From the NCBI GenBank assembly GCA_026770705.1, contig JANJGN010000003.1:74214001-74278000 (forward strand): a stretch of DNA of 64,000 nt, given 5' to 3'. Each line of letters begins with the position of its first letter. The first letter of the stretch is position 1. Positions 1-64,000 of the stretch are shown here, one piece after another. The notes beneath the pieces are model-generated. The model ran no database searches. It saw nothing but the letters and a program-made list of their open reading frames with translations, and was not told where the DNA came from. Source of the DNA: Isurus oxyrinchus. Lineage: Eukaryota. The translations under genes and the position numbers were made by a program.

Positions 1-631
1 TTTTGCATGGGCGGGCCAATTAAGGCCCACGCATGTGATCCACACCCGGAAGTGCTGGGAAGTGCCGGGAGGGAGCGGTCCCTGAGTCGGGAGTGCACTC
101 ATTCGCTTGCACGTGCGAAAGAGTGCAGAATTCTCCACGAGATACAGAGGTGCTTCAGGGAGATTAGTTTAAAGTTTCTAAACTTTAATAAAGGAGAAAA
201 AAATCTTTACACCATGTCCACTCATGTGAAACTGTCACATGAGCTGGGATATGTGTATTAATTTAAAAAAATTTTTTTCCAAGATTTCAAAAACATTCAT
301 GAAACCTCATCCCACCCGTGGATCCATGAAAGGTTCCATGAAAAAAGCGAAGGCCGCCTGGGCACTCTGCCTGCCCACCAACCTTAAGGTTGGACGAGCA
401 GATTTCTCAGTAGGGTTAATTAGTTCATTAATGGCCTTAACAGGCCTTTGACAGTTCGGCGGGCATGCAGCCAAGTCGGCTGCATGCCCGCCGAACTGAA
501 AATCTAAGTGACACGACATGGCGCCGGGACACACGTCCAATGTCACCCCACCTCATTTTACACCTCGGTGAGCGTGCCCCGCCCCTACACACCGACGGCA
601 ATATTCTGGTCCGACGGCAATATCCTGGACC
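1..631 (-). mobile_element. PIF/Harbinger-derived MITE, left end cut by window edge
   Basis: Shares internal motifs (CATGAAACCTCATCC, CTCATGTGA..TCACATGAG, TCAGGGAGAT) with the MITE at 17546-18126 in the same orientation. Ends in a TIR-like AATATCCTGGACC, preceded by a short tandem duplication (CGACGGCAATATTCTGGTC / CGACGGCAATATCCTGGAC). Confidence 0.8.
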
Positions 632-2195
632 ATTAATGGGATCTGTATTTCCATTGTGGGTATCCTTCCTCTGAGATGCTTGGAAAAAGGGGTGTTCTGT
701 GTCTACTGGTCTTAAGGCACCCCAATCGCAGCATTCCTTTTTACGTGAAAGGCAGTATGCCAGGGTGCTCATCAGCAAGCAAACTCTGACTGGCCACACC
801 ACCAATCCGATCTGCAAGCTTTGTTGCCTTTACCTGGTAATGACTCTGGAGGGTCTGTCCCAGCGGAAAGCTAAATGTAGAGCTGTACCATTTACTGCTA
901 ACATTCACCACATGGCTGATCCAGCCAATGTCCGTAACGATCAACTGCAGTATCAAGCTTGCCATCCTTCTAGGCATGCTGCAGCTTGGACTTCTGGAGA
1001 TGGTGCTGGAGTGGCACAAAGGGTGAGCCTCAATCCTCACTGCTGCCTCAAGCAACATCACCTTGACTTCAGAAGCCAACAAACAAAGATGGTATAGCTG
1101 CTCCATCACTACCCTGCAAATTCACGCTTGCACATGGATCATTTCCATATTTATTCATTCCTATATTTTTGCCTGCGACTTCTTAGTTCTCTGTCCTTCT
1201 GTTAGAATATTTTAAAGTGGTTTAAATGGTTTGTATATCAGTGGGCTTTGCATTAATTTTTAAGCCTGAGAGCGAATCTGGAGGAAGTGGGTGGGGAGTG
1301 AATCTCGTTCTTGGTACTTGTAAAGCTAGTTGCTAGGAGATCTACATATCCAACATCAGAAACTGCTCTCACTTCTAGGACTTGACGACCATAAAATAAC
1401 TAGTGGTTTGATAACACAGTCTTACACAGATTCCTAAGTGTTACTTACTGGGTTTCCAACCAAGTTGGGGACCACAACATCAGCAGTCAGTTGAAGCCAA
1501 GTTAGGATGATGGGTTAATTTACAATTGGAAGATAACAACAGGGGAGTGTACCTGCAAACTAAAATGGTTGAATAGTATAATAGTATAAAGATAAAGCTT
1601 TGAAAGTTAAAACACTCAAGGTGGCCAGAAGTCTAATGTCATGCTGGAAAGTTAGAACTGGTCTATGCAGCCCTAGGAACAATCCAGGCCTAGAAACACG
1701 ATTGTATTACTTGCTTGTTATTTAATGTAATAGAAGGACAATATTGTTATTAGTCAATGTATTAAAGCGTGTTGCTTGAAACCATTCAGGACAGGATTAT
1801 GCATAAGTTATTGTTGCAGGACAAACAATCCTTTGTTGTGACAGTAACCATACTAGAATTTATTGGCTTCCAGCTTTCAACCTTGCAAAGGTTGCTAATG
1901 AGTTGATACTTTTTAAGTTTTTCTTAATAGTTTTAGAATTTGTGTGACCGTGCTGTGATATTTTCCTTTAATCATTACCATTCCTTTAAATTCCATTTAC
2001 ACATGATGTTTCACCTCATTACTACTATGATTCCTAAATCAGCAGTTAAAAATTCAAATAATTGTACAAATGCCCTGACCAAGAAATTTGAATTATATTC
2101 AGACATTACTATTCTAACAAAACTAGAACAAATTTGGACCTGAAAGTCGACAAAAGTCAGTCCCATTGAATAGAGCTCTTTCATTGATTTAGACC

Positions 2196-2335
2196 TGCAA
2201 TTGAACAAAAAAAGACTTGAATTTATATGGTGCCATTCATGACCACTGGATGTCCCCAAGCTCTTTACAGCCAATGAAGTATGTAAGAAGCATAGTCGTT
2301 GTTGTAATGTAGGAAATACAACAGAAATTATTTCC
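2196..2335 (-). mobile_element. 3' tail of Deu-domain/L2-tailed SINE
   Basis: CTTGAATTTATATGGTGCC..GATGTCCCCAAGCTCTTTACAGCCAAT is the reverse complement of the tail seen on + at about 49070-49170. Confidence 0.5.
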
Positions 2336-2375
2336 TTTACCACTGTGAAGCGAAAGAGAATGAATGCTATCTGTT

Positions 2376-2852
2376 CATTCCCTCCAGGACACCCTGGTCC
2401 ACTCCTCCATCACCCCCTACTCCTCAACCCCCACCTATGGCACCACCCCATGCCCATGCAAAAGATGTAACACCTGCCCCTTCACTTCCTCTCTCCTCAC
2501 CGTCCAAGGGCCCAAACACTCCTTTCAAGTGAAGCAGCATTTCACTTGCATTTCCCCCAACTTAGTCTACTGTATTCGTTGCTCCCCATGTGGTCTCCTC
2601 TACATTGGAGAGACCAAATGTAAACTGGGCGACCGCTTTGCAGAACACCTGCGGTCTGTCTGCAAGAATGACCCAAACCTCCCTGTCGCTTTTAACACTC
2701 CACCCTGCTCTCTTGCCCACATGTCTGTCCTTGGCTTGCTGCATTGCTCCAGTGAAGCCCAACGCAAACTGGAGGAACAACACCTCATCTTCCGACTAGG
2801 CACTTTACAGCCTTCCGGACTGATTATTGAATTCAACAACTTTAGGTCCTGA
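2376..2852 (+). pseudogene. Penelope GIY-YIG endonuclease C-terminal coding fragment
   Basis: PCPCKRCNTC...NLVYCIRCSPCGLLYIGETKCKLGDRFAEHLRSV...RKLEEQHLIFRLGTLQPSGLIIEF matches the hallmark Penelope endonuclease motifs. The ORF-track start Met lies in the TSD. Confidence 0.85.
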
Positions 2853-3365
2853 ACTCCCTCCTCCATCCCCACCCCCTTTCTGTTTCTTCACCACTCCTTT
2901 TGTTTTTTCTAATAAATTATATAGATTTTACTTTTCCCACCTATTTCCATTATTTTTAAATATTTTAAAATCTTTTATGCTCCCGCCACCCCCACTAGAG
3001 CTATACCTTGAGTGCCCTACCATCCATTCTTAATTAGCACATTCGTTTAGATAATATCACCAACTTCAACACCTATGTGTTCTTTTGTTCTGTTGTCTGT
3101 GACATCTTTTGATGATCTGCTTCTATCACTGCTTGCTTGTCCCTACAACCACACCGCCCCCCTCCACTTCTCTCCCCCGACCCAACCACCTCCCCACCCC
3201 CCACCCCTCCCCCAAAACACACACACACACACCAGCTTATATTTCACCCCTTCCTTGGATTCACCTAGTTCTGTTGAAGGGTGATGAGGACTCGAAACGT
3301 CAACTCTTTTCTTCTCTGCCAATGCTGCCAGACCTGCTGAGTTTTTCCAGGTAATTCTGTTTTTG
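2376..3365 (+). mobile_element. 5'-truncated Penelope-like retroelement
   Basis: GIY-YIG endonuclease ORF followed by a pyrimidine-rich 3' region ending GACCTGCTGAGTTTTTCCAGG..TTCTGTTTTT. Exact 14-bp flanking duplication GAATGCTATCTGTT at 2362-2375 and 3366-3379. Confidence 0.9.
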
Positions 3366-4569
3366 GAATGCTATCTGTTGTTCAGTTTGCTTGGACATCT
3401 TGGGACTAACATTCCTGTTATTAGCAACTATGGAATACCTGTTCACTAGATGCTAATGACAGGAATTGGGAATGGCGACTTTGAGGTCAAGACTCTACTC
3501 CATTGACTGAATGTTAGGATTTTCAACACTTCACTTGCTGGGGAATGTGGGGAGAGTGCTTGCAGCTACAACAGGCACAGACACCAAATTTCTAGCCAAC
3601 AGCACTCTTATACCTTTGCTGTAGTGCGGCTGTGTGTAGGGTTGCCCAAGAAGGCAGATCTTAGCCCTGAGATTCTTTCCAATAAGTTCCTCCACTTTAT
3701 TTTAGGAATATTCACTGTAGGATATGGAAGTAAAACAATAATTGGAGGTGTAAATAGTTGGAAGGCTTCAGGTTGCTGCCAGCAGTCAGATTCTCCCACT
3801 GCAGTTATTGTTTGTCCAGCTGCAGGCGTCTTGCAGGTCTGCAGCAGTGGTCGACTTTCCTGACCCACTGTCAAGTGAATCACCTTGTTGCGGGGTTGAC
3901 ACAAATTCTGGCTGTGAACAGACTATGAAAATAATTCAGACCATCAAATTCAAGTGCAGGACAGCACACCTTAGCAGCATGGCATCTATCCCAAGGAGTT
4001 GAGGAGGGGAAAAGCAGCAGGGAAATCTGTTCCCTCAGCTTCAGTACCAAACAAAATGATGGGAGGGATAATTTTGAACCACAGCACCCCCAAACTAACA
4101 GAGGCTATGCATCATTTAGGCACCTTTGTGGCTAAGTGAGGTTTTGGAGGGTCATAAAGCCAGAGTGGCAGGCTGAAGGGAACAAAATCTTTTGTTCAAC
4201 AAAACATGCCGAATCTACAGATGCTAACAAACCTGCTGTATATTTCCAGCATTTTCTGCTTTTAGTACATGACAGAGCCACTTTTACATGTTTCAGTCAA
4301 ATGCATTTTTAATCTCACTAAAGAAATAAGTAGGGTTTATGCCATCAACACAGGATTTTAATTCTAGTGACACCTCAGTGTCAGTATTCAAGGCAACAGT
4401 ATCACTTTCTGCAGTTACATCAATAGTTTATTATGTCAAATTTCATATAATCTTTTTCAACTCATAGCTGGTTTTAATATATGGGTTCGATATATAATGA
4501 TGCGCTTCAGTTTAATTACTTGTCAAACAAAATTAATAATTACAAATTTACATTCAGAATAGGGGTACA

Positions 4570-5012
4570 ACAGCACAGTGGTTATGTCTCTGGTAATCTA
4601 GAGGCCCCGTAATAATCCAGAGACAGGAGCTCAAATCCCACCAAGGCAGTTAGGGAATTTGAATCAGTTAATTATATAAATCTGGTATTAAAAAAAATCA
4701 AATAGTAGTAATGATGACCACAAAACCACCTGATTGTTGTAAAACACATCTGACTCACTAATATCCTTTGGGGAAAGAAAGCTGTTGTCCTTAGCTGGTA
4801 TGTCTGTATATGATTCCAGATCCACAGCAATGTCGTTGACTTGTAACTACTCTTTGAAATGGCTGAGCAAGGCACTCAGTTGCACCAAACTACTATGAAA
4901 AGCTATAGTAAGAATAAAACTGGATGGACGGCCTGGCATCGAACTATGTGCCGGATTTGAACATGACAAAGGCATACCCAGCCCAGACAACCCTGTACAG
5001 TCCTCCTCACTG
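4570..5012 (+). mobile_element. 5' end of LINE family B with tRNA-like head
   Basis: CAGCACAGTGGTTATGT..TAATCTAGAGGCCC..CTCAAATCCCACC head, running to CCCTGTACAGTCCTCCTCACT. Colinear with the minus-strand copy at 28920-29340. Confidence 0.65.
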
Positions 5013-7550
5013 AATTCCCTAGGTTCTGGAAAGGTTCTGGAAAACTACAAATGTAACACCACTATTCAAGAAAGGAGGGAGACAGAAAACAAGAACTATG
5101 AACAGCATTTTATCCATGGTGCGCCAGTGGAACCGGAAACAGGTGACACTCCCCTTTTGCCAATTCCTATGCAATTCTAATTAAAATTTAAAGTGCTGGT
5201 GGTGGGAATGGGAGGCACGTGTGATCACACGTTGGGAGAAACTTTTCATTGGCAAAACGTGCCATAAGCTGGGCATGGGCAGGCTATAAAAGACAAAGAG
5301 GGAGGCTCTGCATCATGGCCATCATTTTCCTACCAAAAGCCAGCATCCATCTTTTACGATGCCTTCCCTGGATGGCTGCACCCTGACCAGCCTCACTCTC
5401 TGGCACTGCCTGCTGCTGTCATTGCGGTCTCTGTTGTTGACTGGCAAAAGCCTTCCTTTGTTGCATCCTGTCCTCCTGCTCCCAAGGTTTCAGGAATATT
5501 GGATGTATGAGGCCCATAGGTATTCCAGCAATTGAATTGTGTGAAGAAGCCAGAGGGTGAGATGAGAACATGTGTGTCCGTGGATTTCACCCACAGAACT
5601 GATGAACAGTGAGATTTTCAACTCCTTCCATTATCCACAACCAATGCTCCAACCGCTCCACACTGGGCTCCTCCCACTTTGATCTCCAATCCTGGCACCA
5701 CATGTGCTTTTGGTGACATTGCAAACATGATCATTGTAAGGTTTGTGCTAGAACCTGTTACCCTTTACCCTCTTCCTGTCATGTTCATGTTTGTCCCTAT
5801 CACCCTTGATCCTCCCAACATCATGCTGCGCATTCCCTCTATAACCCTTTAACCTCCCACCATTACCGTGGATCCTGTCACCATCCAATTGTAAATGCCA
5901 TCTCTCCCCACTGAGCCTACACCCGCCCCTGTCAACATTCCCCCTCAGATCCTATACCCTTTCTGCTTTGTCCTTCGAGTTTTTGTTAGATCCCGTGACT
6001 CGCCCTATGAGACCTTCAAATATCCAAACCTCAGACTGGACCTCCCTACTAATTTGACTCCCGCCTGTGATGGTGAACATTCCCTCTGAGGGCGAAAACA
6101 GTCTGAGGTGGACACACATGTGGACAGTACTGCCTCCACCCTGTTTGCCCCTCATTTTCTCACCTTGACTGACAGTCTGCATCAACCCCAAGCCCCACAC
6201 ACCCAGGAGCTGCCATTGTCCTGCTCCCATCCCTTGTGCCGCAGAGTTCAACAAAGAAAACTGCTCACCTCAGATACAACTGCACAAAGTCAACTAGTGC
6301 ACACTACCTTTAAGCGCATGTGAACCAGGTGCCACAAGATGCTCGCGCACCGCTGAATTAATCTTGAAGGTAGAGCCTAATCACAAAAGTTTTTAATATA
6401 ATCAGCATTCACAGCATGCAAATCTATTACAAGTAAGAACCCAACAAAGGATGACTTGAGGTCCAGCCCACCAATGCCACACCGCTGACTTAATCTCTGA
6501 ACCCACCTTTGGGAAACAGAAATTTTGGATCCCGCTTAATTAAGCCTATCATGTTTCCTGTTCTTACCGGCCCCAAAAAATTCTACCCCCACAGGCCTGC
6601 AAATCTACCATCTGTCATTGGGAAAATGTTACAATCAATTATTAAGGAGGCAGGTCATTCAGAAAATCAGAATACAATCAGGCAGAGACAAGGGAAATTA
6701 TGTTTGGCAAATTTATTAGAATTCCTTGAGCCTGTCATAACAGGCTGGATAAAAGGGAACCAGAGGATGTGGTATATTTGTATTTCCAAAAGGTATTCCA
6801 TAAGGTGTCACAGGAAGGATTACTGCTCAGGATAAGAGCTCATGGTGTTGGGGGTGATACATTATCATGAATAGAGGTTTGGTTAATTGACAGGAAAGAG
6901 AGAGTTCGGATAAACGGGTCATTTTTGGGTTGGCAAACTGAAGCTAGTGGAGTGCTACAGGGATCAGTCCTGGGGCTTCAAATATTTACAATCTTATTAA
7001 TGACTTGGATGAAGGAACACAACTGTATTGTAACAAAATTTGCTGACCAAACATAGATAGGTAGGAAAGCAAGTTGTGAAGAGGATACAAAAAGTCTGCA
7101 AAGGGATATAGACAGGCTAAATGAGTGTGCAAAAATTTGGCAGGTGGAGGGAACTGTGGGAAAATGAGAAGTTGTCCACTTTGGCAAGGAGAATAGAAAA
7201 GCATAATATTAATTAATTGGAGAGAGGTGACAGAATGCTGCAGTACTGAGGGATTGGGGTATCCTTGAATGTGAATCACAAAATGTTAGCATGTAGGTAT
7301 AGCAATTAGTTAGAGAGGCAAATGGAAGGTTGTCTATTATTGCAAGAAGATTGGAGTATAAAAGTAGGAAAGTCTTGTTACAGCTGTACAAGTTGAGTTA
7401 TACAGATTTTTGATCAACAAGGGAGTTAATGGTTATGGAGGACAGGCAGGAAAGTGGAGCTAGTACCACAATCAGATCAGTCATGATCTTATTCAATGTG
7501 CAGGCTTGGTGGACCAAATGACTCCTATTTCTTATGATCTTTGAATACTT
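5013..7550 (+). mobile_element. CR1 LINE ORF2 (RT) and 3' fragment, split by a Harbinger-type element
   Basis: Decayed CR1 RT motifs: NVTPLFKKGGRQK before 5100, resuming RPANLPSVIGKMLQSIIK after 6590, then GVLQGSVLG and KFAD. CR1-type 3' tail near 7500-7550. Confidence 0.85.
5100..6589. mobile_element. Non-autonomous Harbinger-type DNA transposon (about 1.5 kb) carrying a cryptic Pro-rich ORF remnant
   Basis: TIR-like ends GAACAGCATTTT and AAAATTCTACCC(C). Interrupts the CR1 RT at AACTAC|AGGCC with a degenerate 3-bp TSD (TAT/CAC). Confidence 0.7.
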
Positions 7551-7564
7551 TTTCTCCGAACCAG

Positions 7565-8285
7565 CCAATCCTATAGCCAAGGTGTTTCAGTACAGCTGAA
7601 ACACTGGCAACTACGCAACAAAGTGGAAAATTGGCTTGCTAGACCTGTCAGAAAAAGCAGGAAAATCCAATCCAACCAATTACCTTAGTCTACTCTTGAT
7701 CATCAGCAAAGTGAGACACTTACTCACCAATAACTTGCTCAAAGATCCTCAGGTTAGGTTCCACCAGGACTCAGCTCCAGAGCTTTGGTCCAAATATGGA
7801 CAAAAGAGCCGAATTCCAGAAGTGAGTTTAAGTGACTGCCCTTGACACCAAGTCAGCATTTGACCCAGTGTGACATCAAGAAGAAGTCCGAGTGAAATAA
7901 AAGTCGATGGGAATCAGTGGGAAAACTTTCCACTGGTTGGAGTCATACCTAGCACAAAGGAAGATGGTTGTGGTTGTAAGTGGCTAAACATCTCAGCTCC
8001 AAGACATCACTTCAGGAGTTCACCAGAACAGTGTCCTAGGCCCAATCATCTTCAACTACTTAATCAATGACCTTCCCTGTAGCATAAAATGAGAAGTGAG
8101 GTTGTTCACTGATGATTGCATAGTATTCAGTACCATTTGCACTCCTCAGATATGGACAACATTCAGGTTTGGGCTCATCGGTGACAAGTAACATTCATGA
8201 CAGACAAGTGCTGGCCACTTCCAATGAAAGAGTCTAATCACCTCCCCCTGATATTCAATGTCAATGCCATTGTCGAACCTCCCAG
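7565..8285 (+). mobile_element. LINE family B RT fragment
   Basis: Homologous to 25680-26490 and 54420-55260 (AKLFQYS, WKIA, KSNPxNY, QGSVLGP-like motifs). Confidence 0.8.
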
Positions 8286-9710
8286 GCACTTGAGTCGATC
8301 TCGCTCGCTAACTGGTTTTCCATTTTAGATACTGGTGATATCGATGGTTCCTCGGAGGCATGCAGTAAAAGCCAACTCTGTGACACCATGGATAGCTCAG
8401 CTACACAGGGGAGGAATAAGAAGAGTGGAAGAGCAATAGTGATGGGGATTCAGTAGTTAGGGAAACACGACAAGCGTTTCTGTGGCCATAGCCATGACTT
8501 CAGGATGGTCAGTTGCCTCTCTGGTGCCAGGGTCAAGAGTGTCACATTCTTCTGGGGGATGGTGGACAGCCAACAGTCATGATCCACATTGATACCAATG
8601 ACATCGGTAGAAAGATGGATGAGGTCCGACAGACATAATTTAGGGAGTTAGGAAATAAATTTAAAAGCAGAACCTCAAAAGCAATAATCTCAGGATTATT
8701 CCCAATGCCATGTGCTATTGGGCACATGAATAGAATGATTGAGCGATTGAACACATACTGGAGAGTTAGGAGGGAGGGAATCAGATTTCTGAGGCATTAA
8801 GACCGGTTCTGAGGCAAGTGGGGCCTGTACAAGATGGACGGGTTTACCTTAGCAGGACTGGGACTAACATCCTGACAGAGAGGTCTGCTAGTGTTGCTGG
8901 AGAGGGTTTAACTGAGATTGGCAGGGAGATGGGAACTGAGAGGGAGCTCATATGGGAGAGAGACAAAACTGGTATGCAGAAGTAGAAAAGTAGTTAGCAA
9001 AATTAGGAGGCAAATGAAGTGAAGGCAAACATCAAATAGGGCCAGAATGCAGAATAATGTTAAAATGACAAAGTTAAGAGAACTCTACTTGAATGCATGC
9101 AACATTTTCAACAAGGTAATGGTTTGAAGGTGAAAATAGAGGTAAATTGGTATGATTTAATTGCCATTATGGAGATGTGGTTACAAGGTGGCCGGAACTA
9201 GGAACTGAATATTCAAGGATAGTCATCATTTCAGAAATATATGCAAAAAGGAAAAGTGGGTGGGGTAGCGCTGTTAATATGGGGCGAGATCAATACATTA
9301 GTGAGAGAGGATCCTAGATCGAAGGATCAAGATGTAGAATCAGTTTGGGTGGAACTAAGAAACAGCAAGGGGTAGCAAACAATGGTGGGGGTTGTTTAAA
9401 GGCCACCAAACTGCAGGGGTAATGTTGAGCACAGTATAAATCAGGAAATTAGAGCTGCATACAATATGGGTAATACAGTAATAATGGGGCAACTTCAATT
9501 TAGATGTAGACTGGGTAAACCTAATTAGCTGTGGAGGATGAATTCCTGGAGCATGTACATGTTGGATTTCTGGAGCATTATGTTGAAGAACTAACTAGGG
9601 ATTGGGCTATGTTTGATTTAGTATTATGTAATGGGAAAGGGCTAATTAATAACCTTGCTGTAAAGGAACATTTAGGAAACAGTGACCATAATATGATCAA
9701 ATTTTACATT

Positions 9711-10336
9711 TGGCAGAATCTTCGGCTCAGACAGCGGGGGCGAGGCCCGCTCAACTAGGTGTAAAATGACGCACAGTGTTGACGGGCATGAGTCCCGACG
9801 TCACCGCGCGTCATTCAGATGTTCAGTTTGGCGGGCACGCACCCAAGTTGGCTGCACGCCCGCTGAACTGTCAAAGGCCTATTAAAGCCAGTTAACTTTC
9901 AATTAAAACAATAAACTGGGCGGGATGAGGTTTCATTAAGGTTTTCAAAGGTTTGAAAAAGTTTTAAATAAAATTCATGGTCATGTCCCAGCTCATGTGA
10001 CAGTTTCACATGAGGGGATATATCCTAAACATTTTTCTTCCTTTATTAGCATTTTTTAAACTTAAACTAATCTCCCTGAGGCAGCTCTGTGCCTCAGGGA
10101 GATTTCTGCATTCTTTCACACACATGCATGAAAGAGCACAGGCCCCAACTCAGGCAACCAATCCCCAGCCCGCATAGGGAGTGCTCAGCGCTTCTGGGTG
10201 CGCATCACGCTAGGTGGGCCTTAATTGGCCCGCCCACATAAAATGGTGGTGCTCAGACGATTGTGGAGCTGATCGGCTGCACACATGCCTGCACCCGCTC
10301 CTGCACAATCCCCCCGACAGGAAGAAGATTCTCCCC
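9711..10336 (+). mobile_element. Harbinger MITE inserted in CR1 ORF2
   Basis: TIRs TGGCAGAATCTT / AAGATTCTCCCC. TSD ATT at 9708-9710 and 10337-10339. CR1 reads TTTTACATT-AAGTTTGAAAG across the site. Confidence 0.9.
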
Positions 10337-12183
10337 ATTAAGTTTGAAAGTGATATAGCTAGGATTTTAAATCTGATCAAAGGGAACTATGAAAGTATGA
10401 GGGGCAAGATGGCCATGGTGGATTGGGAAATTTGATGGGAGATAGGCAATGGCTAGCATACATTCCTCTAAGACATAAAAAGCCCACAGTGATGGAATGA
10501 ACCATGGCTAGCAAAAGAAATTAAAGATTGCATCAGATGAAAGGAAGTGGTTTATAATGTTACCAGAAACAGGGGCAAGCCTGAGGATTGGAGCAATTTA
10601 GAATCTAGCAAAGGAGAACCAAGAAACTGATAAAGAAAGGGAAAAGAGAATATGAATGCAAGCTAGAGAGAAACATCAAGGTGGACTGTAAAAGCTTCTT
10701 GAGATATGTGAAAAGGAAAAGATTAGCAAGGACAAACGTGGGTTCATTACTGGCAGAGACAGCAGAATTTATAATGGAGAATAGGGAAATAGCAGAGAAG
10801 GGAAATAGCAGAGAAGCCAAACAATTACTTTGTGTGTATGTTTTCACAGAGAAAGATACAGAAAATCTCCCAGAAATACTAGGGAACCAAGGTGCATTTG
10901 GAAATGAGGAACTGAAAGAAATTAGTACTAATAAAGAGGTAGCACTCAAACAATTCATTGGATTGAAGTTTGGTAGATCCCCTGGACATGATCAGCTACA
11001 ACCCAAAGTGTTGAAGGAGATGGCTAAAGAAGGTGGATAATCAATACATTGGTGGCTTACTTTCAAAATTCTGTAGATTCTGGAAAGATTCCTGCAGACT
11101 GGAAAGTAGAAAATGTAACCCCACTATTTAAGAAGACAGGGAGAGAGAAAATGCAGAACTACAGACCTATTAGTTTGATGTCAACAGTTGGGAAAATGTT
11201 AGAATCTATTATAAAGGATGTGATAGCTAGACACTTAGAAAATAATGAAATGATTGGGCAGATTCAACATAGATTTATGAAATGAAAATCATGTTTGACA
11301 AACCTGTTGGAGTTTTTTGACAATGCTACTTGTAGCATAGATGAAGGAGAACTAGTGGGCATGGTGTATTTGGATTTTCGGAAGGTTTTTGATAAGATCC
11401 CACACAGGAGGTTTGTAAACAAAATTTGATTGCATGGGGTTGGGGATAATATACTGGTATGCATTGAGAATTGGCCGCCAGACAGAAAACAGACAGGGGT
11501 CATTCTCAGGATAATAGGTTCTTACTAGTGGGGTACTGCGAGGGTCAGTACTGGGGCTACAGCCGTTCAAAATCTACATAAAAGATTTAGATGAGGGGAT
11601 CAAATGTAATATTTCCAAATTTGCCAATGACATAAAACTAGGTGGAAAGTTGTGAGGAGGATGCAAGGAGGCTTCAACGGGTCTTGGGCAGGCTAAGTGA
11701 ATGGGCTAGAACATGGCAGATGGAATCTAATATGACTAAGTGTGAAGTTGTGCACCTTGGTAGGTAAAACAGAAATGTTATATTTCTCAAATGATGAGAG
11801 GTTGGGAAGTGTTGATGTCCAAATGGACCTGGGCATCCTTGTTCATGAGTCACTAAAAGCGGGCATGTGCAGCAAGCAATTAGGAAGGCAAATGGTAAGT
11901 TGGCCTTCATCGCAAGGTGTCTTGCTGCAATACCATACAGCGTTGGTGAGACTGTACCTAGAGTATTGTGTACAGTTTTGGTCTCCTTATCTAAGGAAGG
12001 ATACTTGCCGTAGATGGAGTGCAACAGAAGTTCACCACACTAGTCCCTGGGATGACAGGATTGTCCTGTGAAGAGTGACTGAGGAAACTGGGTCTGTTGT
12101 CTCTAGAGTTTTGAGGAATGAGAGGTGATCTCACTGAAACTTACAAAATTCTTACAGGGCGTGACAGGGGAGATGTAGATAGG

Positions 12184-12841
12184 GAACAGAATTTTTTGCT
12201 CGGTATGTGGGTGCACGCCCAACACACACAAGCGTGGAATAGTGCATGATGATGTCGCGCATCGCGCACTCATGCGATATTTTGAGAGTCGGCAGCGTGC
12301 CTGTCGACCATGAAGAGGCCTATTAAGGTTATTAAAGTATCAATTAACGGGGAATTTTCGCTGCTCATCCAACCTTATGGTTGGCGGGCGGATGAATCAG
12401 CCAGACAGCCTTTGCATTTTTCAGGAAACCTCATCCAAGGGCAGGATGAGGTTTCTGTGATTAAATTTTTTAAAAATAAAAATATATGTACAGAATTTTT
12501 ATAACATCCACGCACAGGTGACTCATTCTGATGCGTGCACATATTTACAGATTTTAAACTGTGTTTTTATTAATTTTAAATTCCTAAGCTCCCTGAGCAC
12601 TCTGCCTTCAGAGAGCTTTCCTTCAGCACTCTCCCGCACCCACACTGACTTTAGCGCCTGCCCTCTTCCCATCTCCACCCCGGCAGCGCTGAGCCTTTCA
12701 GCGCGCCTTTCACACTGGCTGGCCATTATGTGGCCAGCCAGCATGAAATCGTGGTTGGGGCCGATCGCGGGCAGCGGTCCATTACCTGGCTGTTCCCGGG
12801 CCTGCTGATTGTGGCTGACCACTGACCCAAAAATTCTACCC
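12184..12841 (+). mobile_element. Harbinger MITE inserted in CR1 3' region
   Basis: TIRs GAACAGAATTTT / AAAATTCTACCC. TSD AGG/AGC. Confidence 0.85.
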
Positions 12842-24870: not shown

Positions 24871-25324
24871 GATCTTTGTGTTTGCTGGCATGATGAATGT
24901 CAGTCCTTTACAACAGAACATCTCTGTAATTTTGTATATGTTGTTAGCATCAGATTTACATCCCAGTGATGAAAGATCTACAGATAATTGAATTACATGG
25001 AGGAATATTAAGTATCTAAGCTAGTGAGAAGTTAGTTACTGGTTGAGTTGAGTTTATAGCACAGAAGGAGGGCATTGGGCCCATTTTGTGCATGTCAGCT
25101 TTTTGCGAAAGCCATCTAATTAGTTCTATTTACTCACTGTTGCCCTGTAGCCCTCAAAATGTTCCTTTTCAAGTATATAACCAATTCCTTTTTGAAATTC
25201 GCTATTGAACCTGCTATAACCTTCTTTCAGTCGATGCATTCTAGGTCATAACATATCACTCTGTGAAAGATATTGTTATCTACTCTCTGTTCATCTTTAA
25301 GAACTGCCAAAGGATCATTTATGT

Positions 25325-27115
25325 TCATCTGATCAACCAATGGATCAGACCAAAACTCAGTAGCCCTTCTACATCCAGGCAGAATGGTGGTGGACAATTA
25401 AAAAAACTAATGGGAGGAGGGGGCTCCATGAACATGATGGGGGAGCCCAACATGTCAAAAAGACAAGGCTGAAACGTTTCCAGCAATCTACAGCCAGGAG
25501 TACCAAGTGGATGATCCACCTCAGCCTGCTCTTGGGGACCCCAGCATCACAGATGCCAATCTTCAGCCAATTTGATTCACTCAACTTGATATCAAGAAAT
25601 GGTTAAATGCATGGGAGACAACAAAGGCTATGGGCTGACAAAATCTTTGCTGTAGTGTTGAAGGCTTGTGCTCCAGAAATAATCACACCTCTAGCTAAGC
25701 TGTTCCAGTACAGCCACAATGCTAGCAATTACCTACAATGTGGAAAATTGCCCAGGTACGTTCTGTCCATAAAAAACAGGAAAAACCCAATCCAGCCAAT
25801 TATTGCTTTATCAGTCTACTCCCAGTCATCAGCAAAGTGATGGAAGGTACCATAGACAGTGCTATCAATCGGTACTCACTCAGCAATAACCTGCTCATTG
25901 ATTTTCAGTTTGTGTTTGAACAGGATCACTCAGCTTCAGACCTCATTATGGCCTTGGTCCAAACATGGACAAAAGGGCTGAATTCCAGAGGTTGGCTGAA
26001 AGTGACCTTGAATTCAAGGCAGTGTTTGTCTGAGTGTAGCATCAAGGAGTCCTAGCAAAACTGAAGTAAATGGAAATCAAAGAAAACTCTCCACTGCTGG
26101 AGGCGTACTGACTATAAGGGAAGATGGTTGTGATTGTTGGATGCCAATCATCCCAGTCCCAGGCAATCACCACCGGAGTTCCTCAGGATAGTGTCCTAGG
26201 TCCAACCAACTTCAGTTGCTTCATCAATGACTTTCCCTCCATCATAAGGTCAGAAGTGAGGACGTTCACTGATATTTGCACAATATTTAGCACCATTCAA
26301 AACTCCTCAGAAAACAAAACAGTCCAAAAGTGCTGGCAGCAAGGCCTAGACAATATTCAAATTTAGGCTGAAAATTGGCAAGTAACATCCATACCACAAA
26401 TGTGCCGAGCAATGACCTTCTCAGACAAGAGAGAATCTAACCATCTCTCCTTGACATTCAATAGCATTACCATCACCAAATTCCCCATCATCAACATTCT
26501 AGGGATTACCATTGACAAGAAACTCAATTGCATCAGCCACATAAATAAGATGGTTACAAGAGCAGGTTAAATGCTGGGAATTCTATGGTGAGTAACTCAC
26601 CTCCTGACTCGCCAAAGCTTGTTCATCAACTATAAGGAACCAGTCAAGAATGTGATGGAATACTTTCCACTTGCTTGGATGAGTGTAGCTGCAATAACAC
26701 TCAAGGAGCGCAACACCATTCAGGGCAAAGCAGCCCACTGGATCAGCACCCCATTCACCCCAGCTTTGAATAATCATTCCCTCTACCACAGGAGCACAAG
26801 TGGCAACAGTGTGTACCATTTGCAAGATGCACTGCAGCAACTAACCAACCTCTTTCAACAGCGCCTTCCAAACCCAGGACCTCTACCACCTACAAGAACA
26901 AGGGCAGCAAATGTATGTGAATAACACCACCTTCAAGTTCCTCTACAAATTATATACCACTCTGAGTTGGAATGACATCATTGTTCCTTCACTGTCACTG
27001 GGTCAAAATCCTGGATCTCCCTTGTACCTACACCACATAGACTGCAGTGGTTCAAGAAGGCTCACCACCACGTTCTCAAGGACAATTGGGGAGGACAATA
27101 AATGGTGGTCTTGCC
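25325..27115 (+). mobile_element. LINE family B RT through 3' end
   Basis: LKACAPEIITPLAKLFQYS, MWKIAQVRSVHKKQEKPNPANY, GVPQDSVLGPTNFSCFINDFP, MEYFPLAWMS. Tail CACCACCACGTTCTCAAGGACAATTGGGG. Confidence 0.9.
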
Positions 27116-27124
27116 TGCAGTGGA

Positions 27125-29340
27125 GCCTCCAGCAAACCTCCTCTGTGCTAAGTATGACACCCTGTGAAGAGTTTTCCTCCTCTTTCCCATCGACTTCAAT
27201 TTTGCAAGAATTCCTTGATGCCACACTTGGTCAAATGCTGCCTTGATGTTAAGGGCAATCACTCACCTCACTCTGCGATTCAGCATTTTTGTTCATGTTT
27301 AGACCAAGCTGTATTGAGTTCTAGAGTTAAGTGGCACTGACTGAACACAAACTGAGTATCAGGGAGCAGTCATTGCTGAATAAGTGCCATATGATAGTGT
27401 TGTTGTGACACCTTCCATCACTTTGCTGAAGGTTAAGAGTAGACTGGTATCTGACGGATTGGATTTGTCCTGCTTTTTATGGACAGGATGGAACTCTGTT
27501 ATTTTTCCCATTGTTGGGTAGATGCCAATGTTGTAGCTATACTAGAACAGCTTAACTAAGTGTGCAACTAGTTCTGGAGTGCAAGTCTTCAGCAGTACAG
27601 TCAGGATGTTGTCAGAGCCCATAGGCTTTGCTGTTTCCAAAGATTTCAGCTTTTTCTTGATATCATGATTGTCCAAAGACTGACATCTATGCTGTTTGAG
27701 ACGTCAGGAAGAGGCCAAAATGGATCATCCAACTGACACTAATTCTGGCTGAGGATGATTGAAAATGCTTCAGCCTTGACTTTTATACTGACCTGATGCA
27801 CTCGCCATTATTGAGGATGGGAGGTTTTTGAAAGCTCCTCCTCCATTCTGATCTGTTCTTTGTCGGACTGTTTTGCTCTGTTTTTCATCTTTCTTCAATT
27901 CTTTCACAGGATGTGGGCATCACTGGCTAGGCCAGTGTTTGTTTCCCATCCCTAATTACCCTTGAGAAGGTGATGGTGAGCCACCTTCTTGAACCACGAC
28001 AGTCCATGTAGCATAGGTATACCCACCGTGCTGTTAGGAAAGGAACATCAGGATTTTGATCCAGCAACAGTGAACAGCTCTGCAGCCTATCATGCATGTA
28101 GTCCCTTTGTTGTAGCTTCACCAGGTTGGCAATTCATTCTTAGGAATGCTTAGTGCTGCTCCTGGCATACTCTCCAAATCCCCATTGAGTCAGGGCAGGG
28201 GTTCAGGGTGGAGAGAGGGATATGCTGAGCCCTGAGGTCATAGATTGCTACCGAGGACCCTCAATGCCTCATTGATATCCTGTTTTGCATTGTTAGATCT
28301 GTTCTGAGTCTGTCCCATGTAGCACAGTGGTACTGCGACCCATCAGATTGGGTGGTGTGCCCACAGGACTTTGTCTCCACAAGGACTGTGTGGTGATCAC
28401 ACCTACAAATACTGTAATGGATAGATGCATCTGCAGCAGGCAGATTGGGGAGGATGAGGCCAAATATTATTTCCTTCTTGTTGGTTCTCTCACTACCTGT
28501 CACAAGCCCAGTTTGGCAGAGATATCCTTCAGGATTTGGCTATCCGAGCCACTCTTGGTGATGAACACTGAAGACTCCACCCAGAATACATTTGTGCCCT
28601 TACTACCCTCCGGACCTCTTCCAAGTGGTGTTCAACATAGAGGACTGATTGATCAGCAGGTGGTAATCAGCAAGAGGTTTCCATGCCCATGTTTGACCTG
28701 ATATCATGAGACTTCATGTGGCCCAAAGTCAATATTGAGAACTCCTGGATCACTCTCTCCTGAGACTGTATATCTGGTAGGACACGATATCTGGTGGGAT
28801 GGTGATGGAATAATCTTGGGACATTGGTTTTAAGGTTTGATTTGATGAGTATGACTAGTCAGGCTGTTGCTGGCTAGTCCATGGGACAGCTCTCCCTATT
28901 TTGGCAGCAGTGCTAAAGGTACCAAGGTGAAGACAACTTTTCAGGGTTGACTGGAAAGTGTGTGCTTTTGTCATCTCTAGTGCAGTTGATAGCAGGTAGC
29001 ATGTGCAGTTTTAACCTCATTCACCATTTCTGTGGCGGTTTGATACAACTGATTAGCTCGCAAGGCCATTGCAGAGGGCAGTTAAGGATCAACCTTCTTG
29101 ATGTGGATCTGGAGATACATGTAGGCCAGACTAGATAAGGATAGCAGATTGCCTCCCTAAAGGACATCTTTGTTTGGTCAGGTAGGTTTTTACAACAATC
29201 TGCCAGTTTCATGATCTCTATTAATGAAACTAGCATTTTACTCCAAACTTATTAATTAATTTGGATTTAAATTCATATCTCCAGAGTCTTAGTTCGGGCC
29301 TCTGGATTACTCATCCAGTAACATTACCACTCTGCTACAG
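27125..29340 (-). mobile_element. LINE family B, 5' end (tRNA-like head) through endonuclease to mid-RT
   Basis: The reverse complement starts GTAGCAGAGTGGTAATGTTACTGG..TAATCCAGAGGCCC, then endonuclease-like PKIGELSHGL..QQPD and DHHTVLVETK, then RT-like ALNIKAAFDQVWHQGILAKL. An extra 3' tail fragment is nested at about 27895-28075. Confidence 0.8.
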
Positions 29341-30148
29341 TCTCTGTTTTATTGTTATGAAAGCTCATAAGACTGAATCAGTTGTAAGTTAGAATGAACA
29401 AGGCACAGAAGAGAATTAAGGCAGTCTTCCTGAGTGTGTCAGTTTGTAAGTATCTTTCCAATTAATAGAGAAGAAATGTTGTAATGGATTGACCTGAGCA
29501 GCAAGAAGAGAGTAATATCTAACCTTCCTCCACTCCCAAAAGCATCCTGCAAAAAGTGATTGCTTATACATAAGTGCGCAGCATAGATCATTACTGCATT
29601 CTCTTCCTGTCCTTTACCTCTCCTCCCCCTTTCACTGAGTATTCTTTAAAGTCTTGTGAACATGATGGCAATTAGGGGTGAGCCTTAAACCAAAGAAAAG
29701 ATACTGTTTTGTTTGCTAAACAGTAAACAGAAATTAAGCAAACTCATCCAATTTTTATTGACAGATTGTGAGTCTGCAAACACAGAAAAACCTGTTGCCT
29801 CTAATAGCATCATTGATTGTAGCAATAACATTCAGTAGATATTCTTATCTTACCTATTATTGGTAGGTAAAATAATTCAATCAGATAGCAAATGGCCTCC
29901 AATCCCTCAGAGACTGCTGCAATCTAAAAACCTCATTTCATTTCAAAAGCATTACCACGTGAGTTCTTAAGTGCCGTATATCAACTTGGTGCTAAATGTT
30001 CCATAGCAGAATAGAAAGATTAGACTTTATGCCTCAGACAGGCAATATTTGATGAAGATAAAGCCCAAGCTACTTCAAAATCCAGTGTTTTCCCTCTTTA
30101 TATAAATATTTTAGGACCTTCATATTACACCTGTGTGAATTTGCCCAT

Positions 30149-30694
30149 GGGCTGCATTTTCCAGTCGGCAAGCGGGTGGGACCCACTCGTCGATGTGACG
30201 CCACCCCGTGTCATTTAGATTTTCAGTTCAGTGGGTGCGCAGCCGAATTAAGGCCAGTTAACAAGCAATTAAAACAATCAACTGAGCTGCCCGTCCGTGG
30301 GTGGAATGAGGTTTCATGAGGGTTTTAAAATTTGTATAGAATGTTTAAATAAAAGAAATTGACATGTCCCAGCTCATGTGACAGTGGCACATGAGGGGAC
30401 ATATCAGGAATATCTTTTGCTGCCTTTGATAAACTTTTGAATCTTGGGCCGATCTCTCTGAGGCAGCACTTTGCCTCAGGGAGATCCATGCACTCTTTCG
30501 CTCACTCCTGGCTCAGGGGATCCCCCGCCCCCCCGCCCACATAGCACTTTCGGGTGGATGTCATGCTAGGGGGGCCTTAATTGGCCTGCCCACGTAAAAT
30601 GGCAGCGTGCCCCCAATTGGGGGGGGCAATCGGGAACCTGCCCGCTTGCGCCCGCTCCCGCACAACCCCCCCAACAAGGGGAAAAATCCTGCCC
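30149..30694 (+). mobile_element. Harbinger MITE
   Basis: TIRs GGGCTGCATTTT / AAAATCCTGCCC. TSD CAT/CAC. Confidence 0.88.
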
Positions 30695-32146
30695 CACACC
30701 TTACACCAATGATACACATTGCTTTATTGAGTAAGAGTGCTGATGTAATAATAATATGTGGCATTGATCTGCTCATGTTCACAAGGAACAGAAAGTATCC
30801 AACCTCATTTTACATTGAATTACATAGAATCGAAAGCACAGAAACAAACCATTCAGCCCAACTAGTCTACGTTGGTGTTTTCTTCTCACAAACCTCCTCC
30901 CACTCTTCTCAGCCTGTTCCCATGTCGCTCTACTTCACCTTCTCTTTGATTTATGCAAAGCATTAAACAGGTGACCTGTGCAATAACAGCTGTTATGCAG
31001 TAGCACCCCAGAAAATTCCAACCATGCATTTTACTCACTTAAATATTTACCTACATATTTCTTATTCCATTTCCTTTCCACTATTCGGTGATCTATAGTA
31101 TACCTCTTATAGTGTGACCAATCCATAAATTTAACTTTGGGCCATGGTGTAAAATAGCAATATCAAATTAGCTCAACAAGCAGGCAAGTGGAAATGCCAC
31201 CACCTCCAGGTTCCCCAACAAGCCACACACCATCCCAACATGGAAATAAATCACAGTCCCTTCAACATCTGTCAAAATCCTGGAACTCCCTACCTAACAG
31301 CACTGCAGGAGTTCAAGAAGGTGGTTCACCACCACTGTTCTCAAGGACAATAAACGTGGACCTTGTCAGCAATGCCCACAACCTATGAACTAAAAACAAA
31401 CAAACCTAATTTTTGTATTCAATGAAGTGAATGGAACAAAAAAAATAGATGGGGTATATATTGGGCAGTCAAATTGATATTGCCTTATCATCCTTCCCAA
31501 TTATTTCTGGATAGATTATATCCTTTAATATTTAACTGCTAACCTATCTTGTCTGTAGTCCTATCTCTAATGTGTCTATTTCCTAAGTTCTAATCACAGC
31601 CTCTGATTCTTATATTTCGTTGCTGATGCTCTGTATATTGCTATTCTGGCAATTTAATGTTATTTTTCACAAATCTTCATTTTTATCAAAGTTTTTGGAT
31701 TTTTTTTTTGTCCCTGAAATATTTCCTCAGCAGCTAGTACGTCTAACTCATGGTGACACCACTCTGCAAATTTGCAAATCCAAGGGTTAGGGAAATATAC
31801 CAACATTCCCAACCTCTGAGATGCATTTATCATTTTTTTTGCACAAAACCCCTATAGCTTGCTGACACATTATGTTAGGCTGGAATTGAACCCAAGTACA
31901 AGAGATGAATGAGATGTTGGCTAACCCATTGCACCACCCAGCATGCACATGTACTTGTCAGCTTTCATCACTTTATCTCTGCTTTAATTAAACAAGACAA
32001 ATACTGAAGGAATTGAATTTCTGCAGGGCTTAAAGTGTAACTTCAGTGGCAAGATTAGTGGGAACCATGGAAAACATGTAAACAGCTGCCAGGATTTTGC
32101 CAAAGTTATGGCAGAAGAGAAAGGTGAAACCCGGTGAAAATTCCAG

Positions 32147-32520
32147 GGGGAGAATTTTCTGAATGTCAGGCGGGCCAGTCGGGAGTGGGCACGGGTGGGT
32201 GCAGAGCCGATCGCCGCCCGCAATCGGCTATGCGCCACCATTTTACATGGGCAGGCCAATTATGCCACCACCATCTGCAAGTTCCTCTCCAAGCCACACA
32301 CCATCCTGTCTTGGAACAATATCGCCATTCCTTCACTGTCACTGGGTGAAAATTCAGGAACTCCCTCCCAAACAGCACTGTGGGTCTACCTACACCATAT
32401 GGACTGCAGTGCTTCAAGAAGGCAGCCCACCACCACTTTCTCAAGGGCAATTAGTGATGTGCAATAAAAATGTTGGCCTCGCCAGTGACGCCTACATCAT
32501 GTGAAAGAATAAAAATAAAA
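32147..32520. mobile_element. Harbinger MITE end fragment joined to a LINE family B 3' tail
   Basis: GGGGAGAATTTT TIR plus about 110 bp of MITE, then the family B tail ending CTCAAGGGCAATTAGTGATG..GAATAAAAATAAAA. Confidence 0.7.
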
Positions 32521-33765
32521 TTTCAAGTTGGCAGTCAGTGAATAGTGGCAAACAACAAGGATCAGTGCTGGGGCCTCAGTATTTACAATCTATATTAATG
32601 ACTTAGATAAAGAGACAGAGAGTGTTAATTGGATCCATGGTTGTTGGTAAAGTTAAAACTTAGACACAGCTGCTTTCTTTGCTGGAGAGAGTTTATTGAC
32701 TTTATTTCACAGTCAATATTACTCCAACCCCTCAGTGTCCCAGCTATCTCCATTTATAGGTGTACAAATACCCATCACCTCCTTGACAATATAATTGCCA
32801 TTAAAGCTTTGCAATGTAATTGCCATTAAACCTTAACAAGGTAATTAATAAGACATTGACAGAGAGTAATGAATCTAAGTTTTCTGATGTTACAAAGCTA
32901 GGTGGAATGGTAAGCTGTGGGGAGGACACAGAGGCTGCAAAGAGATATAGACGTCAAGTGAGTGGGAAACAAGATGGAGTATAATGTAGGAATGTTTGAA
33001 GTTATTCCCTCTGGTCAAAGAATAAAAAAGCAGAATATTTGTTAATTTGGAAGTGTTGATGTTTAAAGAGGCTTGAGGCTGCACACACAAGGAATGCAGA
33101 AAGTTAGCATACAGGTGCAGCAAGCAATTAGGAAGGCAATGGCATTTTGGCCTTTATTGCAAGGGGATTGGAGTTCAAGAATAAAGAAGCCCTGCTACAA
33201 TTGTACAGAGTTTTGGTGAGACCACACCTGGAGTATCTGGGTGTAGTTTTGGTTTCAACCTATAAGAAAGGATATACTTGCATTGGAAGCAGTACCGTGA
33301 AGATTCACTAAATTGGTCTCTGGGATGAAGGAGCTGTCCAATGGTAAGAGGCTCAGTAAATTGAGCCTATATTCTCTGGAGTTTAAAAGAATGTGAGGTG
33401 ATCCCATTGAAACATACAAGGTTCTGAAGGGGCTTGATAGGGTGGACACTGTTTCCACTGGTTGGGGAGTCTAAAACACAGGGGCACAGTCTCAGGATAA
33501 GGGGTTGATCATTTAAGACAGAGATAAGGAGAAATTACTTCACTCAAAGAGTTGTGAATCTTTGGAAATCTCTAGCCCAGAGAGCTGTGGATGCTCCATC
33601 ACTGAATATATTTAAGGCTGGGATAGACAAATTTTTTACCTCTCAGAGAATCAAGGGATATGGGGAGCAGGCAGGAAAATGGAGTTGAAACCAAAGATCA
33701 GCTATTTTGGATCAGGCTCAACAGGCCATGTGATCTATTCCTGCTCCTATGTTTGTGTGTTCTTG
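32521..33765 (+). mobile_element. CR1 RT C-terminal half and 3' tail
   Basis: QQGSVLGPQYLQ, VRPHLEY and GHSLRIRG motifs, plus the CR1 tail. A small insertion lies at 32624-32857. Confidence 0.85.
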
Positions 33766-34303
33766 TGGAGCCCTCTTTCTGCCTGGTATTCGACTGTCCT
33801 TGTTTGCAACTGCAGCAATACTATTCAGCAGCAGCCTCCTGTAATTCACTGATACTTCCATTTCAGAGGGACAGATTGCCTTTAAGAATTGAATGTGCTG
33901 TTATCGCATACTGCCAGGCTCACTATTGAGCAGTATACACAGGCAGCCAGCAGAGTGGGAGAAGCTTAGTCCTCCGCTACGTGAAAATGAGACCGCAACA
34001 TCAAATTCGTATGCTGCCTCGCCCCCACCAGAACAAGGGCCTGCAATTGTGATCCTCCCCCACTCCCTTAAAAGTTAGGCAAACCAATTTTTTGCCCATT
34101 TCTCTTTCCACCATTCCTTGGTGAGCAAGTCTAGTGCCATCCCCATAGGCTTAAGGGATTGACTTTTTCTCTCTCACACAAACACACACACACGCACAAA
34201 CACGCACCTTCTCTCTCACTCTTTTTGAGACTCCAGGGTAGTAAATAAATTCAACTATCTTGTAGCAGAGAGAGATAGAACCACAAACAGCTAAAGTGGA
34301 CCT

Positions 34304-34706
34304 ATGCCTCAGCGAAGGTTGAAAGGGGACCTGATAGAGGTGTATAAGGTTATGAGAGGCGTAGATTGGGTGGATAGGAATGCACTTTTTCCATTAGTAG
34401 AGGGGTCAATAGCCAGGGGGCATAGATTTAAGGTAAGAGGTAGAAGGATAAGAGGGGAGTTAAGGAGAAATTTTTTCACCCAGAGGATGGTGGGAGTCAG
34501 GGACTCACTGCCTGAAAGGGTGGTTGAGTCAGAAACTCTCGTAACATTTAAGAAGAATTTTGATATTCACTTGCATTGTCATAGCTTCCAGGGCTATGGG
34601 GCAGGCACTGCAAAATTGGATTAGTGTAGTCAGATCTTTGTTGACCGGCGTGGACACGATGGGCTGAATGGCCTCCTTCTGTGCTGTAAACATCTATAAG
34701 TCTATT
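34304..34706 (+). mobile_element. Young 5'-truncated CR1 (HER1-like) 3' end
   Basis: Open frame RRLKGDLIEVYKVMRG..RGHRFKVRG..RRNFFTQRMVG. Tail GGGCTGAATGGCCTCCTTCTGTGCTGTAAA..TCTATAAGTCTAT. Confidence 0.9.
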
Positions 34707-35388
34707 AAGTGTCAATAATTTGTGTCTTTCTCATTTGTTATGAAACAAGGAGCATAGGAAAATGTCTAGCGTTATTGTGAAATATGCATTCCATTCACTC
34801 ATGCACTTCATGTGAAGTAAATCATTTTCTTTGTTTACAATCATGTCTATACTTGAAAGAATATTTTTCAATCCATCTTCTGTTGTGAGATAAAGGCACT
34901 TGGTGGCCTGCGTGATATTGCAGTTGACAATCTATGAAGCCAGAGCACTATATTATGATCCTCAAGTCATGCTACTTTCTAACTAAGTATCAAACAACAA
35001 AATGGGTAGAAATCCACAGAAACCGCTTTTGGGTGCCATCTGAAGTCACAATATTTAGTACAAAATATGAACATTTGTAACATTGGTGGCAGCTTTGGTT
35101 GTGATCTGAATTATCTTTGTAGAACAAAGATGCTTCAAGATACTTAAAATTTGAAAGAGCTAAATAATAATGTACAGTGATATTTTAAAATGTCAAAAAG
35201 ATTAAAAGATGTAGACATACAGAGGAAAGAGGAAAGTACAGAGTTTCATCTAAAAGGTTGAGAGTTTCAGTTAGAGAGTGAACAAGATAAATTCAAGGCC
35301 AATGGGAATGAGAAACAGCACCAGCATAAAGTCAAGGAGGAATATTTTCACATTCTGAAACTGGTAGAGAAACATGCATCAATGTTGA

Positions 35389-36885
35389 GGACTGGATTTT
35401 CGCCACGACAGAGAAACTTCTCCATCGTGGCAAAAATGGTGAAAGAGGCCCGAATCTGGAAGTCCTGCCACCGATCATGACATCTACCATTTTCATGGGG
35501 TTGGAAATAAGCCCATCTCAGCATTTATACATTTGTATTTCACAGAGGCAGCAGTTCATGCAAATCAGCAGCATCTGCCTCCATTCATGTGTGAGTTTGG
35601 TGTGAAAGTTGTCTGAAACTTGATGTATGCAGATTAAACCCAATAGGAGCAGTTCTGAACTTCATGGATTCATTTGGATAGTCAGGGTATCCTTTCGGAG
35701 AGATGAGGTACCCCTTTGGATATGGTCCCGGAATACCTCTGGGGGAGGTTGGTTGCCCTTTGCGAAAGCTAAGGCACCCTTTGGTATTGCTAAATGTAGG
35801 CAAGAATGTGGATAAATGGTGCATAAACTCATTGGAACTATGAAGTTCATTGAAACTGTCAAAACAACTGTAAAAAATGTCGAGATGAACTGTTAAAGGG
35901 AGCTGTCAAATACAACCATCAAAAGTATCAAGATGAACTGTCAAAGGAAGCTGTCATGCTGTCAAGGCATTTAAAACTGCTGCCCTTTAACTTTTTTAAA
36001 AACTATCTGGAGTGTTAAAAAATGGTTGCTTGCTATTTCACTCTGTCTGTTTACATAAGCCTTAGGGCAACCATTATTAGATTAATGCTGAATGACTGAT
36101 TTCACAATGCTCCATTACCACAATGGCAGTTATGGACGCTTTGAAGTGGTGCCCTGAATTCCAATGCTTGATCTTATAAGGGATTATGTAGTTGAATGAA
36201 ATGTTTGTTGTTATTAGGGATAATGAAATGTTTGTTGTTATTAGGGATAATGTGGCTGAAAGAATGCAAATTTAATAAATGGGTTTTTATGAACGAGAGT
36301 GCTACTTTTCAAAAAATAAAATCTGCAGGAGACACCTGAAACTTTATTTTATTTTATCTTAGCATGTGTCCTGAGGTCTGCCCATGGTGGATACTGGGTG
36401 AGTTGGTATGGTCAGTGCAAAGGCAAAGGATAGTGGGTAGGGGGGCATGAGTTGATATAAATTGACACTAAGTTGGCAAAGGGGTGATAAAGGGCCATGG
36501 GGGTGGCTGGGAGGCATATGTTGGCATGGAAGGTATGGGGGGCCATGGTTGGGTGTAGGTGGGGGCATGAGGTGGCATGGTTTGGAATGCATTGAGTGTG
36601 GGGAACGTGTGGGGGGTGGTCAGGAGGTGTGAGGGCTGTGGGTTGGAGGGCCTTGATTTTTTATTCAACTTTAATTCAACACTGAAGCAACGAGGCAGGC
36701 CTTCTGCCCAGTCTGCAGCTGGCATCTCTGTACTCATTCTGGGGTCGCCTGACCTGACTCCCAGGAAACCCCACAACCTCAGAATGAAAATCTAACATTC
36801 CAGGCCATTTTCTCCGGGGTTGGGTTTGTGGAGCTGGGGAGTGTCCTGACTCTGTGCTCCCAGCCCAGGAGTGAAAATCCAGGCC
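35389..36885. mobile_element. Non-autonomous Harbinger-type element (about 1.5 kb)
   Basis: TIRs GGACTGGATTTT / AAAATCCAGGCC (11/12 match). Perfect TSD TGA at 35386-35388 and 36886-36888. Internal 27-bp tandem duplication at about 36196-36250 and a G-rich block at 36430-36650. Confidence 0.85.
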
Positions 36886-36934
36886 TGAGTCCGTTAGTTG
36901 AGGCTGCGGAACACTTTGCTCATAATTTTGTTAA

Positions 36935-38220
36935 AACTAATTACTGAGCAGAGTCAACATGGTTTTGTGAAAGGGAAATCATATTTGACTAATTTACTGG
37001 GGTTCTTTAAAGAAGTCCCAAGCAAAGCGGATAAAGGGGAACCTGGGGATGTGCTGTACTTAGATTTCCAGAAGACATTTAACAAGGTGCCACAACAAAG
37101 GTTACTATGCAAAATAAGAGCTCATGGTGTAAGGGGTAACATATTAGCATGGATAGGGGCTAACAGGAAGCAGAGGGTAGGGATAAATTGATCTTTGTTC
37201 AGGTTTGTAAGATGTGACATATAGAATGCCAAAGGGTTCAGAGTTGGGGCCTCGACTATTTACAATTTATATCAATGACTTGGATGAAGGGACCAAATGT
37301 ATGGTTACAAAATTTACTGATGATATAAAGATAGGTAGGAAAGCAAGTTGTGAAGAGAACATAAGGAGTCTGTAAAGGGGCAAAGATAGATTAAGTGATT
37401 GGGCAAAGATTTGGCAGATGGAGTACAAAGTGGGAAAATGTGAACTTTCCCACCTTGGCGGGAAGAATAGAAAAGCAGCATACTATTTAAATGAAGAATG
37501 CAGAATTCTGAAGTGCAAAGGGATCTGGGTGCCCTGATACATGAATCAGGAAAAGTTAGTATGCAGTTATAGCAAATGATTAGGAAGGCAAATGAAATGT
37601 TGTTATTGCAAGGGCAATGGAATATATAAGGGATATTTTGCTACAGCTGTACAGGGCATTTTTGAGATCATATTTAGAGTACTGTGTTCAGCTTTGGTCT
37701 CCTAATTTAAAAAAAAGATATAAATGTGTGAGAAGAAATACATAGAAGGTTCACTCAACAAATAACTGAGAAGGGGGATTATCTTACAGGCCCAGCCTAT
37801 CCAACCTTTCCTCATATCTGTTGGTGTTTAGAATATTGGGAGGTGATCTTATTGAAAGATCTTGAGGGGACTTGACAGGGTGAATGTTGAAAGAATGTTT
37901 CCCCTTGTGAGAAAGTCTACAACAAGGGTACACAGTTTAAAAATAAAGGGTATCCAATTTAAGATGAAGATGTGAAGAATTTTTTTCTCTCATGGGATCG
38001 TAAACCTTTGGAACTCTCTTCACCAGAGAGCAGTGGAGGCAGGGTCATTGAATATTTTTAAGGAAGAGGAAGATAGATTCTTGACTAACAAAGGAGTCGA
38101 AGGTTATCGGGACTAGGCACAATATGGAGTTGAGGTCACAATCAGGTAAGCCATTATCTTATTGAATGGCAGAGCATGCGCAAGGGGCCGAAAGGCCTCC
38201 TCCTGATCCTAATTCATAAG
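36935..38220 (+). mobile_element. CR1 RT and 3' end
   Basis: SQHGFVKGKSYLTNLLGFF..DVLYLDFQKTFNKVP..KIRAHGVRG. Tail GGGGCCGAAAGGCCTCCTCCTG. Confidence 0.9.
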
Positions 38221-38834
38221 GTAGCATACCAAAATTATTTTGGGCATTGAGTTGTTTGTTTGCCTATGAGTCAGGTGAAGTTACACATGTGCTTTGTCTC
38301 AACTCACTTAACTCTGTGGTAAAACACTAACAGCATTTTCTCATGTTGATCCAGTCAATAGTATGAACTATGACGTTGTAAATTATGCTGTTTTTGATGC
38401 TTTAACACCCAGACGGGATATAAATTTGGGATCATTTACTTAGTTCATTGGAAAATTGTTTTTTTTTACTGTTACAAATAGCTTTTACTGCATGCTTCAT
38501 GTGCTCTTCAAATTACTTTCCAGGCAGGAGGAGACTGTCATATTTCTGCTGAAAATTGGTTACTGAAGTAGGCAATATTTGGAAATTTTGGTTAGAGGAA
38601 GTGCAACAGATTTCCATGTGATGTGAATCACCAAAGCTTAAGAGATAGATTTCTGGAAGTGGTTCCGGATGTTTTAACAGTATGGTATTTGACCAGGAAT
38701 AGGAAGCGTTCAAATAGTTAAGATGAATGCACCAATCTTTTTGTGGTCTTGCAAGCATCAGTGAACCATTATATGGGCGGGAAATCAGATAACCTAAGCT
38801 GTCCCATAGATGAACAGCTCGATAACCCAACTAT

Positions 38835-38867
38835 TCAGACCACATGCAATGAGTCCAGTTTAGTACT
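38835..38867 (-). CDS. Candidate terminal coding exon segment (STKLDSLHVV*) of an unidentified gene
   Basis: Strong minus-strand acceptor CCCTTTCTCTTTGTTCTGTTTCAG|AGT, in phase with the candidate exon at 39509-39584. No protein match recognised. Confidence 0.25.
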   Translation of the reverse strand, partial: STKLDSLHVV

Positions 38868-39508
38868 CTGAAACAGAACAAAGAGAAAGGGCTGAGAAAT
38901 AATGGTCCAAAAATTAGCCTGGAGCTACTTTCAATGAGAAAGAAAATTGTTGGTGACGTCGGGATTTTGCTCCAGAAGAGGAACAAAATCCAAATGTCTG
39001 GATGGCTACATGGATGTTGTCAATGAGTCCTGTACTTCAAGAAATCCAGCAAATGTTGCTATTTAGTGAGAAACAATATGACAATATTGGCCTTGATCAA
39101 TAATGCATCTATCACCTGTTTGATACATATGTGAACAGCAAATTGATAGATATTGCTGACCTTCCCAGAAGAAGGCAAAGACTTTAAAGTTGATCTTAAC
39201 TGCTACCGACAATACAATTTCTAAGGTGGTATGATGATTTCTATGATTACATATGTCCTTACCACAGATGTGCACAGCTCTACAACCACCTCCTTGTCCA
39301 ATATGAGTTTACAAAAGACACTCTCTTCTGTCAATCCTGAATAACTGTACTTAAACCTAGGATATGACTGGCGGCATAATAGTCAATGTGAGTAGAATGA
39401 CTCTGTTGCAATCTGATATCCTTCGTATGGCTTCTTTATTGCTCCTTGTCCCCTTGTGTGACATGGAGCATTAAAAGGCATGGAATGATGAGGGGGGAAA
39501 AAGCATAC

Positions 39509-39584
39509 CTTTAAGAAATCTTTTGTTGACTGACAATAACCTTTGCTAGCTTCCAAAGCACGCTTTAAACAGGAAAGCTTAGTG
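39509..39584 (-). CDS. Candidate 76-nt internal exon (TKLSCLKRALEASKGYCQSTKDFLK)
   Basis: Acceptor TCTTCCTGTCTTCTTGCCCTGCTCCTACATAG| and donor AAG|GTATGC, with an open frame, in non-repetitive DNA. Confidence 0.3.
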
Positions 39585-41006
39585 CTATGTAGGAGCAGGG
39601 CAAGAAGACAGGAAGATTTCAGACTGCCCCATTATGCCCTAATTTGAATACATGTTGGCTGCTCAATAAAGTGTGAGAGAGAGCACCACCGGCAGATAAC
39701 CAGGCCAGGAAGCTTGTGCACAGTGCAAAGCAGGCGGCAAGCCAGCAATTTCCACAAACCACGATTTACTGACTCAGCTCGCTGAGCAACTGCCAACAAA
39801 GGCAATTTCACTGGCAGGATCTCTACTCCCATGTGAAAAGCCAAAGCTGGGATGGTGGAACTGAGTCCAAGAGGCCCTGAATGGAAAAGCAATAACAGCT
39901 GCAGGAACTGGCACACAGAAAGTGCAATTGTGAACTTTCACAGCATCTATGACGAGCTGAGTTATGATGACTGATCGACTCTGTTACAGCATGCAGGCTA
40001 TTCTCATTACTTCAGTATTGGCCACTATGTTTTCCAGCTGACTGACTGTTATTCCAACAATGGTGCAATTCACAATGATTGTTTTACATTAAAGCTTTAG
40101 GTTAGTTTTCTCTGAAAATACCCTTTCTGCTAGAGAAATATTTTGTCCGAAACAGCTGGCAGAAGTCCTCAAGCCGGACACTGAAGAGTATTACAAATGT
40201 GATATCATAGCACTCACAGGGTTAAATGCTTAAGGACTCAGCTAGTTCTGAAGCACCATTCTGGTAAGTACAGCAATTGCAAATTTATTCTGGCAACACC
40301 CATATAAATGTGCTTGCTCCTACAGTTGGTATTATTTATGACAAGAATGATTTATTTACTGTGGTTTATTTTGTTTAAAGCTGCACTATCTTCACAGAAT
40401 TGTTGAAAAGATCTTTATTTCACCAATGCACAATGTTGCGACATAAATATACATTAAAATGCATGAAGTCAGCAAATGATGCCCTAAAACTCATTTTTCA
40501 TTAAAGTAAGTATATTTCACTTAATTCTGTGTTACAGCTTCAGTGCAATATACCTCCAGGAGTCAAAATGTTTCTGTATTGATCAATGGTTGCATATTGC
40601 TATATCGTTGTACAGTAGTCTGCAATCACAGAGCATCTAAATACAATTAACTAAAGAGCAAACATGTTCTATTTATAGTTTCAATTTCTATTTATAAATC
40701 AAGCTCATCCAGATGATATAATCTTACATTAACAAGTTATTAACAATTTATTAAATTTAGAGATCTCACTTAATTATGAGATACAGGAGCAAGTGTTTGC
40801 CTGACAAACCTTTAAAAAGAGTCATTCTGAACTGCTGCTGTCAAATCCTATGTAGACAACCCATTGTAGGAGCAAATTTCATGGAAAGTTGTTTTGCTGT
40901 CCTGCAAAAAACATCTGAAGAGCATTTGAAAACCAAGTAATGGTAAATATTACATTCATCAAAACACATGATAAATATCAAACTTCTTGTCTGGATGAGC
41001 AAATTT

Positions 41007-41935
41007 GGACCAGCTTTTGGTCACTGAAATGAGCAGCTTGAGTGGGGAGATTTTCTAACTTGCTGGATCCAACTTGTTAAAAAGTACCCTGAAACATGTG
41101 GGGGCAGGGACAGGATAGAGTCGGGCCCACTGACTCCGGAAGCGTAGGTGGCCACAGGTGTGGGTGGGTGCCGAGGCGGGCTGGTTAAAAGGCCTGCCTT
41201 GGTTCTCTGGGACTTTGTCCCGGATTTTTCAGAAGTCATGAGACCTCTAGCTCTCACCCCTCACATCATCTCAATGCCCTCACCCACCTGCCTGGCCTTT
41301 CATACCCTCCATGCCACCTCTATAGCAACTCACCCACTTTCCAATGGACAGACCTCAGGAGCCATATGGAGATGAAGAAAACTTCCAACAATCGAATACA
41401 GCTCTCACTCCCACACACTTGATAGCGAAAGCTCCCATTCATAAAATCCATTCAAAAATTTTAAATCTCTTCAAGTGGTTAATCTCTTACAAAACAAACA
41501 AACTTCTTTTCAGTAGTTATATCAAAGCTAATGCTTTACTAACTTCTTAAAGCTGTGAGTTGAAAACCTGCTCCCCACTGACGAAATTATAGTTTCTGAA
41601 ACTCAGCTTCCAGCAGAGGCTTTTTTTTAACTCCCACAGATGGCTGCAGTCCATTTTTTTTAAGTTTAAAGAGCAAGGCAGTCAAAAGACTTCCTATCAT
41701 GATAGTTAAACAGATCTCCTCAGCCCTTCTAAAGCATTTATATCTATCCCATCAATTCGTGACTCCCACACTGCGGAGTCCGTTTGAACTCAGCATTGAG
41801 CTCAATTAAGTTCAAATAGCCCTGATGAGTTCCGGTTTCCATCCGGTGTGAATCATGCCCCACCCCTTCCCCTACCGGCAAAAATTGGGCCCGTCGGAAG
41901 TGGGGACAGGGCTTCCAGATCCCACCGAAATTTTT
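41007..41935. mobile_element. Decayed Harbinger-type non-autonomous element related to 35389-36885 (opposite orientation)
   Basis: TIR-like GGACCAGCTTTT. The C-rich block at 41250-41345 resembles the reverse complement of 36480-36630. Ends uncertain. Confidence 0.45.
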
Positions 41936-42425
41936 AAAGGAGTCTTCCAAAGAAAAATAAGTACATTGTTTTGAAGATAATGTTCCATAAGAACTACACA
42001 TGTGCATTTCTTAATGGGACATCATCGTCATAACAAAGCACTGTAAAGAAAGAAATTTTTAAAATTGAGGTAAACCAGAAAAAAGTACCAATCCGAGAGC
42101 AATGATGTTCCCAGGACCATAAGGAATACAACTAATAAACCTATTAATGGAGGATAATTGAAAATTACAGGTCAAAGAATTTGTAACTAAGGGAAATGTT
42201 TAGATGAAGTGTAACAGACAAACATTTACAGGCTTTAATGACCTCAAGCTTCTTGTAAATATATTAAAATAATAAAATATTATATGCAATGACCTACTTA
42301 TTATCACATTAGTTATGGTGCAGTTTTTTAAGGTGAGTGTCCCTTTTGACCTATAGAAATCAGAACTGGCCAAAGGCAATATTATGGAGTCATAATATTG
42401 TTCAATATTTCATAATACAGTTTAG

Positions 42426-44578
42426 GACCAGAATTTTGCATTCCGCGTGTGGGGGTGGACCCAACATGCCGGAACATAAAATGACGCGCGATGATGTCGG
42501 GTGTGTGTCCCAATGTTACTAGTCTCCATTGCAATATTTCGGAAGGCGGGCACAATGAGGACAGAGGCACACCCACCATTAATCAACGGGCCAGTTAAGG
42601 CCCTTGAGGCACCAATTGAAATCGATTTTGTGCAGCTCATGCGATTTTCAGGGCATCGCACGGGCGCAACAGGCAGGTGGGTAGGCCACATTTTTAAAAA
42701 CCTCATCCACGGGTGGGATAAGAGGGGTGAGTGATCTCGCTAATGCGAGTTGTTAGAACTTCAGATTATAACTTACCGCTACTTGTTTGTGTGAACAGGA
42801 CAACTTCATTTTGCTTCAGAGCTGCTTTGATAGAAATAACAGGTTTCACTTCAGGACTCTGGAGGAATCATAACACACGGAACCTTCCAGATATGAGACA
42901 GCCTTCCCTTTTCCTGGGAATGGGGATTGTGGTCTCCGTTGGAGGCACTTCCTCTGAGGAGGAAGAGAGGGCCAGAAGGGGGAGGAGGCTAAGTATCCCT
43001 ATTCAGCCTCCAGGGGAGCAATCTGTGGGAGGAGAGATGTAGGCACAAGGGGTGTAGGGCCAACAGGAAGTCCAAGGCAGAAGGAGCCACAGAAGATGCC
43101 ACTATCTTGCTGCCAGGGTTTACAGGCGGCGATGCAGCTACCTCAATATGTCTGAGATGCAATGCCGAAGGAGGCTCCACCTCTCATGGGGGACGGTGAC
43201 CTCCATCTGTCAGATGATCGGCCCTGAAATCAGCTCCAACTGCGTAGGTGGACACCCTATACCAGTGGTGCTGAGGGGCACAGTGGCCCTCAACTTATAT
43301 GCCTCCGGCTCTTTCCAGGAGTCGGTAGGTGATCTTTGTGGAGTCTCCCAATCAGCTGTTCACAGCTGTGTCAAGCTGGTGACAGATGCTCTGTTCAGGT
43401 GTGCATTGGCTTCATTCACTACCATACGGATGAGGCCAGCCAGGCTGAGCAAGCCAGAGGCTTTGCAGCAATTGCTGGGTTCCCCTGTATCAAGGGTGCA
43501 ATTGGCTACATGTGGCCATCAAGGCATCAGCAAGTGAGCCGGGAGCCTTCATCAACAGGAAGGGATTCCACTCCATGAACATGCAGATGGTGTGTGACCA
43601 TAGGATACAGATTCTGCAAGTTTGTGCAAGGTACCCAGGCAGTTCCCATGACACTGACATCCTGAGACACTCCCAGGTGCCGAGGGTCTTCAGTGCTCCA
43701 GCCCAGCTGTGGATGGATAGCTGCTGGGTGACAAGGGCTATCCACTCAAAAGGTGGCTCATGACGCCTCTCTGCCATCCAAGACAGAGGCCGAGCAGAAG
43801 TACAACAGGAGCCATGCCTCCACAAAGGCAGTGGTACAGAGAACTTTAGGTCTTCCTCAAGATGCGCTTCTGATGCCTGGACCATTCAGGGTGCACACTG
43901 CAATACCCCCCAGGTGCTGCACTCTCCACAATCTGGAGCTGGAAAGGGGGGACACAGTGGAGGAAGAAGATGTTGACACAGCAGCTCTGGCAGTAGACGA
44001 TAAGTCCAGTAGTGAATCCGAGGACAAGCACAGTAGGAGTACGCTGAGGGGATAGACACTGACCTGGACAACCTCAAGGAAGGCAGGAGCATCCGGGAGG
44101 CTTTGAATCAACACTCCTTCAGCTAGCCTACCAAAGATTAACCATCACCACATGCCAGGGCTGCAGGCTCCATACTCGATACCTGAGAGGAAAATTTGCT
44201 TGGTGAACAAAATGCACTGTGTGCCATCTCAGTAAAGCTTAATACAAACAAGTCACTCGTAACATCATAGGTTACCCTTCATCTCCAGAACTAATGAAGC
44301 ATTGCTTCGGTACTGCAAAGTCAATGGCAGCCTTCACACGGCTGCCTGTGCCCTTTTTGAATAGGCCGCTGGGTCGCCATTGGACCTGGTGGACATTGAG
44401 TTTCCACCCCAGCCCGCCCCTTCACGCTGATGCTGGAGCCGCACATTATGCTGGGTGGGCCTTTATTGGCCCACCTGCGTAAACTGGCTGTGTGCACCCA
44501 ATCGCGGGCAGCAGTTGGTTTCCCGACCATCCCCACCCGCTTCCGCCGAGCCTGCCGGATGCAGGAAAATTTCAGGCC
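42426..44578 (+). mobile_element. PIF/Harbinger DNA transposon with decayed transposase
   Basis: TIRs GACCAGAATTTT / AAAATTTCAGGCC. TSD TAG at 42423-42425 and 44579-44581. The first 300 bp and last 200 bp or so are homologous to the MITEs in this window. Confidence 0.92.
42920..44126 (+). pseudogene. Harbinger (HARBI1-like, DDE_Tnp_4) transposase pseudogene
   Basis: Frameshifted segments YLNMSEMQCRRRLHLS, VALNLYASGSFQESVGDLCGVSQSAVHSC, FAAIAGFPCIKGAIG, FINRKGFHSMNMQMVCDH..VCARYPGSSHDTDILRHS, LLGDKGYPL, EQKYNRSHASTKAVVQRTLG and CCTLHN. Confidence 0.92.
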
Positions 44579-45214
44579 TAGGAAGCCTATTGTACCTGTA
44601 CTGGCTCTTTGGCAAAGCTATCCAATTGGTCAAACTCTGCTCTTTCCTTTCAGTTCTTTATCTAATTCTGAATAATATGTATTTTTGTTAAAGATGCAAA
44701 AAGAAGATAGGGTGATAAAGGCTACAATATTAAATTAAAAGCATTGCAAACCAACAGCATTTTTGTCCAAAAATAAGGAGTTTCAGCTGAAACATAAATA
44801 GAAACAAGAAGTAACGAATATTTGAAAAGATGAGTTAGTCCAGGTATAAATTTGAAAATTAAAGCTTAAATCAGGAACAAGGTAATCAGTGCAATAGCCA
44901 TAAAAATATTGCAATGGAAACAAAGACAGTCAGGAATTTGAGTGCACCAAGTAAAAATTGAGGGCAGTGAATCACCAGCTGACCTGTTCCATAAACCATT
45001 TTCTAAGGCAGCTTTTGAAAAATTAGAAAGCACACTGCACACCAAATAGCATCAGATCACACTTGAGGCCTTGCATTTTTCATTCCTTAGAAAGATTGTA
45101 AAGTATGCTGAGCCATCAAAAATTTGAATTAGGGAGCAAGAAATTCCTACATAAAATCAATGAGAAATCTAGAGGCATAGAATGATTCACAATGCATTCA
45201 GCTGCAACAATGTC

Positions 45215-47191
45215 GGGCTGAATTTTACCATGGGCTTTGAGACCCCAATGCAGTTGGAAAAATCGGGTTCTGAGTCCGCCCTTGCCAGCCATGGGACCAC
45301 TGGGTGATTTTACCGCAAGCACTCCTAATTGGCTGCCATCCAATTAAGGGTGGCAGGCAGATTCCTGATGCTGCCAGCCCAATCACAGGGCCGATAGTTC
45401 CTGAAGTGTTCTCAAAATTCCCACATTTTTCATATCATCAACAAGGATATGACTTTTGGACTTTTATGGCAGAGGACCCAACTGCTGAGTTAAGTGTAGA
45501 ACCCTGCAGACAGGAGGCAGCCCATGAAGGCCTGGGACTAGACATGCCCGGGCTTGTTGAGTGCAGCGTGGATTATTACCTCTAACCAGACAACGAGAGG
45601 AGACAGAATATGCATTCTTCCCTTTAAAACAATCAACCCAGAGAAAGACTTCATCTTACATGAAACTAAAGCCCATCAGAATCTTGCATAATCGCTACTA
45701 ACTACTAAGGCAGAAAGGCAGCAATCAACGCGATTATGCGAACCCATCAATACTCCACATGTACAATGGCTTTCAGTTCAAGACTAGTTACGGGTTCAGG
45801 AAGACAAGGATAAACATCGTGCGAGCCCATTAAAAACAACGAGACAACAATCACCTGAAGAAGCCCAAATCAGACAAAGAACTAACCTTGATTTAGTTTC
45901 AGATAAGAAATTTGAAGAAAACAGTATAACTGGGCCACCAGACGTGAAAGGATGGGCAGTTTTGGAGCAGTTGAAGTAGAGTTTAAGCAGGGTGAGCAGT
46001 TTTGGAGCGGTTGAAACAGAGTTTAAGCAGGAAGAGGGAGCTGAGCCAAGCGGAGGGAGGAGATCTGGAGGTTTGCAGGCCCACAGGCAACATCACGGCA
46101 AGGGTAAGGGGTGGCAGGCTCAACCAAAGACAACAAGGCCGCAACCGCAGCCCTCCATGAAGATCGACCACCCACAATCGTGCCCTCCACCCAACTGAAG
46201 AACCTTCACAGATTCCACAGGCTAGGACCACGTGGGGACGGCAGGCCCCAGAGGACACAAAGAGCGTACCCCAAAACTGCAACCGGTTTACCTGGCTGGA
46301 TTTCAAAGTGTCAAGGAACCCTGGTTGGTGAGCATAATCCCTGACCTCTCCTAGTTCAATTTAGTTAAGTTTTGGGGGTAGGACAAGGGTAAGGGGTTTA
46401 GTAGCATGATTTTCCCTCGTTTTGCAGAGTGTTCCCTATTCTTCACTAAGTATACTTTGTAGGTCTGTATAATCTCAGTGTAATCCTAATGTTATAAATT
46501 CATTTGTGACTTCAATAAACCCAGTTTTTTTCTTGCACCAAAACCAGTTGTCTGCTGCACCTTGTCACAACCCCCAAATAAGTCCAAGATCTAGAACCCA
46601 GGGAATGGGAGCGGGAGCGATTCGGACCACTCAGAAGTCAGAGGTGCAGCTGACACACACGTCACCACCCCCTACACTCCGAAATCTCAGCAGGGACATG
46701 AGGAGAGGTGGATACTGCTGAGGAAGGTCGCAGGTTCAGGAGGTTGGACAGGCAAGTAATTTAAAAATAAAAAAATCAGAGGTCTAAGAGCTGGAGGGAA
46801 ACCCTTCTGTGAAGATCGTTGGGACTGCAGGAGTTGCTTTCCCTGTCCGTGGTCACCTCTTCGGACCACAGAGCCTCCACTTCTGATGACACCTCTGGGC
46901 TGCCACAGGGAGGCTGTCCCTATAAAGCTGGCAGCATCCTCACGAGGCAGGTGCCCATCCTACTGTCATCAAAATGCCAGCAGCCCTATCAAATGGGCCA
47001 TAATAGTCCCTTTGAGTATGCAAATCAGCTGATCGCCCTCTTGGAGCGGGCAGCTGATCTTTTTTGCAGCCCTCCCCAGAAGTAGGATTGCATTCGGAAG
47101 CCTTGCCAATGTGGCTCCCACTACTTTATCAGACACCCCCCCAACTCCCCCATCTTCATTCCTGCCACCCGGGGGCTGGCAAATTCTGTCC
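45215..47191. mobile_element. Harbinger-type MITE hosting a solo LTR
   Basis: TIRs GGGCTGAATTTT / CAAATTCTGTCC. MITE-like sequence resumes directly after 46680. TSD not clear. Confidence 0.7.
45402..46676 (+). mobile_element. Solo LTR (1275 bp), ERV- or Gypsy-type
   Basis: TGAAG...CTACA termini. 4-bp TSD TTCC/CTCC at 45398-45401 and 46677-46680. TATAA near 45925 and AATAAA near 46514. Confidence 0.8.
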
Positions 47192-50100
47192 ATGTAACCT
47201 TAGAAGTGGCCCAAGATCGTTTAGTATTTATTGTAAAGATAATTATTGACTTCTTTCCTTCGTTTTAGGTGTCCTGCCCCTAATTGTTCTCATGTTATCA
47301 CACAGTGTTTTTAATTCCTTCTACCAGGAATTTCTAATGATAATGTGGCACTACAAATAAAAGCAATAGTGCACAGTCACTGATTGACTGTCCTAGCATG
47401 CTCTAACTCTCCAGATATAGCTATAATGGTGAAAAACACTTGAGGAATATCCAAGAGTATCAGAATGGAGATGATTTAATTAGAAACTCTCAGGTCAATG
47501 ACCTACTTATTATCACAAACTGGCATTGGATATTGTGCACTTTTTCAAGATGAGTGTACTTTTTGATCTCTAGAAATTAGCACTGGCCAAAGCCAATAAC
47601 ATGGAATCATAATATCCTACAGCCTAGTAGGCCCATTGTTCCTGAGTTGCTCTTTAATAGAGCTATCCGATTAGTCAAACTCTGCTTTCTTTTCCTTTAG
47701 GTATTTATCCAATTCCCTCTTAAAAGTTGCAACTGAAACTACTTCAACCAGTCTTTTAGACAATGCATTCCTGTTTGGTAAGGGGGGTAAGTGGTTAGCA
47801 ATCCCAGTGGAGGCTGATGATTCCAAGATGCCAGAGGAAAAGCCAGGGAGAGAAATCATAGGCCCTGGTGCTTCTCCTATTTCCAAGCCCCTTATTCCCC
47901 ACCCCTCTCCCTTGAAGCCCTCCCCTCAATCACACATGACTTTTTTCCTCTTTCAAAATTGACCAGTCAAATCACCAGAACAATCACAGAAAAGTCTGAG
48001 TAAAATAATAACATTCCTTGATGGTATCTGGTTACACATGTCGTCCGATTATATATGTAGCATGGGTCATTGGTATTAAGAGCAGCAACAATATAATGCA
48101 GTACTTATGTGTGCCCTATAGGTGATCCCACCTTGACTATTTAACAAACCAGAAAGTACAAATTTTACATTAACAGCATCATGCAATATAGCCAATTTGA
48201 CAGGAAAATATCCCATTTGTTATTAATAACACAGCAGATGATAATTACCTCAGCCCTCACTAACATGTTTATGCATTGTACCATATGGACAATCTGATAG
48301 TAGATTCATATTTGGGGCAAAGATTCAATATTTACAATCCAGATAAACTGCACAAGATCTTTTCCATTTTGTAGGAGAAGTAGAAGACATTCTCCTGCCT
48401 GATGCATGATATTATCAATAGAATTATTTCATACAAGGGGCATAATTATATTCTATTTTATCACTAATCTCACAGGGTAGAAAGATCAAATGATTCCTGA
48501 GCAACAAAGTGTAGTGATTGAACAACATAGGTCTTCATTAACAGTGAGAAGCATTGGATCCCGCCGGTGTCACTGTGCAATGCAACTTTTAAGAGGCCAA
48601 AGGATAAAGACTGAATGGTTCATAATTGTATCTGTGTTTTCCTGAGCAGCAAGTCTGAGGCCTCTGCTGATTGCTGCTTCTTTATACAATATATTTTCGA
48701 TATCTGTATTCCAATACAACTTTATCATGGTATTTCAATACCTCAAGATACTCAACAAAGCACCAAGATGGGGTGGGATAATAGATAAGTGGACAAAATG
48801 GCAAGTTTGGTATCAATGGAAAAGGACCCTTCAGAATCATGAGCAGTATAAAACAGGCTACTGATTCATTATGAGCCCATTATACACTCCTGTCCTCGCA
48901 ATTTCACCCAACTAAGTCTATGCATAGTAAACTTCCTTTAGCAACAAAGTAAACAAAACTCCAGCCATGATTCCATCTAGCCCAGCTGATCCCATCTATC
49001 CAAATGACATATGACAAATGTATTAGGAGCAGGAGTAAGCCACTCAGCCCCTCGAAATTGCTCTGCCACTTGATAACATTTCCTACATTATACCAATGGC
49101 TACAACTCAAATGCACTTAATTGGCTGTAAAGCAATTTGGGACATCATGAAAGGTGTTATATAAATGTAGGTTTTGTCTTTCTGTCACTATACCTACATG
49201 TAGTAAGAAAAGTGACTGTAGCAATGGTGAAATTGAAAGCCCAATGCTGATTCTCTAAGGAGAATTAATCACAGAGCAACTAACTGATGTTTGGAAAGTG
49301 GCTACAAAGAAACCATTACATTTACAAAACAATTCAACTCTGTAGCTAATACAACCTTATCACTCTGACTTCTCTAGCACCAACCAATGGCATCTGCTCC
49401 TTTTACACTAATGCCACTATCCCCAGAATTTGTAAATCAGATGTCTACCAACAGCTCAGGAAAATTGTAGATTGAATTGTTGCTCTGAATTTTTAAAGGA
49501 ATAATACACAGTACATAAATTTAGTACAATCTTAACTCAAGAACTAGGTTGTTTCCCCTTTCCCCAGAAATGGTCATACAAATTGGTTGTACACTGTGAA
49601 TGTAGTATACCTGGGGTGAACATAGGATGGTGTAGCAACTTGTAAAACTTTTCTTTAAGCAATCTCCTAGTGACAAATAGGGATTAAATTCCCAGGTCTG
49701 CAAGAGTAATAAAATGGGTGAAAGTGAGTCAACATTCTATTTTGTCTCACTCCCAGTTTTTGTTTTCTGATATTTATTTTGATGAGGCCCAAAGTTCTCA
49801 AGCCTCTGGTACATCAACACAGCATGTCATCATGGTTTAAATCCAAAAGAGAATTTTGAGAAGTGTACAGTATATAATTTTGTGGTACAAAACCTTAAAA
49901 GTGACTTTCCTAACAACCAACCCCACCCTAACCCCATCAGCACCCCTGTCAACCTGCCCATTACCACCCCACCACATTGCCCCTCCCCATTCAACCCACC
50001 TCTCACCCCAACCCCCACAGCCCCATCCCACCACCCACCCAACCCTACCGCCATCACCCCATCCCATCCATTACTCAACCCCCACCACTTCACTCCACTC

Positions 50101-50502
50101 CCAAACCCCTTCACCCCCATCCCACACCACCCCCACCCCTGCCCCAGCAACCAAATAGCTCTAAAATGATTACAGGGACTTACTATTTTTCAAGCAGATA
50201 TTCAACCGAGAGCACACTCCTGCCATTACCACGCTACAGCTGCTGCTGCTCACCTTTGAGCAGCTTTTTGGTTTTCTGGTGGGCTTCGCAAAAACAATCG
50301 GAACCACGAAACTGCCGAATGTCGAATGTGTCAGCAGTTCCTACTCACAGCTCCTGTCAGTGAAACCGACCTGACTGAGTGATTTTTAAAAATCGGAACT
50401 GTCAGGCTGACAGTTCTGAATTTCTTTTTAAGACAGTCTTTCAGGCCTGCTGCTCACTTTGGACCCTGTTCACAATACTGAGCTTGGGCGTTCCTAAACC
50501 CC

Positions 50503-53015
50503 CCAGGACCCGTTGTTAGGCACTGTCTGCACTCCCATTACGGACCCCAGTGTTTGGCACTACCTTCACCCCCAACACGGACCCCAGCACTTGGCACTGT
50601 CTGCACCCCATTCTGCACGCCGGTGTTTGGAACTGACTGCATCCCCTCCTCTCCCAGACCCCAGTGTTTGGCACTGTCCGCACCCCCTCCTGGACCACAG
50701 TGTTTGGCACTGTCCGCACCCACATTCCGGACCCAGAGTGTGGAACTATCTGCACCCCCTCCCAGACCCCGGTGTTTAGCACTGTCTGTATCCCCTCCCA
50801 GAAGCTGGTGTTTGGAACTATCTGCACCCCCATTCCGGACCCCACGTTTAGCACTGTCTACACCCCCATTCCGGACCCCATATTTAGCACTGTCTGCATC
50901 CCCTCCTGTACCCCGGTGTTTGGAACTATCTGCACCCCCATTCCGGACCCGTTGTTTAGCACTGTCTGCACCCCCTCCCCGACGCCTGCGTTTAGCACTG
51001 TCTGCGCCCTTCCCGGATCCCAGTGTTTAGCACTGTTTGCACTCCCTCCTGGACCCCAGCGTTTAGCATTGTCCATACCCCCATTCCGGACCCCGCTGTT
51101 AGGCACTGTCTGCAACCCCTCCTCTCCCAGACCCCGGTTTTAGCACAGTCTGTATCCTGTCCCAGATCCCGGTGTTTAGCACTGCCTGCATCCCCTCCTG
51201 GAGCCTGGTGTTTGGCACTGTCTGCACCCCCATTCCAGACCCCGGTATTTAGCATTGCCTGCACCCCCATTCTGGACCTGGTGTTTGGCATTGTCTGCAC
51301 TCTCATTCCGGATCACGGTGTTTAGCATTGTCTGCACCCCCATTCTGGACCTGGTGTTTGGCATTGTCTGCACTCCCATTCCGGACCTCGGTGTTTAGCA
51401 TTGTCTGCACCCCCATTCCGGACCTGGTGTTTGGCATTGTCTGCACTCCCATTCCGGACCTCGGTGTTTAGCATTGTCTGCACCCCCATTCTGGACCTGG
51501 TGTTTGACACTGTCTGCACCCCAGTGTTTGGCATTGACTGCACACCCATTGGGGACCTTAGTGTGAGGCACTGTCTGTACCCTGGCGTTTGGCACTGACT
51601 GCACACCCATTGGGGACCTGAGTGTGAGGCACTGTCTGCACCCCCTCCTGGACCCCAGTGTTAGGCACCATCTGCACTCCCATTACGGACCCCAGTGTTT
51701 GGCACTACCTGCACCCCCAACATGGACCCCAGCGCTTGGCACTGTCTGCACCCCATTCCGCACGCCAGTGATTGGAACTGACTGCATCCCCTCCTCTCCC
51801 AGTCCCCAGCGTTTGGCACTGTCCGCACCCCCTCCTGGACCACAGTGTTTGGCACTGTCCGCACCCGCATTCCGGACCCAGAGTGTGGAACTATCTGCAC
51901 TCCCTCCCAGACCCCAGTGTTTATCCCCTCCCAGAAGCTGGTGTTTGGAACTATCTGCACCCCCATTCCGGACCCCACATTTAGCACTGTTGCACCCTCT
52001 CCTGGATCCTGGTGTTCAGCACTGTCGGCATTCCCTCCCGTACCCAAGTGTTTGGCACTGCTTGCACCCCCTCCTGGACACCAGTGTTTGGAGCTATCTG
52101 CACCCCCATTCCGGACCTGTTGTTTAGCACTGTCTGCACACCCACTGGGGACCTGAGTGTGAGGCACTGTCTGCACCCCTGGTGTTTAGCACTGTCTGCA
52201 CCCCCTCCTGGACCCCAGTGTTTAGCATTGTCCACACCCCCATTCCGGACCCCGGTGTTTGGCGTTGTCTGCACCCCTATTCCGGACCCGGCATTTAGAA
52301 CTGTCTACACCCCCTCCCAGATCCCGGTATTTGGAACTACCCAGACCCAGTGTTTGGCACTGACTGCACCCCATTGTGGACCTCAGTGTTAGGCACTGAC
52401 TGCACCCCTCCTGGACCCCGGTGTTTGGCAGTGACTGCACCCTCATTGGGGACCTCAGTGTTTGGAACTTTCTGCACCTGCATTGGGGACCTCAGTGTTA
52501 GGCACCCCCTCCCGGACCCCGGTGTTTAGCACAGTCTGCATCCCATCCCAGATCTCTGTGTTTAGTACTGCCTGCATCCCCTCCTGGACCCTGGTGTTTG
52601 GCACTGTCTGCACCCCCATTCTAGACCCCAGTGTTTGGCACTGTCTGCACCCCCATTCTGGACCTGGTGTTTGGCACTGTCCGCACCCCCATTCTGGACC
52701 CTGGTGTTTAGCATTGTCTGCACCCGCATTCTGGACCTGGTGTTTGGCACTGTTTGCACCCCGGCGTTTGGCACTGACTGTACACCAATTGGGGACCTGA
52801 GTGTTAGGCACCGTCTGCACCCACTCCCTGACCCCAGTGTTAGGCACTATCTGCACCTGCTCCCAGATCCCGGTGTTTAGCACTGTCTGCCTCCTCCTCC
52901 TGGACCCCAGTGTTTGGCACTATCTGCACCCCCTCCCAGACCCCAATTTTTGGCACTGTCTGTACCCCCTCCTCTCCCGGAGTTTGGCACTGTCTGCCTC
53001 TCTCCCAGACCCTGG
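50503..53015. repeat. GC-rich minisatellite, 35-37 bp unit, roughly 70 copies, with higher-order duplication
   Basis: Consensus approximately GTGTTTGGCACTGTCTGCACCCCCATTCCGGACCCCG, repeated head-to-tail with no spacers. Confidence 0.95.
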
Positions 53016-53019
53016 CCAG

Positions 53020-53285
53020 AGGCATTTAATTCTCCTGCCCTCCATCTATTAGGACCTTCCCTTTTGTTCTATGCCAACACCACGCCTCGCCTCACCGCTC
53101 CCCCTTTAACTTCCTTAAAACCTATTATACTTCTAACTTGCCCCAGTTCTGATCACAAGTCACAGATCTGAAACATTAAATCTTTTCCCTTTTCCACAGA
53201 CGCTGACTGACCTGCTGAGTATTTCCAGCATTTTCTGTTTCTATTTCAGATTTTCAGCATCTGTGATATTTTGCTTTTGCATTAC
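53020..53285 (+). mobile_element. Penelope-like 3' tail
   Basis: CAGACGCTGACTGACCTGCTGAGTATTTCCAGCATTTTCTGTTT, similar to the end of 2376-3365 and to about 4215-4265. Confidence 0.65.
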
Positions 53286-53395
53286 CATTCAATTTATATT
53301 ACTTCTATTAAAATGTATCACTTCGCACTTCTGTGTTAAATTTCATCCATGATTAATCAGCCCAATTCACAAATTTAAGATTGATTCCAGATCCC

Positions 53396-55908
53396 ATGAA
53401 GTCTCACGGCTTCAGGTCAAACATGGACAAAGAAACCTCCTGCTGATCACTACATCCCACACCCCCATCGCACCCCCTTAGCTGATGAATCAGTGCTCCT
53501 CCATGTTGAAAATCAACTGGAGGAAAAAATGAGGGTACCAAGGGCACAGAATGTACTCTGGGTAGGGGACTTCAATGACTGTCACCATGAGTGACTCGGT
53601 AGCACCACTACTGACCGAGCTGGCCGAGTCCTAAAGGACTGGGTCTGCGGCAGGTGGTGAGGAAACCAACAAGAGGAAAAATCTACTTGACTTCATTCTC
53701 ACCAATCTACCGATCGCAGATGCATTTGTCCATGACAGTATCGGTAGGAATGATCACTACATAGTCCTTGTGAAGACAAAGTCCTGCCTTCACATTGAGG
53801 ATACCCTCCATCATATTGTGTAGCAGTACAACTGTGCTAAATGGAATAGATTTTGAACAGATCTAGCAGCTCAAAACATGCATCCAAGTGGCACTGTGGG
53901 CCATCAGCAACAACAGAACTGTGTTCAACCACAATCTGTAACGTCATGACCCAGCATATCCCCCACTCTACCATTACTATCAAGGTGGGGGAACAACACT
54001 GGTTCACTGAAGATTGCAAGAAGATATGCAGGAGGATGCAAAAGACAGAGCTAAGTGACCCCACGACTAACAGATCAGATTGAAGCTCTGCAATCCTGTC
54101 AAATCCAGGCGGGAATGGTGATGGACAATTAAACAACCAACAGGAGGAGGAGTCTCCACAAATACACCATCCTCAATGACGGGGAGCCCAGCACATCAGC
54201 GCAAAAGGCTGAAGCATTCGCAACTATCTTCAGCCAGAAGCACCAGGTGGATGATGCATCTCAGCCTACTCCCGCATTCCCCAACATCACAGATTCCAGT
54301 CTTCAGCCAATTCTATTCAATCCATCTGATATCTAGAAATGGCTGAAGACACTGGATACTGCAAAGGCGATGGGCCCTGACACATTCCAGCAATAGCACT
54401 GGCAACTTGTGCTCCAGAACTAGCCACGCTCCTAGCCAAACTGTTCCAATACAGCTACTACACTGGCATTTACCTGGCAACATGGAAAATTGCCTAAGTA
54501 TGCCCTATACACATAAAGCAGGACAAATCCAATCCAGATAATTACTGCCTCATCAGTCTACTCTTGATCATCAGCAAAGTGATTAAGGTGTCGTCGACAG
54601 TGCTATCAAGTGGCACTGACACAGCAATAACCTGCTCACTAACCCTCAGTTTTGATTCTGCCAGGGCCACTAGGCTCTTGACCTCACTACAGCCTTGGTT
54701 CAAACATGGACAAAAGAGCTGAACTCGAGAGGTGAGGTGAGAGTGACTGCACTTGACATCAAGGCAGCATTTGACCGGGTGTGACATCAAGGAGCCCTAG
54801 CAAAACTGGAGTCAATGGGAATCAGGGGGAAAACTCTCCACTGGTTGGTCTCACACGTAGCACAAAGGAAGATGGTTGTGGTTGTTGGAAGTCAGTCATC
54901 TCAGCTCTGGGACATCACTGCAGGAGTTCCTCAGGGTAATGTCCTAGACCCAACCATCTTCAGCTGCTTCATCAAGACAATAAAATAAAACAACTTCTCC
55001 ATCCTAAGGTCAGAAGTGGGAATGTTTGCTAACAGTTGCACAATATTCAGCACCATTTGTGACTCCTCAGATATTGAAGCAGTCTGTGCCAACATGCAGC
55101 AAGACATGGAAACTATTCAGGCTTGGGTTGAAAAGTGGCAAGTAACATTCACACCACACAATTGCCAGAAAATGACCACCTCCAACAACAGGGAAGCTAA
55201 CCACCTCTTCTGAACATTTAATGGCACTGTCATCGCTGAATCCTCCACTATCAACATCCTGGTGGTTACCATTGACCAGAAACTAAGGACCAGCCATATT
55301 AATACTGTGGCTACAAGAGCAGGTCAGAGGCTGAGAGTTCTGCAGTAAGTAACTCACCTCCTGGCTCCCCAAAGCCTTTCCACCATATACAAGGCACAAG
55401 TCAGAACTGTGATGGAATACCCTCCGCTTGCAGCTCCCACAACACTCAAGAAGTTTGACACCATCCAGGACAAAGTAGCTCCCTTTTTTGGGCACCCCAT
55501 CTACAAACATCACTCCCTCCATCATCAATGTACAATGGCAGCAGTGTGTATCATCTAAAAGATACACTGCAGCAACTCACCAAGGCTCTTTCAACAGTAC
55601 CTTCCAAACCCACAACCTTACCACCTCGAAGGACAAAGGCAGTAGAAGTATGGGAACACCACACCTGCTAGTTCCCCTCCAAGCTACACACCATCCTGAT
55701 TTGGAAATATATCACCAATGCTTCACTGTTGCTGCATCAAAATCCTGGAACTCCTTTCTTAACAGCACTGTGGTTGTTCATACAACACATGGATAGCAGC
55801 GGCGCAAGAACGCAGCTCACCACCACCTTTTTGAGGGCAATTAGGGATGGACAATAAACGCTGGTCTAGTCAGCGATGGCCGTATCCCATGAACGAATAA
55901 AATAAAAT
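53396..55908 (+). mobile_element. LINE family B, endonuclease to 3' end
   Basis: APE motifs (LWVGDFN, PTRGK..LD, NDHYIVLVKT), RT motifs (ALDIKAAFDRV, GVPQGNVL) and tail GAGGGCAATTAGGGATGGACAATAAACGCTGG..GAATAAAATAAAA. Confidence 0.9.
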
Positions 55909-58139
55909 GTCCTCTTGATGTTTGCTACCATCACCTTATTGTTTACTGTAGTTCTGAATTTTATGTTGCCTGCAAACTTTGAATTTATACCCCTTATACC
56001 CAAGTACAATCATTAACATGGATCAAAAAGAGGTTTTATCAAGCGATTATTAAAATCTTACCATTCTGCCTTTTGAATGCACTAAATTTATCCTTTTGAG
56101 ACAATGGGGGCAATGTGCACCTAATCCACCCATTGGAACACTGATAGTATTGGATACACCACTAGTTTTACACCCAGCCTGATTTTATTGTCTACTGAAG
56201 TCCAAGGAGCATAATATTGTGGGCAGGAGTGTTATAAAACTGGCATCCCACGGGGTACCCATGGATTTATTGACCGGTGAGTTAGTTCAGATTTTCCTTC
56301 TAGTGGAGCAATCCTCTAGGTCGCTCAGCCCATTAGCAGCAACATACATGTGCTTTCCTGCCAGCAGTTGCTCTGCTCTCCTTTCAGCAGTGTTCTTAAA
56401 TGGCAACTCTCGCTCCCAATTTCCGACTTTATGACTGGCTCCCATATCAGATACAGTCCTGTAGCTAGATACAAGGAAAATTTTAAAATCTGCTATGGCA
56501 GCTAGGACTGAAGTAAGGAGGGTGAGTTACTATGTGCATATCAAAGTGCTGGAGGAGGGAATGGAGCAGCAGCAGATGGCAATAGCTGATAAGGAAGTGC
56601 TGATGTGTTCCTGCTGCTGGGTTCAACATCTTTAGAGATGTCGCGATGATGCAGGCCTGAGTGAAGATATACCCGATACATATAAAATAAACCTTCCCCA
56701 GGCTAGCACGTAAATTACTCGTCTTGCACTGAGTACATATGTACAGTGCGTTCTGCAAATTGGCAGGAACGAGTAAGAAAGTGCTGGTTAAAATAAGGAA
56801 GAACAAAGAGAAGATAAGCTTGTAAAAGCCAGCTGATATGTTAGTAAGCATTTTGATGGATAGACGCTCTTTAACACTGAGACTTTTATCTTATGTTAAG
56901 GATATCAATTTTTGAGCAGAATTTTACAGGGTTGCTCATTAATTCAGTCACCAGGCGGGGATTTTTCAGAGAAAAACAGAGACACCGCCACTGATGTCGA
57001 AAGTGGAGGGGTGACCTAAGGCTGCATTTTACCTGTGTCAGCCAATGATGTGGCTACCTCCAGGGCTGTCATCCTGTTAGGGATGGTGGTACCCCACCCA
57101 AGAGCTGCTGGCTCAGTCAGAAGGCTGGCAGCTCAGCAGCCTCTGCAGCACCACTGTTCTACTGGTGGCTACTGCCGGGGCGGTACTGCACCTAGAGGAA
57201 GAGGGCACATCAATGGACTTACAGTCTTAGAGCCAGGTAAGTGGAAATTGTTTCCCTCCCATAGTTGTGACAGCTCAAGTAATTGCAGCATTTCATCCAA
57301 GAGCAAAAAAAGGAATCACAATTTTTCAAATGCTATAAAGGGAGTTGGAATCATTTGGAATGATTTTTAGATACAAATCAACAGGAATCTCAATGTCTCC
57401 ATCAACAGAATGCTAAAAAGAAAAACTGCACGAGCTGAAAATTTGAGAAGTGTCATACATGCACATGTTTCCTGAAAAGCTACTTCTTCCATGTGCTTTG
57501 TGTGCCAAAATTGTAAAACTGCTCACAAATAAGTGACTTATGATTTGGTTGAACGTAAGAAAATGAAAACCTCTGCCCCACCAATCCTTTTTTAAATGAA
57601 TTTGCAATCCTGGTAGACATATCATTCCATGTTAGCTCACACAATGTAAATTGGGATTTGGATTTTATAGTTGTGGGTTTGTTATAATATGTTATCCTAA
57701 ATTCAATGCATTAATAAATTAGTTTAATTAGCAGTGTACTATGTTTGTTCAATTTTGATATGAATCCAAATCATTTAATAGAACTATTTATTTGGATGAT
57801 CTGTGCTGAGTTAAGAATTGAAATTTTTTGCATTTAGTTTTGGTACAAATATTCCCAAGCCAAGAACAGCTTAATTTCCATGCTGAGTAAAACTTCTTCA
57901 ATAATGCCCCAACAATAGGGAAAGAATCGATCAGTCAAAATTAATATGTTTACAAAGTCTTTATACTCAGGGCTGATATGGTCTGAGCATAATGAGTACT
58001 GTGGTGCGCAGTAGGCAAGGACAGTGGTGATGAGTGATTGGGGTTTTGTGCAAGGGACGCAGATGGCAGAGTTCTGGGTGACTTGAAGTTTATGGAGGAT
58101 GGAGAGTTTGAGTCCAGCAATGAGGGTGTTGAAGAAATT

Positions 58140-58727
58140 GGGCAGAATGTAATGCCCTCCAGGCAGTGAGTTTGGTGATGGGGAGGCATTTAATCAGGCA
58201 GGGTGATGAAGGGTAGGGATCTCAATGCCTTGCCAACTCCGCCAGGTTAATTCTGGGGTGGGAGGGCTTGTGGACAGTCTTCCTGCCTGGACACTAATTG
58301 AGACTCTTAAGTGGGCAATTAACTCCTGCCCTTTCTTCTAACCACTGCCCCCCCACCCCCCACCACCCCCCTGACCCCCCACCCTCCACAGCCAGGAACC
58401 CCCACCCTTAGCCCCCATCAGTCCTCACTCACCTGTGGCCTAGGTCCTTCATTGATCCGCAGCCTCTGGTGGGTACATTACCAGCAGCAGCCACCACTCC
58501 CAGTGGCAGTGTTGGATGATGGAGAGCTGCCAGCCTCTGACTGGCCTGCAGCTCATGGGGAGATTTCCACCCAGGTTTCTAAACCCCAGGAAAAGGCCCG
58601 ACACAGCCACTTAAGTGCCTGATGGGCACCTTATTCCAACTGGCTTTCCCCAACAGAGCCGACTTGGGGCTCCCACTTGTTCTCCAGCTGGGAGTGATGC
58701 CCCTATTGCTAACATTAAATTCCACCC
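58140..58727. mobile_element. Harbinger-type MITE inside an L2 fragment
   Basis: TIRs GGGCAGAATGTA / TAAATTCCACCC. TSD ATT at 58137-58139 and 58728-58730. Confidence 0.85.
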
Positions 58728-59169
58728 ATTGAACGTAGAGGTGACAAAGACATTGCAAAAGGATTTTGAAGCAGTGGAGGCATGGGTATAGGCAAGCTCA
58801 ATTTTGTCAACTAATTTGAATGCTTTAATGGCTTGGCCATTACATGCAGAGTGTCAAAATGCCACCATGAGAAGAGTAGAATTTTATGTAGTAGCAGTAC
58901 TTAAAGGACAGCTTGCTGCCCTTAATGGTGTCAAACTGGTTGGTAGCAAAATGCATGAGGGTAGAAATGGCCCCATTCAATGTGCCTCATTGGAGGCCTT
59001 GTTGCAGGCTACAGCAATAGATGACCCCATTGGGGAAAGGGGAGGTGAGGAAAGGGTTACCCTGCTATAAGAGTACACTATGTCAGTATGGAAAGGGACA
59101 TTAGAGTATATAGAGCAGTCTCATCTGTGTCTAAAACCAACAGGTGTGTACTAAAGTTCATGTAAAGTG

Positions 59170-60200
59170 CCAGAGATCTGCTGACTTGGAGCCCCCTGCA
59201 TAAATGTTTAACGCAGCCACTGGCAGAGCTGTCCCATTGCTAGCATGGGTTGCAAGTCTGGTTGCTGAAGCATGTACAATTCTGCTAGGATGTCTTTTGG
59301 ATATCTTAGTTTATACAGACTGTATTTAGATCTAGGCTGTGATGAGGTATGTAACTGAATGATTCATTATTGATGGCTCTTTCAATCACTTCACTGATAA
59401 GTTGGAGGGAACTAATAGGGTAGTACATGTCCTGCTTACATTTATCTTGTTTTTGTGACTAGAACATGCCTGGGAAATTTTCCAATTGTCTGGTAGATAC
59501 AGATAACGTCAAGGCCAATAGTCTTTGCTGCTTTGAGTGCACATAGCATGAAGTGAAGCAAATTGGCATCTGTAATGATGGCCACCTTAAAGAATATAAA
59601 TAGGATTGGCTAGTCACCACTTCTGGTTGATGATGCTTTGCCTTTTCTTTTGCAGTCATATGCTATCTTCACCATAGTCCAGGATGGGGATGTTCATGGA
59701 GTGTCCACCTCCTGTTACCTGCCTAGTTGTCCACCACAATTTTTAGCTGTACTAGAGCTACAGAGCTTTGCTGTTGATTCTGGGACTTTTCAACTCATCG
59801 ACAGCCTAATATTTTTGGTGCTTAGCATGTAAGTAGTTCTGTGCAGTAGCTTCCTAAGTTTGTTACCTCATTCTAAGGTATACCTGGTGCTATTCCAGCT
59901 ACACACTTCAGCATTCCACATTGAAGCAGGTTTCATCATCCAACTTCATGGTGATCAAGGAAAGAAGGATGTGCTGTGTCATGAAGTCACAGGTTGTGGT
60001 GGCATTCTGCTCTGTTGTTGTCTTACAGTGTCCTGTAGATGCCAGTTCTACATTGGTGTATCAAATAATAGTCTTTCCTACCAGTATCACCATGCAATAT
60101 AAGATGCCCTCATTATAGAAAGGAGGCTTTGCCTTCAGAATTACTGTGTGCTGGTTGCTTCTACCAATCCTATCTTGGACTGACATTTCTACACAAGTTG
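59170..60200 (-). mobile_element. Old, heavily decayed LINE family B fragment
   Basis: Patchy similarity to 27200-28450 (TCAATCACTTCACTGATAA, GTCCTGCTT, GTAGCTTC..CCTCATTCTAAGGTATACCTGGTGCT). Confidence 0.55.
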
Positions 60201-60334
60201 GCTTTTGCTTGAATCATCCTTGATACAGCTGAACAAAAGATCATCAAAATCTGGATCACCAGGCTTTAGACTTTAATGAAGAAAATTTTTCACAGTAAAC
60301 TAAACTGAAAGTACTTATCTTGTCCTGATACAAT

Positions 60335-61055
60335 GGCCTATATTTTGCGATCAGCAATGAAGCAAGGGAGCATGCCGCTGACCTCGAAGAAAACCTCACT
60401 CAGAGATCTAGCAATCTCTGTAGCAAGAAGTGTATATCTCCTGCTGTGCATTTGATTGTAGCATTCTTTAATGGGGATTCCCAATGTGGAACTGGAGTAT
60501 GTCATCAAGCTACCCAATCACATTAAAGAATACTCACAGCCAGTCAACCAGGAAATGAAAAGCTCCAAAATCAAATCTCTTTTTAAAAATTTTACATTGT
60601 GTAAAATAAAGATTGGGACATGCACATGAGGTAAAGGTAAAAGATGAAATATAATGAAAAAGTTTTAAAATTATTTATAAAAATTCAGTTTAAAAATTCT
60701 TGTCATTAATAGAGGCATTTAACAACAACAATGTAAAATGATTTATTTCAGGGTCAGATCTGTTATTCAATACTAGTTATTTCTCAGACTTCTGATAAAG
60801 ACCCAGTTACAACTGAGCAAGGCCTAACTTTTATGGGGTTTCTGCTAACAATGCAAAAGTGGAAAAAATGAAATCGTTTGCTAAATTAACTGAATTCACT
60901 GTTTGGCGCTTTGGAGGTAGGGAGGCGGTGGTATCCATAGCATCATTTGTGGTGGACCATTGAGTAACAGACTGCAACTTCTGGATTTCTGCACTAATTT
61001 GCCCATATGCTTTTGGTCAGTTTCAGGGCGGTAATGACATGAATACTGACAGTAT
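60335..61055. mobile_element. Possible Harbinger-type non-autonomous element
   Basis: Starts with TIR-like GGCCTATATTTT. The right end is obscured by a LINE tail. Confidence 0.35.
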
Positions 61056-61059
61056 TCTT

Positions 61060-61380
61060 TAGACAGCACTTTCCAAACCCGCGACCTCTACCACCTAAAA
61101 GGACAAGAGCAGCAGATGCATGGGAACACCACCACCTGGAAGTTCCCTCCAAGCTTGTCACCATCCTGACTTGGAACTATATCGCCATTCCTTTGCTGGC
61201 ATTGGGTCAAAATCCTGGAACTCCCTCCCTAACAGCACTGTGGGTGTACCTATGCCACATGGCTGCAGCAGTTCAAGAAGGCAGCTCACCACCACCTACC
61301 CAAGGTTAATTAGGGATGGGCAATAAATGTTGACCTGGCCAGTGGCATCCACATCCCACAAATGAATAAATAAAAAAAAA
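61060..61380 (+). mobile_element. LINE family B 3' end
   Basis: CCAAACCCGCGACCTCTACCACC..CTCACCACCACC..TTAGGGATGGGCAATAAATG..A-rich end. Confidence 0.85.
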
Positions 61381-62240
61381 TCCTGTGTCTCTCTGTGTCA
61401 ATGCAGCCAAGTCTAAGCGATATATTTCCCTATTTTAGAACTGTGGCAACTGCTTCTGATTGACTGACTTCCAAGGGCAAAGAAAATCCATATTGTAAGC
61501 AAGACCAGATAAGGGTGACAACTTCCATCCCTGAAGGACATTATTGAGCCAGATGTATTTTTATAACACTTTTCTGATATTAACCCATTACTAAATCAGA
61601 AATTAACAGATTTATTCAAATGAATTTCACAAGTTACCTTAGTGGACTTTGAGTTATGGGTTGACTAATCTAGTACCATAATTGCTATACTAATGTACCC
61701 TTCATCTACTCAGTATGGTTTCTTCTTTATACTAATAAATAATAGGCAGTGATTACACCAAAAAACATAATAATAAATATAATTAAAGTATAATAACAGT
61801 GTACGGTTTGAAATTGTACAAATATGTGTTTTGTTAGCTATTGTTCTGTTATTAAATAGATGCTTCCCTCTATTGGAAAAACTGGTATGTTCATTGGTTT
61901 GTTCTTTCAGGCTTTATCTAGACTGTGCTCTGTACTCAATAGTTATTATAAAAACCTGTTAAAGAATCATGCATATTACCCTCTGTGGCAAGAAATAAAT
62001 AGTTAGTTTGTCAGTCAATCAAGAATACATTCTGCAGAGTTGATCAGACGAAGGGTTCAGCAGATGCTATATCTATATTTTGAAAGTCTACCTGATCTTT
62101 CATCAAATAATACTTTTTTGAGAGAAAACCAGTGAAAGTCAGGGAACTATTCATAAAAAATAACAGAATTTGTTTACAGCACAGAAACAGGTTGTCAGGT
62201 TCATAAGTGTGTGCTGGTGTTTTTCTCCACAAGCCACCTT

Positions 62241-64000
62241 GGGTGGAATTTTCCATTCTGGAGACTAAGGGCGGGATTTTCCGCACCTGCCCGCTGCCGG
62301 GATCTTCCGGTCCCACCACAAGTCAATGGACTCCCAGCTGGGGCGCCGTCTCGCCCACAGCTGGTCCCGCCCGTGATGGGGCCAGAAAATCCCAGCCTAA
62401 GTGCAGTGGCAGGCAGGAAAGTCACCGTGTTTCCTGCTGGGAGGCGGGGCAGGAAAACACACGTGATCTTCCGCTTTTCAATCAATAATTATGCATGAGC
62501 GAGAAGCTTGGAAAATCTTGTGGCAGTGTGGCCAGGAAGTCACCTGCCAGGAAGTTACCTAGTGGGGTCAAAGGCTTTGGTACCATATTTAAAGGGCATG
62601 GGGACATTCACTCATTACAGGCCAAGAGTTTCAGGTTACTCCTATGAAGTCCTTATGGCCACAACTCATTTTGAAGAAGTTTGCAAATATAGGCAACCGT
62701 ATCCTGGGACATACAAGGGTGTCTCCAGCATTGCCTTCGGCCCATCTCTAGACAAGAGCACAGCTGGCGAAACACCCATGGTCGGTCCAATGCTTGTCAT
62801 TGCAGTTGTCCATGTTTGCCAGCATCTTGACTTTATAGAGGCCCTGCTGCCTCTTGCTGCTCAGGCCCTTGCTCCTTACAGCCCCGAGCCAACCAGTGAT
62901 GGGCCCTCCTTCTCCTCATCTGCATGAGAGACATTATCAAGGCAGGAGTGCCTGCAGCCTGTATCATCGACACCTCAGTTAATGTGTGAATGAATTGAAG
63001 TGATGCATTTTGTGAGTTTGTCCTTTACAGGTTCCCTCCATCTCAAAGTCAGCAGGCCAGTGCTAAGTCCTTCACCTGGCTTCTATCTACGCGTGGCATC
63101 CCCACATCACCCTTAAAGAGTGTTAAAGTGTATTCTGGAGGACCAGAGATGGCTATTTGCCCCATTCATACATGAATGTGTATGGAGACGTTAATTTTGA
63201 CCAAAGTGATAAGAGCCGAATTGGCTGCTCTCCACCAGCTGTGCCCCTTGGAGGCATCCACCTCCCGCCCTCCCTTTATCCCTGCCTCTGACTGCAGCTG
63301 ATGGCAAATGGCACAGAATGAACGGCAGCTCCACACCTTGCTGGGATGTGGATATTATGAGACACATGAGTCAGGACCAAGCCTGCTGCAGTGCGGGCTT
63401 CACCACAAAGTGAAGATCACAACTGAGTATTGTTGTCATCCAGTTTCCTCGTGATTGTGTCATCCTTTAGTCAGCTAATTGTGCTGACCTTGAAATCCAC
63501 TCACCCGAAAAGACTCCCCTCCCACTTCCAGGCATTGCAGTTTTACATCAAATGGAAAGATGATGCCCGTAACTTTCCAGACACGCTCCACCACCTTCTA
63601 CCTTTTCCATGTCACCCACCAACTTCCACCCATTACCATAGACCCACCTAATATCATCTTTCATCTCCCTTCTGTCATCCCTGACCCTCCCCTCATCATC
63701 CTGGACCCTATAACCATTCACCTCCACATGCATGTCCTCCCCTCAGAGCAGACACCCATTACTATACCCATCTTTATACCAATCCTGATCCTGCCCCTCC
63801 CGTTATCCGAACCACCTGACTTGTTCCCCACCTGATGATATCTTCATCTGCCAGAATCACACCCTGAACCTGCCATATTAACGCAGCCCACTTCCCCTTT
63901 TCACTGTGACTATTCCCTCTTACCACCAGTACCCTGAGTTCACCACCCCAGGACCCCACCATTAACTCCATTGGCTCTGCCCTCAAAGACACTCTCCCTT
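62241..64000. mobile_element. Harbinger-type element (right end outside window) with a Pro-rich ORF remnant
   Basis: Two TIR-like starts, GGGTGGAATTTT (62241) and GGGCGGGATTTT (62268). ORF 63560-63835 is homologous at protein level to 5750-5950 inside the element at 5100-6589. Confidence 0.55.

Follow-up and report, generated by a model that had tools for sequence, protein, structure and literature searches.

Two Harbinger-type elements with a shared reading frame

The window, i.e., the whole 64,000-nt stretch of DNA analyzed here (contig positions 74214001 to 74278000; searched genome, 4.98 Gb), contains two related non-autonomous Harbinger elements, A and B, each of which carries a proline-rich heptad-repeat reading frame (Table 1). 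Both elements retain only the 5' end of the transposase, on the minus strand. The inverted repeats of element A (GGGYGGRATTTTCC) are flanked by CTT on either side. The left limit given for element B is the edge of the consensus alignment, and the element may extend a little beyond it. The preliminary description of the two hosts as Harbinger type is borne out by their terminal inverted repeats, a 3-bp duplication, and the minus-strand transposase 5' remnants.

Table 1 Positions of elements A and B and of their parts (window coordinates)
Feature	Position	Strand	Remarks
Non-autonomous Harbinger element, subfamily A (element A)	62241..64000, onward to contig 74278497 (window-equivalent 64497)		2.26 kb
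Left terminal inverted repeat of element A	62241..62254	+	
MITE (short inverted-repeat element) within element A	62269..62397		TAA on both flanks
Harbinger transposase 5' remnant, element A	62656..62967	-	~104 codons; remainder deleted here
Conserved C-rich box (CCACCC...CTCCTCCCACTT type)	63499..63527	+	30 to 60 nt before the ATG of the frame
Proline-rich heptad-repeat frame, subfamily A copy	63560..63987	+	143 codons in consensus
Non-autonomous Harbinger element, subfamily B (element B)	5174..6590		~1.4 kb, related to element A
Transposase 5' remnant, element B	5340..5517	-	ATG at 5517
Predicted 5'-UTR intron of transposase gene, element B	5536..6267	-	Frame enclosed on opposite strand
Proline-rich heptad-repeat frame, subfamily B copy	5727..6147	+	140 codons in consensus; stops and frameshifts here

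The preliminary description had aligned positions 63629 to 63757 with positions 5796 to 5924. The translations of both segments are as written there, and 24 of 43 residues are identical without gaps. At the DNA level, the identical sites number 31, 35, and 18 of 43 for the three codon positions, and codons 1 to 9 differ by six synonymous changes and one Ile/Leu change, as claimed. A profile of two subfamily proteins matched the window at these two places only. The span originally proposed for the A copy (63560 to 63835) starts at the true ATG but ends at a frameshift stop private to this copy. The A copy is frameshifted after ~codon 76 and its stop codon is mutated; the ancestral frame can be followed to position 63987 through two insertions (6 nt and 1 nt) and two deletions (1 nt and 10 nt). 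Relative to the consensuses of their subfamilies, 357 of 421 (A copy) and 357 of 418 (B copy) aligned bases are identical. The window segments at 63.6 kb and 5.8 kb are decayed copies of one complete frame of 140 to 147 codons.

The MITE just inside the left end of element A has Harbinger-like ends, and sequence resembling it was common in contigs of putative RNA runs. Elsewhere in the window, a decayed full-length Harbinger transposase (42850 to 43950, plus strand; PF13359, E = 1.2e-9) groups with an abundant two-gene family, and positions 50500 to 53010 are occupied by a minisatellite whose 36-nt unit is repeated ~70 times and which also shows higher-order periods (73 and 109 nt).

Subfamilies and consensus proteins

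The frame is carried by at least five Harbinger subfamilies (A to E), which were defined from a tree of 122 copies and two further searches. At least 178 distinct copies were found (71, 34, 30, 12, and 31 per subfamily); these counts are lower bounds because only top candidates were scored. Copies are 81 to 84% identical to their own consensus. None is intact, and the 147 copies that were aligned contain ~4 frameshifts each. The consensuses, by comparison, restore a single frame of 140 to 147 codons, which in all five subfamilies begins with an ATG in a strong context (purine at -3 and G at +4) and ends at the same stop. Four of the five consensuses are stop-free, and that of subfamily C contains one TGA at a mixed site (TGA, 4; AGA, 3; CGA, 1; CAG, 1; 9 copies matched). 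The consensus proteins are 54 to 81% identical in pairs, with 63 of 147 columns invariant.

The 7-residue period recognized at the outset extends through the entire protein, which consists of ~20 heptads in register (hydrophobic-T-hydrophobic-D-x-P-x). Among 85 heptad units, 68 have V, I, or L at position 1, 52 have T at position 2, 75 have L, F, V, or I at position 3, 47 have D or E at position 4, and 59 have P at position 6. The consensus proteins contain no Lys, Gly, or Trp and are acidic (net charge, -6 to -17).

Two loci were unusual in their arrangement. A second copy of the frame lies 4 kb from the first at L041:8823-9167, and at L150:6635-7073 the frame and the neighboring transposase are on the same strand, unlike at every other long locus; the latter is perhaps an inversion or a pair of adjacent elements.

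Full-length relatives

Longer copies encode a DDE_Tnp_4 transposase (PF13359), which is complete in subfamily A copy L151 (E = 2.9e-28) and was also detected in L145 (subfamily B; E = 7.2e-21) and L245 (subfamily C; E = 1.6e-10). We analyzed 50 ten-kb loci, selected for the frame or the transposase and not random. Six of these (L245, L248, L249, L255, L258, and L259) contain a Myb exon (detected by tblastn), the transposase, and the proline-rich frame in one layout: the Myb and transposase genes are convergent, and the frame lies upstream of and opposite to the transposase. The Myb domain (PF13873) was identified by Pfam in L245 (E = 1.8e-7), and three other decayed copies gave E = 0.068, E = 0.093, and no match. 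Most subfamily B copies with a whole transposase have no Myb exon in the loci examined. Because some full copies carry Myb, transposase, and frame together, the frame is not the Myb gene; the Myb gene is separate, at the opposite end of the same elements. An exact 3-bp target duplication was present in 5 of the 12 subfamily A copies with both ends (CTT, TAT, GCA, TTG, and CAA). None of these is TWA, and the flanks are merely AT biased in these few, old copies.

Transposases without the frame also exist. In the abundant two-gene family, no frame was found within 1.5 kb of the domain at any of the 30 best PF13359 loci, and L260, a close relative, encodes a transposase without the frame. The frame is therefore not needed for Harbinger transposition in general. 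L260 (contig C31, ~20.845 Mb) has a fully open 443-codon transposase on a short branch, with a 16-nt minisatellite upstream, and is possibly a domesticated or very young copy. It lies ~0.9 kb head-to-head from a host coding exon that may be NOP53/GLTSCR2-like. A search of the genome with PF13359 gave 73,234 first-look candidates, and all 150 that were scored were above the cutoff. In the parts of two surveys that concern sharks, no Harbingers are reported in the shark genomes examined there (PMC4482050; PMC9179366); if the present genome is that of a shark, it contains a very large Harbinger expansion.

Selection on the frame

A codon model applied to the five consensuses gave an omega (dN/dS) of 0.45 (2dlnL = 28.4 versus omega = 1). 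For the remaining five frames, omega was 1.3, 2.8, 1.4, 0.52, and 2.8; each consensus has 3 to 14 stops in four of these frames and 0 to 3 in the in-register antisense frame. As a neutral control, dead copies were compared with their own consensus, giving an omega of 0.96 over 19,938 codons. By subfamily, the values were 0.96 to 1.16, except for subfamily A (0.77), which is consequently not a clean neutral star. The frame has thus been under purifying selection between subfamilies and has decayed neutrally within four of them.

The reduction in omega was reproduced in several ways. Pooled, non-independent consensus pairs gave 0.41 to 0.51 under three frequency models, and the two halves of the frame gave 0.41 and 0.48 separately. 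As a positive control, the 5' part of the transposase gave 0.375, versus 0.53 for the frame in the same four subfamilies. Both internal gaps between consensuses within the frame are multiples of 3 (0 of 2 break the frame), compared with 15 frame-breaking gaps of 20 downstream and 3 of 5 upstream; the D consensus cannot show indels relative to C because it was built on the C frame. When repeat units were compared with each other, the second codon position was the most conserved (permutation P = 0.00085).

Other observations weigh against a coding function, among them the TGA in the C consensus and the lack of a canonical poly(A) signal after the stop. The stop-free state alone is not significant on a C-rich strand, as neutral simulation gave no more than 1 stop in 11% of runs (P = 0.11), nor is the B-D pair alone (omega, 0.64; 2dlnL = 1.7). 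The reduction in omega is moderate, and kappa is oddly low (near 0.8). Simulated neutral evolution left a mean of 31 invariant residues versus the 63 observed; this comparison was set aside because the simulation lacked rate variation among sites. That the frame was a translated gene appears highly probable. The preliminary description had inferred that purifying selection acted on an additional gene or domain during the active life of the elements. This is supported, as none of the four contrary outcomes named there was found: dN/dS is well below 1, four of the five consensuses are free of stops, the wobble-sharing antisense frame is the less conserved one, and the Myb gene is separate.

Position of the frame within the element

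The consensuses of subfamilies B, C, D, and E contain a TATA-like box near the element end, a donor motif ~46 nt further on, and an acceptor motif that precedes the transposase ATG by 18 nt. The whole frame is enclosed by the donor and acceptor motifs, in antisense, between the TATA-like box and the ATG of the transposase. In element B, these motifs correspond to a TATA-like box at 6307 to 6314, a donor near 6267, and an acceptor near 5537 that is mutated in this copy. No clear donor or acceptor motifs were present at the homologous places in subfamily A. Judged by predicted splicing, the frame likely lies backwards inside a 5' intron of the transposase gene. In contigs of four putative RNA runs, which contain other diverged copies and show neither strand nor start, none of the joints displayed coincides with the predicted intron; no transcript or protein of the frame was found. 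The C-rich box upstream of the ATG of the frame is common to all five consensuses and may be a promoter of the frame or, alternatively, an intronic element of the transposase gene. The consensuses have no TATA box at the frame and no AATAAA after its stop, where only variant hexamers occur.

In a transposase tree of decayed single copies with long branches, in which 34 of 34 loci were placed, subfamily E falls within B and C, whereas A stands apart. By the frame, in contrast, E is nearest to A (111 of 143 residues identical versus 81 to 95 for the others). This discordance suggests that the subfamilies may have exchanged the frame as a module by recombination. L260 branches between A and B-E and has, at the place of the frame, its 16-nt minisatellite, which shares the same CTTGACCC core. 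This minisatellite is a lead toward a tandem-repeat origin of the frame or else a sign of its loss.

Homolog searches and predicted fold

The frame matched no Pfam family in any of the 12 members scanned. Searches of a 5.8-billion protein set, with a single protein and two profiles and at near and longer lengths, returned no homolog, and the ESM Atlas gave no usable match. Viral and metagenome contigs queried with the window's own frame, a search that detects close relatives only, yielded nothing. The best PDB sequence match, vinculin (E = 0.18), was rejected as chance. In a 1.84-billion protein set, there were 11 matches, i.e., ten perfect or near-perfect heptad repeats and one unrelated longer repeat; these were rejected as homologs, as the resemblance is in periodicity only. 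Nine of the ten matches looked up were single-member clusters, and none was named beyond "hypothetical protein." The unnamed proteins P0001 to P0005 and P0007 to P0011 consist of near-perfect heptads of the type seen in the N-terminal half of the present protein; they probably represent translated 21-nt minisatellites or else the antisense strands of genes for coiled coils.

AlphaFold, run on natural copies, produced an all-beta model (pLDDT, 77; pTM, 0.53; other four models, pLDDT 52 to 61), and a second run led by another subfamily reached a pLDDT of 59. The models were judged by secondary structure and not by coordinates. In the first, the ends of the strands mirror each other around residues 29-30 and 92-93; the register of the second hairpin recurs in the second run. 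We read the predicted fold as two long antiparallel hairpins, proline-kinked every seven residues, rather than as a solenoid. The beta-solenoid originally guessed at would thus be correct in being all beta, but the strand registers appear to fit two hairpins better. Foldseek returned no match at E = 0.001 (PDB and BFVD), and the best VIA Z score was 2.9, which does not by itself make the fold new. If the models are right, the protein may represent a new beta-repeat architecture.

The protein lacks catalytic residues and a basic patch, and its hydrophobic pattern recurs on one side, for which reason a binding scaffold or adaptor that assisted transposition or opposed silencing is the likeliest role; given a translated gene, we would put this role at a little short of an even chance. 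The element would then carry an additional gene, as the preliminary description suggested, but a whole small gene and not a domain, and the sense of "cargo" as a captured host gene is unsupported because no homolog was found.

Proposed explanation and alternatives

On balance, we favor the explanation that the frame is a third frame of a Harbinger clade, selected at the protein level while the elements were active and probably encoding a non-enzymatic, rod-like beta-repeat helper of transposition that would have acted by binding partners. The transposase mRNA would splice out the region holding the frame, and the frame itself would be expressed from an internal promoter of its own, located at the conserved C-rich box. 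Its product, acidic and free of lysine, would fold as two long proline-kinked beta-hairpins; the partner of this scaffold or adaptor may have been the Myb-transposase complex or, alternatively, a host silencing or repair factor. A more specific version, which is tentative and may well be wrong, is that an animal Harbinger lineage derived a new gene from a 21-nt minisatellite on the opposite strand of a transposase intron, that the module was swapped between subfamilies, and that the product, a proline-kinked double beta-hairpin rod of a kind not described before, was a third factor in transposition or counter-silencing.

The constraint might instead act on DNA or RNA, the region being a decayed 21-nt minisatellite in a transposase intron whose open frame is a by-product of the C-rich strand. 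Possible features would include two helical turns, G-runs that aid splicing, or direct-repeat half-sites of the nuclear-receptor kind. The P value of 0.11 for the stop-free state is compatible with this, as is the DNA identity of the frame (0.68 to 0.86), which is not above that of parts of the flanking intron and is below that of the transposase (0.78 to 0.92). Frame-less L260, with its CTTGACCC-core minisatellite at the same place, and database matches that are at best pure heptad repeats in singleton unnamed proteins point the same way. An omega of 0.45 against the neutral 0.96, however, is evidence of selection on codons, as are the three-base periodicity of conservation between units, the in-frame state of all gaps, and the start and stop common to five subfamilies. 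The nuclear-receptor-site reading was dropped, since just 13 of 85 units keep the half-site and its Leu codon varies synonymously (CTT, 14; CTG, 12; CTC, 8; CTA, 3; TTG, 2). We consider selection on DNA or RNA unlikely. The reverse-strand alternative, in which the transposase strand bears the true coding frame and the proline-rich frame merely shadows it, is largely refuted and hardly credible. The wobble-sharing antisense frame has an omega of 0.52, and the in-register frame, with its few stops, reads as Gly/Arg-rich heptads. The former, however, has 3 to 5 stops in every consensus and, against the possibility raised in advance, is less conserved than the proline-rich frame (56 versus 63 invariant residues), and the latter has an omega of 1.4 and 47 versus 63 invariant residues; both lie between the conserved donor and acceptor motifs.

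Two further alternatives accept a protein and differ in how it was expressed or what it did. The frame could be the terminal exon of a transcript that begins at the Myb promoter and is spliced across the antisense transposase gene. It is on the same strand as the Myb gene, pyrimidine tracts ending in AG occur shortly before the ATG in every consensus, and the frame lacks a TATA box and a canonical poly(A) signal behind it. The candidate acceptors differ in phase, however, and 3 of 5 upstream gaps are frame-breaking, so that no in-frame fusion is conserved; moreover, each subfamily has its own ATG in a strong context, and the Myb exon is missing from the loci of most subfamily B copies with a whole transposase. 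We regard such an exon as quite unlikely. The protein could also be an adaptor through which the element recruits machinery of the host, either that of ubiquitin or that of membrane budding; the destruction of a repressor or the export of the element would be examples of its use. Leu-Pro-x-Tyr and Tyr-Pro-x-Leu are WW-domain and ALIX ligands; the former occurs in 5 of 5 consensuses and the latter in 4 of 5, no more than 11 residues apart, in a protein devoid of lysine. Against this, the heptad register plus a Tyr yields both motifs almost automatically, the models place both in strands, and a PTAP/PSAP motif is absent, which makes a role of this kind very improbable.

Comparison with known systems

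Most likely, a clade of Harbinger elements had a third gene that has not been described before and that is dead in every copy examined; its protein belongs to no known family. Full-text searches of openly accessible papers listed no description of such a frame, and a Repbase entry for it may exist. Two proteins define the Harbinger elements, and a third, selected antisense gene would add a component to the biology of vertebrate DNA transposons and would allow the birth of a gene from a tandem repeat within a mobile element to be traced. Since cultured cells can be used to reconstitute Harbinger transposition, the role of an accessory protein is directly testable.

PIF/Harbinger elements are described in the relevant parts of two studies as having two open reading frames (Han et al. 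2015, PMC4482050; Etchegaray et al. 2022, PMC9179366). The present elements resemble these canonical elements in their DDE_Tnp_4 transposase, Myb/SANT gene, short inverted repeats starting with GGG, and 3-bp duplication. Unlike the elements outlined by Han et al. (2015), they carry a frame antisense to the 5' region of the transposase, and TWA is not a requirement of their duplications. Extra genes are known in the Harbinger lineages of rust fungi (PHISTA, carrying TET/JBP) and oomycetes (HarbingerS, carrying SET), and the sections of the paper concerned cite the VANDAL anti-silencing proteins of MuDR as a parallel (Kojima 2025, PMC12730594). These lineages likewise combine a Harbinger-superfamily element with an additional protein gene. 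Their extra genes, as described there, encode recognizable enzymes, whereas the present frame has no enzyme domain or detected homolog and is nested, in antisense, within the transposase region; its host is an animal element in which the Myb gene is retained.

For the repeat itself, AHNAK and periaxin offer an analogy only, and no AHNAK-like match to the proline-rich protein was found in Pfam, the PDB, or the large protein sets. AHNAK has a heptad register that is hydrophobic at positions 1 and 3 with proline at position 6, has been modeled as beta-strands, and is a non-enzymatic scaffold, so that the seven-residue register is the point of likeness. It is also a giant, Lys- and Gly-rich protein with a PDZ domain, unlike the present protein of ~143 residues, which has no Lys, Gly, or PDZ domain. 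The central repeats of AHNAK and periaxin are given in one account as 128-residue units (PMC10682155).

The closest layout is that of LINE-1 ORF0, a small antisense open reading frame in the 5' region of a mobile element; in the passages of a review that treat it, ORF0 has an internal antisense promoter, and its overexpression is reported to raise mobility (PMC11485995). LINE-1 is a retrotransposon and ORF0 is presumably unrelated in sequence, whereas the present frame encodes a repeat protein in a DNA transposon.
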